Source of the DNA: a bacterium
GTDB lineage: Bacteria > Patescibacteriota > Minisyncoccia > Phycocordibacterales > UBA12445
NCBI GenBank assembly: GCA_030648005.1
Contig: JAUSIP010000001.1
Location: 6,662 to 70,661 of the forward strand
Direction: 5' to 3'
Length of the DNA: 64,000 nucleotides
Each line of letters begins with the position of its first letter. Positions within the stretch are counted from its first letter, which is position 1. The position numbers and the translations under genes were made by a program. This document shows positions 1-64,000 of the stretch, piece after piece. The notes beneath the pieces were generated by a model. It was not told the origin of the DNA, did not search any database, and saw only the letters and a program-made list of their open reading frames with translations.

Positions 1-1709
1 GCGGTCAAGAAAATAGTGATGAAGTCCTCCTCCTTAGTATTCAAGTCCATCACACCTACACCACCTCGCTTTTGCGCGCGATACTCACCCGGATCTGTCC
101 TCTTAATATACCCACCTGAGGTCAACACTAGCACCGACTCTTCGTCAGGTATCAAGTCCTCCTCACTAATATCTTGAACTCCACCCTTGACCACCCTAGT
201 CCTTCTCTCATCGCCGTACTTCTCCTTTATCTCGGCAAATTCATCTCTGATAACCTTCAATATCTTCGCCGGACTCGCCAAGAGTGCCCGAAGTTCTTTG
301 ATAAGTTCCTGTATAGCATTGAGCTCATCTTCGATCTTCTTTCTTTCGAGTCCTGCCAAGCGCGCGAGCTTCATCTCAAGGATGGCGACCGCCTGAATGA
401 CGGAGAATTTGAACGCCTTGATCAAATTAGCAGATGCCTCGGGAGTGTCCTTAGACTTCTTTATTATTTTTATTATCTCATCTATGTGGTCGAGCGCCTT
501 CTTGAGTCCGAGCAAAATATGCTCTCTCTCGAGCGCCTTTCTAAGATCAAACTCTGTTCTTCTTCGGACAACTATCTGTCTATGCAAAAGGAACTCTTCA
601 AGAATACTCTTCAAAGAAAGAACCTTCGGTATACCGTCGACAAGCGCCAGCATGTTGTAATTAAATGTCTGCTCAAGATCTGTGTACTTATAGAGCGCAT
701 TAAGAACCTTCTGCGGATAAGCTCCGGACTTGATGTCGACAACAACTCGAACATCTTTAGTGGACTCATCTCGGATGTCTCTAATCCCTTCAATCTTCTT
801 CTCTCGCACTAAGTCAGCCATCCTGATAATCATCTCGGCCTTATTGACTTGGTACGGTATGGAAGTGATAACGATCTGGAAGTTGTCGTTCTTGGTCTCA
901 ACGATCTCCGCTTCGCCACGACACACAACACCACCACGTCCTGTCGCGTATGCATGACTTATATCCTTATCGTTATAAACTATTCCGGCAGTCGGGAAGT
1001 CAGGACCTTTCACAAACTTGCGCAGATCTTCATTAGTAGCATCTTTATTCTCCGACAAATAAGCCAGCGCATCCATCACTTCACCGAGATTGTGTGGAGG
1101 AATCTTGGTCGCCATACCGACAGCGATACCGAGCGTGCCATTCAAAAGAAGATTCGGAGTTGCAGCCGGAAAGACTGATGGCTCCTTCCTAGTGTTGTCA
1201 TAGTTTGGCACGAAGTCTACGGTCTCCTTCTCTATATCCTTAAGCATCTCAGATGAGATCTTGGCCATCTTAGCCTCTGTGTATCTATAAGCAGCGGCAC
1301 TATCGCCGTCGTTGGAACCGAAGTTACCTTGGCCGAAGACCAGCGGGTAGCGGGTAGAGAAGTCCTGTGCTAGCTTAACCATCGCATCATAAACCGAAGA
1401 GTCGCCATGTGGATGATAGTGACCAAGCACATCTCCGACGATCATCGCTGACTTCCTAAACTTCGCACTGTAAGTAAGTCCGAGACCGTGCATAGAGTAC
1501 AGGATCCTTCTGTGAACAGGCTTCAAACCATCGCGCACATCCGGCAAGGCTCGAGAGACGATGACAGACATCGCGTAGTCCAGATATGACTTCCTCATCT
1601 CCGGCACTATATCTATCGGCACAATCGATCGCCCTACCGCGAGAACCTCTTCCGGTGTCAGCGGTCCGCCCTTGCCCTTATTATCGTTTTTTGAATTTTT
1701 ACCGGCCAT
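1..1709 (-). CDS. gyrA: DNA gyrase subunit A, N-terminal ~570 aa; the C-terminal part runs off the window start
   Basis: Hand translation of the minus strand from ATG 1709..1707 gives MAGKNSKND...[20 protein letters not shown]...GKYHPHGD-like motifs ([14 protein letters not shown]) and QGNFGS. The ORF is absent from the track because it is open to the edge; the + strand ORFs 174..1178 are antisense artefacts. Confidence 0.93.
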
Positions 1710-1721
1710 TGATTTAATATT

Positions 1722-2024
1722 TTACTTTGCACCTAACTTATCATTCATGTCCATCAACTCACTCTGAACCGACCGCCAAACGGCAGTCATATTTGTACTA
1801 AGCCTAGTAAACAACGACGGGGCGTCTGACTTCTTATCGATTACTTCAGTCAAACCACTGGTATCACTATTTAATGCCAATGGGGTCATGTTGTTAGAAA
1901 AATTCCAAACACCAAAAATGCCGATTATCAGACCGAGGGAGACGGTACTATGCAAAAGCATCTTCCGTCTTTGTTCTACCGGCTTCTCCCGCATCTTATC
2001 CATAAAATTATGTAATCTTTGCAT
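1722..2024 (-). CDS. hypothetical small membrane protein (one TM helix)
   Basis: 100-aa ORF 12 nt upstream of gyrA with a hydrophobic segment VSLGLIIGIFGVW; no recognisable family. Confidence 0.45.
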   Translation of the reverse strand: MQRLHNFMDKMREKPVEQRRKMLLHSTVSLGLIIGIFGVWNFSNNMTPLALNSDTSGLTEVIDKKSDAPSLFTRLSTNMTAVWRSVQSELMDMNDKLGAK

Positions 2025-2055
2025 CTTTTTTAGTTCTTATGCTTATACTAATCCC

Positions 2056-2709
2056 TTATACTATTGGTGACAACAAAATAACTTCTCCTTCTTTCCCCTC
2101 AAGATCTTTCATTTTAATCGTCAACTTATCCAGAGGCGACACGTTCTCTACTCCGGACTCCTTCAAGAAAGATGCGACAGCAGTCTTAGACACGCCGTTG
2201 ATATCGTGCTGCATTGGGATGACAATCTTCGGCTCGAGTAAGTTTACCAGCTTACTAGCATCTGAAGCGTTAAGTAATTCGTCAGCTGGCGAACTGCCGG
2301 TAATCGGCACAAATAGTATATCTATTGCTCCAAGTTCCTCCTTAACTTCTGGTTTTATATCTAGAACATTTAGCGCACCGACGTGACATAAATTTATGTC
2401 ATCAAAAACTACAGAATAAATAGTGTTCATCTTCTTAACTTCATTGATAGTTTGCTCCACCAAGAAACCCTTCACATAAATCCCCCCAGCCTCATACTCA
2501 CCTGGACCGTCTATAACGAAGAGTTCTCGACTCCCGCCGGAGACATTGGAGACACCATTATAGTTCTTGTCATTCATGCTTATAATGGCGATATCAGAAG
2601 AGAATCTGGTTGATTTAAAATCTGAATCCTTAGACACAGGGTTAAAAGCGATGACCACATCGCCCAACTGAACCTTAAAACACCCTATCCCATGATAAGA
2701 AATAACCAT
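2056..2709 (-). CDS. metallo-beta-lactamase-fold metal-dependent hydrolase
   Basis: 217 aa; N-terminal pattern MVISYHGIGCFKVQL...FNP typical of UPF0173/MBL-fold hydrolases. Confidence 0.6.
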   Translation of the reverse strand: MVISYHGIGCFKVQLGDVVIAFNPVSKDSDFKSTRFSSDIAIISMNDKNYNGVSNVSGGSRELFVIDGPGEYEAGGIYVKGFLVEQTINEVKKMNTIYSVVFDDINLCHVGALNVLDIKPEVKEELGAIDILFVPITGSSPADELLNASDASKLVNLLEPKIVIPMQHDINGVSKTAVASFLKESGVENVSPLDKLTIKMKDLEGKEGEVILLSPIV

Positions 2710-2722
2710 ATGTACCTATTAT

Positions 2723-2781
2723 AGTCCCGATTTTGATCTAAGTCAAAACCGGGATCCTCGATTCGATGAATCGAATCGGGA
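2723..2781. repeat. miniature inverted-repeat element, copy 1 (TIRs GTCCCGATT / AATCGGGAC)
   Basis: Perfect 9-bp terminal inverted repeats; the internal CGGGATCCTCGATTCGATGAATCGAATCGGGAC is the reverse complement of the element at 53662..53696. Confidence 0.7.
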
Positions 2782-2791
2782 CAAAATTTTT

Positions 2792-2819
2792 ATAAAAGAA
2801 AAAGCCCCCAAGACGGGGG
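2792..2819 (-). terminator. rho-independent terminator for ORF 2841..3308
   Basis: GCCCCCAAGACGGGGGC hairpin followed by a T-run on the minus strand. Confidence 0.6.
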
Positions 2820-2840
2820 CGGGCGGGGCGACTGATGACT

Positions 2841-3308
2841 TCATATGTAGTCTTCAATATTGTCGAGCCAAAAGTTGCTAACACCGCTCTGTTTCTGACG
2901 TTCGATGCGTTCGGCTTCGTTGAGTACAATAATCATCTCTCTACCGGCAAGAGTCAGCCTGACCGGGGAATAAAGTGCATAAGAAAGCAAACTTACAGCA
3001 GTAGCAACTTCTGCCACCTCAGCCTGCGATTCGGTCAGACAGGCAGAATGCCGGAGCTTCCGACAAAACTTCTTGCCTTCGAATATTCGGTCAACCATAG
3101 ATGATCTGATTATCAGAAAATCTTTCGCCGGGTAAAGCTCAAAGAGACGAAGTAGTGTCCCACGAAGATATATCCTAGCCTTGCGATCCCAAAAATTCAT
3201 CTCCCTCTCGGCAGTTTTACAATGTGAGTAGCCATACTTCTTTACATAACCGACAAATATTGAACGCATATCGCGGAGAGTTCGATTATCTCCCACCCCC
3301 AACTTCAT
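2841..3308 (-). CDS. hypothetical protein
   Basis: 155-aa ORF with its own terminator; no family recognised. Confidence 0.4.
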   Translation of the reverse strand: MKLGVGDNRTLRDMRSIFVGYVKKYGYSHCKTAEREMNFWDRKARIYLRGTLLRLFELYPAKDFLIIRSSMVDRIFEGKKFCRKLRHSACLTESQAEVAEVATAVSLLSYALYSPVRLTLAGREMIIVLNEAERIERQKQSGVSNFWLDNIEDYI

Positions 3309-3391
3309 AACACACTCCTTTATATATCTTTACAAAATTCTCAAGAAGCAAGCGAGTCTAGTTTGAAACTAACACAAATAACTCACAGAGT

Positions 3392-5389
3392 CTACTTCGT
3401 CTTGAACTCGTACACACCTTCCCAAGTAGCAGGCGGATGTTCGATGAAGTAAAGTGCACGCTCATTAAGTAACCTCGTTGGGCCGTCGTTTAACTTTTTT
3501 AAAATATCTTCTGTAATCTTCTTAACCTCCTGCCAATCGCCGTTGTAATAAAATCTTCGAGCTTTCTCAAAGTCAGACAAGATCCCCTTCACAGCCTCTT
3601 CCTTCTCTCTCTCGACAACTTCGAAGATCGTGACCGGCAATTTCTTACCTTTAACCTTCACTCTATCCAACTCTCTTATCAAGATCTTCTCTTTCTCTAT
3701 CAGTTCGGCCGGCAGATGATCAAAAGTATGCTGGCTAATAATGATATGCACCCCATAAGTCTTAGTCTGGCCTTCAAGACGCGAAGCGAGATTCACAGTA
3801 TCTCCCATCACAGTGTAGTCAAACTGCTGTTCCGAACCCATATTACCAGCAATCACCTTACCTGAATTCAAACCGATACCTATATCAATAGCCGGATCAC
3901 CTTCTGATACACTCTTCTCATTAAACTTTTTTAGCGCAGTCACCATCTCTAGCGAAGTCAGAACTGCATCCACAGCGTGCATTTTATTGGTAAGTGGAGC
4001 ACCCCAGAAGGCCATAATTGCATCGCCGATATACTTGTCTACAACCCCCCGCTTTTTTAGAGCAATGTCAGTCATTACAGTAAGGTACTTATTTAAGAAA
4101 TGTACCAGCTGTCCGGGAGTGAGGCCTTCAGAAAGATTTGTGAATCCGCGAACATCGGAGAAAAATACAGTGGTCTCTTTCTCGTCTCCGCCAAGCTTAA
4201 TCTTAGACGGATCGCGGAGCATCTCTTCCAGAATATCCCTAGAAACATATTTAGAGAAAAGATTACGCAGGTGATTCTTCTCTTTCTCAACAGTAAAATA
4301 ATGATAGGCGAAAGAGACCAATGAGCCGGAGATCCAGGCCAAGTTAATGTGCACAATGTTCGCAACCTGACCCTCGCCAAAAAGGTAGATGATCGCGACA
4401 TTGTAAAAAATACCCAAGACAACATTTACTCCGAGAGCTTTCCATGGCCGTTCACTAAAAGAGAATAGAAGTGCCGGCAATAATGTGGCAAAAAATATCC
4501 AGAACTCAAGCCAGCCCTCACTGATCGGAGCAAGTTTATAATCCTGCAAGATCATGTTTGCGATCTCCGCCTGGATCTCCACTCCACTCATAGCTGTGCC
4601 TCGCGAGAATGGTGTCGGCTTCTCATCATGCAAATCCGCTGCAGTAGAACCTATAAAAATAATTTTGTTTAAGAGTGGTAGATCAATATTTCCTTCATAA
4701 ACTTTCCAGAAAGGCACCATTGGGAATGATCCGGGCGGACCGGCGAATACGATCCGCTCAATACTCTCTTTGGGGTATGAATTTCTATGGCGAAGTCCGG
4801 CCGACTCGACAGTTTTCAATCCTAACGCCTTATTGATCACCGAACTGTCCGCGATCTCTATCCAAAGTGGAACCCTACGCACTACACCATCACGGTCAAG
4901 TATTAGGTTCACATGTGCCGGCGCAGTTAGAGATACATCAGTTATAATTTTCAGATTTTTCACCAGTGGCGCACCTCTCTCTACAAATGCATGCAAGCCG
5001 TCGATATTCACACTGGTAAATTCAACCGGCATTACCAATGGATATTTCAAACCCTCCATAGCCCTCACAAGAGCCCAATCATCTGCCTCTCCTATACGCG
5101 AAGCCTCCGGAAAGATCACATCTAGACCCACAGACTTCGGCTTATACTGCTCCAGATTGGAGAGTGCCTTAGCAAACACAGCTCGAGGCCACGGCCATTG
5201 GCCGATCTTCTGGATAGATTCGTTATCTATACCAATGATAACTATATCTTTATTAATCTCCTTTTTACTGAAGAGAATATCCTCGAAGAACTGCTCTATC
5301 CCCGAGAAAAGTCCGGCACGAAAAGAGCCGACCAGGATTAAGCCGAGAAATGAGTTTAAAAAATAAAAAAATAATTTTTTCCTATTCAT
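3392..5389 (-). CDS. CHASE2 sensor domain / class III adenylate-guanylate cyclase
   Basis: N-terminal CHASE2-like region, TM helices, C-terminal cyclase core FFSDVRGFTNLSE...YIGDAIMAFWGAP. Confidence 0.85.
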   Translation of the reverse strand: MNRKKLFFYFLNSFLGLILVGSFRAGLFSGIEQFFEDILFSKKEINKDIVIIGIDNESIQKIGQWPWPRAVFAKALSNLEQYKPKSVGLDVIFPEASRIGEADDWALVRAMEGLKYPLVMPVEFTSVNIDGLHAFVERGAPLVKNLKIITDVSLTAPAHVNLILDRDGVVRRVPLWIEIADSSVINKALGLKTVESAGLRHRNSYPKESIERIVFAGPPGSFPMVPFWKVYEGNIDLPLLNKIIFIGSTAADLHDEKPTPFSRGTAMSGVEIQAEIANMILQDYKLAPISEGWLEFWIFFATLLPALLFSFSERPWKALGVNVVLGIFYNVAIIYLFGEGQVANIVHINLAWISGSLVSFAYHYFTVEKEKNHLRNLFSKYVSRDILEEMLRDPSKIKLGGDEKETTVFFSDVRGFTNLSEGLTPGQLVHFLNKYLTVMTDIALKKRGVVDKYIGDAIMAFWGAPLTNKMHAVDAVLTSLEMVTALKKFNEKSVSEGDPAIDIGIGLNSGKVIAGNMGSEQQFDYTVMGDTVNLASRLEGQTKTYGVHIIISQHTFDHLPAELIEKEKILIRELDRVKVKGKKLPVTIFEVVEREKEEAVKGILSDFEKARRFYYNGDWQEVKKITEDILKKLNDGPTRLLNERALYFIEHPPATWEGVYEFKTK

Positions 5390-5398
5390 GACCTTATA

Positions 5399-6730
5399 CT
5401 ATCCGCGTCGTTCTCCATCATCCTCAAATTTAAGTAGGACCCTGAATACCGGCGTTTTGCCGGCTAGCTCTTTGTCACCACCCTTCCAGATAGCCATCAC
5501 GACTCCGGAACCTTCGCCCATTTCAGATATTTCAGGAGTAAGCTTGCCTACGAAAATCCCGCTCGCATCTATTGTTCCAATAGGACCCACAACCCTCCAA
5601 TCTACGGAACTTGTGACATCCTCCTTGCTTCCATCACTTAAAACAAGCATCGCCCTAAAGGCAATTTTCTGCTGTTCTGCAAAATCAGAGTTAATGAAAG
5701 TTCTCGACTCTATAATAAGATCAACAGGAGTACCTCGCCTACTTCTTATTATCCCCCCGATCGGACTATCTATTCTCTGTTCAACATTGTTCAATATCTC
5801 TTTCTTAATTTCCGCCCTCACCTCAGCTCTTACCTCCGCTTTTTTTACCGGTTCCGTAATCTTTCTCTCAACTATTTCTCCCACTCTCCTCTCTTCTGTC
5901 TTAATATTAATTTTGGTCTTCAATTCAGTCCGAACTTCTCTCAATGAATCTTTAAGTAACTCCTCACGCAGTTTTTCCCTCAGAACTCCACGTGACTTCA
6001 GATCTTTCACTTGAACTTCGATCTTAGTATCCTCAGACTCGTTGGCATTCAACCACTCTTGATCTCTAGGCACGATACCCGCGCCTGCGCTAGCCGGACT
6101 AACTGCAACGTCCACAGCGACAACCACCTTTTTATTGACTCTAATCTTCTCAACATCATCATTGGTCCACTCGACAAATTTGCCTTCACTTAGAATTATC
6201 GGTTCTTTGCCGACTCGTTCTCCGGTCTTAGGGTCTATTACCTGGAGAGCAACTGTATGTTGGGATCCAAACATCTTAGAGTGCCCTCCCTCCGAACTCA
6301 TACCAAAAGCCGTACCACGTACGGTCGCCACGGCGTTGGATGTCTTCACCTCCCAGACTGAAGCCGGTGTGGCAAGATCTATCACCTTAGACCAAACTTT
6401 CCCGACCGCCAGGCTAACTTTGACAGAAATAGCTCCGCTTGCTTTGTCGTAATTTCCATCATTCAAGGTGATTGTGGTGCCAGAATCCAAACGAAGCACC
6501 GAGCCGTCCAAGAAGTGCACCTTAGCCTCTCCATCGGTGCTTACTACGAGAGTTATCGGGTAGTCCAAACTGTCTCCACTTTTAAGACCAGAAACTTCCC
6601 CCTTAGTGATAGTTATCCACGGCTTTGTCGGAAGCTCTACAACGGGTGGAATCTCCTTTCCATCACCACCCACTAAAGACAGAAACAAAATAGGGATGAA
6701 TAAAACCGCTGCAATAAATATATTTTTCAT
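5399..6730 (-). CDS. FecR-domain secreted protein with C-terminal Big_2-like domain
   Basis: Signal peptide; VKTSNAVATVRGTAFGM (FecR-like); C-terminal Ig-like segment; adjacent to the CHASE2 cyclase. Confidence 0.6.
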   Translation of the reverse strand: MKNIFIAAVLFIPILFLSLVGGDGKEIPPVVELPTKPWITITKGEVSGLKSGDSLDYPITLVVSTDGEAKVHFLDGSVLRLDSGTTITLNDGNYDKASGAISVKVSLAVGKVWSKVIDLATPASVWEVKTSNAVATVRGTAFGMSSEGGHSKMFGSQHTVALQVIDPKTGERVGKEPIILSEGKFVEWTNDDVEKIRVNKKVVVAVDVAVSPASAGAGIVPRDQEWLNANESEDTKIEVQVKDLKSRGVLREKLREELLKDSLREVRTELKTKINIKTEERRVGEIVERKITEPVKKAEVRAEVRAEIKKEILNNVEQRIDSPIGGIIRSRRGTPVDLIIESRTFINSDFAEQQKIAFRAMLVLSDGSKEDVTSSVDWRVVGPIGTIDASGIFVGKLTPEISEMGEGSGVVMAIWKGGDKELAGKTPVFRVLLKFEDDGERRG

Positions 6731-6789
6731 TCATATAATATACTGCAACATTGCTCTCCTGCCAAGAGAGATGATATTATTCAATATAC

Positions 6790-7818
6790 ATGCTCGTGTT
6801 CGAACACCTCAGCAAGAGACTTATAGAACTGTTTGGGCTTTTGCTTATTGTCTTTCTGGTGACGAAATTTGTATCTGCATCCGGATTTCAATTCAATAAA
6901 AATTTAAACTTTGGATTAAGAAGTGATCCTGAAGTTATCAAACTACAAGATTTTTTAAGAAACTTAGGATTTTTTAATTTACCTACGTCTAGCGGAAACT
7001 ATTTCAATGTCACGGTCGATGCAGTTAAGAAATTCCAGCTCGCGAACAATATAAAGCCGATCAGCGGCTACTTCGGCCCGCTAACAAGAACACAAGCCAA
7101 TCGCCTATCGGGCACCCTAACTACAAACTTCCCGTCACCAACACCAATAACGCCAGTACCGATATCAGTCAACCGCTCCGCCACATCTACTTTCTTCGGA
7201 CAGATCGAGATCACCGACACAAATAATTCAGATAACATCAAAGACGAATATACAACCATACAGAACACCGGCACCACCAGCATAAGCATCACCGGCTTTA
7301 AACTCACAAACTCTCGCGGCGAGGAATTCCAAATACCTAAGGGACATAACCTACCAGGAATCTCAGCTGTTCCCCCAGACGAGATCATACTGAGGGGCAA
7401 TGATTCAGCCAAGATATTCATAGGTAAACAAGACCGGCATCTCGATTTTAGAGAGAATCTCTGTACCGGCTATCTTGATCAAGACAAAAGCTTCGGGGGT
7501 AAGATCTCGCGCAATTGCCCAGAACCAGACATCAATACTAATTTAAAACTACCCGACCACTGCATTCTAGTGTTCGAGGCCACTGGGTCTTGCCAGACAG
7601 TGGATCAATCCAGAATTCAAATAGCGGAATGTTTAGAATTTTCCGAAGCGCACTACAACTATCAGGGTTGTATTAAAGACTTTAAAAATAAAAGCAACTT
7701 TTTTAGCAGAAGATGGATAATCTGGATGCAAAGATCGAGCAAATTCTTGAGAGATATACACGACAAGGTCACCCTTTACGACAAAGATGGCAAAATCGTC
7801 CATGTCTTTACATATTAA
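6790..7818 (+). CDS. peptidoglycan-binding (PG_binding_1) domain protein with Cys-rich C-terminal domain
   Basis: DPEVIKLQDFLRNLGF...VDAVKKFQLANNIKPISGYFGPLT motif; the start codon is uncertain. Confidence 0.55.
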   Translation: MLVFEHLSKRLIELFGLLLIVFLVTKFVSASGFQFNKNLNFGLRSDPEVIKLQDFLRNLGFFNLPTSSGNYFNVTVDAVKKFQLANNIKPISGYFGPLTRTQANRLSGTLTTNFPSPTPITPVPISVNRSATSTFFGQIEITDTNNSDNIKDEYTTIQNTGTTSISITGFKLTNSRGEEFQIPKGHNLPGISAVPPDEIILRGNDSAKIFIGKQDRHLDFRENLCTGYLDQDKSFGGKISRNCPEPDINTNLKLPDHCILVFEATGSCQTVDQSRIQIAECLEFSEAHYNYQGCIKDFKNKSNFFSRRWIIWMQRSSKFLRDIHDKVTLYDKDGKIVHVFTY

Positions 7819-7864
7819 ATCTTTTAGGTATACTTAGGCACAACTCAATTATTAAAGGAATTTA

Positions 7865-7965
7865 TAGATTTGAGTGCAGAACGAGGAGAAAGTGAGTACT
7901 GCGACGATATGTACTAAAAGTACATTGAGGAGTAGGCGGAACTTTCGACAAAGTTATGTGCCAAA
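7865..7965 (+). repeat. conserved ~100-nt 3'-UTR repeat element, copy D (sense strand +)
   Basis: TGCAGAACGAGGAG...ATGTACTAAAAGTACATTGAGGAG...CTTTCGACAAAGTTATGTGCC matches the copies at 15682, 17826 and 33706 in reverse complement. Confidence 0.8.
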
Positions 7966-8037
7966 TATATAGATTCCGCAAGTGCCAACCACCCGGGCAT
8001 CAAAGTAAACCAAGACGGGGACGGAAAATTAATCATT

Positions 8038-9135
8038 ATGGGTACAAAACTATCTGATACAGACGTAACAAGCTATCACTCAAGCTCAATGGAGCAATAC
8101 GCCAAGCACATAGCGGGCAGACCCGAAATGGGCGACTTAGTAGAGGCACCGGTCATCGGCATAGTGAAGCTTGCTCTATATGTAGATCTCAAGCCTTACG
8201 GTACAGGTGTTATTTATGGTAGAGAGTTCTTAAATGCCCGAGATGTGATCAAGAAGATCAACGTCGGCGATATCATCACAGCTAAAGTTGTGGAGACAGA
8301 AACACCGGAGGATGGCTATGTTGGGCTATCTTTGAAAGAGGCAAGACAGGCATTGGTTTGGGCCGAGGCCGAGAACTTGGTCAAAAATAAAACGGTTCTT
8401 GAGCTATCCATTAAGGATGCCAACAAGGGCGGTCTTATTCTCGAATGGCAGAATGTTGTTGGTTTCTTACCTGCATCACAGTTGAAGCCTGAACACTATC
8501 CTAGAGTCAACGACGGCGATAAGGATAGGATAATGATCGAGTTAAAGAAGTTGATTGGGCAGAAAATTTTTGTATCTATAATTGGAGCTAATCCTAAGGA
8601 GGGCAAACTAATCTTCTCAGAGAAGAGTGGGGCGCAAAAAGAAAGGACTGAGATGGTTGAGAAGTATACTGTTGGCGATACACTCGATGGTGAAGTTACA
8701 GGAGCTGTAGACTTCGGAATATTCGTTAAACTCGAAGATGGCCTAGAGGGCTTAGTACACATCTCCGAGATTGATTGGTCTCTGGTTGAGAACCCTAAGA
8801 AGCTCTTCAAAACTGGTGACAAAATTAAGGTTAAGGTCATTGAGATCAAAGATGGCAAGGTATCTCTGTCTATCAAGGCACTAAAGGAGAATCCCTGGAA
8901 AGCTGCGGAATCTAAATACAAAAAGGGTGCTAAAGTTACCGGTGTTGTTATCAAATACAACAAGCATGGTGCCCTAGTAAGCATCGAGGAGGGTGTAGCG
9001 GGTCTAGTACACATCTCAGCCTTTAACACAGAGGAGAAGATGAAGGAGAAACTCGAACTCGGCAAGTCATACAACTTCACCATCACACTCTTCGAGCCAA
9101 AAGAGCAGAAGATGACGCTGACACTAGTTGAATAG
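8038..9135 (+). CDS. rpsA: ribosomal protein S1-like (multiple S1 RNA-binding domains, short form)
   Basis: Four repeated S1-domain signatures (GxVxG...VGDxxxxKV). Confidence 0.75.
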   Translation: MGTKLSDTDVTSYHSSSMEQYAKHIAGRPEMGDLVEAPVIGIVKLALYVDLKPYGTGVIYGREFLNARDVIKKINVGDIITAKVVETETPEDGYVGLSLKEARQALVWAEAENLVKNKTVLELSIKDANKGGLILEWQNVVGFLPASQLKPEHYPRVNDGDKDRIMIELKKLIGQKIFVSIIGANPKEGKLIFSEKSGAQKERTEMVEKYTVGDTLDGEVTGAVDFGIFVKLEDGLEGLVHISEIDWSLVENPKKLFKTGDKIKVKVIEIKDGKVSLSIKALKENPWKAAESKYKKGAKVTGVVIKYNKHGALVSIEEGVAGLVHISAFNTEEKMKEKLELGKSYNFTITLFEPKEQKMTLTLVE

Positions 9136-9720
9136 ACTCATCGCCTTGTTGCGTCCTTCAGTAATGATGCACGAGACAGCTTCAATAATCTTTTTAGACT
9201 CTTTTTTAAGAAGGTCCAATTCTGCCTTCTTAAACTCGCCGAGTATTAACTTCTCCACATCAGCCTCCCCTACCGGTCTTTTTATTTTGCCTGATGGCGT
9301 CACTGGCGAGATACCAATCCTTATTCTTATAAACGCCTCAGTCTTGATATTTTGAATTATAGATTTAACACCATTGTGTCCGCCGGGACCTCTATTAAAA
9401 GAAATTCTAAAGCTACCGATTGGCAAGTCTAGATCATCATGTATTACTATCAATTCCTCAGCCGTTTTCTTCGAAGTTACTAACTTATTTAAACCCACAC
9501 CGGAATTATTCATGAAGTTATCCGGCCAAAGAAGAGTTAGCTTCTTGCTTCCTAATTTGCCGGTAGATATGAGTGACTTGGTCTTAACATCACTTTTCCA
9601 ATCTGCAAATTCTACATCAGAAGAGTTACGCAAAAATTCCGTAACAATCCGCCCGGTATTATGCCTCGTATTCTTATACTCTTCACCTGGATTTCCGAGT
9701 CCGACAATAATATATGACAT
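9124..9720 (-). CDS. pth: peptidyl-tRNA hydrolase
   Basis: MSYIIVGLGNPGEEYKNTRHNTG; start moved to the internal ATG 9720. Confidence 0.9.
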   Translation of the reverse strand: MSYIIVGLGNPGEEYKNTRHNTGRIVTEFLRNSSDVEFADWKSDVKTKSLISTGKLGSKKLTLLWPDNFMNNSGVGLNKLVTSKKTAEELIVIHDDLDLPIGSFRISFNRGPGGHNGVKSIIQNIKTEAFIRIRIGISPVTPSGKIKRPVGEADVEKLILGEFKKAELDLLKKESKKIIEAVSCIITEGRNKAMSLFN

Positions 9721-9751
9721 AGGTTTATTTATATCACCTCCACAAATTCTT

Positions 9752-9788
9752 GGCAAAAAGAAATCCCCCACCTGGCTGGTGGGGGGGG
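9752..9788 (-). terminator. hairpin terminator downstream of ORF 9813..10415
   Basis: CCCCCCCCACCAGCCAGGTGGGGG hairpin plus a T-rich tract on the minus strand. Confidence 0.5.
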
Positions 9789-9812
9789 CGGATGAACTAG
9801 GGCTGGTTGCTA

Positions 9813-10415
9813 CTAACCTTCATGTTCAGCCGGGATGGCATCGAGATCGTCGCCGTTCATGTTCGGCTTCGGCGGAATGGGGTACTTGCCAATCGAGAGT
9901 TCAGTATCCGTAATCGCCGACACGGGCTCGGCTTGGACTCCCGATGAAGGGGGTAGCGCGTACTTCTTGACGTAGAAGATCTGTTCGCCGGGGGTGTACT
10001 CATACTTGTCGAGCATGACCACCATCGGTTTCTCCTCGAAGACGACCCGATGATCGATATCCAACTCGTGGAGATTGGGACTGATCTCTCGCATCAAGGT
10101 CGAGATAACCTGACGCACCGGAATGTCCAGGCCGAACTCCTTCCAAATACGGCCGCCATCCGCCTTGACCACCCACTCCTTGAGGTTCAAGTAGTTGGCA
10201 CCGCGTTCGACCTGCTTCCACATGACGCGGAAGTAGTCGCCGGACCGCTGGAGCATCAAGTAGACGAAGTCCGACCGGAAGTCATGGTGACCTTGGAACT
10301 TCCGCACCCTGACCTCCAGACACATGACGGCCACCTTCTTGTCATCGGAGCCAGGTGGGACCATGTACTCGACCAGCGATGCAAGAGCCGAGGGCAGATC
10401 AATAGATGGTCTCAT
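9813..10415 (-). CDS. hypothetical protein, compositionally foreign (GC-rich)
   Basis: 200-aa ORF, visibly GC-richer than its flanks, with its own terminator, inserted between pth and lepB; no family recognised. Confidence 0.55.
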   Translation of the reverse strand: MRPSIDLPSALASLVEYMVPPGSDDKKVAVMCLEVRVRKFQGHHDFRSDFVYLMLQRSGDYFRVMWKQVERGANYLNLKEWVVKADGGRIWKEFGLDIPVRQVISTLMREISPNLHELDIDHRVVFEEKPMVVMLDKYEYTPGEQIFYVKKYALPPSSGVQAEPVSAITDTELSIGKYPIPPKPNMNGDDLDAIPAEHEG

Positions 10416-10581
10416 TGTCTTCTTCTCCTTCTCTACGCCTATTCTAGCGTAAGTTGGTTATTGTCTAGGAGCACACTTCTACCTACAAGTATAGCATATA
10501 TGAGATATTTGTCAATGGCCAGAAATCCGCCCAAATATCCCCTATTTGCATATAATCGATTTTTGTAGTAAAATAGGCGGA

Positions 10582-11214
10582 ATGAATGAAGAAAATATAG
10601 TAAATAGCCATGAGAATAAGGATGGAATTAGTCCGATGCCAGAAATAGAAGAGGAGGTATCTTGGGGTACTTTTATCAAAGATATCATCAAGTTCACCCT
10701 ACTCTCTTTGATAGTGGTCGTGCCAATACGAGTCTTCATCGCCCAGCCTTTTCTCGTAAGCGGAAGCTCTATGAAGCCAACTTTCCATGATGGCGAGTAT
10801 CTGATTGTGGACGAAGTCTCCTACTATCTCAGTAAACCAGCAAGAGGTGATGTGGTTGTTTTCAGATATCCCTATGATCGCTCCAAATATTTCATCAAGA
10901 GAATAATCGGCCTTCCAGATGAGACAGTAGAGATAGATCAGAGCAAAATATTCATAAAAAATAAAGAAAATCCGGAGGGGTTCCTTCTTAACGAATCATA
11001 TGTAACCGACAAGAACTGGGGCACCAGAAAGTCGAGCATGACACTCTCCAATAAAGAATATTTTGTCATGGGCGACAACAGAAACGCGAGTTCAGATTCT
11101 AGAGAGTGGGGAGCACTGGCAGACGAGTTCATCACCGGACATGTTAAATTAAGACTTCTGCCAATCACAAAAGTAGAAGTATCACCGGGAGCAGTAGAGA
11201 AGTTTACCAATTAA
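10582..11214 (+). CDS. lepB: signal peptidase I
   Basis: SGSSMKPTF...GDNRNASSDSREWG; start at ATG 10582 (RBS AGGCGGA); an upstream ATG at 10546 is possible. Confidence 0.88.
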   Translation: MNEENIVNSHENKDGISPMPEIEEEVSWGTFIKDIIKFTLLSLIVVVPIRVFIAQPFLVSGSSMKPTFHDGEYLIVDEVSYYLSKPARGDVVVFRYPYDRSKYFIKRIIGLPDETVEIDQSKIFIKNKENPEGFLLNESYVTDKNWGTRKSSMTLSNKEYFVMGDNRNASSDSREWGALADEFITGHVKLRLLPITKVEVSPGAVEKFTN

Positions 11215-11236
11215 TTAACCCTGTTTCTTACACATC

Positions 11237-12622
11237 ATGGCAACAACAAAAAAAGAAAATTCAAAAATGGAGCCGCCACGAGCGCCGAAGGGTATGCGCG
11301 ATCTTTTAACACGCGACTACTACTTCTTCCAGGGCTTCTATGAGAAAGCCGCTGAAGTCGCCATCTACTTCGGATTCAAGCCGATAGAGACGCCTTTGGT
11401 TGAAGAGACACGGCTCTATACGGCAGGTGTTGGTGAGGGTACAGATATAGTCGAGAAAGAGATGTACAGGGTAAAGAGTAAGGGGAGCTCAGAACTTAGT
11501 CTTCGTCCGGAAGGCACAGCAGGAGTGGTTAGGGCATATATTGAGAATGGTATGCAATCTATGCCTCAACCGGTCATGCTCTACTACTATGGTACTTTCT
11601 ATCGACATGAGCGTCCGCAAAAAGGGCGATGGAGAGAGCTTAGACAGTTCGGACTTGAGATATTAGGGAGCGAGAAGTCTATAGCTGATGCGACGATCAT
11701 CAAGGTCACAATGTCTATCCTTGAAGATGCCGGGTACAAAAACCTCCTGCTTTCCATCAACAGCATCGGTGACAAAGCCTGCCGAAATTCGTACAAAAAA
11801 GAACTGACCAACTATTATAAGAAACATGCGAACGCGACCTGCAAAGACTGCAAGATTCGAATAAAGAATAATCCTCTACGTCTACTCGACTGCAAAGATG
11901 AGAAGTGCAAACCAATAAAGGAAGCTGCCCCACAATCCGTCAGTTTCTTGTGTGACCCATGCAAACAGCATTTCAAGGAAGTGCTGGAGTATTTGGAGAC
12001 ACTTAAAATTGAATATACGATTGATAGCAATTTAGTAAGAGGTCTAGATTATTACACTAGGACCGTTTTTGAGGTAAGCACGAAGGCTACTCCAAGCCCA
12101 AGAGAAGATGTTGTGGCTGGGGTGGTTGCTGGAGAAAAAACAGAGAAAGAAGGAGATGTGGAAGCTGTTAAGATCGAACCAGTATCTCTAGCCTTAGCTG
12201 GAGGGGGAAGATATGATTACCTAGCCAAAACACTTGGAAGCAAGAAGGATGTCCCAGGAGTCGGAGTCGGTATCGGTGCAGATAGAGTAGTCATGTCCCC
12301 GGAATTCAATCAGGAGCTCGCTCCGCGAATATTAAAGAAGCCTAAGATGTTTTTCATTCAGCTCGGCTTCTCTGCTAAACTTCAGAGTCTATCGATCATA
12401 GATATTTTGAGAAAAGCAAAGATACCCGTTCTTCAATCTCTCTCCAAAGACAGCCTATCTTCCCAACTGGGTGTTGCCGAGAAGATGAAGATCCCATATA
12501 CGATCATAATGGGACAGAAAGAGGTGATAGACGGCACGGTGATCATCCGCGATATGGACAGCCGATCACAAGACGAGATCAAGGTCGACAAACTAGCAGA
12601 ATACATAAAGAAGTTGAAATAA
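11237..12622 (+). CDS. hisS: histidyl-tRNA synthetase with Cys-rich insertion
   Basis: GMRDLL, LRPEGTAGVVRAY, class II motifs; inserted CKDCK...CKDEKCK...CDPCK cluster. Confidence 0.9.
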   Translation: MATTKKENSKMEPPRAPKGMRDLLTRDYYFFQGFYEKAAEVAIYFGFKPIETPLVEETRLYTAGVGEGTDIVEKEMYRVKSKGSSELSLRPEGTAGVVRAYIENGMQSMPQPVMLYYYGTFYRHERPQKGRWRELRQFGLEILGSEKSIADATIIKVTMSILEDAGYKNLLLSINSIGDKACRNSYKKELTNYYKKHANATCKDCKIRIKNNPLRLLDCKDEKCKPIKEAAPQSVSFLCDPCKQHFKEVLEYLETLKIEYTIDSNLVRGLDYYTRTVFEVSTKATPSPREDVVAGVVAGEKTEKEGDVEAVKIEPVSLALAGGGRYDYLAKTLGSKKDVPGVGVGIGADRVVMSPEFNQELAPRILKKPKMFFIQLGFSAKLQSLSIIDILRKAKIPVLQSLSKDSLSSQLGVAEKMKIPYTIIMGQKEVIDGTVIIRDMDSRSQDEIKVDKLAEYIKKLK

Positions 12623-12651
12623 TAACCGTCTTATGGTATCCTAAGAAACCA

Positions 12652-12894
12652 ATGATACAAGTAGAAGTAACAAAAAATAATAACGAGACCTCTTCAAGTA
12701 TAATCAGAAGATTTACCAAGAGAGTCCAGGAGTCGGGCATTATAAGGCGCGCCAAGTCCTTACGCTATAACGAAAGGGCGAAGTCCAGCTACGTCAAGAA
12801 GAAGAAGACACTCAAGCGACTCGCCAAGAGAAGCGAGACAGCCCGACTAAGAAGGCTCGGCAAGATAGAGGATGCTCCAACATATCGAAAATAA
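12652..12894 (+). CDS. rpsU: ribosomal protein S21
   Basis: IRRFTKRVQESGIIRRAK...RYNERAKS, basic C-terminus. Confidence 0.85.
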   Translation: MIQVEVTKNNNETSSSIIRRFTKRVQESGIIRRAKSLRYNERAKSSYVKKKKTLKRLAKRSETARLRRLGKIEDAPTYRK

Positions 12895-13273
12895 AACCAA
12901 AGAGAAGATCCCGCCAATTCCGTTCGCGGATATTGCAGGGTATACTATGAACCAAGGCTATGAACTTAGCCTTGGTTTCGTTAGTAATGCCACCTCAAAA
13001 AGATTAAACAACACCTATCGGCAGAAGAATAAACCAACGAATATTTTAAGCTTTCCTCTATCAAAAACAGAAGGAGAAATTCTAATAGCTATCAAGGTGG
13101 TGCAGAAAGAGGCGAAGGAACTTGGAGAAGAGTTGTCTGCTTATCTCGCATATATATTTATCCACGGTTTAGCGCATTTGGAAGGATTGGATCATGGTAG
13201 TAGAATGGAAGAAGAGGAGAAAAAAATAAGGTACAAATTTAGGGACATTTTCAAATCCTCCAATTTACTATAA
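12872..13273 (+). CDS. ybeY: rRNA maturation endoribonuclease YbeY
   Basis: HGLAHLEGLDH metal-binding motif. Confidence 0.85.
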   Translation: MLQHIENKTKEKIPPIPFADIAGYTMNQGYELSLGFVSNATSKRLNNTYRQKNKPTNILSFPLSKTEGEILIAIKVVQKEAKELGEELSAYLAYIFIHGLAHLEGLDHGSRMEEEEKKIRYKFRDIFKSSNLL

Positions 13274-14467
13274 GTGAGGAATAAAATAATAACAGGCATA
13301 GACATCGGATCATCTTCGATAAGGATCGTTGTTTCAGAAATTACTCAGGGGGAATCAACTCCACGGATTTTGTCTATGACAAATTCAAAATCGCGTGGAC
13401 TTCGGCATGGATATATTATAGATATGGAAGAGGCTGCAGAGTCTCTCAAAGATGCAGTGGTTGAAGCAGAGAGGATATCAGGCAAAAAAATAGAAGATGC
13501 GTATCTTGCCATAGGCGGAATAAGTCTTGAATCTATCATAGGCGAAGGCTCGATAGCTGTCTCCAAAGCCGACCTTGAGATAGGCGAAGCGGACATAAAA
13601 CGCGTACTAGAGACCAGCGAATCAAACCTAAAGAAGATAGCTAACCGCCAGATCATTCAATCTATTCCCATTCAATATAAACTAGATGGTAAGAAAATCC
13701 TTGGTCGACCCCATGGTATGAAGGGAGAGATCCTGGAGGTCAAAGTGCTCTATATCACCTGTCTTGAGCAACACTTGAACGATCTGATCAGCATCGTGGA
13801 GGGGGTGGGAATCTCAATAGAGAATATTGTACCCTCTCCTATTGCCGCAAGCTACGCAATATTATCTAAGGTGCAGAAGACGGCGGGCTGTATTCTAACG
13901 GACATCGGAGCAGAGACCGTTACTATCGCGGTCTTTGAAGAAGGGATTCTAACATCGCTGAAAGTTTTTCCAGTCGGTTCTGTAGACATCACGAATGACA
14001 TCGCTCTTGTGTTGAAGATCTCTATGGAGGAGGCAGAAAATTGTAAAACAGGCAAAGATAATAAAAATTACAACAGAAAAAGATTGGAAGAGATCATTGA
14101 GGCCCGACTCTCCGATATTTTTGATCTTATTGAAGCTCATCTAAAGAAGATCGGGAGGAACTCTCTTCTGCCGGCTGGCATCATTCTGGTTGGTGGTGGC
14201 TCAAACCTAAATATTGTAGAGCCCTTAGCTAAGGAGTACCTCAATCTGCCCGCCAGGATCGCTCCGCTATCGATCATGTCAAGTATCCCCATAAATGAAA
14301 ATAAGGAATCGCAGGTAGTTAGAAGAAGTGTCGATTCATCTTGGGCAGTCGCTTATGGACTCTGCACACTAGGGGAAAATAATGAGTCCCAAGAGAGCTC
14401 CCCTAGCCGTTTCGCAAAACAAACAAAAAACAACTTAATAAAGTGGTTGCGTCAATTCTTGCCATAA
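13274..14467 (+). CDS. ftsA: cell division protein FtsA
   Basis: Actin-like ATPase fold, ITGIDIGSSSIRIVV; directly upstream of ftsZ. Confidence 0.88.
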   Translation: MRNKIITGIDIGSSSIRIVVSEITQGESTPRILSMTNSKSRGLRHGYIIDMEEAAESLKDAVVEAERISGKKIEDAYLAIGGISLESIIGEGSIAVSKADLEIGEADIKRVLETSESNLKKIANRQIIQSIPIQYKLDGKKILGRPHGMKGEILEVKVLYITCLEQHLNDLISIVEGVGISIENIVPSPIAASYAILSKVQKTAGCILTDIGAETVTIAVFEEGILTSLKVFPVGSVDITNDIALVLKISMEEAENCKTGKDNKNYNRKRLEEIIEARLSDIFDLIEAHLKKIGRNSLLPAGIILVGGGSNLNIVEPLAKEYLNLPARIAPLSIMSSIPINENKESQVVRRSVDSSWAVAYGLCTLGENNESQESSPSRFAKQTKNNLIKWLRQFLP

Positions 14468-14495
14468 TCTCCTCATCTGATAGTATGGCTTTAAC

Positions 14496-15671
14496 ATGCC
14501 AAAAGTTAATCCAGAAATTGAAGCCTTCGCAAGAATAAAAGTTATCGGCGTCGGAGGATCGGGTGGTAACGCTATCAATCACATGATCGACTCCAAGATT
14601 GTCGGAGTTGAATTCGTGGCCATGAACACAGACACTCAGGATCTGCACAAATCTCTTGCTGAGAAGAAGATCCATATTGGTAAAAACTTAACCAAAGGAC
14701 GAGGGGCCGGTATGAATCCCGAGGTTGGGCAGCGAGCCGCCGAAGAGACGATTGAAGAGATACAAGGAATAACCAAGGGGGCCGATATGGTCTTCATAGT
14801 TTGCGGTATGGGTGGAGGTACGGGCACCGGCGCAGCACCAACCATTGCCAAGACTGCTAAAGAGCAAGGTGCTTTGACCATTGGAGTAGTCACTAAGCCC
14901 TTCTTCTTCGAGGGCGCTCAAAGAATGCGGCTAGCCAACGACGGCATAATGAACCTCAGGAATGAAGTTGACGCGATGATCGTCATACCAAACGATAGAC
15001 TTCTTGGGGTCATCGACAAAAGTACGACATTCCTCTCCGCATTTGCAATGTGCAACGAAGTATTGAGGCAGGCAGTAGAGGGTATCTCTAATCTAATAAC
15101 AATTCCTGGTATCATCAACGTCGACTTCGCAGACATTAGGACCATCATGCAGAACACAGGCTCAGCCCTTATGGGTATAGGTTCCGCTTCGGGCGAGAAT
15201 CGCGCCGAAGAAGCAGCTAGAGCAGCGATAAACTCCCCCCTCCTTGATCTTTCTATTCAGGGCGCAAAAGGTGTCCTATTTGCCGTATCCGGCGGGGATG
15301 ACATGACTATGTTTGAAATCCAGGAAGCAGCTAAGGTTATCACTGAGTCGATCGATCCAGACGCACGAGTCATCTTCGGCGCAATCAAGGATCCAAATCT
15401 CAAGAAAGACGAACTGAAGGTTACAGTTATCGCAACAGGATTCGCCAACGAAACCTTTGGCAAGAGTGATGAGATGATCAGGAGGCCAAAAATAAACGAG
15501 GTGAGCGAACCGGTGGCAAAGTCCTTCGTCCAAGAATTAAAGAATACATTTAAAAAAGAAGAGCGAATAGAAAACATTTCTAACATTTCGGACATGAACA
15601 TAGGCATGGACAAATCTGAAGATGAGAACTGGTCTTCAGTGCCGGCCTTCCTTCGTCGCGCCAAGAAATAA
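14496..15671 (+). CDS. ftsZ: cell division GTPase FtsZ
   Basis: [13 protein letters not shown] and the tubulin signature [16 protein letters not shown]. Confidence 0.95.
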
Positions 15672-15681
15672 AAAACTCAAA

Positions 15682-15780
15682 TTTAGCGCATGACTTTGTC
15701 GAGAACTCCGTTTATTTCTCACAGTACCGACTAAGTACAGTTTCAAAATAATACTCGTTCTCTCCTCGTCCTGCATCTAA
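15682..15780 (-). repeat. conserved ~100-nt 3'-UTR repeat element, copy A (sense strand minus, 3' of the dehydrogenase gene)
   Basis: Plus-strand TTAGCGCATGACTTTGTCGAG...CAGTACCGACTAAGTACAG...CTGCATCTAA aligns with the copies at 17826 and 33706. Confidence 0.75.
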
Positions 15781-15804
15781 ATTTGAGATTTTTATAGACT
15801 ATCG

Positions 15805-17094
15805 TTACTGCCCGATACCTTCATAGTGAAAGCCCAGTGCTTCGGCTTCGGCTTTTTTGTATATATTTCTGGCATCTACAATATTGGCACGGCCGATATT
15901 TTTCTTTATCTGTAGAAGTGTGATCTCCCTAAACTGCTTCCACTCGGTCATGATAACCAAACAATCCGCATCCTTTAACATACCTAGGGAATTATTACTG
16001 AATGTTATTTGTGGAAAAAGCTGTCTACCATTCGCTTCAGCCACCGGATCAAAACAGACCACCTCGGCGCCTGCACTCAGAAGATCCTCGACAAGCCTAA
16101 CTGCCGGAGATTCGCGAAGATCATCCGTCTCCGGCTTGAAGGCAAGTCCCCAAACCGCCACCTTCTTGCCATGTAAACCCTTCACCAGTCCCACAACCTT
16201 AGCTAAAACTCGATCACCTTGTCTTTTATTTATCTCTTCAGTTACATTCAGCAGAGGTAGTTCTGTGTCATACTTCCTCGCTGTGCTGATGAGGCCCTTA
16301 ACATCCTTAGGAAAGCACGATCCACCATATCCGGGGCCGGCATTCAAGAATGCGCGCTTGCCAATCCTCTGATCAAGCTTCATACCGAGTGCCACTTCAT
16401 CAACATTAGCTCCTATCTTCTCACAGAGTTCTGAGAGACTGTTAATGAACGATATGGAGACAGCAAGATAAGCGTTGGAGGCATACTTGATCATCTCGGC
16501 TGTTCTGACATCAGTGAAGAGTATCTCGGTTTTTATAAGTGAATACAGCTCCTGCATTATCTTCTTGGCACGGCCTAGTGGTACTCCGATAACAACTCTG
16601 TCTGGCTTCAAAAAATCAGATATCGCCTGGCCTTCACGCAGAAACTCGGGGTTTGAGACCACGTCGAATTTTACTTTCGCATGTTTCTCTAAGATCTTGG
16701 CAACTCTCTCCCCTGTCCCAACAGGGACCGTAGACTTATTTATAACAACAGCATACTTACGCATATTTCTTCCGATCTCTTCAGCCGCACGCTCAATATA
16801 TTTTGTCTCCACAGTCCCATCTTTTTTAGAAGGAGTGCCGACCGCTATAAAAATAACATCCGCATGTGCTATACCCTCCTCTGTATTATTGAAAAATTTT
16901 ATCCGTCCCTTCTTTATATTTTTAACAAGCAACGTCTCTATTCCCGGTTCGTATATCGGCGAGATCCCCTTCTTCAAATCCTCTATCTTCTGCTTATCTA
17001 TATCAACACAAGATACTTCATAACCCAGTTCAGCAAAGCATACCCCAGTCACCAAACCCACATACCCTGTACCCATTACACTAATTCTCTTCAT
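15805..17094 (-). CDS. UDP-glucose/GDP-mannose 6-dehydrogenase family enzyme
   Basis: MKRISVMGTGYVGLVTGVCFAELG Rossmann N-terminus; length and family pattern. Confidence 0.85.
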   Translation of the reverse strand: MKRISVMGTGYVGLVTGVCFAELGYEVSCVDIDKQKIEDLKKGISPIYEPGIETLLVKNIKKGRIKFFNNTEEGIAHADVIFIAVGTPSKKDGTVETKYIERAAEEIGRNMRKYAVVINKSTVPVGTGERVAKILEKHAKVKFDVVSNPEFLREGQAISDFLKPDRVVIGVPLGRAKKIMQELYSLIKTEILFTDVRTAEMIKYASNAYLAVSISFINSLSELCEKIGANVDEVALGMKLDQRIGKRAFLNAGPGYGGSCFPKDVKGLISTARKYDTELPLLNVTEEINKRQGDRVLAKVVGLVKGLHGKKVAVWGLAFKPETDDLRESPAVRLVEDLLSAGAEVVCFDPVAEANGRQLFPQITFSNNSLGMLKDADCLVIMTEWKQFREITLLQIKKNIGRANIVDARNIYKKAEAEALGFHYEGIGQ

Positions 17095-17173
17095 ATCAAA
17101 ATTATAACAAAGGTTAAATCATTTTGGTTATAAAAAAATCCCCCCGCCATAGCGAGGGGCACTTCGTCAAATA

Positions 17174-17650
17174 TTATTTGAGTAAAATTCTTTCAAGATC
17201 AGGCTTCCAGCGGGTGAGGAACTCGGTGATGATGTGTCCGCCGTCGTCGCCAGCAGTGGCACCATAGTCGATGAATTGATATCCGCAACTTGTACGACGT
17301 ATATTGTGCCGATGGTACGAATGGAAGTCCACACCGAAGAGATATTGGTATGCATCTTCCGGCAAGCTTTTCAAGGTCGCCGCCCATTCTTCCTTGTCAG
17401 GCTCAACACCGTAGTTACGGCGAACGATACTGAAGAGTCCGAGGCTAAAATACACCGTAGCAAGGTAACCTGCTTTGTTCGCAAGCCAACACTTGTACTC
17501 ACTCCAATTTTGCTGCATTGCGGCGAAGACCAGATCTCGGACTGTTTTAAAATTTCGGCATTTGTAGAGGATCTTCTGCATGTTCGGGATCTTGATGACT
17601 AGGGGCCCAATCAGGATTGCCGCCCGAAAACTTCCATAGTGTATCTCCAT
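17174..17650 (-). CDS. hypothetical protein (moderately GC-rich)
   Basis: 158-aa ORF, terminator 17135..17170, no family recognised. Confidence 0.45.
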   Translation of the reverse strand: MEIHYGSFRAAILIGPLVIKIPNMQKILYKCRNFKTVRDLVFAAMQQNWSEYKCWLANKAGYLATVYFSLGLFSIVRRNYGVEPDKEEWAATLKSLPEDAYQYLFGVDFHSYHRHNIRRTSCGYQFIDYGATAGDDGGHIITEFLTRWKPDLERILLK

Positions 17651-17825
17651 GAATTTTCAACTCCTTATCTTCCATAAAAAGTATAACAAAAAAAGCCGAC
17701 TAAGTCAATAGCTGGCTTTTTCTTACGCCCCGAGCCGAGTTTTAAATCCTAACGTGCCAGTAAAGGTAAACTTTGTTGCACTGGTATTTTAAAACTCAGC
17801 TCGAAGCTCGAACTCGGACTATCCA

Positions 17826-17923
17826 CTTAGCGCATAACTTTGTCGAAAGCTCCATTTGCTTCTCAATGTACTGTTAGTACATCTTCGTCGCAAGATTCGC
17901 TTTCTTCGCGTTCTGCATCTAAG
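17826..17923 (-). repeat. conserved ~100-nt 3'-UTR repeat element, copy B (3' of the helicase gene)
   Basis: CTTAGCGCATAACTTTGTCGAAAGCTCC...TGTACTGTTAGTACA...GCGTTCTGCATCTAAG. Confidence 0.8.
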
Positions 17924-17941
17924 TGTCTAAGTCCTTTGTGT

Positions 17942-19180
17942 TTAGCGTCTGTATGTTTTGTACTGCGAAGCTGGGCGGCCTGAATTTGAGTGACTAGAAT
18001 TACTTCTTGCAAAACGATTGAATTTTGGTCGTTCAGGTCTGTCCACCTCATTGACTCCACTGACACTTATACGTTTTGGTGGTAGTACAGGATTTGGCTT
18101 CAGCGCCAAACTCTTCCTCATTAGTCTCTCTATCTCCTTCACATCATAACGCTGGCCATGCTCGGCGAAAGAGATCGCCTTACCCATCTTACCAGCTCGG
18201 CCTGTTCGGCCTATTCGGTGAACATAATCCTCCGGATTGTCGGGTAGATCGAAGTTTACAACCAGCTCGATATCTGAGACGTCGATACCTCGAGCAGCAA
18301 TATCTGTAGCCACAAGCACTCGATGCCTACCACTCTTGAATCCATCAAGCGCTGCCTTCCTCTGCGAGAGAGACTTGTTGGAGTGGATGTCAGCTGAAGT
18401 GTGCCCCATATCTTTGATCTTATGAGAGATCTTCTTTGCTCCATGCTTAGTTCGTGAGAAAACCAAGACGGTACCCTTATGATCAGAAAGCATTTTATCC
18501 AGTAGTTGGATCTTCTCGTCTTTTGATATCATGTACAGTTCTTGCGAAATTCTCTCAGTCGTACTACCGGCTTCAGCTATCTGCACAGTCGCAGGCGACT
18601 TCATGTAAGTATTAGCTATCGCTCTAATCTTCGGAGGCATAGTCGCGGAGAAGAGCAGAGTCTGATGTTCTTTTGGTACAGATGACAAAATCTTTTTTAT
18701 CTGGGGTTCGAATCCCATATCAAGCATTCTGTCAGCTTCATCTAATACTAATATCGCTACAGTTCCTAAATTAATAGTTTTGTGCTGTAAGTGATCATTC
18801 AGTCTTCCTGGTGTTGCGACGATCACATGAGGCTTCTGGCGGATCATTGAGAGTTGTCCGCCCATAGGTGCGCCTCCAACAAGAATAGCTGTGCGCAATC
18901 CAAGCGGGCTACCGATTCTTTTCAAAGTCTCCTCAACCTGCATGGCAAGCTCTCGGGTTGGTAAGACTATTAAGCCTGTAGCACCATTCTTCTTAGCCAG
19001 CAACTGGATCATTGGCAAACCGAAAGCCAGCGTCTTACCTGTACCTGTCTGGGCAATACCTATAACGTCCTTGCCTGTCAGGACAATAGGAATAGACTTC
19101 TCCTGAATAGGAGTCGGTTTTGTGAGGCCATTCTTCTCCAGAATAGCCAAAAGCAATGGTGATATACCTAGATTATTCAT
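17942..19180 (-). CDS. DEAD-box ATP-dependent RNA helicase
   Basis: Q-motif TPIQ, AQTGTGKT, DEAD, SAT. Confidence 0.92.
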   Translation of the reverse strand: MNNLGISPLLLAILEKNGLTKPTPIQEKSIPIVLTGKDVIGIAQTGTGKTLAFGLPMIQLLAKKNGATGLIVLPTRELAMQVEETLKRIGSPLGLRTAILVGGAPMGGQLSMIRQKPHVIVATPGRLNDHLQHKTINLGTVAILVLDEADRMLDMGFEPQIKKILSSVPKEHQTLLFSATMPPKIRAIANTYMKSPATVQIAEAGSTTERISQELYMISKDEKIQLLDKMLSDHKGTVLVFSRTKHGAKKISHKIKDMGHTSADIHSNKSLSQRKAALDGFKSGRHRVLVATDIAARGIDVSDIELVVNFDLPDNPEDYVHRIGRTGRAGKMGKAISFAEHGQRYDVKEIERLMRKSLALKPNPVLPPKRISVSGVNEVDRPERPKFNRFARSNSSHSNSGRPASQYKTYRR

Positions 19181-19336
19181 ATTTTTTCTATCTGACCCGA
19201 TATCTGTAATGGGTCAGTAGAATTGACACATAAGTTCGAGTCCTAATATTACCTGTAAGTATACACTATTGAGTTTATTTTGTCAAGCAAATAAAAACAG
19301 CCCCTATTTTAGGGGCTGGCAACGATTTCGGCGCAC

Positions 19337-19876
19337 TTACAGTTTTTTTTGAAGAAATTCCCTGAGCTTCTTCTCGTTGGTGATTGGTTCAACTCTAACA
19401 GTCTCCGGATAGATAGGATGACCCGCTTCGTCCTCCTCGTAATCCTTATGTCCATCAATATCTTCCTTACTCAAACCAGCCTGCATAAGAAACTCTTCAA
19501 TGCTCTCTTTGGTATAGCCAGACCATGGAAGATCGGAGTTAGCATACATCAACCTTCCGCACTTGAGGATATTTGAGTAAATAGCATCAGCGTTCTGAAG
19601 AACTCTCTGGCGCAAGATCTCGTGTTCAAGATTTTTGATCCTCTTGTTGTAAGTTGTCTTACCGGCATGCCTTTCGTTGTATTGCGCGATCTGATCATCT
19701 GTGAAGCATCGTTCTAGGAGTTCAGCGAGCTTCCTGACCGGATCCTTGATCAGCTTGAAGCCACGTCGCTCAACAACCTCGACATAAGCTTCCAGATCTG
19801 CCCATGCATCCACGAACCGCTCCTCGATCTCTTCTGTATCTTCCTGAGACAAAACTTCGACTTCTGATGTACTCAT
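19337..19876 (-). CDS. hypothetical acidic protein
   Basis: Start at the internal ATG 19876 with RBS GGAGGT; terminator hairpin 19297..19315; no family recognised. Confidence 0.5.
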   Translation of the reverse strand: MSTSEVEVLSQEDTEEIEERFVDAWADLEAYVEVVERRGFKLIKDPVRKLAELLERCFTDDQIAQYNERHAGKTTYNKRIKNLEHEILRQRVLQNADAIYSNILKCGRLMYANSDLPWSGYTKESIEEFLMQAGLSKEDIDGHKDYEEDEAGHPIYPETVRVEPITNEKKLREFLQKKL

Positions 19877-20011
19877 TTGGGACCTCCTCTTTATTGACAA
19901 ACGGCTCTTTTCCAATAGCAAGATAGCATTAAAAAGTCCGAGTGGCAACTATGTTCGAAGTCGGTCTTCGTGCATCTTAAACTACAAAATATAGCTTAGA
20001 ATTTTGGCAAT

Positions 20012-20047
20012 AAAAAAACCGGTTGCAAACAGAGTGTCTGCAACCGG
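20012..20047 (-). terminator. rho-independent terminator of the E2-E1-Ubl operon
   Basis: Perfect 9-bp stem CCGGTTGCA/TGCAACCGG followed by a T7 run on the minus strand, 23 nt after the Ubl stop. Confidence 0.8.
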
Positions 20048-20069
20048 GCGTGGTATTCACTATGAGCTC

Positions 20070-20309
20070 CTAAGAACCTTGCGGGCGTTCGTGAACTGCG
20101 ACGATCTTCGATGCTGAAGTCACGCGCGTTTCAGGCGTGGCAGGCTTGCCGTCGACCGACAGGTTCTTCTTGTCGAGGCTGACTCCAGCCTCCTTGAGCA
20201 CCTCGGCGAGCGTGGCGCTCGCTTCGATAGTGACCGTCTTGGTGATCGGTTTTCCCGAAGTGGGGACGACCTCAAGTTGAACTTCGAAAGTCTTCTTGGT
20301 CTTGGTCAT
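20070..20309 (-). CDS. small ubiquitin-like (beta-grasp) protein, C-terminus ...HERPQGS
   Basis: 79 aa; predicted beta-beta-alpha-beta-beta pattern; last gene of the operon with the E1-like gene; RBS GAGGGGG; GC-rich. Confidence 0.5.
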   Translation of the reverse strand: MTKTKKTFEVQLEVVPTSGKPITKTVTIEASATLAEVLKEAGVSLDKKNLSVDGKPATPETRVTSASKIVAVHERPQGS

Positions 20310-20353
20310 TTTCCTTCACCCCCTCTTTTTTGTCTTGTTTTTTTTGTAAAGAA

Positions 20354-20992
20354 CTATACTTCTTGAAAGTACCCGCACAACATCCTCAGATGCCGCTTGA
20401 ATTTACTCTGTTTGAAGAACATTGTCAAGGCAGCGCAGGCGACGTTGGCCGCGGTACTGCTGATGTGTATCGCACCATGGTTGCCGCACATAGACCGGGT
20501 AGCTTCTACCGAGGAATATCGGATGAAATTCTCATAATAATCCACGTCATCCTTATCGCACGTGCGAATAGCGAACACTTCGATATATTCAGCGTTGATT
20601 CTCGTATCAACGAAGATCCCAACGAGAGGATTGTCCTTAACAGCCTTCCAGATGAGCTGGCGCGCCTCCATAGTATCAACACAAGCAACGACCGCGGTTT
20701 TGAGCGGTTCACCGTTGTACATCTTGGGTATAACCCTAATCTGAACTCCTGACGCTTCTTCCACGATCTCACTTAACGCTTCGACCTTCAGCCTCAAAAT
20801 ATGCTTCTGCCGGAACTCCGACATCGGCACGTTATGCGAGGCCACTTCGTCGCCATCCAAAACCGTAAGATCAGCGCACCCTTCTCTGGCGAGCATGATA
20901 GTGAGTCTACTGCCGACTGAACCGGCGCCAATGATAGTAACAGGTCGGAAGAGATCCGGATCAACGATCTTATTCTGTGCATCGAAATTCAT
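20354..20992 (-). CDS. E1-like ThiF/MoeB-family adenylyltransferase
   Basis: VTIIGAGSVGSRLTIMLAREGCADLTVLDGDEV Rossmann/ATP-binding signature; start ATG 20992 overlaps the upstream gene's stop (ATGA). Confidence 0.75.
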   Translation of the reverse strand: MNFDAQNKIVDPDLFRPVTIIGAGSVGSRLTIMLAREGCADLTVLDGDEVASHNVPMSEFRQKHILRLKVEALSEIVEEASGVQIRVIPKMYNGEPLKTAVVACVDTMEARQLIWKAVKDNPLVGIFVDTRINAEYIEVFAIRTCDKDDVDYYENFIRYSSVEATRSMCGNHGAIHISSTAANVACAALTMFFKQSKFKRHLRMLCGYFQEV

Positions 20993-22413
20993 TGTCCTAT
21001 GCAAGGCACACCTCCTTCGTCCAGTATCACCTTGATCGGCCATTCAGCGATCTTGTGCAGAGCCGTCTGATCTTCGTAACCTTCGAAAAGCCAACGAGTG
21101 AAGTAGCCGATGCCGTCTGCGTATCGATGCTCCTTGATCGCATCCTTGATCGCCGTGCCGGCATTGCCAAAACAGGGCGTGCCTTCTTTATTGATATGAG
21201 GATGAGGAACTCCTTCCGGATGAAACCGATCGAGACTCCAGATATAGAAGTCGCCGTTTCTATGGATTGCGAAAGCGAACCTGCCAAGCTGATGAGTATT
21301 GCCCGCATTAGTAATGTCAGCTCCGATAGTAGTAACGCGGATCATATCTTCAGCAAGCGATAGTTCCGATACATATGGATTCGAACGGATCCTGCGCCAC
21401 TGCCCCTTGAGAGATCTGAACAATTCATCTTTGGGCAGGGCATTGCTTACTGTCTTACTCAAGCGCTGAAGATTGAAACATTCACGCTCATTGATAGCCA
21501 GAGTCATCCTCAGATCTTCAATCTCTTGTTGTATCTTCTGCACCTCTCTGTCTATGCCGCCACTGACGGTGCTTATCCATTTTGTTGTAACGTCGACAAA
21601 CCTCTTGCGATTCAGACGGAGCATTTTGTCAGATGGCTTAGCTCCACCTTGCAGAGCCTGATAACGGCGTAGGGTCACAGCCAGAGCATTATCCAAAATT
21701 TTCAAACTAGTAAGAGAATTGAAAAATTCAACCACGCAAAACAGAAAATACCAGTTATTGCCAACTATCTGCGCAAGATCGTTCTCCCCGTCGCCGACGA
21801 ACTCCCCTCTTCCGGGAGTACCGGAGAAGGTCAGAACACCGTTGCCTTCTTTGGTATCCAACTGAAGGTCGAAGGCGCGGCGTAGATACTTGCTCTTTGA
21901 ATATCCGGGCGAATAGCTCCAAGGGAAAATATTGATCAGATTAGGCTTGTCGGGTAGCGGAGGCCTACCTATATCGCGTTTCTCGGCGTAAAAATCTATG
22001 TCCAATCCTCCGGCAAGCCTAGAGAAATTCTCTAAGATAATTCTGATGCTGGAATAGGGAGCTTCTTCGATCGTCTTCTTATCGTCTTCCTTCTCTGACA
22101 AGGGGATGATCCTGATATTTCCGGTCTTGATCCCAACGTACGGAACAGTGCGATTGCCCCACTTGGCATTCTTGGCATTAATGACATTTGGGTAAGGAGC
22201 TTGCCCGATACCGACAATCAGAAGAACGTCAATGAAGGTCATCCTCGCTTCCGCCACATTCGCGCACTGGAAGATGTAAGCATCGAGCTCGTATGGCCCT
22301 ACTCGTACTGTCCGCCTCTTGAAAGGGATCCCCTTCTTTGTGAACTCTTGAGTATGAGGCTCAGCCACGAGAGCCGGCAAGGCGAAAATAGGTGTTTTCA
22401 GTCCGGGAACCAT
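20989..22413 (-). CDS. E2-like (UBC-fold) protein with ~330-aa N-terminal domain of unknown function
   Basis: C-terminal HPHINKEGTPC matches the UBC active site HPNINSNGSIC with identical spacing; RBS AAGGAGG; first gene of the operon. Confidence 0.6.
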   Translation of the reverse strand: MVPGLKTPIFALPALVAEPHTQEFTKKGIPFKRRTVRVGPYELDAYIFQCANVAEARMTFIDVLLIVGIGQAPYPNVINAKNAKWGNRTVPYVGIKTGNIRIIPLSEKEDDKKTIEEAPYSSIRIILENFSRLAGGLDIDFYAEKRDIGRPPLPDKPNLINIFPWSYSPGYSKSKYLRRAFDLQLDTKEGNGVLTFSGTPGRGEFVGDGENDLAQIVGNNWYFLFCVVEFFNSLTSLKILDNALAVTLRRYQALQGGAKPSDKMLRLNRKRFVDVTTKWISTVSGGIDREVQKIQQEIEDLRMTLAINERECFNLQRLSKTVSNALPKDELFRSLKGQWRRIRSNPYVSELSLAEDMIRVTTIGADITNAGNTHQLGRFAFAIHRNGDFYIWSLDRFHPEGVPHPHINKEGTPCFGNAGTAIKDAIKEHRYADGIGYFTRWLFEGYEDQTALHKIAEWPIKVILDEGGVPCIGQ

Positions 22414-22527
22414 CTCTGCCTCCTTTGGCCCTCCGTAGCTTTATGCGTAGGGGGCCTTTATTTCGTACAGTGTCAAGGAGCACTCAAACCGATGAGATAA
22501 TATCAGGAATAATTGATTTAGTCAATG

Positions 22528-22614
22528 CGGAGGTGGGAGGATTTGAACCTCCGATACCCTTTCGGGTATGCCAGTTTTCGAAACTGGTGATTTCAACCAC
22601 TCACCCACACCTCC
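22528..22614 (-). tRNA. tRNA-Ser (anticodon CGA), type II with long variable arm
   Basis: Hand fold: acceptor GGAGGTG/CACCTCC, anticodon loop TTCGAAA, T-arm GGAGGTTCAAATCCTCC, discriminator G, no encoded CCA. Confidence 0.85.
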
Positions 22615-22685
22615 AAGTTTAAGCGTTTAAATACTAACAGCATTTTGCATTTTTGACAAAATTTAGTATTATAACGAAACCTAAC

Positions 22686-22793
22686 GGCCCTATCGTTCCC
22701 GATTTTATTACGATTTCGTTACAGCGAAATCTCCATAAAATCGAGGATCCTCGACCCTGTGGGGTCGGGACTATCGGTTAGGACACGGCCTTT
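22686..22793 (+). pseudogene. orphan tRNA-Glu 5' half (to the anticodon loop) interrupted in the D-arm by a MITE
   Basis: GGCCCTATCGT + 75-bp element + CTATCGGTTAGGACACGGCCTTT is identical to positions 1-34 of tRNA-Glu at 22931; no 3' half follows. Confidence 0.7.
22697..22771. repeat. miniature inverted-repeat element, copy 2 (TCCCGATTTT...GGGGTCGGGAC)
   Basis: Shares its ends and the internal ATCGAGGATCC core with the copies at 2723 and 53662. Confidence 0.7.
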
Positions 22794-22915
22794 GAGAGGT
22801 GAGGATGGGGTAAGGGGTCCCATCCGCAAGACCTTTTGAGGTAGTTTGCGAGCTAGTGAAGCAAAATATCCAAAAGGTGTACTGCTCCCGTAGGGAGGGA
22901 AACGCAGTGAGGCAT
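22794..22915 (+). ncRNA. conserved structured element X between the orphan 5' half and tRNA-Glu
   Basis: GAGGTGAGG-hairpin-CGCAAGACCTTTTGAG...AATATCCAAAAGGTGTACTG-hairpin. A homolog lies upstream of tRNA-Gly (33021..33122) and shows compensatory hairpin changes. Confidence 0.5.
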
Positions 22916-22930
22916 TTTAAAAAACTATAC

Positions 22931-23002
22931 GGCCCTATCGTCTATCGGTTAGGACACGGCCTTTTCAAGGCTGGAAGCAGAGTTCGACTCTCTGTAGGGT
23001 CA
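22931..23002 (+). tRNA. tRNA-Glu (anticodon TTC)
   Basis: Hand fold: acceptor GGCCCTA/TAGGGTC, anticodon stem CGGCC/GGCTG, loop TTTTCAA, T-arm CAGAGTTCGACTCTCTG. Confidence 0.85.
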
Positions 23003-23139
23003 TTGCGAAGCAAGGAGACTAAGTGAATGAACTGCTTCATTCACGCCAGAGAGTCGAAGCCCGATTGAGATAGTTTATGATTCCGAGTTTATCGAGGAAG
23101 AAATAAAATATCCAATTGGGGTACTGTTCCTGTAAGGAA

Positions 23140-23158
23140 CGACTCTCTGTAGGGTCAT
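23140..23158 (+). repeat. direct orphan copy of the tRNA-Glu 3' end (CGACTCTCTGTAGGGTCAT)
   Basis: 19-nt identity with 22984..23003; preceded by the GGGTACTG-hairpin motif. Confidence 0.8.
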
Positions 23159-23172
23159 CGCGAAATACCACC

Positions 23173-24039
23173 ATGACTCATCAAATACTCTTATATTACA
23201 AATATATAAACATCGAGGACCCGGAAGCGCTGATGGCGTGGCAGAAGAAGCTGTGTGAAGAACTTACTCTAAAGGGTAGAATTATAATCGCCAAAGAGGG
23301 AATCAATGGCACGGTCGAAGGCACTAGAGAGAATACTGAAAGGTATATAGAAGCGATGAAGGCTGATCCCCTCTTTGCTGACGTTCACTGGAAGATAAGT
23401 GCGAGTGACGGATTGGCCTTTCCTAAACTATCTATCAAGGTCCGATCAGAGATAGTGAGCGCACATCTTGATGGCGAAGATGTGAATCCGACAGAAGTTA
23501 CCGGCAGACATTTGAATCCTGAAGAACTTCACGAACTTTTAAAAAGCGGCGAGGAAGTTTATGTCGTCGACATGAGGAATGACTATGAACACAGAGTCGG
23601 GCACTTTAAGAATTCAATACTTCCTCCATTAACCAACTTCCGAGATCTGCCGAAAATAATTCCGGAGCTTGAATATTTGAAAGACAAAAAGGTTGTGACA
23701 GTCTGTACTGGCGGCGTGCGGTGTGAGAAAGCTTCCGGCTATCTAATCAAGAAAGGATTTAAAGATGTCAGTCAGTTGAACGGCGGGATTGTATCGTACA
23801 TGGAGAAGTTCCCTAACCAATATTTCAAAGGTAAATTATATGTCTTTGATGGCCGAGTCACGATGGGCTTCGACACCGATAGTCCAGCACACGAAATAAT
23901 CGGACAATGTGATAAGTGTAATAAGCAAAGTGAGAATTACATAAACTGCAACAACAATCTCTGCCATCGCCATTTCATCTGCTGTGTAAACTGCATAGAA
24001 ACAAGCGGAGCCTTCTGCGGGGATCAGTGCAGAAATTGA
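23173..24039 (+). CDS. trhO: rhodanese-domain tRNA U34 hydroxylase TrhO/YceA (UPF0176) with Cys-rich C-terminus
   Basis: MTHQILLYYKY...AKEGINGTV, rhodanese CTGGVRCE; start at ATG 23173. Confidence 0.8.
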   Translation: MTHQILLYYKYINIEDPEALMAWQKKLCEELTLKGRIIIAKEGINGTVEGTRENTERYIEAMKADPLFADVHWKISASDGLAFPKLSIKVRSEIVSAHLDGEDVNPTEVTGRHLNPEELHELLKSGEEVYVVDMRNDYEHRVGHFKNSILPPLTNFRDLPKIIPELEYLKDKKVVTVCTGGVRCEKASGYLIKKGFKDVSQLNGGIVSYMEKFPNQYFKGKLYVFDGRVTMGFDTDSPAHEIIGQCDKCNKQSENYINCNNNLCHRHFICCVNCIETSGAFCGDQCRN

Positions 24040-24155
24040 TCCTTGAAATAACCAAAATCTTCTGTTATAACTTACTCTAAGTCCCCCTTCGCGTAAAACT
24101 TCAGCGGGACGCTAAATTCTATAATTACTCATTGAAATTCGTAAATAGAATTTGC

Positions 24156-24229
24156 GCGCGTGTAGCTCAGGTGGTTAGAGCGTTACATTGACATTGTAAA
24201 GGCCCCTGGTTCGAGTCCAGGCATGCGCA
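24156..24229 (+). tRNA. tRNA-Val (anticodon GAC)
   Basis: Hand fold: acceptor GCGCGTG/CATGCGC, D-arm GCTCAGGTGGTTAGAGC, loop TTGACAT, T-arm CCTGGTTCGAGTCCAGG. Confidence 0.85.
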
Positions 24230-24249
24230 CAACGAACGAAGTGAGGCGG

Positions 24250-24270
24250 GCACATGCCTGGACTCGAACC
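24250..24270 (+). repeat. inverted copy of the tRNA-Val T-arm/acceptor 3' strand (GCACATGCCTGGACTCGAACC)
   Basis: Reverse complement of 24209..24228 with one mismatch. Confidence 0.8.
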
Positions 24271-24349
24271 TCGAAAGGGGCCGGGAAAACTGTAGTTTTC
24301 CCGTGGAGGAAGGATTGGGAAAACCGTGGGTTTCCCAGTGTGTGAGTAC

Positions 24350-24364
24350 TCCAGGCATGCGCAC
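24350..24364 (+). repeat. direct orphan copy of the tRNA-Val 3' end (TCCAGGCATGCGCAC)
   Basis: 15-nt identity with 24216..24230. Confidence 0.8.
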
Positions 24365-24374
24365 CAGAATAATC

Positions 24375-25571
24375 ATGAGGATATTAAGTATAGAAACAAG
24401 TTGTGATGAGACAGCCATAAGTGTGGTGGAGGCTAGGGGGACGTTAAAATCCCCCTCTTTCAAATTGCTCTCAGGGATTGTCCATTCGCAAGCCGATCTA
24501 CATGCAAAGTGGCAAGGTGTTGTGCCGACCATAGCCAAGAGAGAGCATGCTAAGAACCTGGTGCCGGTTTTAGAACGGGCATTAAAAGAATCCGGGCTTT
24601 TAGAAAATTCAAAAGTACCTGTCCGGTCAGGAAAAATTCAAAATTCAAAACTAGATTTAAAAATAAAAAAAATATTAGAGAGAGAAGAGGGACTTGCAGA
24701 AAGCTTTTTAAATTTTGTGCCTAATATTGAAATTCCGAAGATCGATGCCGTAGCCGTCACCTACGGCCCAGGACTTGAACCAGCTCTATGGACGGGTATT
24801 AACTTTGCGAAAGCGCTATCTGCATATTGGAAGAAACCAGTTGTGCCTGTGAACCACATGGAAGGTCACACACTCTCTGCTCTTCTACCGGGAGCTGTCG
24901 TTGGTGTGGAGGAAAATATTAAACTCAAGATGCCTGTTCTGGCTCTACTTATCAGTGGTGGCCACACTGAACTTGTTTTAATAAAAGACTGGCAGAATTA
25001 TAAGGTTGTCGGACACACCAGAGATGATGCCGTCGGTGAAGCGTTCGATAAAGTAGCAAGAATGCTTGGACTTCCCTATCCAGGTGGCCCACAGATCTCT
25101 AAGATGGCGGAGGGTTATCGAGGTAAAAAAACGATCAAGCTCCCACGCCCTATGATCCACTCTGATGACTTAGATTTTTCTTTTTCAGGATTAAAAACTT
25201 CTGTACTTTATAAAATCAAAGAACTCGGCGAACTATCTCCTGACTTAAAAGCTGAGCTCGCTCACGAATTCGAAGAAGCTGTCGTTGAGGTACTGGTAAG
25301 CAAAACAAAAAAAGCACTAGAGAAATTTGGCGTTAAAACCTTAATCGTCGGCGGAGGGGTTATTTCGAATAAAAAAATACGCCAGGCTTTTCAACAGCTT
25401 ACAAAAGAAAATTTCAAAGATGTGCAACTCCTGATCCCACACCAATCCCTATGTGGAGACAACGCCACTATGATCGGCATGGCTGGATACATGCGTTTGC
25501 TTAGCTATAAATCTAAAAAAACTAGTCCCCAGAAAAATTTCAAGGCTAAGGGCAATCTTGTGCTAAAATAG
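24375..25571 (+). CDS. tsaD: tRNA N6-adenosine threonylcarbamoyltransferase TsaD (Kae1/Gcp family)
   Basis: MRILSIETSCDETAISVV; start at ATG 24375 (the track ORF begins at an upstream GTG). Confidence 0.85.
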   Translation: MRILSIETSCDETAISVVEARGTLKSPSFKLLSGIVHSQADLHAKWQGVVPTIAKREHAKNLVPVLERALKESGLLENSKVPVRSGKIQNSKLDLKIKKILEREEGLAESFLNFVPNIEIPKIDAVAVTYGPGLEPALWTGINFAKALSAYWKKPVVPVNHMEGHTLSALLPGAVVGVEENIKLKMPVLALLISGGHTELVLIKDWQNYKVVGHTRDDAVGEAFDKVARMLGLPYPGGPQISKMAEGYRGKKTIKLPRPMIHSDDLDFSFSGLKTSVLYKIKELGELSPDLKAELAHEFEEAVVEVLVSKTKKALEKFGVKTLIVGGGVISNKKIRQAFQQLTKENFKDVQLLIPHQSLCGDNATMIGMAGYMRLLSYKSKKTSPQKNFKAKGNLVLK

Positions 25572-25614
25572 ATTCGGACTCAATAAGCTCTTTCAAAAAA
25601 AAGGGGGGGTCAGA

Positions 25615-26145
25615 GTGCGATATATTCTTACTCTACTCTACTTGCTTTGTATTATGACCGCCAATCCTGCGCTTTCTCAGACAATCAAAAACGGTGAGAT
25701 CATTATCACCGGCAACGAACCCGAACTCAGGGCTAAGGTACCACAATGGATCAAAGATTTCCGTAAGGAAGTTAAGAAATATGATCTTGATCCGAAACAG
25801 CCATCTCTAAATGTACTACGCCAAACTGGCCGGGGCAACTGCGAAGCCTTTGCAAAACTTGGTGCCTTGTACGCCATCCACTCCGGATACAGTTGTGAAT
25901 TCGTCATTATCGCCAATGGCAATGATGGACACATATTCTTGTATGTACGATGTGGAGATGACTATTGGAGCATATCCAACAGAGTCTATTACCATGTCGG
26001 ATCGATCGACGATGCAAAATGTCAGATGGGAGCTGTCGGACATAGATTCATAATGAAAATACCAGCAACACTTTCTGGTCTCAACTGGGAGTATCGTGAC
26101 CTGGTTTATAATAATAGCGCCATCCTGCAAGACCCGCTCAAATGA
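25615..26145 (+). CDS. secreted transglutaminase-like/papain-fold putative cysteine peptidase
   Basis: Signal peptide; GNCEAFA ... DGHIFLYV ... D triad-like pattern. Confidence 0.45.
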   Translation: MRYILTLLYLLCIMTANPALSQTIKNGEIIITGNEPELRAKVPQWIKDFRKEVKKYDLDPKQPSLNVLRQTGRGNCEAFAKLGALYAIHSGYSCEFVIIANGNDGHIFLYVRCGDDYWSISNRVYYHVGSIDDAKCQMGAVGHRFIMKIPATLSGLNWEYRDLVYNNSAILQDPLK

Positions 26146-26167
26146 TAATTTATGAGCGGGTCTTTTT
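26130..26167 (+). terminator. rho-independent terminator
   Basis: 11-bp stem AGACCCGCTCA/TGAGCGGGTCT plus T5. Confidence 0.8.
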
Positions 26168-26255
26168 CATTTTTTATAAAAAAATGATCCTGCGTAGCTT
26201 TAGCGAAGCGAGATTAAATATTCCCGAAATCAAATAATTTTGCTAGAATATCAGC

Positions 26256-28424
26256 ATGGAAGACAAACTATCTAAACCTTATAACCCGGCCGAGACGGAA
26301 GCTAGAATATATAAGAAGTGGGAGGATTCCGGCTATTTTAATCCGGATGTCTGTATAGAGAAAGGGGTTACAGGAGCAACTGCGCCTACCTTCTCCGTGG
26401 TTTTACCTCCGCCCAACGTGACTGGCCGTCTTCACCTCGGACATGCGCTTGAACACAGCCTTCAAGACACCGCTGTACGCTTCGAGCGTATGCGGGGCAA
26501 GCGCACTGTATGGATACCCGGCACAGATCACGCCGCCATTGCAACACAGTCAAGATTTGAGAAAGAGTTACAAAAAGAATCTGGCAAATCTCGACACGAT
26601 TTCCCGCGAGACGAGTTCTTCAATATGATAAACGAATTCGGACTGAAAAATCAGCAGGATATGCTCGGGCAGATGCGACTACTCGGCTCATCTCTCGACT
26701 GGTCTCGTGAAGCATTCACCCTCGACAAAGAGCGTAGTCTTGCCGTGAGAACCGCCTTCAAAAAGATGTATGATGAAGGCCTGATATACCGGGGCTTCCG
26801 AGTTGTTAATTGGGACCCTAAGGGACAGACAACCATCGCCGATGACGAGATAGTTTACGAGGAGCGCGAAGCAAAACTTTATACTTTTAAATATTCAAAA
26901 GATTTTCCCATCTCAATATCCACCACTCGTCCCGAAACCAAAGTTGGAGATACTGCCGTAGCTGTAAACCCAAAAGATGCTAGATATCAAGAATATATTG
27001 GTAAGACATACGAAATAAAAGATTTCTGTGGAGTCTCACTCAACATAAAAATAGTCGCGGATGATTCAGTAGAGCCGGAATTCGGCACCGGAGCACTGGG
27101 AGTTACACCGGCACATAGTCAGATAGACGCTGATATGGCCACCCGACACGATCTGCCAACCGTACAAGTTATAAATGAATTTGCGAAAATGACCGTTGGC
27201 GACGAAAGGATTTTAGGTAAGAAAACTACCGAGGCCAGAGAGGCTATCGTCACGTGGCTTAGCGAACAAGGGTTACTGGAGAAAGAGGAAGTGATCAAGC
27301 AGAATGTATCAACAGCAGAGAGGACAGGTGGGATAGTAGAACCTCTTCCGAAGTTGCAGTGGTTTATAAACGTCAACAAAGCTATCCCTTCAAAAAACAA
27401 CAAAACTCTGAAGGAACTAATGAGGGGGCCTATTTCGTCCCGCGAAGTTACTATTCTTCCTGATCATTTTGAGAAGATCTACTTCAACTGGATAGATAAC
27501 CTGCGCGACTGGTGCATCTCAAGGCAGATTATATATGGACATCAAATTCCTGTCTGGTATAGGAACGACGAGATCTATTGTGGTATCGAAGCTCCGGAAG
27601 ACCCGGGTTTCAAACAGGATCCGGATACTCTTGATACATGGTTCTCATCCGGACTGTGGACTTTCAGCACCTTAGGCTGGCCGAAAAAAACGATCGACCT
27701 AGAGACTTACCACCCTACAACCTTTATGAATCCAGGCTACGAGATACTGTTCTTCTGGGTGGCCAGAATGGTTATGATGAGTGAATATCTCTTAGGCGTT
27801 ATCCCATTTAAAACAGTCTATCTTCATGGAATCGTGAGGGATGCCAAAGGTAAAAAATTCAGTAAGTCTGCTAAAAATGGGATTGAGCCTGAAGAGGTTA
27901 TCAAGCAATTCGGCACTGATGCACTTCGAATGTCTATGATCGTCGGTATAGGACCGGGCAACGATCTAAGTTTTGATATTCAAAAAGTGAAAGCCTATTC
28001 GAAATTTGCCAACAAACTTTGGAATATTACACGGTTCACCCTCGACAATACAAAGGATCTTGATCTAAACAAAAATAACACCCTAGTATCCGAAGATATC
28101 GCCATCTGGAAAAATGTAGAAGCTTTAATACAGAAAATAACTACTGACATGGAAAGTTATAAATTCTACCTCGCGGCAGAAGATCTGTATCACTATATAT
28201 GGCACGAATTTGCAGATAAGATAATTGAAGAAAGTAAGCTATTGCTTCAGGGTGTCGATATAGCGATATCCAATTCCAGAAAGAAGCTTTTGCGAGATAT
28301 ACTTGCAACCTCTCTAAAACTCCTACATCCCTTCATGCCGTTCATCACCGAGGAGCTCTGGAGTATTCTCCCACGAGGGCAGGGCGAGAGTGAAATATTA
28401 ATGATAGAAAAATGGCCACATTAG
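26256..28424 (+). CDS. valS: valyl-tRNA synthetase (short form lacking the C-terminal coiled coil)
   Basis: PPPNVTGRLHLGHA (HIGH), KFSKS, YGTDALR-like FGTDALR. Confidence 0.85.
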   Translation: MEDKLSKPYNPAETEARIYKKWEDSGYFNPDVCIEKGVTGATAPTFSVVLPPPNVTGRLHLGHALEHSLQDTAVRFERMRGKRTVWIPGTDHAAIATQSRFEKELQKESGKSRHDFPRDEFFNMINEFGLKNQQDMLGQMRLLGSSLDWSREAFTLDKERSLAVRTAFKKMYDEGLIYRGFRVVNWDPKGQTTIADDEIVYEEREAKLYTFKYSKDFPISISTTRPETKVGDTAVAVNPKDARYQEYIGKTYEIKDFCGVSLNIKIVADDSVEPEFGTGALGVTPAHSQIDADMATRHDLPTVQVINEFAKMTVGDERILGKKTTEAREAIVTWLSEQGLLEKEEVIKQNVSTAERTGGIVEPLPKLQWFINVNKAIPSKNNKTLKELMRGPISSREVTILPDHFEKIYFNWIDNLRDWCISRQIIYGHQIPVWYRNDEIYCGIEAPEDPGFKQDPDTLDTWFSSGLWTFSTLGWPKKTIDLETYHPTTFMNPGYEILFFWVARMVMMSEYLLGVIPFKTVYLHGIVRDAKGKKFSKSAKNGIEPEEVIKQFGTDALRMSMIVGIGPGNDLSFDIQKVKAYSKFANKLWNITRFTLDNTKDLDLNKNNTLVSEDIAIWKNVEALIQKITTDMESYKFYLAAEDLYHYIWHEFADKIIEESKLLLQGVDIAISNSRKKLLRDILATSLKLLHPFMPFITEELWSILPRGQGESEILMIEKWPH

Positions 28425-29119
28425 CCAGCCCCACTGCATTGTTCTTCTCTCTGATCGGCGGGATAATCCCTGCGATTCTTTGGCTATGGTTCTGGCTACG
28501 CGAAGACAACAAGCATCCGGAACCGGCAAGAATGATCGTCGGAACCTTTCTTGCTGGTATCTTAAGTATAATACCCACATATTTCGCCGAATCTTATATT
28601 GCAGGCCATGTCGTGGACTCAGTAACAATTCTGATAATCTGGGCGCTCATTGAGGAAACTATGAAGTTCTCTGCGGCTTACCTCGGAGCTCTGCGTACAA
28701 AATTTTATGATGAGCCATTAGATGCGCCGATCTATATGATAACTGCGGCACTCGGTTTTGCCGCCGCTGAGAATTTTCTTTTTATTATAAACTCGCAAGA
28801 CAAACTATCATCTTTACTGACCGGCAGTATGCGTTTTGTTGGGGCAAGCCTACTTCACACGCTAGCATCTGCACTAATAGGCTGTATGATGGCGATGGCA
28901 TTTAAAAGAGGCTATTTCGCCAAGTTTATAGCTATTGTGATGGGGTTATTAACAGCTACAGTCTTGCACACATCCTTTAATGTATTTATAATTAAGAGTA
29001 ACGGCGGGAGTATTTCAATTGTATTTCTAACTCTCTGGCTGGCTATAATATTTCTACTGCTCTTCTTTGAGAAGCTTCGCATAGAAGATACTTACAACGA
29101 TCCCAATCAAATCGAATAA
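28412..29119 (+). CDS. prsW: PrsW-family intramembrane metalloprotease
   Basis: IEETMKF (EExxK) and FAAAENF (FxxxEN) motifs in a polytopic membrane protein. Confidence 0.75.
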   Translation: MATLASPTALFFSLIGGIIPAILWLWFWLREDNKHPEPARMIVGTFLAGILSIIPTYFAESYIAGHVVDSVTILIIWALIEETMKFSAAYLGALRTKFYDEPLDAPIYMITAALGFAAAENFLFIINSQDKLSSLLTGSMRFVGASLLHTLASALIGCMMAMAFKRGYFAKFIAIVMGLLTATVLHTSFNVFIIKSNGGSISIVFLTLWLAIIFLLLFFEKLRIEDTYNDPNQIE

Positions 29120-29128
29120 AACATAAAT

Positions 29129-29581
29129 ATGATGAGAAAAGAAAAGAGGTCATTTTTCGAGCGTATAACCGGCAGTATACGGCGGGCAAGCAGTACTGAA
29201 GAAGAACCGGATACTCAAGAAAAAAGCTGGGGTGATGATAGCGCTGAAGGGGCGCAATTGGCCGTAGATGTATATCAGACTCCAAGCGAAATAATAGTCA
29301 TGGCCATGATCGCCGGCGTTAAACCCGACGACTTAGATGTTAACATCACCAGAGAGATGGTTGTTATCAAGGCCAAAAGAGAGGAGCCTGAGTCTCCAGA
29401 GAAAGAGCGGTATGTGCATAAGGAGCTATATTGGGGGCCATTTGATAGAACCATCGTCCTGCCTGATGAAGTTGACGCTGATCACTCTGAAGCCATAGAG
29501 AAGCACGGTCTGCTAATAATCAGAATGCCAAAGTTTAACAAAAACCACTCCAAGACGCTTAAAATCAAGTCGCTAGGGTAA
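29129..29581 (+). CDS. Hsp20/alpha-crystallin small heat-shock protein
   Basis: ACD pattern LAVDVYQT...IIVMAMIAGVKPDDLDVNI...GPFDRTIVLP. Confidence 0.8.
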   Translation: MMRKEKRSFFERITGSIRRASSTEEEPDTQEKSWGDDSAEGAQLAVDVYQTPSEIIVMAMIAGVKPDDLDVNITREMVVIKAKREEPESPEKERYVHKELYWGPFDRTIVLPDEVDADHSEAIEKHGLLIIRMPKFNKNHSKTLKIKSLG

Positions 29582-29622
29582 TAATTGCCTCAATAGCCTT
29601 TTTTTGCTAGTATCTTAGCTAT

Positions 29623-29698
29623 GCCGAGGTAGCTCAGTTGGTAGAGCATATGCCTGAAGAGCATGGGGTCGGCGGTTCAAATCCGCCCCTCGGCACCA
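29623..29698 (+). tRNA. tRNA-Phe (anticodon GAA), CCA encoded
   Basis: Hand fold: acceptor GCCGAGG/CCTCGGC, loop CTGAAGA, T-arm GGCGGTTCAAATCCGCC, ACCA. Confidence 0.85.
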
Positions 29699-29703
29699 AA
29701 AAA

Positions 29704-29725
29704 ATCCCCATAAGGGGATTTTTAC
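29704..29725 (+). terminator. hairpin terminator after tRNA-Phe
   Basis: ATCCCCATAAGGGGAT plus T5. Confidence 0.65.
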
Positions 29726-29943
29726 TTGCCGAGGGAGAACGCCAACTGCTTGGCGTTCGTGCGGATTTGAAAGCCACAGCCATGTCCCATGGGGACAGGC
29801 GAGGCGGGGTCGAGAGTACTTAGTCCGCGCAATTTCGCTTTAGCGAAATGAGCAGACTTAGTAACTCGTGACCTAATCCCCCGAAGCTTGGTAAGGACAA
29901 TTTATTTGGAATTAAAATCGGCATAATTAAACAACCGGTTGTT

Positions 29944-29957
29944 CCCTCGGCACCAAA
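29944..29957 (+). repeat. direct orphan copy of the tRNA-Phe 3' end (CCCTCGGCACCAAA)
   Basis: 14-nt identity with 29685..29698+; preceded by the palindrome AACAACCGGTTGTT. Confidence 0.7.
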
Positions 29958-30102
29958 TTTTATCCTTGTTTTGTAACGCTGAAAAATTGACGGTGTGGTG
30001 GAGTTGGAACTTAAGTTAGCTTAGGTTGACTGTGTTCATATATAAATGTTAGTTTAGATGTGGACTGTTTTTGGATAATTGACAATCATCGGAGGTCAAG
30101 TG

Positions 30103-30543
30103 ATGACACATCACGATGAAGTTTTAGACCGGAAGAAAAGCATGAAAAAGCTGCTTGATGATGCTCATGAAGACACAATGCTATTGCCAGATTATGTCAA
30201 ATCTGCGGAAGTCAAGGCTATAGATCCTACTCAATATTTGCGGAGGCGACGCTATATCAATGGGGTCTATGGCGTTAAGAGGTTGATTAGGGAGGCCCCC
30301 AAGCTCGGCCAAGATATCTCTGTAATAGTTCTTGAGTTGGGCGACTTCTACATTTCGAACCACGGCTTCAATCCTGAGACAGATGAATGTAACGGTAATG
30401 TTGTGCTACAAGGTGATGCAGAGAAGATCTATGACTGGTGCTTAGAGAGAAATCTTGGCCCAAAGATTGTCTATTCAAAGGGTGGTAGACCGGAACTCTT
30501 GTTTGTGGGCGTTAGTCAGTTCGTGATAGTTATAACTTGGTAA
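30103..30543 (+). CDS. hypothetical protein
   Basis: Start ATG 30103 with RBS GGAGGT; terminator 30571..30596. Confidence 0.5.
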   Translation: MTHHDEVLDRKKSMKKLLDDAHEDTMLLPDYVKSAEVKAIDPTQYLRRRRYINGVYGVKRLIREAPKLGQDISVIVLELGDFYISNHGFNPETDECNGNVVLQGDAEKIYDWCLERNLGPKIVYSKGGRPELLFVGVSQFVIVITW

Positions 30544-30570
30544 CAACTCTAAGTGTTAATTCTATATTCG

Positions 30571-30596
30571 GCCGTCATATTGACGGCTTTTTATTT
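30571..30596 (+). terminator. rho-independent terminator
   Basis: GCCGTCA/TGACGGC stem plus T5. Confidence 0.75.
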
Positions 30597-30686
30597 TTCT
30601 GCCCAAGCGGATAGGTTTGGTATATAGGGAATCACAAGAGACTTCATTAATTCAGTTCTAACATCATCCACCAGAGTGCACCAAAC

Positions 30687-30740
30687 AAAAAAAACTCGAA
30701 GTGAGTCTTCCTATACAGGAAGACTCACTTCGAGTTTTTG
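30687..30740. repeat. 45-bp perfect hairpin repeat, copy 1 (19-bp stem ACTCGAAGTGAGTCTTCCT)
   Basis: Near-identical copy at 44118..44170; flanked by A/T runs, so it can act as a bidirectional terminator. Confidence 0.8.
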
Positions 30741-30746
30741 GGACTT

Positions 30747-31055
30747 TTATCTTTGATTCAATGAGTCAAGCTGTTTAAGAATATCTACGGCTCCGGGAGT
30801 TTTGCTAAGATCCGGTATAGAGCTGGCCTTCTTCTGAATATCACTCAGGGTGGAGCCGGCCTGGCTATACAAATTAAGTAGCAGATTGAAATATGGCTGG
30901 ATGTAATAGTAAGTTCCAACAAATGAGCCGATTATAAGACCCCAGTAAATAAATTTAAAAACCTTATTTACCCTTGCAGACCTCTGTATCCCGCGGAGAA
31001 TCTTATTGTTCTCACGGGTTAGTTCTAATAATTCTCCGAGCTGTTTATCTTCCAT
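30747..31055 (-). CDS. hypothetical small membrane protein
   Basis: 102 aa, one TM helix. Confidence 0.45.
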   Translation of the reverse strand: MEDKQLGELLELTRENNKILRGIQRSARVNKVFKFIYWGLIIGSFVGTYYYIQPYFNLLLNLYSQAGSTLSDIQKKASSIPDLSKTPGAVDILKQLDSLNQR

Positions 31056-31654
31056 TAATTATATAATAACAAAAAAAGACCCCGGGGACAATCCCGGGGC
31101 CACAACCTCGCATGCTTAGCTAGCTACTCCTTTGACTACTTCGACCTCAGCCTTTTTTCTGCTCGATGCTCTCTTGCCACCAGATAAGATACCGGCACCA
31201 AGTACAAAACCGAAGTTATACCAACCACCATTGTTATGAACCTCATACAGACACACATCACTCGAGAAAAGCGAAATGATCCATGTGATCGGCGCGATTA
31301 TTCCGTGCTACAGACCGAGCCAGAACCCAGCAATATTTCCGTCCGAAGCTGGAACATTCACCGTAGTATTTGGACCGGGGGTACAACCAGTCAGAAGCAG
31401 TACCCCACCCAAGAACAATAGACCGAGCAAGTGTGTTTTCCTCATTGTTCCATCCTTCGAGTTAGAAACGTACACGATCTAGAGAATAGAGTATCATTTA
31501 TATTAAATAAGTCAATAACAAGGAATCTCGCCCTACGGGCGCTGGTACTTTTCGCTCCGATATCCATCGGAGAACGAAAAGTCTTTCGATTCCCCGGCGC
31601 AGGCAAAGCAGTTTGCCTGCTCGGGAGCACAAAAAACCGCTCCGCTCTTGTTTG

Positions 31655-31726
31655 TGCTCCCGCGAGGAATCGAACCTCGATTTAAGGTTTAGGAAACCTC
31701 CGTCCTATCCGTTGAACGACGGGAGC
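31655..31726 (-). tRNA. tRNA-Arg (anticodon CCT)
   Basis: Hand fold on the minus strand: acceptor GCTCCCG/CGGGAGC, loop TTCCTAA, T-arm CGAGGTTCGATTCCTCG. Confidence 0.8.
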
Positions 31727-31898
31727 TTGGACTTGTCTTTTATAACATCAATTAAGCTTAAAATCAAACTATTTATTAAATTTTAAAACTTGTTACAGAT
31801 TGAACGGCCGTCAGATATGTAACATTTTTGTTTTTATTATCATCCTGTTATGATGAATAATACAAAGTATAAAGTGCCGTAAGGCTCCGAGAAGCCCG

Positions 31899-32210
31899 CT
31901 AATTAGCGGGCTTCGATATTGAAATTATCCTATCATAACTATCATCTTTTGACACCTTATTGCGTCTCGTGTGTTTACACTTAATACACTTTTGCAATAT
32001 ATAAGTCTCTCCCCCATCTATCTCTATCCCTATCGGCTCCATGAGAGTCTGACAGGTGGCTAGCCTGTCTCCGGGCTCTACATCTACATGCTTGCTCCAT
32101 AAGCACTCCGGACAGTGGTTGGTGAAGCCGTTGCCAGCAACAAAAAATCCGCATTTAGCGCATTCGAAGTTTTCAATGTTGCGTATGAATGTCATTAGAT
32201 TTAATTCCAT
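31899..32210 (-). CDS. RNHCP-domain zinc-ribbon protein
   Basis: CAKCGF...TNHCPECLWSKHVD matches the RNHCP domain signature. Confidence 0.65.
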   Translation of the reverse strand: MELNLMTFIRNIENFECAKCGFFVAGNGFTNHCPECLWSKHVDVEPGDRLATCQTLMEPIGIEIDGGETYILQKCIKCKHTRRNKVSKDDSYDRIISISKPAN

Positions 32211-32367
32211 TATTGCCCACTATCCCACTTCGCACAAGGCTACGCGGGATCATTTTTTTATAAAAAATGAAAAAGTCTCCCGCTGAGCGAAAGACTGCTG
32301 TTGCCCCGCTTCTCGGGGACTTCGGGCAACTATGCGAGGCTTAGCCTCGCATAGTATGTATGGCTCC

Positions 32368-32823
32368 TTACAGGTGACTGCTGGTCTCGGCAGTCGGCTG
32401 TCCGACAACCCCGTCCGTAGGCATGGATATGTCGAGCACCAGGTTCTCACAGGCCTTCGTCCATTCGGGTGTTCCCTGGTGATAAGCCTCGATCTTGCCC
32501 TTCTCCATCTGCCAAGAATTGCTGGGATTCAGATCGTCGAAGTCATATTCCAGATGAGAGATCCTTAGACCACGGAAGCTATTGAATCTTACGATCCAGA
32601 GCTTGTCGTTGTATCGGACCACATCTCCCGGCTTCAGGCTTCTAACCGTCTCGCCGTTCAGCATGGTCTGATGACCCTTACGCGCCCGTTCCCGAGCCTC
32701 GTCCATCTGCTCGGCTGGAGAGCGGGTATCCTTGTTGTGGAAGACCTCGCCAACAAGAACAAGGCAAAACAAGAGATAGATCATTATATAAAGAAGCTCC
32801 CACACCTTTTGACCCAGAGACAT
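32368..32823 (-). CDS. hypothetical membrane-anchored protein (GC-elevated)
   Basis: 151 aa, N-terminal TM helix; no family recognised. Confidence 0.45.
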   Translation of the reverse strand: MSLGQKVWELLYIMIYLLFCLVLVGEVFHNKDTRSPAEQMDEARERARKGHQTMLNGETVRSLKPGDVVRYNDKLWIVRFNSFRGLRISHLEYDFDDLNPSNSWQMEKGKIEAYHQGTPEWTKACENLVLDISMPTDGVVGQPTAETSSHL

Positions 32824-32939
32824 AATACTTCCTCCTTGAACTAGTAACGCAATCTATGTTTTCAAACCCTCTCTAGTTTTGCATATTATAGTGTAAAAGT
32901 CAATAGCTGAAAAAACCTTGTATTCTCTAACTACTTTTG

Positions 32940-33010
32940 TGCGGCCAGGGAGAATCGAACCCCCATCTAATGCTTGGGAAGCACTCATTTTACCACTAAA
33001 CTATGGCCGC
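32940..33010 (-). tRNA. tRNA-Gly (anticodon CCC)
   Basis: Hand fold: acceptor GCGGCCA/TGGCCGC, loop TTCCCAA, T-arm GGGGGTTCGATTCTCCC. Confidence 0.8.
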
Positions 33011-33020
33011 TTTTCTAAAT

Positions 33021-33156
33021 TAAATCTCATCCTTACAGGATCTGTACACCTTTTGGATATATTCTCGCACAAACTCAAATATATCTCAAAAGGTCTTGCG
33101 GCGCTAAGCGCGCCTCACCTCAGGAAGGTCGCATCCTACCACTGAACTATACCCGC
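33021..33156 (-). ncRNA. orphan tRNA 5' half (GCGGGTATAGTTCAGTGGTAGGATGCGACCTTCC) fused to conserved structured element X, immediately upstream of tRNA-Gly
   Basis: Minus-strand sequence TGAGGTGAGG-GGCGCGCTTAGCGCC-GCAAGACCTTTTGAG...AATATATCCAAAAGGTGTACAG-ATCCTGTAAGGAT is homologous to 22794..22915. Confidence 0.55.
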
Positions 33157-33163
33157 TTAAAAA

Positions 33164-33502
33164 CTATTTTGTAAAAAAATCCAGAAAACTATCCCAGTAG
33201 CTCTTATTGTCACTCACTTCAGGTTTCTTATCGCTAACCTCATCTACCACCACAAGCACCTCCTCGCCCAACTTTGTGATCTGGAATTTATTGCGGAGTT
33301 CTTCTTCTACCCCTCTTTCTGTTTTAAGCCTCTCCAGTTCTGCGATCAAGCGATCACGGTTATCCTGCAAAAGAGCTAGCTTCTTCTCCGACTCCTCCCT
33401 ATTCATCTTAGTTATCTGGTTAGTTTTGTAAATATTGTAATCGCTATTGATTAGTAAGACAACAATGATCAACAGTACTCCTATCATTATTGGAGACTGC
33501 AT
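33164..33502 (-). CDS. FtsB/DivIC-like septum formation initiator (TM plus coiled coil)
   Basis: Start ATG 33502 with RBS AAGGTGGA; TM helix then a heptad-rich segment. Confidence 0.5.
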   Translation of the reverse strand: MQSPIMIGVLLIIVVLLINSDYNIYKTNQITKMNREESEKKLALLQDNRDRLIAELERLKTERGVEEELRNKFQITKLGEEVLVVVDEVSDKKPEVSDNKSYWDSFLDFFTK

Positions 33503-33705
33503 ATATTTCTTCCACCTTTTCTTTTCTTGTAAATCTCTCACCAACGTATTATAGTATATGGATAATATACCCACAATGTTATTTCACAAAGAAAACAAAA
33601 AGAAGATAAATCTGCTCTGGAGTATTATGTGTGTACTCCTAGCGATCAGTATGGTACTGCTCTACATCCCAGCCTTCTACCAGTAAAACCTATATACTTA
33701 GCGCA

Positions 33706-33792
33706 TAACTTTGTCGGAGACTGCGTTTATTCCTCACTGTACTATTTGTACAGTTTCGTCATAAGCCTCGCCTCCTTCGCGTTCTGCATCTA
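33706..33792 (-). repeat. conserved ~100-nt 3'-UTR repeat element, copy C (3' of lepA)
   Basis: CTTAGCGCATAACTTTGTCGGAGAC...TGTACTATTTGTACA...GCGTTCTGCATCTAAG. Confidence 0.8.
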
Positions 33793-33820
33793 AGTCTATC
33801 AGTTTTAGAATTTTGGGATT

Positions 33821-35650
33821 TTAGGATTTGATAACCTTAAGGAACACCTCCTGTGGGATGTTTATTTTGCCCTTGCCCAACCTCTCCATTTTCTTCTTGC
33901 CTTTCTTCTGCTTCTCGCGAAGTTTCATTTTTCTAGTGATGTCTCCGCCGTATAAATAACCGGCCACATCCTTCTTCATACCCGACACTGAACGTGATGA
34001 GATAATACGTCCAAAGGCCTGCGCCTGTATCTTGAAATCAAACATCTGACGAGGTAGGGCAGCCTTCAATTTATCGACTATCTTCTCACACTCTTCTTCG
34101 ACTACGCGCCGAGCTACCACTTTACTAAACGAAGGGAAGAGTTCATCCCCAATCAGCACATCCACACGCACTACATCGGCCTCACGGAGACCATCTATCT
34201 GATATGAAAGCGAAGCAAACCCGGAAGAAATGCTCTTCAACTTGTCGAAGAAATTCCTCATTAATTCGCGAAGTGGCATGCTGATCTCAAGCTGATTTCT
34301 CCTATCACCGAAGACCTCAGTCGATCCAACCTCCACCTCATGTTCATAGAACATCTGCATAACCTCGCCCAAATACTCCGGTGGAGTGATTATCTTCGCC
34401 TTAACCCAGGGTTCATAAACCTTCTTCTTAACGCTGTCATCAGGAAAGAGCGACGCGGAATGAATCATCTCTTTTTTATTTACCCTGAGCTCTGTCGAAG
34501 GGCTGGTTGCTAGATATTCTACCAAGTAACTTACCGTAGGTGAAGTTATAACTAGTTCGAGATTGAACTCCCTCTTTAATCTTTCAGTGATGATTTCCAA
34601 ATGAAGCATACCCAAGAATCCGCATTTATAACCACGCCCAAGTGAAGTCGACTGATCCTCATCATAAGTCAGAGAAGAATCAGATAGTTTTAAGCGCTCC
34701 AGTGCCTGTCGTAAAAGCACGAAGTCATCCTGACTCTCCGGATAGATCGAAGCCCAGACAACAGGACGTGGCTCCATATAGCCAACCAGAGCCGGCAACT
34801 CCTTACCGACTCTGGTAATAGTGTCTCCGACCTTGTTCTGTCCGATCTTTTTTATACCTGTCACAATATATCCAATCTGACCGGGAGCAAGTTCAGCCAC
34901 AACCTTCTTCTCCGGAGCGAATATACCAACTTCAATGATCTCAAACTTTTCCTCAGATGCCACGAAGACCATGTTGTCCCCCGCCTTTATTGTGCCGTCT
35001 AAAACTCTAACAAAAACGATTATCCCTTTGTGTGCGGAATATTCAAAGTCGAAGACGAGTGCACGGGAACTTCCACTGTCCGGCATCGGTTCTTTTGGTG
35101 CGGGGATACGAGCGATTATCTCCCGTAGCAGATCCTCAACGCCAAGTCCGGTCTTACCTGAAGTCGCCATTATAGAATCTCTGTCACAATCAAGAAGTTT
35201 AACTATCTCATCTTTAACATCTTCAATCCTAGCACTCGGCAGATCAACTTTATTCAAAACAGGTATAATGGTCAGTCCAAGTTCACGCGCCATTGCTAAT
35301 ACAGTCAGAGTCTGTGCCTGAACACCCTGGGTAGCATCAACAAGAAGAAGTGCACCTTCAACAGCCTTCAGGGCCCGCGAGACCTCATAGGAGAAGTCAA
35401 CATGCCCAGGAGTATCTATTAAATTTAGGGTATAGGATATAGTGTCCAGGGTATAAGACATCATCACTGGCTGCATCTTAATAGTGATACCGCGCTCACG
35501 CTCAAGCTCCATGCTATCAAGTACTTGCTCCTTCATCTTACGATGTTCGATCGTCTTTGTAGTCTCCAACATCCTATCAGACAGAGTACTCTTGCCATGA
35601 TCTATATGGGCAATAATGGAGAAGTTCCTTATTTTATTCAAATCAGACAT
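33821..35650 (-). CDS. lepA: translation elongation factor 4
   Basis: NFSIIAHIDHGKSTL, DTPGHVDF, C-terminal LepA-specific region. Confidence 0.95.
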   Translation of the reverse strand: MSDLNKIRNFSIIAHIDHGKSTLSDRMLETTKTIEHRKMKEQVLDSMELERERGITIKMQPVMMSYTLDTISYTLNLIDTPGHVDFSYEVSRALKAVEGALLLVDATQGVQAQTLTVLAMARELGLTIIPVLNKVDLPSARIEDVKDEIVKLLDCDRDSIMATSGKTGLGVEDLLREIIARIPAPKEPMPDSGSSRALVFDFEYSAHKGIIVFVRVLDGTIKAGDNMVFVASEEKFEIIEVGIFAPEKKVVAELAPGQIGYIVTGIKKIGQNKVGDTITRVGKELPALVGYMEPRPVVWASIYPESQDDFVLLRQALERLKLSDSSLTYDEDQSTSLGRGYKCGFLGMLHLEIITERLKREFNLELVITSPTVSYLVEYLATSPSTELRVNKKEMIHSASLFPDDSVKKKVYEPWVKAKIITPPEYLGEVMQMFYEHEVEVGSTEVFGDRRNQLEISMPLRELMRNFFDKLKSISSGFASLSYQIDGLREADVVRVDVLIGDELFPSFSKVVARRVVEEECEKIVDKLKAALPRQMFDFKIQAQAFGRIISSRSVSGMKKDVAGYLYGGDITRKMKLREKQKKGKKKMERLGKGKINIPQEVFLKVIKS

Positions 35651-35679
35651 AAAGGTAATAATATACTAAGACGAGCCTT

Positions 35680-37362
35680 TTACAACCCTTCCGGAGAAGG
35701 AATGATTGGTCTTTTGTTTCCAAATTTTCTACTAATCATAGACGTGAACCCTCTCATCTCTTCATTTTTAATTGCTGTCAAAAACATGCACCAAACAAAT
35801 ATACCAATTAACCCTGAATAAAGTCCGTGCAAGAAGATACCCCAGAATGTTTGCAGATCTAGAAAATTATTGAAAATATGAAGAGAGAAAGATGTAATAA
35901 TCCCCAGCACAATTGAGGCGAGGAGCGATTGCAAAACTGTCTTCATTACTCTAGGCGAGAATCTTATTTTTATATCTTTCTCAAAAGTGATCCAGAGAAA
36001 TATCGCATTTATAAAAGTTCCTATTGTGAAAGCAAGTCCAAGCAAGAGGACCTCGGCACCAGGAACATCTGCGATTCTAAATACTCTGTCTACAAGCCTC
36101 TCGTATCCGGGATGCCCGGATGAAATATTTATAAAAAGATATGCGGAAATTATAATTATCAAGGAAGATGCTATTTTTATAATAACCGGCTGTTTCGTCT
36201 TGCCTGTCGCATAATAAGCACGATCGAAAAGCTGGATGATACTTTGGAAAACTACCGTCAGAGAGAACATCGCCAGAAGGGCCGCAGTAAGCCTGGTGTG
36301 ATCCCAATTAAAATTACCAGAACCAAGTATTATGCGTACGATCTGAGCGCGAAGTACAATAAAAAGAGTCACTATCGGCATTGACCAGAAGATAATATGT
36401 CGGAGCGTTTCGGACATATACGAGACGAACTCCTCTTTCTGTCCGGAGGAAAACATCTTTGACATGGTTGGGAAAGCGGCCACCGAATAGCTTATGCCTA
36501 TTAACGCCATCGGCACAGACTGAAGATTGAAAGCGAAGTTAAAAATAGATATAGAACCACTCGACATATGCGAAGCCAGGGCTGTTAGCACCATGATAGC
36601 AAGTACATTAACGCCAAGTGCCATAGTTCTAGGCAGAGATAGGCTTGAAATCTTAGATATATCTTTCTTTAAGAATTTAAAACTTATAGCCGGGAAATAA
36701 CCTTCACTTACAACAGTAGGCACTTGCACTAGGAAGTGCATCAACGCACCCAACACCACACCATATACCAAGCCATCCAACCCAAAAACCGGATAGAAGA
36801 AGATCACTCCGGATATGATCCCAATATTGTATAGGACTGGACTTAGGGCATAGATGAAGAATCTTTTATAAGATTGGGTTACCGCGCCAAAAAGATTTGA
36901 TAATCCCAAAAAAAACGGTGACAAAAGCAGTATGCGAGTCATGGTTATAAGTTTCGCCTTAGCCTGAAGATCGAACCCGGGTGCTACGAAATCCACAAGA
37001 TACGGCGTAAAGATATAAACAACAGCGCTAGTTATAGTTATAGTAAGCAAGAAGAATGTGAGGAGCGATGAGAGAAAAGATTTAACATCTTCAACAGACT
37101 CATGCTCTATCTTGTCTACCAATATTGGGATGAGTACAGTGACAGCCAAGAAAGAGCCGACGGAGACAAAAATAAGATCTGGTAGTCGGAAGGCTGCATA
37201 GTAAATATCAAGTTCACTTGAAGCGCCAAAGTGGCCAGCCAACAACCTATCGCGGAAAAGGCCTAACAGCTGTGACACTAACGATGAGAAACCAAGAAGA
37301 AAAGCGGCCTGATGCAGACCGCTAAACTCTTTATTGAAAAAATCAATAAGTTTCTGGACCAT
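35680..37362 (-). CDS. murJ: lipid II flippase MurJ/MviN
   Basis: Polytopic membrane protein; N-terminal LLGLFRDRLLAGHFGASSELDIYYAAFRLPD pattern. Confidence 0.8.
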   Translation of the reverse strand: MVQKLIDFFNKEFSGLHQAAFLLGFSSLVSQLLGLFRDRLLAGHFGASSELDIYYAAFRLPDLIFVSVGSFLAVTVLIPILVDKIEHESVEDVKSFLSSLLTFFLLTITITSAVVYIFTPYLVDFVAPGFDLQAKAKLITMTRILLLSPFFLGLSNLFGAVTQSYKRFFIYALSPVLYNIGIISGVIFFYPVFGLDGLVYGVVLGALMHFLVQVPTVVSEGYFPAISFKFLKKDISKISSLSLPRTMALGVNVLAIMVLTALASHMSSGSISIFNFAFNLQSVPMALIGISYSVAAFPTMSKMFSSGQKEEFVSYMSETLRHIIFWSMPIVTLFIVLRAQIVRIILGSGNFNWDHTRLTAALLAMFSLTVVFQSIIQLFDRAYYATGKTKQPVIIKIASSLIIIISAYLFINISSGHPGYERLVDRVFRIADVPGAEVLLLGLAFTIGTFINAIFLWITFEKDIKIRFSPRVMKTVLQSLLASIVLGIITSFSLHIFNNFLDLQTFWGIFLHGLYSGLIGIFVWCMFLTAIKNEEMRGFTSMISRKFGNKRPIIPSPEGL

Positions 37363-39851
37363 TAGTTATCGGCATCGGAGCTGTCGTCAACTTCAACAGA
37401 AGTGGCAGTAGACGTCTCCTTCTTAACTTTCTCTTTCACTGGAAGTTTGCTTCTTTTCTCCGGCGCGACAGGTTCGTTCTTTGGCGGAACAATATTCTCA
37501 AGAGCTCCTCTACCGGCTTTCAAATTTATCAGAATATTCGCAACCTCCTTAGAATCCGGATTAAGAACGCTCAGCTCTTCAAACTCTTTGATCGCATCAT
37601 TAACCTTACCAAGCTTACTATAAGATATACCTAAGAAATATTTGGCATTGGCATAATTTGACTGTGCACCGGTTGCAGCCTTTAATGCTTCTACAGCCCC
37701 AGCATAATCCTTGTTCGTATATTTCAACAAACCGAGCTGGAATAAAATCCCAACATCGCCAGGTGAGAAAATAGCAGCCTGCTGTGCCTTCGCGATCGCT
37801 TCCGGCAAGTTTCCTTGCTTTGCCTCTATCTGAGATAAAAGGAATAAAGCTTCTGTGTAATTACTCTTCTTTGCTAATGCCTTAGCGATATATTCTTTAG
37901 CTTTAACACTGTCGCCCTTTGCAACTTCAACCTGGGCCAAATTTAAGTAGATGCTAGGATTCTTAGGATTGAGCACTAGCGCCTTATTATAGGAATCAAT
38001 AGCAAGATCATAAGATCCACTGATCACATCCTTAAGTGGGAGCACCGTCTCACCAACCTTACCCAAGGCGATCCAGTTAAAATAATTGGATGGATTAAGC
38101 TCCGTAGCCTTTCTTGCACTACCCGCCGCCGAAGTCAGATCAAGCTGCAACTGCTGAAATAAAGATTCTTTCGTCATACCAGATGAACCGGAGAGTAGGG
38201 AGCGAAGTTTAATCAAACCAATCTCTGTTAATGATCTATAATAAAGATCCTGTTCATCCATATCAATGGCACTCTTGATAGATCTCTCAACTTCCACAAT
38301 CCCCCCCACTTGATTGAAGTTATAAATACCACGCTGGAAAGTATATAGGGCACTAGATTTCTTATAGAGAGAGTAACTTCCAGATATGACCGATATAATA
38401 AGCAGAACAATAACAAGAACTGCAACAAAGCCGAGCTTCGGACTGTTAAGGAAAGAAAAACCATACTGCCTAACCAAACCGGCACGAGACAAAGAAGCCA
38501 AGAAAATGCCTGTGAACACGAAAGTTAACACCATCAACGCCGTATCTGTAACGTAGAATATAGAGAATGCCCAAAGATAGAAGCTTGCGATAAATGATGC
38601 CAGAATTATAAGCTGATCAGCCATATCCTCAAAGGAGACCATAAGCGCCTTGTATCCGTAATACACGAGGGATAATAGGAAAAGTCCTGCCGAAATCAAA
38701 CCAAATAATCCCAAGGTGATTGCATAAGATGGTATGCGCCCAAAACCGACATTGAATTCAGTATTCCAGAATATCGTGGAGTTGACCGCATCAGGCTTAT
38801 ACACTGACCACTCTTTTGCAAAAGTATTCGGTCCAGTACCAAGATAAAAACTCTTTTGCATTGTCGCTTTAGCAACCTCCATTGTTGACTGCCAAGACGG
38901 TCTGACTTCCAACTGATATATATTATATTTATTCAAAACAGGTCCTACGGAGTTAGCCCCAAAGAAGAGAACTATTGCCACAATAACCACAAAGAACGAC
39001 GGCTTAAAAATAATATTCTTATAATTGCTATGGCCTTCACTGAACATCCCCGACCTCGCAAGAGAATATATACATACAATAAGAGCGAAGACGCCGACTA
39101 TAACCCAAATAAGATTGTAGTTGGCTAAAGTAACCATCATTATGGAGAGGGCAAGTGTCATCCAAAGTATACTTTTTTTAAACTTTTTACCTCTAAGCGA
39201 AGGTGATTCCAAACCAACCAGAGCGAGTAACAAAGACAGGCCGAAGAAGATACCGAAATCGTTCCACTTTCCGATCATGTTAGATAAAACCCCACCCGAA
39301 AGAAGTTTAACAGGAGAAAGTATCTGGATCAGCTCGACTGCACCAATAATCAACGATGTGATTATCAATCCGTTAAAAAATCGAAAGGTCCTTTTCCGAG
39401 AATCGAAAAACGTGGAGGCCAGGAACATCGCTAAGAAGAAAACGATGGTTGAGACAAGTGTGTCGTTCTCGTATCCGAGTCCAAAAACCGATAAGCCAAG
39501 AGCTGGAGCAAGGAGAGAAGATGCGGTAAACGAAGCCACAAGCAACAGACTTGTCCAAAAAATAGCTCCACCCGGAAAAGTGAACTTGCCGTCCTCAAGC
39601 CTGGTTATGAGCCACAATACAAAAGAGACAAGGACTCCGCCCGAAAATAGAATCTTCTTTGCAAACTCAAGCTGAAAACCAGAAGAAGCCGGTAAAATAA
39701 AAAGTGGAACCAGTAATATTGTGAATAAAAAAACAAAGTAAGAAAGTTTGCCTATAAATGGCATTGTTCCGTAGAAACGACTCTTTCGAGGAGTCTCGTC
39801 AGACTCCTCTACCACTTCATCAATAACGATATTTAAATCTTCTTCTTGCAT
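37362..39851 (-). CDS. O-antigen ligase/polymerase-like membrane domain fused to C-terminal TPR repeats
   Basis: Many TM helices, then TPR-like repeats (AIDSYNKALVLNP..., YLNLAQV...). Confidence 0.65.
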   Translation of the reverse strand: MQEEDLNIVIDEVVEESDETPRKSRFYGTMPFIGKLSYFVFLFTILLVPLFILPASSGFQLEFAKKILFSGGVLVSFVLWLITRLEDGKFTFPGGAIFWTSLLLVASFTASSLLAPALGLSVFGLGYENDTLVSTIVFFLAMFLASTFFDSRKRTFRFFNGLIITSLIIGAVELIQILSPVKLLSGGVLSNMIGKWNDFGIFFGLSLLLALVGLESPSLRGKKFKKSILWMTLALSIMMVTLANYNLIWVIVGVFALIVCIYSLARSGMFSEGHSNYKNIIFKPSFFVVIVAIVLFFGANSVGPVLNKYNIYQLEVRPSWQSTMEVAKATMQKSFYLGTGPNTFAKEWSVYKPDAVNSTIFWNTEFNVGFGRIPSYAITLGLFGLISAGLFLLSLVYYGYKALMVSFEDMADQLIILASFIASFYLWAFSIFYVTDTALMVLTFVFTGIFLASLSRAGLVRQYGFSFLNSPKLGFVAVLVIVLLIISVISGSYSLYKKSSALYTFQRGIYNFNQVGGIVEVERSIKSAIDMDEQDLYYRSLTEIGLIKLRSLLSGSSGMTKESLFQQLQLDLTSAAGSARKATELNPSNYFNWIALGKVGETVLPLKDVISGSYDLAIDSYNKALVLNPKNPSIYLNLAQVEVAKGDSVKAKEYIAKALAKKSNYTEALFLLSQIEAKQGNLPEAIAKAQQAAIFSPGDVGILFQLGLLKYTNKDYAGAVEALKAATGAQSNYANAKYFLGISYSKLGKVNDAIKEFEELSVLNPDSKEVANILINLKAGRGALENIVPPKNEPVAPEKRSKLPVKEKVKKETSTATSVEVDDSSDADN

Positions 39852-39921
39852 ATTTTTAATTATAAACTCCTTAGGCGATTAATATGCTACTAATTTTATA
39901 CCAGTCTGTTATAATCTACAA

Positions 39922-40653
39922 GTGCAAGAAAAGATACCCCACGGCCATAGTGAGAATCTCCACCAGACTGATCATGGTCTGTATATAAGCGACCTGGTAT
40001 ATGGATCAAACGACGGTATTATAACCACATTTGCAGTGGTTTCCGGAGCGGCAGGAGCGGCCTTAACCACAGAAACCATCATAATCCTAGGGCTGGCCTC
40101 GCTCGTTGCTGATGGTATTTCCATGGGGATATCTAATTATCTAGCCATCTCTTCCAGGCTCGACTACCAGAAGCAAGAACGAAGGAGAGAAGAATTTGAA
40201 GTTGATAATTTCCCAGAGAAAGAGCGTTCGGAGGTTAGAGAGATACTAGAACGCTGGGGTATCCCGGAGAGGTATATGGAGGAAACTCTGACTTCCATAA
40301 CGAGCGACAAGACACGCTGGGTAGATTTAATGATGAAAGAAGAGCTCGGAATATTCGAAGATAAGATAGAATCCCCTTCAAAACACGGACTCGTAACAAT
40401 GGGCGCTTTCGTAATAGCGGGATCTCTCCCTTTGACACCGTATCTTTTTGGTGTAAATGCAGACTCGCAATTCATCGTTTCAATAATCGCCACCGCTAGC
40501 TCACTCTTTGTTGTTGGTTCAGCAAGGACATATCTAACGGGAGCCAAGTGGTTCCAATCTGGACTTCAAATGCTTCTGGTTGGCAGTGCTGCTGCTGCCA
40601 GCGCTTATCTCGTAGGCGCTCTGGTCAAGAACTTCTTTGGGATCATGATCTAA
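39922..40653 (+). CDS. VIT1/CCC1-family iron/manganese transporter
   Basis: DLVYGSNDGIITTFAVVSGAAGA motif. Confidence 0.75.
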   Translation: MQEKIPHGHSENLHQTDHGLYISDLVYGSNDGIITTFAVVSGAAGAALTTETIIILGLASLVADGISMGISNYLAISSRLDYQKQERRREEFEVDNFPEKERSEVREILERWGIPERYMEETLTSITSDKTRWVDLMMKEELGIFEDKIESPSKHGLVTMGAFVIAGSLPLTPYLFGVNADSQFIVSIIATASSLFVVGSARTYLTGAKWFQSGLQMLLVGSAAAASAYLVGALVKNFFGIMI

Positions 40654-40667
40654 TAGAACCTACTATT

Positions 40668-41591
40668 CTAGATTTTCTTCGGAAATAGGACAGAAAGCCA
40701 TAGCGATAATCCGAGGGTTGACATTATTATCGCCAGGGACATGAGTGATGATATGTGAATGCTAAATATCCCAGCAAGCATTTTTAAACCAATGAAAACC
40801 AATATAAAAGCCAGGCCCTTCTGAAGATGGTGAAAGCGGTGCAAAAAACTTTCAATCAGGAAGAAGAGCGCTCGAAGTCCCATCACTGCAAAAATATTGG
40901 AGGTGAAGACGATGAAACTGTTTTGTGATATGGCGAAAGCTGCCGGAATGGAATCCACCGCGAAAACGATATCTGTCGTTTCAACAATGATTACGATCAA
41001 GAAGAGCAGCGTGAAGTGGATCTTCCCTTTCTCCCAAAGAACAAACTTACCTTCATGATCAGCTGTGCTGAAACGGAGATATTTCCTGGCATATTTCACA
41101 ACAATACTATTCTCAAAATCAGCATGCTCCTCTTTCTTATCCGCAAAAAGTTTTATACCGGTATATAGAAGTAGAGCGCCAAAAATATACAGAACAAAAT
41201 GGAACTGCTCTATTATATAGGCGCCGGCAACAATGAATACGCCTCTGGAGACGATCGCTCCAAGTATCCCCCAGAAGAGAACCTTGTGGTGATACTTTTC
41301 CGGAAGCTTAAAGTAGTTAAAGATCAACATTATGACAAAAAGATTATCGACGGAGAGCATCTTCTCAGTCACGTAAGCGCCCATGAACTCTGCCGCCAAC
41401 TCCCGACTCATAAAGAGAAATACAAGAAAGGCAAAAGCGAAAGATATAGCCACCCAGAAGAGCGACTGGATGAGCGCCTCCTTTGGTTCTATGCGATGTG
41501 CCCTTTTATTAAAGAAGCCAAGATCAGCTATCAAAAAACCGATAATAGTAATTCCAAATAGTATAGATAGATAAAATTGTGGATCAGTCAT
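40668..41591 (-). CDS. TerC-family integral membrane protein
   Basis: LSVDNLFVIMLIF and overall TerC topology. Confidence 0.75.
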   Translation of the reverse strand: MTDPQFYLSILFGITIIGFLIADLGFFNKRAHRIEPKEALIQSLFWVAISFAFAFLVFLFMSRELAAEFMGAYVTEKMLSVDNLFVIMLIFNYFKLPEKYHHKVLFWGILGAIVSRGVFIVAGAYIIEQFHFVLYIFGALLLYTGIKLFADKKEEHADFENSIVVKYARKYLRFSTADHEGKFVLWEKGKIHFTLLFLIVIIVETTDIVFAVDSIPAAFAISQNSFIVFTSNIFAVMGLRALFFLIESFLHRFHHLQKGLAFILVFIGLKMLAGIFSIHISSLMSLAIIMSTLGLSLWLSVLFPKKI

Positions 41592-41654
41592 CAGCTATTT
41601 ATATCATTTGTCGGAGATAAAAGAAAAGCCCCGATAGACATCGGGGGGGTATCT

Positions 41655-42296
41655 CTAAAAGAACAACAACATCTGCTGTGCGACACTATCTAACCCCCCT
41701 TTATTCGAGAGGAAGATATATGGGATATCGGATGCGAGCGCATCTTTGTCCTGCTCCCAATAATCAACTTCACCCAAAGAAAGTATATAGAAGGACGCAA
41801 CGAAACTTTCAGGATCATCATACTTTGTCGAGATGTAACTACGTACCGAACGGACAGCCTCGGGTTCAAGTATCATAAACCGTGGATAAGCATCGGCAGT
41901 GAGCGGCTCGAGAGCTTTAACGAGAGAAGTCTTGTGTGTAGCATAGTAGTTCTCATGCTCTTCAGATACAGAGAGATATCTATTCTGGTGTCTTACAAAT
42001 CGCTCCGCTGGCACATTGTATATATATTCACCGGGTAGATCTGAAACCATTGGCCCGCGAGTCGTGAAGCTTCTGATTAAGCGAAGGTTCGGCCTCATCT
42101 CAAAAATCTTCCTCATAACATTAGTTTTATTTGCATCAGACGCAGATGTTACTGTGCAGATTGCAGGTCGTATGAACCTGCTAGGATCTCCCCGGAGGCT
42201 CACATATTCAAACTCTTGCCCAAAAGATATTAGCTCACGTATCTCCGCATGAATCTCTTTGGATATCCCACGGTTTATTATAATCACCCGCTTCAT
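41655..42296 (-). CDS. hypothetical protein
   Basis: Start at the internal ATG 42296 with RBS AGGAGG; no family recognised. Confidence 0.5.
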   Translation of the reverse strand: MKRVIIINRGISKEIHAEIRELISFGQEFEYVSLRGDPSRFIRPAICTVTSASDANKTNVMRKIFEMRPNLRLIRSFTTRGPMVSDLPGEYIYNVPAERFVRHQNRYLSVSEEHENYYATHKTSLVKALEPLTADAYPRFMILEPEAVRSVRSYISTKYDDPESFVASFYILSLGEVDYWEQDKDALASDIPYIFLSNKGGLDSVAQQMLLFF

Positions 42297-42418
42297 CTGA
42301 AACCTCCTTGTCAACGAACTAGAACAGCAATATCTTGCTGTAATATAGTATGAAATCAATTATTTGCCAATGTAGGCAAGAAAAAACCCATACTGCTTTA
42401 GCGGTATGGGGATAGGTT

Positions 42419-43195
42419 TTAGGCCTCGTAGACTATTGGATAGCGAATCAGATAATAGAAGGGTTCCTTGCAAATCGGCCGATATGGATCAAACCGACTT
42501 CTCTCACGATAGATGTATTGCCAATGATCGCGAACGACTCCCTCCTCAAGTAGAACTATACTCGAAGATCTTGTACCGTAGTTGTATATTGGATCGTCGA
42601 TGCAAGTGCCAAAATAAGGGTCACCGTGAATATCCAGCACCACTCGCAAGACCCCGACCGAAGGCTCCTGTTCGGTGATATTGGTGTTTCGGCAAACATT
42701 CAAGACGTTCTGAACGGACAAAGAATGATCTCCACCTATAACCCTGCCCACACCATGATTAGTGACGACCAAGATCCCATCTCCCTCTATCGTAGACTCG
42801 ATAACCTTACCATCACCCTTAAGAAGAAACATCTTATTCTTGTCGCCTACAACCATATAGAAACCGTTATAATCACTACCCGGCAGGCGATTGATCTCTT
42901 CAAAGGCTCGCTCCGCACTCTTATGTCGGAGCGCCCGCATAACGAGCTCTCCCCGACTGACTCTGTCCGGCACTGATGTCACAGAGGGACGATTTGTAAG
43001 TGCTGCAAAAACACCATGACCATTAACTCCGTTCCATGTACCTCCGCGCTCCATGTCCTTGGGAGCGAAGATCCTGTGCTCCCAATCCCGCATTCCAGGC
43101 GATTCCGAAAGGCGATCAAGCCGTTCATCGCGATTAGACGCAAATGCAATCCTGTAACGAGGAAAGATGTTATTAAACACAACCAACGTGCCCAT
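42419..43195 (-). CDS. NRDE-family (TANGO2-like) protein
   Basis: Contains the eponymous FASNRDE motif near the N-terminus. Confidence 0.65.
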   Translation of the reverse strand: MGTLVVFNNIFPRYRIAFASNRDERLDRLSESPGMRDWEHRIFAPKDMERGGTWNGVNGHGVFAALTNRPSVTSVPDRVSRGELVMRALRHKSAERAFEEINRLPGSDYNGFYMVVGDKNKMFLLKGDGKVIESTIEGDGILVVTNHGVGRVIGGDHSLSVQNVLNVCRNTNITEQEPSVGVLRVVLDIHGDPYFGTCIDDPIYNYGTRSSSIVLLEEGVVRDHWQYIYRERSRFDPYRPICKEPFYYLIRYPIVYEA

Positions 43196-43198
43196 TTA

Positions 43199-43918
43199 TC
43201 ATTCGCCTCCTTGCCCCGAGATTTGTCGTGGGGCTTCTTCAGTAAGCTTCTTAAGAAGCTCCTCCGGCAATTTGTCGCGTGTCACATGCTGGCATGAACC
43301 GTCAGCACTGACAATGATCGCACGTACCCTTTTCCATTCGTCACAGTTGGCTACAATAAAGTCTGCCTTCGAATCATGCATACTCTTTGTGGCGATCTCA
43401 ATCAACTTCTCATCAGAAACACCCATCTCGTGCTTGAACTTCACTAGCTTACCCTTAAAACCCCAGGTGTCGCGGATCTTGTCAACAATCTTCTCTGTCC
43501 GCAGAAGCTCGAGAGAAAGTCTATCGTGAGGTGTCTTGATCTTGGTACTATTATCTATCTGATGATAAGCACCTCCGATATTACTCGCGAACACACCTGC
43601 GACATACCAGTCACTCACTGCCGCTGAATGGATCACTACATCATATTTGCCACCTCGAATCTCTTTTTCTATCAAGAACTTCAACTCATCATATGTCCGA
43701 AAGTGCTTCACATTTCGAAGAAGGAGATTCTCACGGAACTTCAGAATGTCGTCGCGATTGGAGAAACTCTCATCTGCAGTCAGGATCGTTACATCATGTT
43801 CTTTACCCCGAAAATATCTGGCGATCTTTTCACCTGTTCTACCTGTAGCATTGTTAGTAATCGAGCGAATCGCATCAATATCCTCGTCTGTCCCGCCAGC
43901 CGTTACTAGAACTCGCAT
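43199..43918 (-). CDS. coaB: phosphopantothenate--cysteine ligase (CoaB domain)
   Basis: MRVLVTAGGTDEDIDAIRSITNNATGRTG. Confidence 0.7.
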   Translation of the reverse strand: MRVLVTAGGTDEDIDAIRSITNNATGRTGEKIARYFRGKEHDVTILTADESFSNRDDILKFRENLLLRNVKHFRTYDELKFLIEKEIRGGKYDVVIHSAAVSDWYVAGVFASNIGGAYHQIDNSTKIKTPHDRLSLELLRTEKIVDKIRDTWGFKGKLVKFKHEMGVSDEKLIEIATKSMHDSKADFIVANCDEWKRVRAIIVSADGSCQHVTRDKLPEELLKKLTEEAPRQISGQGGE

Positions 43919-44117
43919 GGTGTATCCTCCTTATCAATGAACCCAGCCCATCCACACCAAAACTACCACATTAGTATGTGGCTGTCTATTGATGAAATTT
44001 ATACGGAAGAAAAAACTATTTCTTTGCCTTCTTCGGCTTCTTCTTCTCCTTTCTATGTCCGTCTCCTTTTGCCATATCTAAATTATAACATCACTCCTCC
44101 CAAAACTTATCCACAGT

Positions 44118-44170
44118 AAAAACTCGAAGTGAGTCTTCCTATATAGGAAGACTCACTTCGAGTTTTTTTA
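44118..44170. repeat. 45-bp perfect hairpin repeat, copy 2
   Basis: Identical 19-bp stem to copy 1; loop ATATA; followed by T7. Confidence 0.8.
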
Positions 44171-45049
44171 GATAATCTCGGCTAGATCTTCGTATGTATC
44201 TTCCTTCGGAATAATGTAGATATCCTGCCCATACCCTCCAGTGCCGACATACTCCGCCTCGCCATTAAGTACCGCCTCGAAGTCCTGACAGGCGAAACAT
44301 CCCTCCTCACCTCGTGGACAATCGAACTCCTTCGCCAGCCGTGCCGCCTTAACCTTTCGAGCAACTGTTAAAACTTTCTCCTTCGCTTCAGTTAAATCCG
44401 GTATCTTCATTGACGTTAGTTCATCGCTTCGGTCTAAGTACCAGTAGGCTACGCCGGAAACTTTCCTTTTTTGCAGAGCATTAAGTAGGAGCATGTATAT
44501 TGGCAACTGAAGGGAACCTTCCCCCTCGTCATGTTTACCAGTTTTAAAATCAATCACCACAATACTGTCATCTTCAGGCTTGTACTCCATCCAATCGATC
44601 AATCCGCACAAAATAATATTCTCATCCTCTGACAAATAAAAGTTTGGTGGCATGCCGTTGTGTCCATCCTTTAGTCTGACTGTTTTCTTAGCTAAAGGTC
44701 CCGGATGTTTTATGGCTCGCTCGATCATCGCCTTACCTCGTGCCTTCGCCTCCGCTTCCTCTTCCGCTGACTGGAATCCGCCCTTTTTGCCAGACACCTT
44801 CATCCAAGCCACTTCATAATCCTCCAGCAAGTTCCTCTTTAGTCGTTCTTCGGTCGGTATCGTTTTTAAATTCTCCAACACTTCATGCACCGCCGTACCC
44901 AGCGACAACGCCGGACTTATGACCGCAATCTTCCGCCCGCTCTTCGGATCCTTGTAGACATTCTTAAGAAAGTAAGCGCGCGGACACTTCAAGAAGTCCC
45001 CCATCGAAGAGTGTGATACCCAGACTGCGGTGTATTTGTCTTGCGGCAC
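44168..45049 (-). CDS. PD-(D/E)XK nuclease (RecB/Cas4-like) with C-terminal Cys cluster
   Basis: GLIDWMEY...VIDFKTGK nuclease motif; CPRGEEGCFAC cluster. Confidence 0.6.
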   Translation of the reverse strand: MPQDKYTAVWVSHSSMGDFLKCPRAYFLKNVYKDPKSGRKIAVISPALSLGTAVHEVLENLKTIPTEERLKRNLLEDYEVAWMKVSGKKGGFQSAEEEAEAKARGKAMIERAIKHPGPLAKKTVRLKDGHNGMPPNFYLSEDENIILCGLIDWMEYKPEDDSIVVIDFKTGKHDEGEGSLQLPIYMLLLNALQKRKVSGVAYWYLDRSDELTSMKIPDLTEAKEKVLTVARKVKAARLAKEFDCPRGEEGCFACQDFEAVLNGEAEYVGTGGYGQDIYIIPKEDTYEDLAEII

Positions 45050-45052
45050 GTT

Positions 45053-45970
45053 CTATTCCGCTAACATCTTATCCATCGCCTGGTCATAACGCTTCAAACA
45101 TTCCCTGCTCCGGGCTTCATATGTAGCACCAGCAGACTTCTTAAAAACGAAGGCGCGGAACTGTATGAACCATGTTGCAAACGGATTATAATTCGCTTTG
45201 TACAGTGAAGCAATACATTGATTTCTATAGGCGACAACATGGGACCGATATCCTCTCGCGCATCTTATAGCCTTATCTTCGCTGGTTTCGCCTTCCTTTG
45301 GCTCAGCCGACTTCAAACAGATATTTATATATTTCTCCCCCGTAGTGAGTTCGATCGGCTTATTCAAGGTGTAATCCGTCTCGCAAAGTTTTTTTCTTGT
45401 CTCTTCTGATGTGTCCGGCCACTTACCCATTTCCATACATCGGTTTAAATAACTCTTACATGTATCTTTCTCTCCTATGCTGCCTACCAATTCGGAACAA
45501 TAGTACTTGTATACCGGCGCCTTGCACTTATTTTCATCTACTATGATCGGGATCTCGGCTGTGGTTGGAGTATCGAAGACCCCGCGCTTCTGCATAGAAT
45601 TAGTATCCGCCACCGCTAGGTCACTACAACAAGAGGCGGCATTAGGATTATTGTAGACGATCATGCACTTCTGAACATATCTGCTGTGATATTTTTTAGC
45701 GGCGTCATTCCAGGCTTCAGGATTGCCGGGTAAGGGTGAGGGTGGTATTGTATTTTGATCTGCATTGATCGCGCAACCTCTGTCGCATTTAGCGATCTCC
45801 GCCAGACTTTGATCCAGTGGCAGCTTCTTCAACAGAACAGCATCGGAGCATGAAGCCTTGCAGGCGCGATACTCCTCCAAACTCTTTGTGCTGGCAATTT
45901 GAGGCGATAATGCATAGGCGGGCAAGTATCCTAATAAAAAAGTGAACGCTAATATTATTATCTTCTTCAT
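45053..45970 (-). CDS. secreted cysteine-rich hypothetical protein
   Basis: Signal peptide, more than 20 Cys. Confidence 0.45.
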   Translation of the reverse strand: MKKIIILAFTFLLGYLPAYALSPQIASTKSLEEYRACKASCSDAVLLKKLPLDQSLAEIAKCDRGCAINADQNTIPPSPLPGNPEAWNDAAKKYHSRYVQKCMIVYNNPNAASCCSDLAVADTNSMQKRGVFDTPTTAEIPIIVDENKCKAPVYKYYCSELVGSIGEKDTCKSYLNRCMEMGKWPDTSEETRKKLCETDYTLNKPIELTTGEKYINICLKSAEPKEGETSEDKAIRCARGYRSHVVAYRNQCIASLYKANYNPFATWFIQFRAFVFKKSAGATYEARSRECLKRYDQAMDKMLAE

Positions 45971-46058
45971 GCTTGTATATTAATATTTTTCGCCCGCTAA
46001 ATCAATACATTACTGCACAAGACAGTCTTGTACAGTACTTATATTTTAATTTTAGCTT

Positions 46059-46313
46059 CTACTTATAAACATCTTTGCGGTGCTCGAATTTTATGACTGA
46101 AATCAATAGTTCTTGTTTATAAATTTTATATATGATACGAAACGGCCAGACGCGGACAGTATATTCGTCTTTATGTTTACCATGAAGTTTCTTGCCTGAA
46201 AACGGATCCGCCCTAATGGCGGAGAGAACTTGCATGGCTCTATTATAGTCCTCATCATTCAGACTATCGAGATTCTTTTCTGCTTTTGGTTTGATCTTTA
46301 GTATGAATGCCAT
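46059..46313 (-). CDS. RelE/ParE-family toxin
   Basis: 84 aa, basic; overlaps the upstream antitoxin gene. Confidence 0.6.
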   Translation of the reverse strand: MAFILKIKPKAEKNLDSLNDEDYNRAMQVLSAIRADPFSGKKLHGKHKDEYTVRVWPFRIIYKIYKQELLISVIKFEHRKDVYK

Positions 46314-46629
46314 ATTTTCTTTTTGGTTTTTCTGCCAGAGATCGAGGTCGTTTTGCGATCATCTCTTCAAGAGATACCCAGTTTTTATAATCTCCCGACC
46401 TTACAGCCTCATCAGTCTCAGTGACTTCCTTCTCTAGATCAGGAAAAGTACGAAGGACATCTAATGTTTCCACCCAGGATTCATATTCTTCCGCAGACAT
46501 AATAACCACCTTTGGCTTGCCGTCGGCAGTTAATGTATAAACTTTGTTTGGTGACTGCACTTCGTCAGCAATCTCAAAAATACGCTTGCGCGCATCGGAT
46601 ATAGAAATTGTTGTTTTTACATTTGTCAT
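46264..46629 (-). CDS. Phd/YefM-family antitoxin
   Basis: ISISDARKRIFEIADEV...VVIMSAEEYESWVETLDV. Confidence 0.65.
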   Translation of the reverse strand: MTNVKTTISISDARKRIFEIADEVQSPNKVYTLTADGKPKVVIMSAEEYESWVETLDVLRTFPDLEKEVTETDEAVRSGDYKNWVSLEEMIAKRPRSLAEKPKRKYGIHTKDQTKSRKESR

Positions 46630-46684
46630 GTTATGTACACTATAGCGTACATAGTATATTATCGCAAGCCACCTGTCTCTCCAC

Positions 46685-47278
46685 TTAAGGGCAGGGTGCG
46701 AATTCGCAGTTGGGGCCGGTGCGCCCGACAGCCGAGCCGTCAGGGCAGATCTTCGCCTCCATAGTACATGCCCTCATAGGCGGAGGTGTAGGCAGCGGCG
46801 GGGTCGGCATACTAACACCGCCTGTAGTTAGGTCGAAAAACACCGGTATCTCGAGAACGTCGTCGTGCTCGGGCAAGCCGGAAGGGTTGTCCTTCCGGAG
46901 TATCAGGGTTCCCCTGTTGCTTGATGCTTTTTTGTTGACCGTAAAAGTAATGGTGGCTTCGTACAGCACGAACTCCGGCGTCATCCACTCGCTCTGTGCT
47001 GTAGCAAAACTCTCCACCAGCACCTTGCCGTCCGCGTCGAGTAAGGTCACCGGGAAGCTGGCTTCAAAGTACCAGTTGCCTCTTGCCTCGCCTCTTATAA
47101 CGAGCGGGCTCTTGATGACTTGGTTCGGGCGCGGAGAGTCGACGCGGATAAGGTTCGATTTTTCATTTTCGAAATTCGTCACAACCGAAGCCGGCGCCTC
47201 TTTTCGCGCCATTTTTAACCCAACGCCAAGACCTGCGATAAATAATAGAGTGATAACTACTGCTAAAATATTTTTCAT
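46685..47278 (-). CDS. secreted Gmad2 immunoglobulin-like domain protein
   Basis: Start ATG 47278; SPLVIRGEARGNWYFEASFPVTLLDADGKVL pattern. Confidence 0.5.
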   Translation of the reverse strand: MKNILAVVITLLFIAGLGVGLKMARKEAPASVVTNFENEKSNLIRVDSPRPNQVIKSPLVIRGEARGNWYFEASFPVTLLDADGKVLVESFATAQSEWMTPEFVLYEATITFTVNKKASSNRGTLILRKDNPSGLPEHDDVLEIPVFFDLTTGGVSMPTPPLPTPPPMRACTMEAKICPDGSAVGRTGPNCEFAPCP

Positions 47279-47294
47279 AAGGCTAATTATAGCT

Positions 47295-48539
47295 CTAGGC
47301 ATTGCTCCCCGCAATGTAACCTGTTGTCCAGCAGAGCTGGAGAGAGTAGCCACCAGAAGGCCTGTTGATGTGCAGCAGGTCGCCAGTAATAAATAGATTA
47401 TCGAGCTTCAAAGAACGCATAGTTTTAGTGTCTACTTCGTCGAGTACCACTCCCCCGTCGGCGGCCACTGCGCGGTCGCTACCCATCAGGCTAGTGATAG
47501 TTACCGGTAGGGATTTCAAAATGCGTACTATCTTTTTCCTCTCTTCAACAATAACGCTGTTTATCTTTTTATCAGGATCAAGTCCATCTATGAGAGAAAG
47601 GATCCTGTCACCGGTGCCCGGTGGGGCAACTTCACGGAAAACATTTTTCAAATTCTTATTTTTGTTAGCATCAAAAAGTTCAATAACTTTCTTCTCTAAA
47701 TCGCCGATATCTAAATCCGGATATGTATCAATAGTAGCTGTAACGACACCGGAACGAAGCAACCCATCAACATCTTTAGCACTGTTCAAGATCAGCGGAC
47801 CGGAGAGACCGAAGTGGGTGAATAGTATCTTACCTGTTTTAGAAAATCTTTTTTTGCTGTCTAAGAAAAAAGTAATCTTCATGGATTCAATAGAAACACC
47901 GGGAAGATCTTTGATCCACCTGTCAGCTACAGCAAGTGGAACAATAGTTGGTGTTGGCGGTACAGTGGTGTGACCGAGAGCGTTCAACCAGTTGAAGCCG
48001 TCGCCTGTAGAACCCGTCTCCGGATGTGAGATTCCGCCAGTAGCTAAGACCACAGACTTGGCTTTATATAAAATTCCATTCGAGATAACGCCTTCAACTT
48101 TATTACCAACAGAAACTATTTTAGAAACCGGCGACATATTCTTCACCACAACACCGTTATCACGAACATAATGCTCCATAACCTTGAAAACATCCAGGGC
48201 CTTTTCTGTCTTAGGGAAAGCACGCTTTTTAGCCTGTACAACAAGCGGGAGACCATGTGATTCAAAAAAGTTGAAAGTCTCCTTAACTCCAAATTGTGAG
48301 AATGAAGAATACAAGAACTGCTCTGCATCGCCGTAATTCTTCAGAAGCGCGCGGATGTCAAACTCGGCATTAGTAATATTGCATCTGCCACCACCGGTGA
48401 TCTTCAACTTCTCACCAAGCAACCTATTTTTTTCCAGTAGCAAAACTTTCTTCCCAAGCTCCCCCGCCCGGCCGGCGGCCATTATACCGGAAGCTCCGCC
48501 CCCGACAACAATGACATCATATTGTTCTTCTGAAGCCAC
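47295..48539 (-). CDS. HI0933/BaiN-like FAD-dependent flavoprotein
   Basis: YDVIVVGGGASGIMAA...GGGRCNITN. Confidence 0.8.
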   Translation of the reverse strand: MASEEQYDVIVVGGGASGIMAAGRAGELGKKVLLLEKNRLLGEKLKITGGGRCNITNAEFDIRALLKNYGDAEQFLYSSFSQFGVKETFNFFESHGLPLVVQAKKRAFPKTEKALDVFKVMEHYVRDNGVVVKNMSPVSKIVSVGNKVEGVISNGILYKAKSVVLATGGISHPETGSTGDGFNWLNALGHTTVPPTPTIVPLAVADRWIKDLPGVSIESMKITFFLDSKKRFSKTGKILFTHFGLSGPLILNSAKDVDGLLRSGVVTATIDTYPDLDIGDLEKKVIELFDANKNKNLKNVFREVAPPGTGDRILSLIDGLDPDKKINSVIVEERKKIVRILKSLPVTITSLMGSDRAVAADGGVVLDEVDTKTMRSLKLDNLFITGDLLHINRPSGGYSLQLCWTTGYIAGSNA

Positions 48540-48548
48540 ACAATCAAA

Positions 48549-49325
48549 CTAGTCTGCCCAGATAACATGAGTAAAAACCTTCTTACCATTTCCAAGATCT
48601 CGTACATAGAGCGATGGTCGGCCGTCTGCAGAATTTTTTATACTCTTACCCCAACTCTTTGGGTCATCGTGGTTAACCACATCTGATGCTCCCTGAGAGA
48701 AAGCTGTTTGACTGCTTGTATTCGTACTGTCCAGATGAGCATAGATAGTATCCAACATATCGTAATCATGCTGGTTAGGATGCTGGTTAGAAAGTGGATT
48801 ACTTGTATAGTCCATACATGTATCAAGGTTTGGATTATTGAAATCCTCATCTTGGTGATTTAGACCAAAGACGTGTCCAACTTCTTGGCACATTACAAAA
48901 GCCTTCCACTCCGGTTTGTTATAAGCAGGTTTGACAAAGTAACTGTCGTTGAGCTTTGTGGTGGCTTGGACAATATGTTCACCGTTCGTCCAGACACTCG
49001 CGATACCAAGCCAGCCATTGCTTCCATATTTACTGTTGCACACTTCGATCCGCCCAAGAGTGGCTCTGCAATTTTTCGGATTAGAAGTGCCGGCAACAAC
49101 TACCGTATCTAATACTGAAGACAAACTCCAGTCACTCGAAGCGAGAGCAAGATACGAATCCCAAGATGTTGAGACATTGTCACCAAGCTTCAGGGTCAAA
49201 GGATTAGCAGTACGTGCCCAGTGGTACCCACCCCAAGAATGATCGGCATATGCGACAGATACTAAAGTACCTAGAGAGAGTACAGATGCGGCCGCAAACT
49301 TACTGAAATTAGAAAATTTAAACAT
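48549..49325 (-). CDS. secreted metzincin-type zinc metalloprotease
   Basis: Signal peptide; HEVGHVFGLNH (HExxHxxGxxH). Confidence 0.7.
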   Translation of the reverse strand: MFKFSNFSKFAAASVLSLGTLVSVAYADHSWGGYHWARTANPLTLKLGDNVSTSWDSYLALASSDWSLSSVLDTVVVAGTSNPKNCRATLGRIEVCNSKYGSNGWLGIASVWTNGEHIVQATTKLNDSYFVKPAYNKPEWKAFVMCQEVGHVFGLNHQDEDFNNPNLDTCMDYTSNPLSNQHPNQHDYDMLDTIYAHLDSTNTSSQTAFSQGASDVVNHDDPKSWGKSIKNSADGRPSLYVRDLGNGKKVFTHVIWAD

Positions 49326-49379
49326 TGTGATGAAATTATTACTAATATTAAATTTTTATCTTTATCTAATGTATCAATT

Positions 49380-50873
49380 TTACTTCTCCAAATCAAGCTC
49401 TTCATCTATGCGGATCTCAGCCACAAACTCCGGCACGTGGCTTACTAATATCATAGCACCTTCATACTTATTGAGTGCTTCGGCGATGATAGGCAAGTGG
49501 CGGAAATTAATATGGTTAGTCGGCTCGTCGAGTATAAGCAGACCCGGCTTCTGAAGCACGAGGCGAGCGAAAGCTACCAAGCCCTTCTGCCCCTCTGATA
49601 GACTGCCGATCTTGCTGTGCATAAGATCACCGGTGATGAGAAACCCCGCAGCAGTGCCTCGCATCGCATGTTCATCAGACTTCTTCATAATAGACAGAAG
49701 CGAATCAAAGACAGTATCTTCGAAGTTAAGCGTGGAGAAATCTTGACGGTAATAACCGACAACTGTGTCCTTCGCGATAACCGAACCGGAAGCTGTGCCC
49801 TTAGCAATAGCCTCAAGTAGAGTGGACTTGCCGATGCCATTTGGACCTTTCAAAAGCAAGTGCTGATTCTTACGAAGTGTAAGACTGGCCTTGTGTTTAA
49901 CAATCGGATTCGCGACCTTACCCTTCTTCGAGACGTGAGGATTAGTGCTTATAGTATTAAATTCAGTGATACTAAGTATCGTACCGGACAGATCCGTCTG
50001 TGAAGGAATAATGAAGGGGCGGATAGTCCTGTCCTCCTTTCTCGTATCCACCTTACTCTCCTCAAGCTCCTCTGCTAAATCGCGCATACGCTTGGCAACC
50101 AAACGCATCTGACCGCCCTTATTAGCGAAAGAGTTGGCCTTATCCTTCTTCTCTTGTATCTGCTTCTCCAACTGGGCATTCTGCCTATTCTCCCTCTCCA
50201 CTCGAGCAGAGATCTCTCTAACGACATTGAAATAGTTGCCGGTGTACTGCTCAACTTTCTTAGTGAAGATATCCAGATACAAAACTCCGTCGGTGAAAGC
50301 GTTGAGGAAGTCCGAATCGTGCGAAATGACAATCACAGTCTTGGTATAATTCTTCAAGAACTGCGTGAGATGCGCGATCCCCGCTTTGTCTAAGTTGTTG
50401 GTCGGCTCATCAAGTAGAAGCAGATCAGGATCTTGTATCAGTGCCGAAGCCAGAAGAAGTCGTGCCTGCTGTCCGCCGGAGAAGGAACGGACGATGCGGT
50501 CATGCAACTTTTCATGGCCTTTCAAATTCACAACTTCAAGCACTTCGTCTATCTTGGGATCGATGTCGTAGATTTTATCTGCAAACTGCCTTTCGAAAAA
50601 TTCGCGGACAGTCAGGTCAAGCATATCGCGTGGGATGATCTGTCTCGCGAGCGCAATAGTCAGACCATGCGAAAGAAAGACATCGCCAGAGTCCGGCTTC
50701 AGACCACCAGTAATAAGCTGAAAGATAGTACTCTTCCCTCCACCGTTCTGCCCCATGACCGTGATCTTGGAGTTCTTGCGAACAGAGAAAGAGACCGCAT
50801 CCAGAATGGGCTTGTTCTCTTCGTATTGAAAGCCGGCGTCTTCAAACCGGAGTATCACTTCGTCTTTTGCCAT
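49380..50873 (-). CDS. ABC-F family ATPase (two ABC domains, no TMD)
   Basis: Two Walker A/B sets and a linker between domains. Confidence 0.85.
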   Translation of the reverse strand: MAKDEVILRFEDAGFQYEENKPILDAVSFSVRKNSKITVMGQNGGGKSTIFQLITGGLKPDSGDVFLSHGLTIALARQIIPRDMLDLTVREFFERQFADKIYDIDPKIDEVLEVVNLKGHEKLHDRIVRSFSGGQQARLLLASALIQDPDLLLLDEPTNNLDKAGIAHLTQFLKNYTKTVIVISHDSDFLNAFTDGVLYLDIFTKKVEQYTGNYFNVVREISARVERENRQNAQLEKQIQEKKDKANSFANKGGQMRLVAKRMRDLAEELEESKVDTRKEDRTIRPFIIPSQTDLSGTILSITEFNTISTNPHVSKKGKVANPIVKHKASLTLRKNQHLLLKGPNGIGKSTLLEAIAKGTASGSVIAKDTVVGYYRQDFSTLNFEDTVFDSLLSIMKKSDEHAMRGTAAGFLITGDLMHSKIGSLSEGQKGLVAFARLVLQKPGLLILDEPTNHINFRHLPIIAEALNKYEGAMILVSHVPEFVAEIRIDEELDLEK

Positions 50874-50950
50874 GGCCTAGAGCCTAACACAAATTTGACA
50901 AAAAGAAAAACCACCAATCTAATTGGTGGTAGGGGTAAGAATGAGAGAAT

Positions 50951-51487
50951 TTAGACACAATCTGTGGCGGATATAATCGCTCGGCCATAGAGAGCTTTGG
51001 TTATCTTATCCTCACTGCCGTACTTTCGGAAACCAGTATCATCTCTTACTGAAGGATTCCGCTCTTCCAATTCCTTGAAGTATTCCTTCCAGTCAAACAC
51101 CTTCTTCGGAGGAGCCTTCGTGATGATACTCTGAGGGTAAAGGATGTCCAATTTCGTGCCATCAGTCTTCTGACACTTAAACGTAATCGGCAAACCATGA
51201 CTTCGCAAACCATCAGGTTTCAACCAGCCCGCGACCCTATCAAAAAGAACTCCAATCACCTTGTATCTATTCCCAGTGAAAAACTTATTATCTCGTCCAA
51301 GAGATCTAGCAGTATCTCCTCTAATCCATCCTTCAACCACTCCCCAAACTTCAAGAATGTCCCCCTCCCCGCAAACAGGTAGTGAGATCCCATTGCTCTC
51401 GCACTGTAATGCCTGCTTGTCGTCTAGAAAGAGAAACCCACAGAACTGACACATGAAGACGACGGGGCGTCTGATTACAAGTGGCAT
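50951..51487 (-). CDS. hypothetical protein with N-terminal CxxC zinc-ribbon
   Basis: Overlaps the upstream ORF by 13 nt (operon). Confidence 0.45.
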   Translation of the reverse strand: MPLVIRRPVVFMCQFCGFLFLDDKQALQCESNGISLPVCGEGDILEVWGVVEGWIRGDTARSLGRDNKFFTGNRYKVIGVLFDRVAGWLKPDGLRSHGLPITFKCQKTDGTKLDILYPQSIITKAPPKKVFDWKEYFKELEERNPSVRDDTGFRKYGSEDKITKALYGRAIISATDCV

Positions 51488-51732
51488 GATTTTCCTCCTT
51501 CAGGTGGTGTGTGTACGAGGTGCCATGTGAGCCATGGGACATGCTTTTTGACGAGCGCGTTCAGATCGGGATAGACCATGATCGTGAAGAGGCCGAATGG
51601 GTGCTTGTATCTCTTCTTCACCATCTTGGCGGCTTTATTTACATTCTTTGCCTCCACAAATGCTATGTCCATATCAGAATGCGTGGGCGCGGCATAGCTG
51701 TAGGTGACTACGCAGAATTCTAGCATGAGCAC
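51475..51732 (-). CDS. hypothetical small protein
   Basis: Overlaps both neighbours by 13 nt; could start at the internal M. Confidence 0.35.
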   Translation of the reverse strand: MLMLEFCVVTYSYAAPTHSDMDIAFVEAKNVNKAAKMVKKRYKHPFGLFTIMVYPDLNALVKKHVPWLTWHLVHTPPEGGKSCHL

Positions 51733-52340
51733 CTTCTTTTCTGGGTATCATGATTAGGAATCTCGATATGCGAAACAGGAACCCACTTCATTGGCCCACG
51801 GACTTTATGACAATGTTCAGCTGAGATCTCGAGAGCATCAATGACGATCTTAGCGGGATCCATCTGCCCGAAGTCAGCACTCAGATAAGCATGATGCATG
51901 GCGCCAAGAGCATAAGAGAACCCCACCCCTATAGCGGCGAAGGGTAAGGCCGGATCTTGAATAGAATAATTCATGCCAATTTCATAAACCCAATTTCTAT
52001 AACAGATAAGAAAATTTGATCCTATCTCTTCCTCACCAGCCTTGTAATTACCTCTCTTGAAAAGCTTCTGCATGGCAGGAACCATCTTCAAGATTAGAAA
52101 ATTGCGATTGACCTCCCTATCGAGAGTTAGCTCCTTCTGCTCGGGCAACCTAAGAGATCTCATCAAATCTGCCGCGCGATAATCACCATCAAAGGCAATC
52201 ATAACATCCGGACTCTTAACCTGCTTGATTTTGAAGAATTTCACATCATTTCTTGTTGCGGCGTTATCGCCATAAGTACAGAGCGAGTCAGCGCCGACAA
52301 CTGTGAGATTATTGTGAACCAGCGCCACGACGCAAGTCAT
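51720..52340 (-). CDS. proteasome-family (HslV-like) N-terminal-nucleophile threonine peptidase
   Basis: MTCVVAL...VVGADS, IAFDGD, AIGVGFSYALGAM parallel the HslV motifs TTIVSV...IAGDGQ, AGFAGGTAD, AIGSGGPYA. Confidence 0.6.
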   Translation of the reverse strand: MTCVVALVHNNLTVVGADSLCTYGDNAATRNDVKFFKIKQVKSPDVMIAFDGDYRAADLMRSLRLPEQKELTLDREVNRNFLILKMVPAMQKLFKRGNYKAGEEEIGSNFLICYRNWVYEIGMNYSIQDPALPFAAIGVGFSYALGAMHHAYLSADFGQMDPAKIVIDALEISAEHCHKVRGPMKWVPVSHIEIPNHDTQKRRCSC

Positions 52341-52398
52341 AGGAACCCCTCCCTATATCAAAAAAACATTGTTCTAAACTCAAACTATCAAAAATGTC

Positions 52399-52857
52399 CT
52401 ATGATGTAAATGTCGAGGATTTCGGCGCGACCCTGGCGCCGATCACGACCGCCAGCGCGGCGATCAAGATATTTTTTATAATATACTGACCTTCAAGAGT
52501 TGGAACTAGAAGTCCTTGCCATGTAATATCCGACAAAAGTAAAAGTGGCATAGCAGTAGTGACCAGGTGTAAGCAGAGGAAAAATATCGCCACCCGTTCT
52601 AGTCCGGTGATAAGGAACAGTATACCGATCGTCATCTCATAAATCGCAAATAAAGTATAAAAGAGAGTAAAAGGCATGAAGCCTATTGTCTTATCAAAAA
52701 GAGCAAGCACAAGCGGGCCAGCCGGACTCGCACCGATAAGCTTCAAAGCTCCGAACCAGAAGTAAACAATAAAGATCGCTGTCCGCGCCATAGGTACCTC
52801 CAGCCTTCGAAGATGGGAGATCACCCTCGCGTCAATTTTATGGAACCGTTCTTGCAT
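52399..52857 (-). CDS. DoxX-like small membrane protein
   Basis: Four predicted TM helices; an internal start is possible. Confidence 0.4.
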   Translation of the reverse strand: MQERFHKIDARVISHLRRLEVPMARTAIFIVYFWFGALKLIGASPAGPLVLALFDKTIGFMPFTLFYTLFAIYEMTIGILFLITGLERVAIFFLCLHLVTTAMPLLLLSDITWQGLLVPTLEGQYIIKNILIAALAVVIGARVAPKSSTFTS

Positions 52858-52892
52858 AGAATTAATTATAACATATTGATTTTGATTTAATA

Positions 52893-52918
52893 AAAAAAAC
52901 CCCGATGACCATCGGGGG
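52893..52918 (-). terminator. rho-independent terminator
   Basis: CCCCGATG/CATCGGGG stem plus T8 on the minus strand. Confidence 0.8.
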
Positions 52919-52924
52919 CGCTAG

Positions 52925-53278
52925 CTAATTTACATTGGATGGTGGTAGCGGATTATCCTGTGGCTCAGCTTCGGGGATTTCTTCAACTATCTCGCTGTGT
53001 TCATCCTGAATGTTTTCATATCTAACCTTAACCACGAGCATATCTGCATGGTTTGATTTAAGAACCGGGTCAACAGCCACAAACAGAGCATAGTCGTCAA
53101 ACAACAACTTCAATATAGCCCACCTTCTGTCTTCGGGAATCTCACCCATCCTCTGCTTACTTCTCCATTCACCATCCAACCCCTCTAGAGCTTCAATGAA
53201 CGTCTCGAACTCCTCAATTTTTTTAAAATTTGGAGGTTCTCTCCCACTCCAGAGTGGTATCCTTTTTGGTCTGTACAT
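52925..53278 (-). CDS. hypothetical protein
   Basis: Start ATG 53278 with RBS GGAGG. Confidence 0.45.
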   Translation of the reverse strand: MYRPKRIPLWSGREPPNFKKIEEFETFIEALEGLDGEWRSKQRMGEIPEDRRWAILKLLFDDYALFVAVDPVLKSNHADMLVVKVRYENIQDEHSEIVEEIPEAEPQDNPLPPSNVN

Positions 53279-53359
53279 GACAACCTCCCAACAGTTAGTT
53301 ATCAATCAACTACCCTTTCATAAAATAACATTTTATGGATAGCCTGGGCAAGTTAGTGT

Positions 53360-53545
53360 CTAGTTTTTCCAATGGAGTACAATCTCAAAATAAAGGAAGA
53401 GTGCCCCGGTGACTGCCCAAGATAGGATCTCGAAGATTATCGGCTTGAAATTTATTTTATGCAGGGTCATTGCGAGTGATCCGAAAACAACTATCAGCAC
53501 GGCGAGTAATACAATCAACTCTTTCTGTGTTTCTATCACGCTCAA
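53360..53545 (-). CDS. hypothetical small membrane protein
   Basis: 61 aa, two TM helices. Confidence 0.35.
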   Translation of the reverse strand: MSVIETQKELIVLLAVLIVVFGSLAMTLHKINFKPIIFEILSWAVTGALFLYFEIVLHWKN

Positions 53546-53661
53546 CCTCTCCTTTTGGAATTTCTAAACTAACCTTACCAAATATTTATATATTATAAAA
53601 GACCCCCATCTTTTGCTTTTTTAGTAATAATTTGATATATTTTACTTCATATTCCTCGGTA

Positions 53662-53708
53662 GTCCCGATTCGATTCATCGAATCGAGGATCCCGACAGGG
53701 GTCGGGAC
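53662..53708. repeat. miniature inverted-repeat element, copy 3, inserted in an orphan tRNA-Asn 5' fragment
   Basis: GTCCCGATTCGATTCATCGAATCGAGGATCCCGACAGGGGTCGGGAC, flanked by TCCTCGGTA and TCAGTGGTTTAGTTGTTAAC (tRNA-Asn positions 1-9 and roughly 12-38). Confidence 0.75.
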
Positions 53709-53735
53709 TCAGTGGTTTAGTTGTTAACTTAATAT

Positions 53736-53810
53736 TCCTCGGTAGCTCAGTGGTAGAGCAGCTCGCTGTTAACGAGTTGGTCGTAGGTTCGAATCCTACC
53801 CGGGGAGCCA
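53736..53810 (+). tRNA. tRNA-Asn (anticodon GTT), CCA encoded
   Basis: Hand fold: acceptor TCCTCGG/CCGGGGA, loop CTGTTAA, T-arm GTAGGTTCGAATCCTAC. Confidence 0.85.
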
Positions 53811-53948
53811 AGTGAGCGAAGCGAACGCTCCACGAGCAAGCAAACTGCTTTGCTTGCGTGGTAGGATTCGAAAAGGTTCTCCGTTATCCGATGGCAATCG
53901 GATCGGAAACCTGTACCGTTCATGTAATGAAAGAATCCTTCTAAAAAA

Positions 53949-54566
53949 ATGAAAAACCCCAAAGTAATAATCTACGACAACGACGGAATGATCTGCCATA
54001 GTGGCCGATTTAGCGACAGTTATTCTAAGGAGTTTGGGATTGAGATGGATATAATGAGTCCCTTTTTCGAAGGACCATTTAAAAACTGTCTCGTTGGAAA
54101 AGCAGACCTGAAAGAGGAGTTAGAAAAAGTTTTAGATATATGGAACTGGAAAGGGACAGCCAACCAGCTTCTTGATTACTGGTTTTCAGTAGGAAGCACG
54201 CTCGACGAGAAAGTTTTCCCTACTATTTCAAAATTTAAAGATCAAGGTCTAATAGTATGTCTGGCAACTAATCAGGAAAAATATCGAAAAGAATATTTAG
54301 TTACAAAATTTGGATACGACAAAGTATTTAATGAAATCTTTTCTTCTGCAGAACTAGGCGCTTATAAGAACAGCGAGAAGGGTCTCCAAAAAACTTTCGA
54401 CATCTTGAAAGATAAATATGGCATTGAAGATAGAGACGAGATCATGTACTGGGATGACCGAGAAGGAAATGTTGAACATATAAATCAGTTTGGTATGAAC
54501 GGTCAGCATTATAAAAATTATGAGGAGTTTAGGGATGTAATGGCCGGTCTTGGCTACTTAGTTTAA
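53949..54566 (+). CDS. HAD-superfamily hydrolase
   Basis: IIYDNDGMI (motif I), LATNQ, WDD. Confidence 0.6.
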   Translation: MKNPKVIIYDNDGMICHSGRFSDSYSKEFGIEMDIMSPFFEGPFKNCLVGKADLKEELEKVLDIWNWKGTANQLLDYWFSVGSTLDEKVFPTISKFKDQGLIVCLATNQEKYRKEYLVTKFGYDKVFNEIFSSAELGAYKNSEKGLQKTFDILKDKYGIEDRDEIMYWDDREGNVEHINQFGMNGQHYKNYEEFRDVMAGLGYLV

Positions 54567-54570
54567 TTTT

Positions 54571-54972
54571 ATGCAAAATAAAACAACTCACGAATCATTT
54601 GTTTTAAGACAATCCACACTTCCAAGTGCAGGAATCGGAGTGATTACCTTACACGACATAGCCAAGGGTACATATATGGAGCTTTTTCGTGATGGTTTTG
54701 AGGAGGAAATTAGGGATGAGTCTGATGTGCCGAAGCCACTCAGGGCATACTGTCTCTATCAGGGTAATGGCAAGATCTTATGTCCAAAAATGTTCAATCG
54801 TATGGATATCGGAAATTATCTCAATCACTCAGAGAACTGGAATATGGTCTATGAAAAAGGCAGGGGTTACTTTGCTTCTCGAGATATTAGAGCCGGAGAG
54901 GAACTCTTTGCCAACTATAGAGATCTGGGAGAGCCCGAAGACCAGAGAGAGGAGTATTACAAGGTGCATTAA
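54571..54972 (+). CDS. SET-domain protein (putative lysine methyltransferase)
   Basis: NHSENWN and GEELFANY motifs. Confidence 0.6.
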   Translation: MQNKTTHESFVLRQSTLPSAGIGVITLHDIAKGTYMELFRDGFEEEIRDESDVPKPLRAYCLYQGNGKILCPKMFNRMDIGNYLNHSENWNMVYEKGRGYFASRDIRAGEELFANYRDLGEPEDQREEYYKVH

Positions 54973-55043
54973 TACTTTGACCTTCAGCATTTCTTGGAGC
55001 AGAGCGAGTACGATGCGAAAGGTGTACTGTTCCCGTAATGAAA

Positions 55044-55061
55044 GAATCCTACCCGGGGAGC
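55044..55061 (+). repeat. direct orphan copy of the tRNA-Asn 3' end (GAATCCTACCCGGGGAGC)
   Basis: 18-nt identity with 53791..53808; preceded by the GGTGTACTG-hairpin motif. Confidence 0.8.
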
Positions 55062-55073
55062 AAAAATAAAATA

Positions 55074-56483
55074 CTATCTTTGGTAGTGTGTTGAATTTTT
55101 AAATTCCCAGTTACCGACCGAGCAAGAACCGTCCTGATGCTCGATCTGTAATTCACTTGCACTTGTAAGTTGTACTATAATTCTACCGCTCGTTATTCCT
55201 CGCTCATTATTCCTGTACTGATGATTTCCATCATTGTCATAGCAATAAGTAGAACCCGGCACAACTTCATTAAATTTTCTATTTATATTTCCCAATGAAT
55301 TAGCTGTAAATATCCATTTGGTCGGCTGAGAAACAAACATTCCACTTGTTGATATAACAGATTCACCAGAGAACCTATTGTTCAATCCAAAGTGGAGTAA
55401 TTTACCCCAGTCGGCGGGCCTCATTGGAGACGCGTTTCCAATAAACCAATCGCCCTGTAAAGTCCCGGTAATATCATGTTCAACAGTTCCACAATTACCC
55501 TTTGCTGTTGGTTCAAGTTTTGCCAAAAGCTGTTCTCTAAGTGGAGAAGAAAAATAATTATAAGGACAAGTTGAGTGTTTTGTCAGAAAGCCGTGTCTCG
55601 ATGGACTTATAAAAGAATGCGTGACGCGTAAATCCCATGTGCCAAAATTGAAATTCCCCTGCATCCTACCCACGGTGCCAAGCGGTGTTCCCTCTACTAT
55701 TTTATTCAAAACCATTACAGGACAATTGTTACTACCCGGCGAATCACTTGAATTCGGACATTTATATTCATCAACAATCTTCTTCAGTACTGGCGAAAAA
55801 CCCTTGATGTGATCAACGACACCAAACACGTCCTTGCAAAACGCATATTTAATTGTGTGATCTTCGGGATCCTGAGTAGCTCCATATCTTGGGGTTATCA
55901 AAATAATCCACATATCTCCGGGTGCTACAAGCGGTGTCGTTTGAGTTGTTCCTTGACCATTAACTGCTATGTAAGTATCCGAACTAATACTTGCGAGAGT
56001 ATGTTCTGGAGGGTTTGCTGATCCGATAGGCTCAATACCCACTATAGAGTCAAGAGGAACGGGGGATGTCTTCATCAATACATTTTCACAATCAGGAAGC
56101 AGAGCTCGCTCTTCGTCAGAAAGAATCTCCCACCCCAGACGCTTTTTTATCAGATCCTCGGGCTTATTGCTAAACCCGTGGTTTACCCAATTTACAATAT
56201 CCTCCACTCTAACTTCTTTTTTGTTACCAGAATCTTGCGGTGTTTGATTTATCGGGGCAACTTTTGGAAGTTCCGCTACGCCAATATCTTGCCGGGGAAC
56301 TTCTTTCTCACTCTCTTTCTCACTCTCAGTCGCTACTTTCACTACAGGCTTATCTGTATCTAATTTCTTAATCTCTTTTACTCCGTGATTCGAATATAAA
56401 TATCCACTGGCAATTAAAAATACGGTAACAAAACTAATAATAATGACAGGGGCAAACCCTCTTTTATAACAAATTATTTTCAT
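55074..56483 (-). CDS. secreted/anchored hypothetical protein
   Basis: 469 aa with an N-terminal TM/signal anchor. Confidence 0.5.
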   Translation of the reverse strand: MKIICYKRGFAPVIIISFVTVFLIASGYLYSNHGVKEIKKLDTDKPVVKVATESEKESEKEVPRQDIGVAELPKVAPINQTPQDSGNKKEVRVEDIVNWVNHGFSNKPEDLIKKRLGWEILSDEERALLPDCENVLMKTSPVPLDSIVGIEPIGSANPPEHTLASISSDTYIAVNGQGTTQTTPLVAPGDMWIILITPRYGATQDPEDHTIKYAFCKDVFGVVDHIKGFSPVLKKIVDEYKCPNSSDSPGSNNCPVMVLNKIVEGTPLGTVGRMQGNFNFGTWDLRVTHSFISPSRHGFLTKHSTCPYNYFSSPLREQLLAKLEPTAKGNCGTVEHDITGTLQGDWFIGNASPMRPADWGKLLHFGLNNRFSGESVISTSGMFVSQPTKWIFTANSLGNINRKFNEVVPGSTYCYDNDGNHQYRNNERGITSGRIIVQLTSASELQIEHQDGSCSVGNWEFKNSTHYQR

Positions 56484-56799
56484 ATGAATATACTATCATG
56501 AAGTAAACTTGCAACCGGCCTCATTATCCACAAATTAAATAGCGAAACATTAGTGAGAATAATCATTTTTTGTTACTCTTCTAATTATGCTAAACGGCCA
56601 AAAAATTCTTGTCTACGCGCCGTTTGATAGCGAGATCTCTGATATTAGTTCACGGGAAGATTTCGGTTATGATGTTTAGCTTACTGTATAGAGAACTCAT
56701 ATAGTCCTTGTTGGATAAAATTGTTATAATATTCTCTTGTTCGAGGAGCCAGAAAAACGCCGCGAGATTCCAGAATGAAAATGGTGTAGAATAATAACT

Positions 56800-57291
56800 G
56801 TGACTATCAACAATGCATTCAAACTTATCATTGCCATTGCGGTTTCCGAGCTGGCCGGTATCATCGGTTCGGTGTTTACGATTCCGTCCGTTGCCGGTTG
56901 GTACGCCGGGATTGTAAAGCCGGCTCTCAATCCACCGGCGTGGGTGTTCGGGCCGGTCTGGACGACACTATTCGCGCTTATGGGTATCGCGGCGTTCCTG
57001 ATCTGTTCCTCCTACGCTGAAGCTTCGGCGGATAAAAAGAAAGGGATTAAGGTGGCGTTGATATTGTTTGGCATCCAGCTGGTGCTCAACACGCTATGGT
57101 CGATTATCTTTTTCGGCCTGCACAGCCCAGGCGGCGCGCTTGTTGAGATCATATTCCTTTGGCTCGCTATCCTCGCTACAATCATTGCCTTCGCGAAGAT
57201 CTCAAGACCGGCGGCATGGCTTCTGGTGCCCTACATTCTTTGGGTCAGTTTCGCAATGTATCTGAATTATGCGATCTGGTCGTTGAATTGA
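56800..57291 (+). CDS. tspO: TspO/MBR tryptophan-rich sensory protein
   Basis: Five TM helices, GWYAGIVKPALNPPAWVFGPVWTTLF. Confidence 0.8.
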   Translation: MTINNAFKLIIAIAVSELAGIIGSVFTIPSVAGWYAGIVKPALNPPAWVFGPVWTTLFALMGIAAFLICSSYAEASADKKKGIKVALILFGIQLVLNTLWSIIFFGLHSPGGALVEIIFLWLAILATIIAFAKISRPAAWLLVPYILWVSFAMYLNYAIWSLN

Positions 57292-57684
57292 ACAGGGAGA
57301 AAATATTGAAGGAGTACTGGTGGCTGGTCCCATTTACCGAGAAATTCCTACCCAAGTATCTTTACTATCCAACCCACAAATGTTAGCTTGTGGACGGAAG
57401 ACGGCGTACTGCGATTGCAGTTGTCATAAGAAAGAAAAAGAATTACAAACAGAAAGTAACAAAGGAGGAGAATAAAGATGTCTAGCGGTATGGCCAGAAG
57501 CGGCCGGAGAACTTCGAGCCTTCAAGCGAGCACTTCAGCTAAGAGCGGGTATTACCGCCGCTCAGCTTGAGATGGCTCTGCAATTGGCAGAAGTAGAATT
57601 TAAAAGATTGAAAAATTCAAAGTAGAGATATTTTTGTACAGCCACCCAAAATAGGGTGGCTTTTTTCTTTTATTTAAAATTATC

Positions 57685-57936
57685 TCACCGATGAGTACAC
57701 CCGGCCCAACAGCAAGGCCGGCGCATTCCGCCCTTAAGTTTTGACATCGCTTTCTCGATACGGATATTCCTAGTCTCCTCTTTCTTGCCGGACGTAACCC
57801 AGCATATCCATTCGTTGCGAGCGAGCGGGGTGATATCTTCCCATACTTCCAGCGCCCTAGGTGTTGCTATGAGAGCCTCGCGTAAATCCGCCGGTAGTCT
57901 ATGTACTGTGCCGGAGGCGACACCTTTTTTAATCAT
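57685..57936 (-). CDS. YdeI/OmdA-domain protein
   Basis: LREALIATPRALEVWEDITPLARNEWICWV. Confidence 0.55.
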   Translation of the reverse strand: MIKKGVASGTVHRLPADLREALIATPRALEVWEDITPLARNEWICWVTSGKKEETRNIRIEKAMSKLKGGMRRPCCWAGCTHR

Positions 57937-57953
57937 AACTTAATTTTACCAGA

Positions 57954-59252
57954 CTATTCCTTCTTTCCAAGCGAAAACCAATCTGTATTACGGGTCATAT
58001 ACATGACTGCGGCCAGGATCATGAAGAGGAAGAGTGAACCGGCAATGAGTGCGTAGTCTTCAAGATGAAGTATGAAGTAGAGATAAGCATAGAGTGTTGT
58101 GAGGAGTGCGAAGATCGGGAAGGCGCGCCGCCTGCTCTTCAGAACAAATGCGCTGTATGATGTTATAAGAAAAGCTATCATAGTAGTCGCCAAGAGATAT
58201 GCGGGCGTGAATCCGATCTGTTCTGTGAGAGAGAGCAGGAGGAGGTAGAAGAGCGCAAGTGCGGAGCCAACGAGAAGATACTGTATAGGATGTACATGTA
58301 CACCAGCGAGTACATCAAAGAGGAAGTAAGCGGCGAAAGTTAGAACGATGAAGAGAATTGCATATTTTACTGCGCGTTGAACCATGTCATATGTATCGAT
58401 TCCCGGATGAAGATCTACCCCGGCCGCCGATCCGGCGAATTGCAGGAGATCGAGCTTCTCTCCCTGCCAAGTAGCCGGATACGAGCGACCAAGTGAAGAA
58501 AGATGCCATTCGGAAATGAAACCGTCTTTTGTTATTTCACGAGAGGTCGGGAGGAATTTGCCGACGAATTTAGGATTAGGCCACAATGAAGCAATAGAGA
58601 GACTTGTCTCGGTTCCGAGAGGTGCGATCAAAATCCCCTCACTCCCCTTCAGTTTAAGTTCGAACGAGAACGGGATCTTTGCACTACCGCTAATCGGCAC
58701 AGCGACATGGAGACCGGAGCTGTTCAGCGTTTCAAAGCCGGAACCGGGCTCAAAGGCAAACGAAGTGCCCCTCCAGTTGAGATCAAATTGTCTCTCGATA
58801 CCGCGCGTGTCAGTGATCTCAACCGCAAGCGTTGCATTATAAATACCACGGGAAGTAAGCGAGCGCATGTCATCCGGTGAGAATTCGCCCGAAACCTTGA
58901 CCTTACTCACGTAGACGACCGACTTGAAAATGCCTCGCGAACGTACTTCTGGCTCAAGAACCGTCTCGTAGTTTAAGATTGCAGGAAGGACGTAGGCCTT
59001 CTCAAGGTAGCTTGACGTGCCTCGCACAACTGATACTTCGGCAATAAGCATTGGGCCGACTATCGTCTGACGTTCACCCCAGCCCTGTGCGATCTCACTC
59101 TTGGCTTCGTCCGCCCTGTGTTGCCGCTCTTCTACGAGCCCCATCACAAGAAGACTCGCCACAAAACAGGCTACGCCGATAATACCGATAGCTAATACTT
59201 TTATTGATATAGTGTCAGTCATAATGTTTCTATAACTTACGCTCCCACTCAC
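57954..59252 (-). CDS. creD: CreD-family inner membrane protein
   Basis: N-terminal TM helix, large periplasmic region, C-terminal multi-TM block. Confidence 0.65.
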   Translation of the reverse strand: MSGSVSYRNIMTDTISIKVLAIGIIGVACFVASLLVMGLVEERQHRADEAKSEIAQGWGERQTIVGPMLIAEVSVVRGTSSYLEKAYVLPAILNYETVLEPEVRSRGIFKSVVYVSKVKVSGEFSPDDMRSLTSRGIYNATLAVEITDTRGIERQFDLNWRGTSFAFEPGSGFETLNSSGLHVAVPISGSAKIPFSFELKLKGSEGILIAPLGTETSLSIASLWPNPKFVGKFLPTSREITKDGFISEWHLSSLGRSYPATWQGEKLDLLQFAGSAAGVDLHPGIDTYDMVQRAVKYAILFIVLTFAAYFLFDVLAGVHVHPIQYLLVGSALALFYLLLLSLTEQIGFTPAYLLATTMIAFLITSYSAFVLKSRRRAFPIFALLTTLYAYLYFILHLEDYALIAGSLFLFMILAAVMYMTRNTDWFSLGKKE

Positions 59253-59312
59253 AGGTTACAGAGCAAATAAAGAAACCGCCTATTGGCGGTTATTTTTCCG
59301 CCAGCTGGCGGA

Positions 59313-59636
59313 TTACACCTCCTTCTTCTTATAGAAAGTTACTTCCACTTTAAACCTTTTATCTTTAGGGTGATTATTAACGAAATAGGCAGCCACTTTT
59401 TCTACAAAATCTTTTCCATATTTATTGGCCAGATAAAGACAGTGATACAAATCTTCTCCCGAGGCGGTTCCAATCTTTTCAAATTCCGAAGTTTGTTCCT
59501 GATTTAGAAGTATGATTTGTCGTTCCTCCAGCAACTTTCCATTCTTTTCTTTCTTCATCAGAAGACCTTTTACATTCTCCTTAAAAGAAGTTATTTGATG
59601 CCTAGAAACGACATCTAGACTTGCCTTGCTTTTCAT
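59313..59636 (-). CDS. hypothetical protein
   Basis: 107-aa ORF. Confidence 0.4.
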   Translation of the reverse strand: MKSKASLDVVSRHQITSFKENVKGLLMKKEKNGKLLEERQIILLNQEQTSEFEKIGTASGEDLYHCLYLANKYGKDFVEKVAAYFVNNHPKDKRFKVEVTFYKKKEV

Positions 59637-59758
59637 AACACCCCCTTTTTTCTCCCCTTATCCTATTCTAAATATCCGATAAAAGCTAGCGCGGAATCAA
59701 ACAGGATATAAAAAAACCGCTCTTTCGAGCGGGGTGAGTTACAACGAATACCTTCTTT

Positions 59759-60616
59759 CTAGAACAGTTCCCATGCGGTAGGATGTTCTTGGATCTTTCT
59801 CATGGCCTTAAACTGGATCTGTCTGACTCTCTCACGACACACACCGAGCATCTTGCCAATAGTGTCAAGTGTTCTTGGTTTATTATCTTCCAGACCAAAC
59901 CGGAGATCGATCACCATCTTCTCTATTTTAGAGAGGATCTTAAGGATAAGAGACCTGAACTGCTCACGAGCCACCTTCTTGATCGCCTGATCTTCCGGAG
60001 AAGGACGGTCGTCGGACAGCACAGCTCTCAAGGATGCGTTATCAGTATTATCATTCGCAGATCCTGAAGACATTAGCCTATCCAACGAAACCGGATCTCG
60101 ATCGAGATTCTCCATCTCGATCTCACGAACATCGTCGACTGTCATTCCCAGCTCTCTCGCAATAACCTCAGGTGTTTGATCTAGCCCATTATTCATCTTT
60201 CTCCATTCCTCCTTATACATGAAGACCTTAGAAACCTGATCGCTCTTGTAGACGGGAAGTGTTATTGTCCTAGATCCGGTAGCTATTGCTCTGCGGACCG
60301 CCTGTTTGATCCACCAAGTTGCATAGGTCGAGAACCTAAGACCACGGGCCCAGTCAAACTTCTTGACCGCCCTCATGAGGCCCATATTACCCTCCTGAAT
60401 AAGATCAAGGAAGGACAGGCTCTTAGAATTTTTGATCTGTTTCTTGTATTTTTTGGCGACCGAGATCACCAGTCGAAGATTCGCCCTGATCAACGATGCC
60501 TTAGCCTGTTCGTCACCTTCCGCGGTCTTCCGCGCCAACTCTCGCTCCTCATCTGAAGACACCAGACGATGCTGGCCTATCGCCACCATATAACCCACTG
60601 TTTCAATGTCCACCAT
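59759..60616 (-). CDS. RNA polymerase sigma-70 family factor (primary-like, compact)
   Basis: Region 2 FSTYATWWIKQAVRRAI, region 4 LGVCRERVRQIQFKAMRKI. Confidence 0.85.
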   Translation of the reverse strand: MVDIETVGYMVAIGQHRLVSSDEERELARKTAEGDEQAKASLIRANLRLVISVAKKYKKQIKNSKSLSFLDLIQEGNMGLMRAVKKFDWARGLRFSTYATWWIKQAVRRAIATGSRTITLPVYKSDQVSKVFMYKEEWRKMNNGLDQTPEVIARELGMTVDDVREIEMENLDRDPVSLDRLMSSGSANDNTDNASLRAVLSDDRPSPEDQAIKKVAREQFRSLILKILSKIEKMVIDLRFGLEDNKPRTLDTIGKMLGVCRERVRQIQFKAMRKIQEHPTAWELF

Positions 60617-60717
60617 AGACTTATCGCCTCCTATTATTATCTTATATCACATACAGTCTATCTGTCAAGTCTTACTGAAACCTTGATTTTTTGATTAATT
60701 TATGGTAATATTGAAAT

Positions 60718-60951
60718 ATGAGGAGAAACGCAGCAGAACTCAATATAAGCCAGGCAGAGATGCCTCTTGCTGACTTTCTCGAATCCTACAACAAAAATAT
60801 GCCAGCTAGCTTCCCGCGCGCGACTACAAGTTTGCTCAAGAAATTTCAAGAAGCCCATGCCGTACTTTTCCGCCACGGAGACTCTTGGTCTCTTGATCAG
60901 CATCGTAAGAAGCTGATGGACTGGCTACCGAGGAACATTAAGACGCTCTAA
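60718..60951 (+). CDS. hypothetical protein
   Basis: 77-aa ORF. Confidence 0.3.
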   Translation: MRRNAAELNISQAEMPLADFLESYNKNMPASFPRATTSLLKKFQEAHAVLFRHGDSWSLDQHRKKLMDWLPRNIKTL

Positions 60952-60973
60952 ACAATTGGTGTATAATTAAACC

Positions 60974-62047
60974 GTGAGGAAACTTAGAGAATCACTCGAG
61001 GAGAATTATCGCCGTATCTCTACGGCTGCCATACTAATCGCTTTCATAATCGACAGCGTCACCCTTGTTCGTGTTGATCTCTATTTGACCAATCTGCTTT
61101 TGCTTGTCTATCTTGCCATTGTCGGAGTCGGCATAGTAATTATAAATCTGTATGAAGACGGCCGGACGCGCTTCATCTCCGAAGATGCTTACCAATGGCT
61201 CTTCATCGCCATGCAGTTCTCCTTCGGAGGACTCTTCGGTCGATTCTTGATCTACTACAGCAGAAGTGGTTCGCTTTTGACTAGCTGGCCTTTCCTACTC
61301 CTACTGGCCGGTCTACTTATTGGTAATGAATTCTCAAAAAAATATTATACCCGCCTTGTCTTACAGATCAGCTTCTTCTTCCTGGCTCTCTTCTCCTATC
61401 TGATATTCTTAATTCCGGTTCTTGTTGGCCGTATGGGAGGAGATATATTCATACTTTCCGGCTATATCAGTCTACTGTGTATCCTGTCTTTCTTGTATCT
61501 TCTTTCAAAAACCGCCCCGAAGAGGGTGAACTCCGACAGTCACTCTTTATACTGGAGTATTGGTGCCATATTCTTCCTGATGAATCTATTCTACTTTACC
61601 AATATTATACCTCCGATACCCCTATCGCTCCGTGAAGCCGGCGTCTACCACAAGGTCATCCCAGGCAGTACGGGATATCTAGTAACACATGAAGATTCTG
61701 CTCGACTGTCATTTCTAATGCCGTACGAAATGATACACATAAAAGCCGGTGGTACACTCTCCGCCTACTCTGCAATCTTCGCCCCAACCAACTTCGATAC
61801 GTCTATCGTCCACAACTGGCAATTTTATAATCCCTCTACCGAACAGTGGGAAAGTCGCAGTAAGATCACATTGCCAATAGTCGGCGGGCGTGACAACGGC
61901 TATCGAGGATATTCTATTAAGACAAATCTAACCGCCGGGTACTGGCGCGTAAATATGGAGACACTACGAGGACAATCAATAGGCGCAACGAAGTTCAAGG
62001 TCGAGTACGTCGACAAGGAACCACACTTGACATCATCTACTATTTAA
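60974..62047 (+). CDS. hypothetical polytopic membrane protein with C-terminal extracytoplasmic domain
   Basis: At least 6 TM helices. Confidence 0.5.
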   Translation: MRKLRESLEENYRRISTAAILIAFIIDSVTLVRVDLYLTNLLLLVYLAIVGVGIVIINLYEDGRTRFISEDAYQWLFIAMQFSFGGLFGRFLIYYSRSGSLLTSWPFLLLLAGLLIGNEFSKKYYTRLVLQISFFFLALFSYLIFLIPVLVGRMGGDIFILSGYISLLCILSFLYLLSKTAPKRVNSDSHSLYWSIGAIFFLMNLFYFTNIIPPIPLSLREAGVYHKVIPGSTGYLVTHEDSARLSFLMPYEMIHIKAGGTLSAYSAIFAPTNFDTSIVHNWQFYNPSTEQWESRSKITLPIVGGRDNGYRGYSIKTNLTAGYWRVNMETLRGQSIGATKFKVEYVDKEPHLTSSTI

Positions 62048-62115
62048 TGCTAATTTTCTATGTGGAATCTCGTCCATTGACTGTATCCGCCAGCTGGCGG
62101 AGGGAGGATATCTAA

Positions 62116-62397
62116 ATGCCAACACGTGTATGTCCGGCATGCGGGAATCGATCAAAAGAGGTCAATCATCCGGCCGGAATGACTGAATATTCAGCCGCGA
62201 CCGGTTTTATTCCTGTGTCTGTCGAAGGTGGAAGTACGGTCTGGCTTTGCGCCATATGCGCTTCGATCGTTCGGCGCTTCGCCGAGTCTATAGTGGAAAT
62301 CGTAGGAGAGGAGAAGATCCGTTTTTCCGATCTGCTGAAGCCGAAGGAGGAAGTAGATGGAAGCCAAGAAAATAGTGCCTGTGTCAGTCAATCCTGA
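62116..62397 (+). CDS. zinc-ribbon hypothetical protein
   Basis: CPACGN...CAIC. Confidence 0.35.
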   Translation: MPTRVCPACGNRSKEVNHPAGMTEYSAATGFIPVSVEGGSTVWLCAICASIVRRFAESIVEIVGEEKIRFSDLLKPKEEVDGSQENSACVSQS

Positions 62398-62674
62398 CAG
62401 CGAACACTCGCACAAGTTCCACGGCAAGATCGTCTTCACCTGGGCAGGCAGAAGTGTCAACAAGATCTTGTCTCTCTTTATTGAGAGGGTCTGGACACAA
62501 GTAAACAGCAGCGACTTCTGCACAATGCAGAGGGTCAACGACAAAGAAGTAGAGCTATGGGTGTGCGCTAAGAACATCAAACTTGTCCATAAGGTTCTGA
62601 ACGAGGCGCTTGAAAGCTTGAAGACCCCCATCGAGAAATGTAGCGAGAAGCTTGTTGTGTCCAAAGAGGGGTAA
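62357..62674 (+). CDS. hypothetical protein
   Basis: Overlaps the upstream ORF; followed by a terminator. Confidence 0.35.
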   Translation: MEAKKIVPVSVNPDSEHSHKFHGKIVFTWAGRSVNKILSLFIERVWTQVNSSDFCTMQRVNDKEVELWVCAKNIKLVHKVLNEALESLKTPIEKCSEKLVVSKEG

Positions 62675-62698
62675 CTAATCAGCAAAAACGAGCCACGC

Positions 62699-62725
62699 GC
62701 GCCCCGAACCTCGGGGCGCTTTTTT
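62699..62725 (+). terminator. rho-independent terminator
   Basis: GCGCCCCGA/TCGGGGCGC stem plus T6. Confidence 0.8.
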
Positions 62726-62762
62726 ATTAGCACAATTGACACTGATTTAAAAAGATCTATAC

Positions 62763-63392
62763 TTGACAATAGAGAGAATATTGATTTTTTCACAACCAGA
62801 CTGGAGACAAGAGATGGGCGAGCAGAAGTGTGTACGTAAAACATGGATCCTTCTTGGATATCTCAGTGGGGTGGCTAGATTCGAGGTAAGCTGTATGGAT
62901 ATCAATAAAGTTCTCGAAGAGAATCCTGAACTTATTCTAAATTACAACGCACTACTATACTTCCACTTCTTTGAGAAGCTCTTCATAAAGATTATTCCCG
63001 AGGGTGAGACTGAAGAGATAAACATGGAATCAATGGGCGAAAGCTATAAGGCCTCTCCGCAATACTTCTTCCCAGGACAAGGTAAATTCGTCTTTGTTGA
63101 TAAGCTCAAAACCAAGAATGACGAGCAAAGCATGACTATGCTAAAATACATGCTTGATCATAACCTTGACACCGGCTTCATTGACACTATCATTGGCCAA
63201 ATGTTCAGCTCGGTTCACCTTGCTAAGGGCGATCGCTTTCTAAAAGAATCAGAGATCAAAGACTTCGGACAGAAACAGAAGATTACCGAAAGTGAACCCG
63301 AATCTGAAATTAAGGAAGTCAAAGAGACAAAAGTTGAAGAGCCTACCGAGCCGGAACCAGGGCCACCCATCAAACCGGAAGATCTCAACTGA
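62763..63392 (+). CDS. hypothetical protein with acidic/Pro-rich C-terminus
   Basis: The start may be an internal M. Confidence 0.4.
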   Translation: MTIERILIFSQPDWRQEMGEQKCVRKTWILLGYLSGVARFEVSCMDINKVLEENPELILNYNALLYFHFFEKLFIKIIPEGETEEINMESMGESYKASPQYFFPGQGKFVFVDKLKTKNDEQSMTMLKYMLDHNLDTGFIDTIIGQMFSSVHLAKGDRFLKESEIKDFGQKQKITESEPESEIKEVKETKVEEPTEPEPGPPIKPEDLN

Positions 63393-63405
63393 TTTATCGC
63401 GATCC

Positions 63406-63430
63406 TCCCGACCTTGTGTCGGGATTTTTT
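63406..63430 (+). terminator. rho-independent terminator
   Basis: TCCCGAC/GTCGGGA stem plus T6. Confidence 0.7.
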
Positions 63431-63436
63431 AAAAAA

Positions 63437-64000
63437 ATGATTAGCAAAAATAAAAATAAAATAATAGTCGTGTGTGGACCTACCGCAACAGGCAAGAGTG
63501 ACCTGGCTGTGGTGCTAGCGAAGAAGTTTGATGGCGAAGTGATATCTGCTGATTCGAGGCAGGTGTATAAAGGCATGGATATTGGGAGTGGTAAAATCAC
63601 CAAGACGGAGATGCAGGAAGTACCACACCACCTGCTCGATGTCATCTCACCTAAGAAAGTCTTTACGGTTGCTGATTATCAGAAGCTGGCGAATGAGGCT
63701 ATTGAAAAAATATTAGCAAAAAATAAACTACCGATTATCTGCGGGGGGACGGGTCTATATATACAATCGATCGTAGATGATCTTATTCTTCCGGAAGTAC
63801 CGCCAGATCTAGGACTAAGAAAAGAACTTAAAAAAAAATCTGTAGCTGAACTTTTTATAGAATTAAAAAGGTTAGATCCGAAACGCGCCGAGAATATTGA
63901 CAGTAAGAATCCAGTAAGGCTGATCCGGGCGATCGAGATAGCTCGCACGTTAGGTTCTGTGCCTAAATTACAATTTGGTAAAAATAAAAAGTACGAATTC
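63437..64000 (+). CDS. miaA: tRNA dimethylallyltransferase (partial, runs off the window end)
   Basis: VVCGPTATGKSDLAV...ISADSRQVYKGMDIGSGK. Confidence 0.85.
   Translation, partial: MISKNKNKIIVVCGPTATGKSDLAVVLAKKFDGEVISADSRQVYKGMDIGSGKITKTEMQEVPHHLLDVISPKKVFTVADYQKLANEAIEKILAKNKLPIICGGTGLYIQSIVDDLILPEVPPDLGLRKELKKKSVAELFIELKRLDPKRAENIDSKNPVRLIRAIEIARTLGSVPKLQFGKNKKYEF

What the first reader, a model, noticed from the sequence alone, without database searches (positions are those of the whole stretch)
53837..53856. Covarying hairpin with invariant CTGC tetraloop 20-45 nt downstream of five tRNA genes
The hairpins are: Glu TGAATGAA-CTGC-TTCATTCA (23024..23043); Asn CAAGCAAA-CTGC-TTTGCTTG (53837..53856); Phe AACGCCAA-CTGC-TTGGCGTT (29738..29757); Arg, in tRNA sense, GCAGGCAAA-CTGC-TTTGCCTGC (31599..31620); Val, a looser variant, GGGAAAA-CTGTAG-TTTTCCC (24283..24302). 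The stems differ in sequence but always pair, which is covariation. The loop and closing AA/TT pairs are constant. tRNA-Ser and tRNA-Gly lack it, and they also lack downstream orphan 3' ends. A conserved-loop, variable-stem hairpin is typical of a protein-recognition site or a processing/termination signal.
Basis: seen in the sequence. Interest (0 to 1): 0.7.

Follow-up and report, generated by a model that had tools for sequence, protein, structure and literature searches.

The report
Hairpin of tRNA-gene-targeting insertion elements
The CTGC-loop hairpin is real and is the most conserved piece of a previously undescribed family of tiny non-coding DNA insertions that lodge in the T-loop of tRNA (and tmRNA) genes of ultra-small groundwater bacteria, rebuild the gene's 3' end, and carry an antisense copy of that 3' end split by the hairpin.

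Summary
Four perfect 9-bp hairpins with a CTGC loop lie 20-38 nt 3' of tRNA-Glu, Phe, Asn and Arg, and the window has no other CTGC hairpin. The Val hairpin is a different module with a TGTAG loop. The hairpin is not a terminator. It is flanked by sequence antisense to the adjacent tRNA's own 3' strand and sits opposite position 64/65. A structured 60-130 nt body follows, then an orphan copy of the tRNA from the T-loop onward. A relative has the identical tRNA-Val with no insert. tmRNA genes are also hit. There is no Rfam match, no paper, no linked protein, and no phage or plasmid match. Best reading: small non-autonomous integrative elements of Patescibacteria. The hairpin branches a fold-back that recreates the target duplex on a single strand of tRNA polarity, and a trans-acting enzyme probably recognises it. 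The enzyme, and whether the strand is DNA or RNA, remain unknown.

The parts
53836..53857 (+). CTGC hairpin of the tRNA-Asn element (GCAAGCAAA-CTGC-TTTGCTTGC). The stem can extend to 53832-53861.
53811..53831 (+). Left end of the Asn element. It has a purine-rich tip with a GCGAAGC mini-hairpin and a short antisense stretch (GCTCC) to the acceptor 3' strand.
53860..53872 (+). Antisense copy of the tRNA-Asn T-stem 3' strand plus T-loop (GGTAGGATTCGAA)
53873..53939 (+). Type-2 body (helix P2 with an inner hairpin, GTAC, hairpin with TGTAA loop), then a short orphan GAATCCT (53933-53939)
   Evidence: (D14)
55003..55064 (+). Second right-end module (GGTGTAC.., 55003-55043) and the full orphan tRNA-Asn 3' end (55044-55064). 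HAD-like and SET-domain genes lie between this and the first module.
   Evidence: (D2, D11, D14)
23003..23164 (+). tRNA-Glu element: tip with GCGAAGC 23003-22, CTGC hairpin 23023-44, antisense T arm 23047-58, type-2 body 23059-23139 (GTAC 23121-24, TGTAA-loop hairpin 23126-40), orphan 23140-64
   Evidence: (D10)
24231..24366 (+). tRNA-Val element without a CTGC hairpin: tip ACGAACGAAGTGAGG, continuous antisense 24253-70, TGTAG-loop hairpin 24283-24302, second hairpin 24317-36, GTAC 24346-49, orphan with the original CCA 24350-66
29699..29955 (+). tRNA-Phe element: terminator-like hairpin 29699-723, antisense acceptor strand 29727-35, CTGC hairpin 29737-58, antisense T arm 29761-71, type-1 body to ..CTCGTGACC 29772-873, degenerate orphan 29874-82, second orphan 29944-55
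31521..31653 (-). tRNA-Arg element: antisense acceptor strand 31622-30, CTGC hairpin 31599-620, antisense T arm 31585-97 (one G.T), type-2 body 31528-84 (GTAC 31545-48, CGTAG-loop hairpin 31529-41), short orphan GATTCCT 31521-27

Best explanation
SHOWN. The hairpin is the most conserved module of a family of small (about 120-250 bp), non-coding elements inserted into tRNA and tmRNA genes of Patescibacteria (CPR bacteria). Reading along the tRNA strand, an element runs in this order:
1. A copy of the tRNA from the T-loop (about C56) to the 3' end. This copy now completes the working gene.
2. A tip, which is either a terminator-like palindrome or a purine-rich GCGAAGC-type loop.
3. The exact Watson-Crick complement of the acceptor 3' strand.
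4. A, the CTGC hairpin, then GT (GC in some copies).
5. The complement of T-stem 3' strand plus T-loop, ending ..TCGAA.
6. A structured body of two main types.
7. The displaced original 3' end, left as an orphan.
New copies enter at the working gene and push older ones downstream, where they decay.

INFERRED. The unit moves as a single strand of tRNA polarity, which I think is more likely DNA than RNA. On that strand the tRNA 3' segment and its antisense copy fold back into a duplex replica of the target, and the hairpin sticks out as a fixed branch opposite position 64/65. That is one helical turn from the T-loop, where element and tRNA sequence part. A recombinase or nuclease supplied in trans recognises the invariant loop and the junction. 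It then recombines the element-borne segment with the chromosomal tRNA gene, much as folded attC sites or the CTX-phage attP hairpin are used. The hairpin would thus be the protein handle and strand or position marker of the recombination site. How the antisense part is re-made for each new tRNA is not known.
For: Insertion nature:
- The relative L001 has the identical tRNA-Val followed by CCA and no element. The window's orphan keeps that CCA while the working copy lacks it.
- Orphans follow 45 of 88 tRNA-linked copies within 220 nt as exact matches of 10 nt or more. Degenerate orphans follow most of the rest.
- Tandem older copies are truncated, often at a hairpin apex.
- A diverged replacement copy of a protein-gene 3' end occurs in L172.

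Family and targets:
124/129 hairpins were compensatory, and 88 lay 6-76 nt 3' of same-strand tRNAs of most amino-acid identities.
- tmRNA 3' ends are also hit.
- In those loci CTGC is the loop of 144 hairpins, against 18 for the next commonest loop. 98 of them lie within 90 nt 3' of a tRNA or tmRNA, against at most 4 for any other loop.

Antisense flanks:
- Searches show them. 61 records have at least 9.5/12 pairing, with the branch at a constant distance from the tRNA end.
- Where the tRNA acceptor stem is non-Watson-Crick, the flank is the exact complement of the 3' strand in 18/22 cases and never a copy of the 5' strand.
- Complementarity runs on into the element's own trailer.

Single strand of tRNA polarity:
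- Bodies fold better on the sense strand in 42/45 cases with RNA parameters and 43/45 with DNA parameters.
- CGAAG occurs 27 times against CTTCG once, and GCGAAGC 11 times against 0.

Leaning to DNA:
- There are no G.U-type intermediates in the hairpin and none among the 129 scan hits, although the two commonest variants differ by A-T versus G-C.
- A terminator often precedes the antisense part.

Non-autonomous:
- No ORF fits inside an element, no protein family recurs within 4 kb, and none of about 50 window ORFs scanned is an integrase, transposase or reverse transcriptase.

Rapid retargeting:
- Bodies 78-83% identical sit at different tRNAs with unrelated antisense segments.
Against: - No recombinase, circular form or empty/filled polymorphism between near-identical strains was found. 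An all-against-all comparison of the loci gave no close pairs.
- The DNA-versus-RNA call rests on indirect signs. G.T wobbles do occur in body helices (window Glu P2; a recurrent G.T in the GGTCGCGA/TYGTGACC helix).
- Many elements have no terminator before the antisense part, so they could be co-transcribed with the tRNA.
- In a tyrosine-recombinase site cleavage is expected next to the central irregularity (64/65). The visible sequence boundary is at 55/56. Because the two partners are identical from 56 to 73, the crossover point cannot be read from the sequence.
- The model does not explain how both the sense and the antisense copy are exchanged when an element moves to a new tRNA.
- Host taxonomy of the 120 metagenome loci was not verified locus by locus.
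Confidence: 0.5

Rival explanations
1. RNA-level tRNA mimic. The element is transcribed behind the tRNA. The antisense segments pair with the downstream orphan to give an acceptor-stem/T-stem minihelix, in which the CTGC hairpin takes the place of the D and anticodon arms and the body replaces the T-loop. RNase P, RNase Z and the CCA-adding enzyme would mature it into a discrete tRNA-like RNA. That RNA would act as a decoy or regulator, or as the template or primer of a retro-type copying step.
For: - Minimum-free-energy folds close the body with a helix between the antisense T arm and the orphan in all window copies.
- The T-loop/T-stem part of the orphan is kept better than its acceptor part.
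- Folding is sense-strand specific, and G.T wobbles occur in body helices.
- In D-loop-type relatives the hairpin directly follows a genuine acceptor 5' strand, and an antisense acceptor segment closes the unit.
- Elements with short tips have no terminator before them.
Against: - About half of the copies have a terminator-like hairpin between the tRNA and the antisense part.
- Orphan acceptor strands are often degenerate or only 7 nt long (window Arg and Asn), while the antisense acceptor segment still matches the upstream working tRNA and its trailer.
- G3.U70-type pairs are turned into Watson-Crick pairs, which an RNA mimic would not need.
- The hairpin has no G.U intermediates.
- No promoter was identified, and no reverse transcriptase is in the window. 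Group II introns were reported absent from Patescibacteria (PMC13011429).
Confidence: 0.27
2. Decayed remnants of ordinary integrase-borne genomic islands or prophages that integrated into the T-loop. The hairpin and flanks would simply be conserved arm sequence of their attachment sites.
For: - Direct repeats run from the T-loop to the tRNA 3' end, with an element-borne replacement copy.
- Use of tRNA, tmRNA and a protein-gene 3' end is the classical signature of tyrosine-integrase elements (established knowledge).
Against: - More than 100 independent loci keep the same complete architecture of 120-250 bp with compensatory changes. Random deletion remnants would not.
- No integrase lies next to any copy.
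- The antisense segment changes with the target.
- Viral scans gave no true match: 1 non-complementary chance hit for the hairpin pattern and none with a complementary stem among the capped looser-pattern hits. The phage and plasmid collections gave none.
Confidence: 0.1
3. Host-selected 3' structure of the tRNA gene (terminator, 3'-processing signal, or protection of the gene against other integrating elements).
For: - Constant position just 3' of tRNAs.
- Very high occupancy: 5 of 7 tRNAs in the window carry an element.
- The hairpin sequence is conserved across many metagenomes.
Against: - No T-run follows the hairpin, and a separate terminator is often present.
- It is absent from orthologous tRNAs of relatives.
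- It always comes with an orphan and a variable body.
- Stacking and decay behave like selfish insertions.
Confidence: 0.05

Closest known systems
Genomic islands and prophages that integrate into tRNA/tmRNA genes through tyrosine integrases (T-loop sublocation class)
   Same: - Insertion at the T-loop.
- The element carries a replacement for the gene's 3' end, and the displaced 3' end is left as a direct repeat.
- tmRNA genes and a protein-gene 3' end are also used.
- Copies stack in tandem.
   Different: - 120-250 bp with no genes, against kilobases with an integrase.
- One family covers most tRNA identities.
- It carries an antisense copy of the target split by a conserved hairpin.
- No integrase lies nearby.
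Folded single-stranded recombination sites: integron attC and the CTX-phage attP(+) hairpin used by XerCD
   Same: - Sequence-variable, structure-conserved fold-back whose stem imitates a duplex site.
- An irregularity on one arm marks the strand.
- Strand-specific folding.
- Non-autonomous units mobilised in trans.
- New units enter at one fixed site and push older ones along.
   Different: - No R/L boxes or GTTRRRY core.
- The irregularity is a 22-nt hairpin, not single extrahelical bases or a bubble.
- The stem sequence equals the target gene.
- No IntI or Xer involvement has been shown.
IS200/IS605 ends and REP/RAYT elements (hairpin plus adjacent guide bases read by an HUH enzyme on single-stranded DNA)
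   Same: - A conserved hairpin is flanked by bases complementary to the cleavage or target sequence.
- Strand specificity.
- Non-autonomous miniature derivatives exist.
   Different: - The guides here are about 9 + 11 nt, not 4.
- The element brings a target copy.
- tRNA-specific distribution.
- No TnpA or RAYT was seen.
Nucleic-acid-programmed mobile elements (IS110 bridge RNA, group II intron EBS/IBS pairing)
   Same: Two target-complementary stretches are separated by a structured insert, and different copies are matched to different targets.
   Different: - The complementarity here is to one strand and is contiguous.
- No element-encoded protein or ribozyme core was detected.
- No Rfam match.
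Group I introns in Patescibacteria tRNA genes (PMC13011429)
   Same: Same hosts and same kind of target gene, and both are small non-coding inserts. Some loci carry both (L169, L211).
   Different: Those introns sit in the anticodon loop, interrupt the gene and must splice. These elements leave an intact tRNA gene, sit at the T-loop and 3' flank, and have no intron core.

Membership tests
Intrinsic (rho-independent) terminator | GC-rich hairpin immediately followed by a T-run | tested here: not met
   GC or GT plus the antisense T arm follows the hairpin, never a T-run. A separate A-tract/stem/T-tract hairpin often lies upstream of it.
tRNA/tmRNA-integrating element (tyrosine-integrase type) | Direct repeat of the gene's 3' part flanking the insert, with an intact gene restored | tested here: met
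   Empty site in relative L001.
tRNA/tmRNA-integrating element (tyrosine-integrase type) | Integrase gene within or next to the element | tested here: not met
   No ORF fits in the element, no recurrent protein lies within 4 kb in 120 loci, and no integrase is among the window ORFs scanned. Action in trans cannot be excluded.
Integron attC site | R''/L''..L'/R' boxes with RYYYAAC..GTTRRRY and extrahelical bases, next to gene cassettes and an IntI gene | tested here: not met
   The stem base is the T-loop (TTCRANY / its complement), not GTTRRRY (read). Cargo genes were seen only once (window Asn). No IntI.
IS200/IS605 or REP/RAYT | Subterminal or REP hairpin with a 4-nt guide or GTAG, a Y1 HUH transposase in the genome, and no target copy carried | tested here: inconclusive
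   A hairpin plus complementary flanks is present. The target copy carried and the tRNA specificity do not fit. No Y1 transposase is in the window, but the whole genome is not available.
Known RNA families (Rfam 15), including small ribozymes and group I/II introns | Covariance-model match | tested here: not met
   Only tRNA matches at gathering score in the window. None with E<=1 on the elements of 15 loci.
Structured single-stranded element (RNA or ssDNA) | Compensatory base changes and strand-specific folding | tested here: met
   hairpin; body, sense more stable than antisense in 42-43 of 45.
Retroviral-type primer-binding site | Complement of the mature tRNA 3' end including CCA | tested here: not met
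   Complementarity follows the gene-encoded trailer rather than CCA. It runs to position 54 and is interrupted by the hairpin.

The most novel reading that the evidence does not exclude
These are protein-less, nucleic-acid-programmed integration cassettes. A roughly 20-nt antisense guide is split by a protein-binding hairpin, and it both selects the target (any tRNA or tmRNA T arm/acceptor strand) and is rewritten from the new target at each move. A widespread Patescibacteria enzyme that has not yet been identified would do the chemistry. That would be a new kind of programmable site-specific DNA insertion system, and it would explain the many tRNA gene fragments in these genomes.
Probability: 0.25. 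Interest if true: 0.95.

Novelty: new variant of a known kind. Interest (0 to 1): 0.8.

Why it matters
- Five of the seven tRNA genes in this window carry such an insert, and a single restrictive pattern saturated a metagenome scan. The family is therefore abundant yet undescribed: it is absent from Rfam 15 and from the searched literature.
- It explains orphan tRNA ends and tRNA fragments in CPR genomes, which confuse annotation.
- It shows tRNA genes being rebuilt again and again by parasites that must keep them working.
- The target-matched antisense segments around a fixed hairpin suggest a programmable recognition principle. If an enzyme partner is found, this could be a compact tool for targeted insertion.

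Tried and rejected
**Database and context searches that gave nothing useful**
- Viral-contig scans. The right-end pattern gave 3 hits that I did not inspect. The hairpin pattern gave 1 non-complementary chance hit.
- The phage and plasmid collections gave no match.
- Contexts of SET-gene homologues, tested as possible cargo, vary and show no consistent tRNA neighbourhood; I did not scan them for hairpins.
- Exact-protein look-ups of window genes returned only short contigs or nothing. One of those contigs starts inside the hairpin.
- An all-against-all megablast of the 120 loci, run to find empty/filled pairs, found none.

**Ideas rejected**
- Hammerhead or another known ribozyme: the junction strands do not fit and there is no Rfam hit.
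- Group I intron remnant: no core and an intact tRNA.
- The antisense acceptor segment as a copy of the tRNA 5' strand: 0 of 22 informative positions.
- Retroviral-type primer-binding site: pairing follows the trailer, not CCA.
- Fixed-length target-site duplication: the replacement and orphan copies differ in L172, in L221 and at the window Val CCA, so the left copy is element-borne.
- A pseudoknot between the CTGC loop and the GNAG motif of the body: the loop is invariant while N varies.
- A native host feature duplicated by insertion of the body alone: refuted by relatives that lack it.

Full report
**The observation**

ARAGORN and Rfam find seven tRNA genes in the window. A hairpin search finds exactly four perfect hairpins with a CTGC loop, each with a 9-bp stem:
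- 23023-23044 (+)
- 29737-29758 (+)
- 53836-53857 (+)
- 31599-31620 (-)

Each is on the strand of tRNA-Glu, Phe, Asn or Arg and starts 20-38 nt after it. No other CTGC hairpin with even a 5-bp stem exists in the 64 kb. The whole window has only 44 hairpins with stems of 7 bp or more across all tetraloops and both strands. The fifth AACTGCTT (15932) is not a hairpin.

The Val hairpin (24283-24302) is real, but its loop is TGTAG. That is the loop type (YGTAR) of a different hairpin that ends the other elements.

**What surrounds the hairpin**

- Directly after the hairpin comes the reverse complement of the tRNA's T-stem 3' strand and T-loop, always ending ..TCGAA or TTGAA.
- Directly before it, in Phe and Arg and partly in Asn, comes the reverse complement of the acceptor 3' strand.
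- The hairpin thus interrupts an antisense copy of the last 20 nt or so of the very tRNA it follows.
- A structured body of 60-110 nt follows.
- Then comes a direct, orphan copy of the tRNA from the T-loop onward: Glu 23140, Val 24350, Phe 29944, and Asn 55044, with a 7-nt stub at 53933. Arg has only the stub, at 31521-27.

The Val element has the same plan, but its antisense segment is uninterrupted.

**It is an insertion**

A relative with 67% TsaD identity has a tRNA-Val identical through the discriminator base, and CCA follows directly with no element. In the window the orphan keeps that CCA, while the copy that now completes the gene lacks it. Other relatives lack the structure at their tRNAs.

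**The family**

One scan of the metagenome collection used the stem/loop shared by the Arg and Asn copies, with two stem pairs left free.
- 124 of 129 matches have the free pairs complementary, in nine combinations.
- 88 lie 6-76 nt 3' of a same-strand tRNA gene of most amino-acid identities.
- Others follow tmRNA 3' ends or tRNAs that carry group I introns. One follows a protein gene whose last 23 codons or so are present twice in diverged form.
- In these loci CTGC is the loop of 144 hairpins, against 18 for the next commonest loop. 98 lie within 90 nt 3' of a tRNA or tmRNA, against at most 4 for any other loop. Twenty further stem variants appear.
- On 24 distinct hairpins, 8 of 9 pairs show double changes and none a one-sided change. 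This count is partly circular for sequences that were found by requiring a stem.

The common plan, in order:
1. The tRNA.
2. A tip, which is either an A-tract/GC-stem/T-tract palindrome or a purine-rich loop that often holds GCGAAGC.
3. The antisense acceptor strand.
4. A or GA, then the hairpin, then GT.
5. An antisense T arm of about 11 nt.
6. The body.
7. The orphan.

The branch is at a constant place, opposite tRNA position 64/65.

There are two body types.
- Type 2: a helix with an inner hairpin, then G(T/C)AC(C)TG, then a hairpin with a YGTAR loop. Window Glu, Arg and Asn belong here.
- Type 1: NNNN-GGAGC.., a hairpin, GCGAG-N'N'N'N', then a GGTCGCGA../..TYGTGACC helix. Window Phe belongs here.

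**Tests of what the antisense part is**

- Where a tRNA acceptor stem has a G.U pair or a mismatch, the antisense segment is the exact complement of the 3' strand in 18 of 22 cases. It is never a copy of the 5' strand. The G3.U70 pair of tRNA-Ala, for example, becomes A-U.
- Complementarity continues into the element's own trailer, so tRNA 3' segment, tip and antisense segment form one long fold-back.
- It is therefore not a retroviral-type primer-binding site for mature tRNA.
- The left copy is element-borne rather than a target-site duplication. Replacement and orphan copies differ in L172, in L221 and at the window Val CCA.
- Bodies that are 78-83% identical sit at different tRNAs with unrelated antisense segments. 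The target-matched part is therefore exchanged faster than point mutation could manage.

**Which molecule folds**

The evidence points to a single strand of tRNA polarity.
- Bodies are more stable on the tRNA-sense strand in 42/45 cases with RNA parameters and 43/45 with DNA parameters.
- Loop motifs are strongly one-stranded: CGAAG 27 against CTTCG 1, and GCGAAGC 11 against 0.

Whether that strand is DNA or RNA is open. I lean to DNA for three reasons:
- The hairpin lacks G.U-type intermediates, even between the two commonest variants.
- The antisense part is strictly Watson-Crick.
- A terminator often stands before it.

Three points support an RNA tRNA-mimic instead:
- G.T wobbles occur in body helices.
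- Predicted folds close the body with a helix between the antisense T arm and the orphan.
- D-loop-type relatives look tRNA-like.

**Behaviour**

Orphans decay. Their acceptor part decays faster than their T part. Elements stack in tandem, with older copies downstream and often cut at a hairpin apex.

**No enzyme found**

- No ORF fits inside an element.
- No protein family recurs nearby in the 120 loci.
- About 50 window ORFs are ordinary housekeeping genes, with no integrase, transposase or reverse transcriptase.

**Comparison with what is known**

- No Rfam family matches.
- No phage or plasmid record matches.
- Six literature searches found no description. The nearest paper concerns group I introns in the anticodon loop of Patescibacteria tRNAs (PMC13011429), which is a different thing.
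- The elements share the T-loop target, the replacement 3' end and the use of tmRNA with integrase-borne islands. They are 20-100 times smaller, gene-less, and carry the hairpin-split antisense copy.
- They resemble attC sites or the CTX attP hairpin in being structure-defined, strand-specific and mobilised in trans.
- They resemble IS200/IS605 ends in joining a hairpin to target-complementary bases.
- They fail the defining features of each of these families (see the membership table).

**Verdict**

The hairpin is one module of a new, abundant family of non-autonomous elements that target tRNA and tmRNA genes in Patescibacteria. That much I hold at about 0.9. I hold the following at about 0.4-0.5: that the hairpin is the protein handle and branch of a folded single-stranded replica of the target, used for site-specific recombination. 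An RNA tRNA-mimic is the main rival. The enzyme, the nature of the strand and the retargeting step remain to be found.

Noticed in passing
window 22697-22770 and 53663-53707: A different small two-hairpin insert (TCCCGATT..AATCGAGGA + TCC(C/T)CGAC..GTCGGGA) splits orphan 5' fragments of tRNA-Glu (1-11 | 12-34) and tRNA-Asn (1-10 | 11-19). Both fragments lie upstream of the working genes, so the D-arm region is a second insertion site.
   Followed up: partly
window 22794-22930 (+) and 33011-33160 (-): Upstream of tRNA-Glu and tRNA-Gly(CCC) lie tRNA 5' fragments that end in the anticodon loop. Upstream of Gly the fragment is the 5' half of a different, tRNA-Gly(UCC)-like gene. Each is followed by GAGGTGAGG, a hairpin, GCAAGACCTTTTGAG..CCAAAAGGTGTAC and a YGTAR-loop hairpin. 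That is the type-2 body module, used here in an anticodon-loop insertion that carries a replacement 5' part.
   Followed up: partly
window 53940-55043: Two genes (a weak HAD-like hydrolase, 205 aa, and a SET-domain protein, 133 aa) lie between two copies of the element right-end module, each followed by GAATCCT. They may be rare cargo of an older element. SET homologues elsewhere have varied contexts.
   Followed up: partly
window 17819-17932 and 33690-33803 (both read on the - strand): A 114-nt repeat (79-82% identity) lies just 3' of the DEAD-box helicase and LepA genes. It is closed by ACTTAG..CTAAGT and contains GCGAAG and a TGTAC..GTACA hairpin. It resembles the ACTTAG..CTTAGT arm of type-1 bodies and may be a related insert.
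   Followed up: partly
window 30685-30739 and 44113-44167: Two 95% identical 55-nt perfect palindromes flanked by A- and T-tracts (AAAAACTCGAAGTGAGTCTTCC..). This is a repeated bidirectional-terminator-like hairpin. One copy abuts the 3' end of a PD-(D/E)XK nuclease gene.
   Followed up: no
L153, L155, L163, L199, L213, L223: The same hairpin elements follow tmRNA (ssrA) 3' ends (..CCATCTCCAC), with antisense segments matched to the tmRNA T arm and acceptor strand.
   Followed up: partly
L172 about 5600-5900 (+): A hairpin element sits at the 3' end of a protein-coding gene. The last 70 nt or so of coding sequence occur twice, before and after the element, in clearly diverged versions. The element therefore brought its own replacement end.
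   Followed up: partly
L005 (- strand, upstream of tRNA-Ser), L156 538-566, L247 10376-10406: D-loop-type elements. A long AT-rich hairpin with the same CTGC loop directly follows an orphan tRNA-Ser fragment ending at position 12. A body of about 110 nt follows, then a repeat of leader plus positions 1-12 in the working gene.
   Followed up: partly
L139, L156, L184, L234, L136, L137 (orphan region): A recurrent insert of about 14 nt, (A)AGCGTACTCGC, splits the T-loop part of the orphan (CGAT|..|TCC..). It repeats the GTAC motif seen before the last hairpin.
   Followed up: no
L002 6470-6533: A tRNA-Arg is followed after only 16 nt by a diverged copy of the 3' two-thirds of a tRNA ending in CCA, with no element between. 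This tRNA gene looks overwritten from the anticodon arm onward.
   Followed up: no
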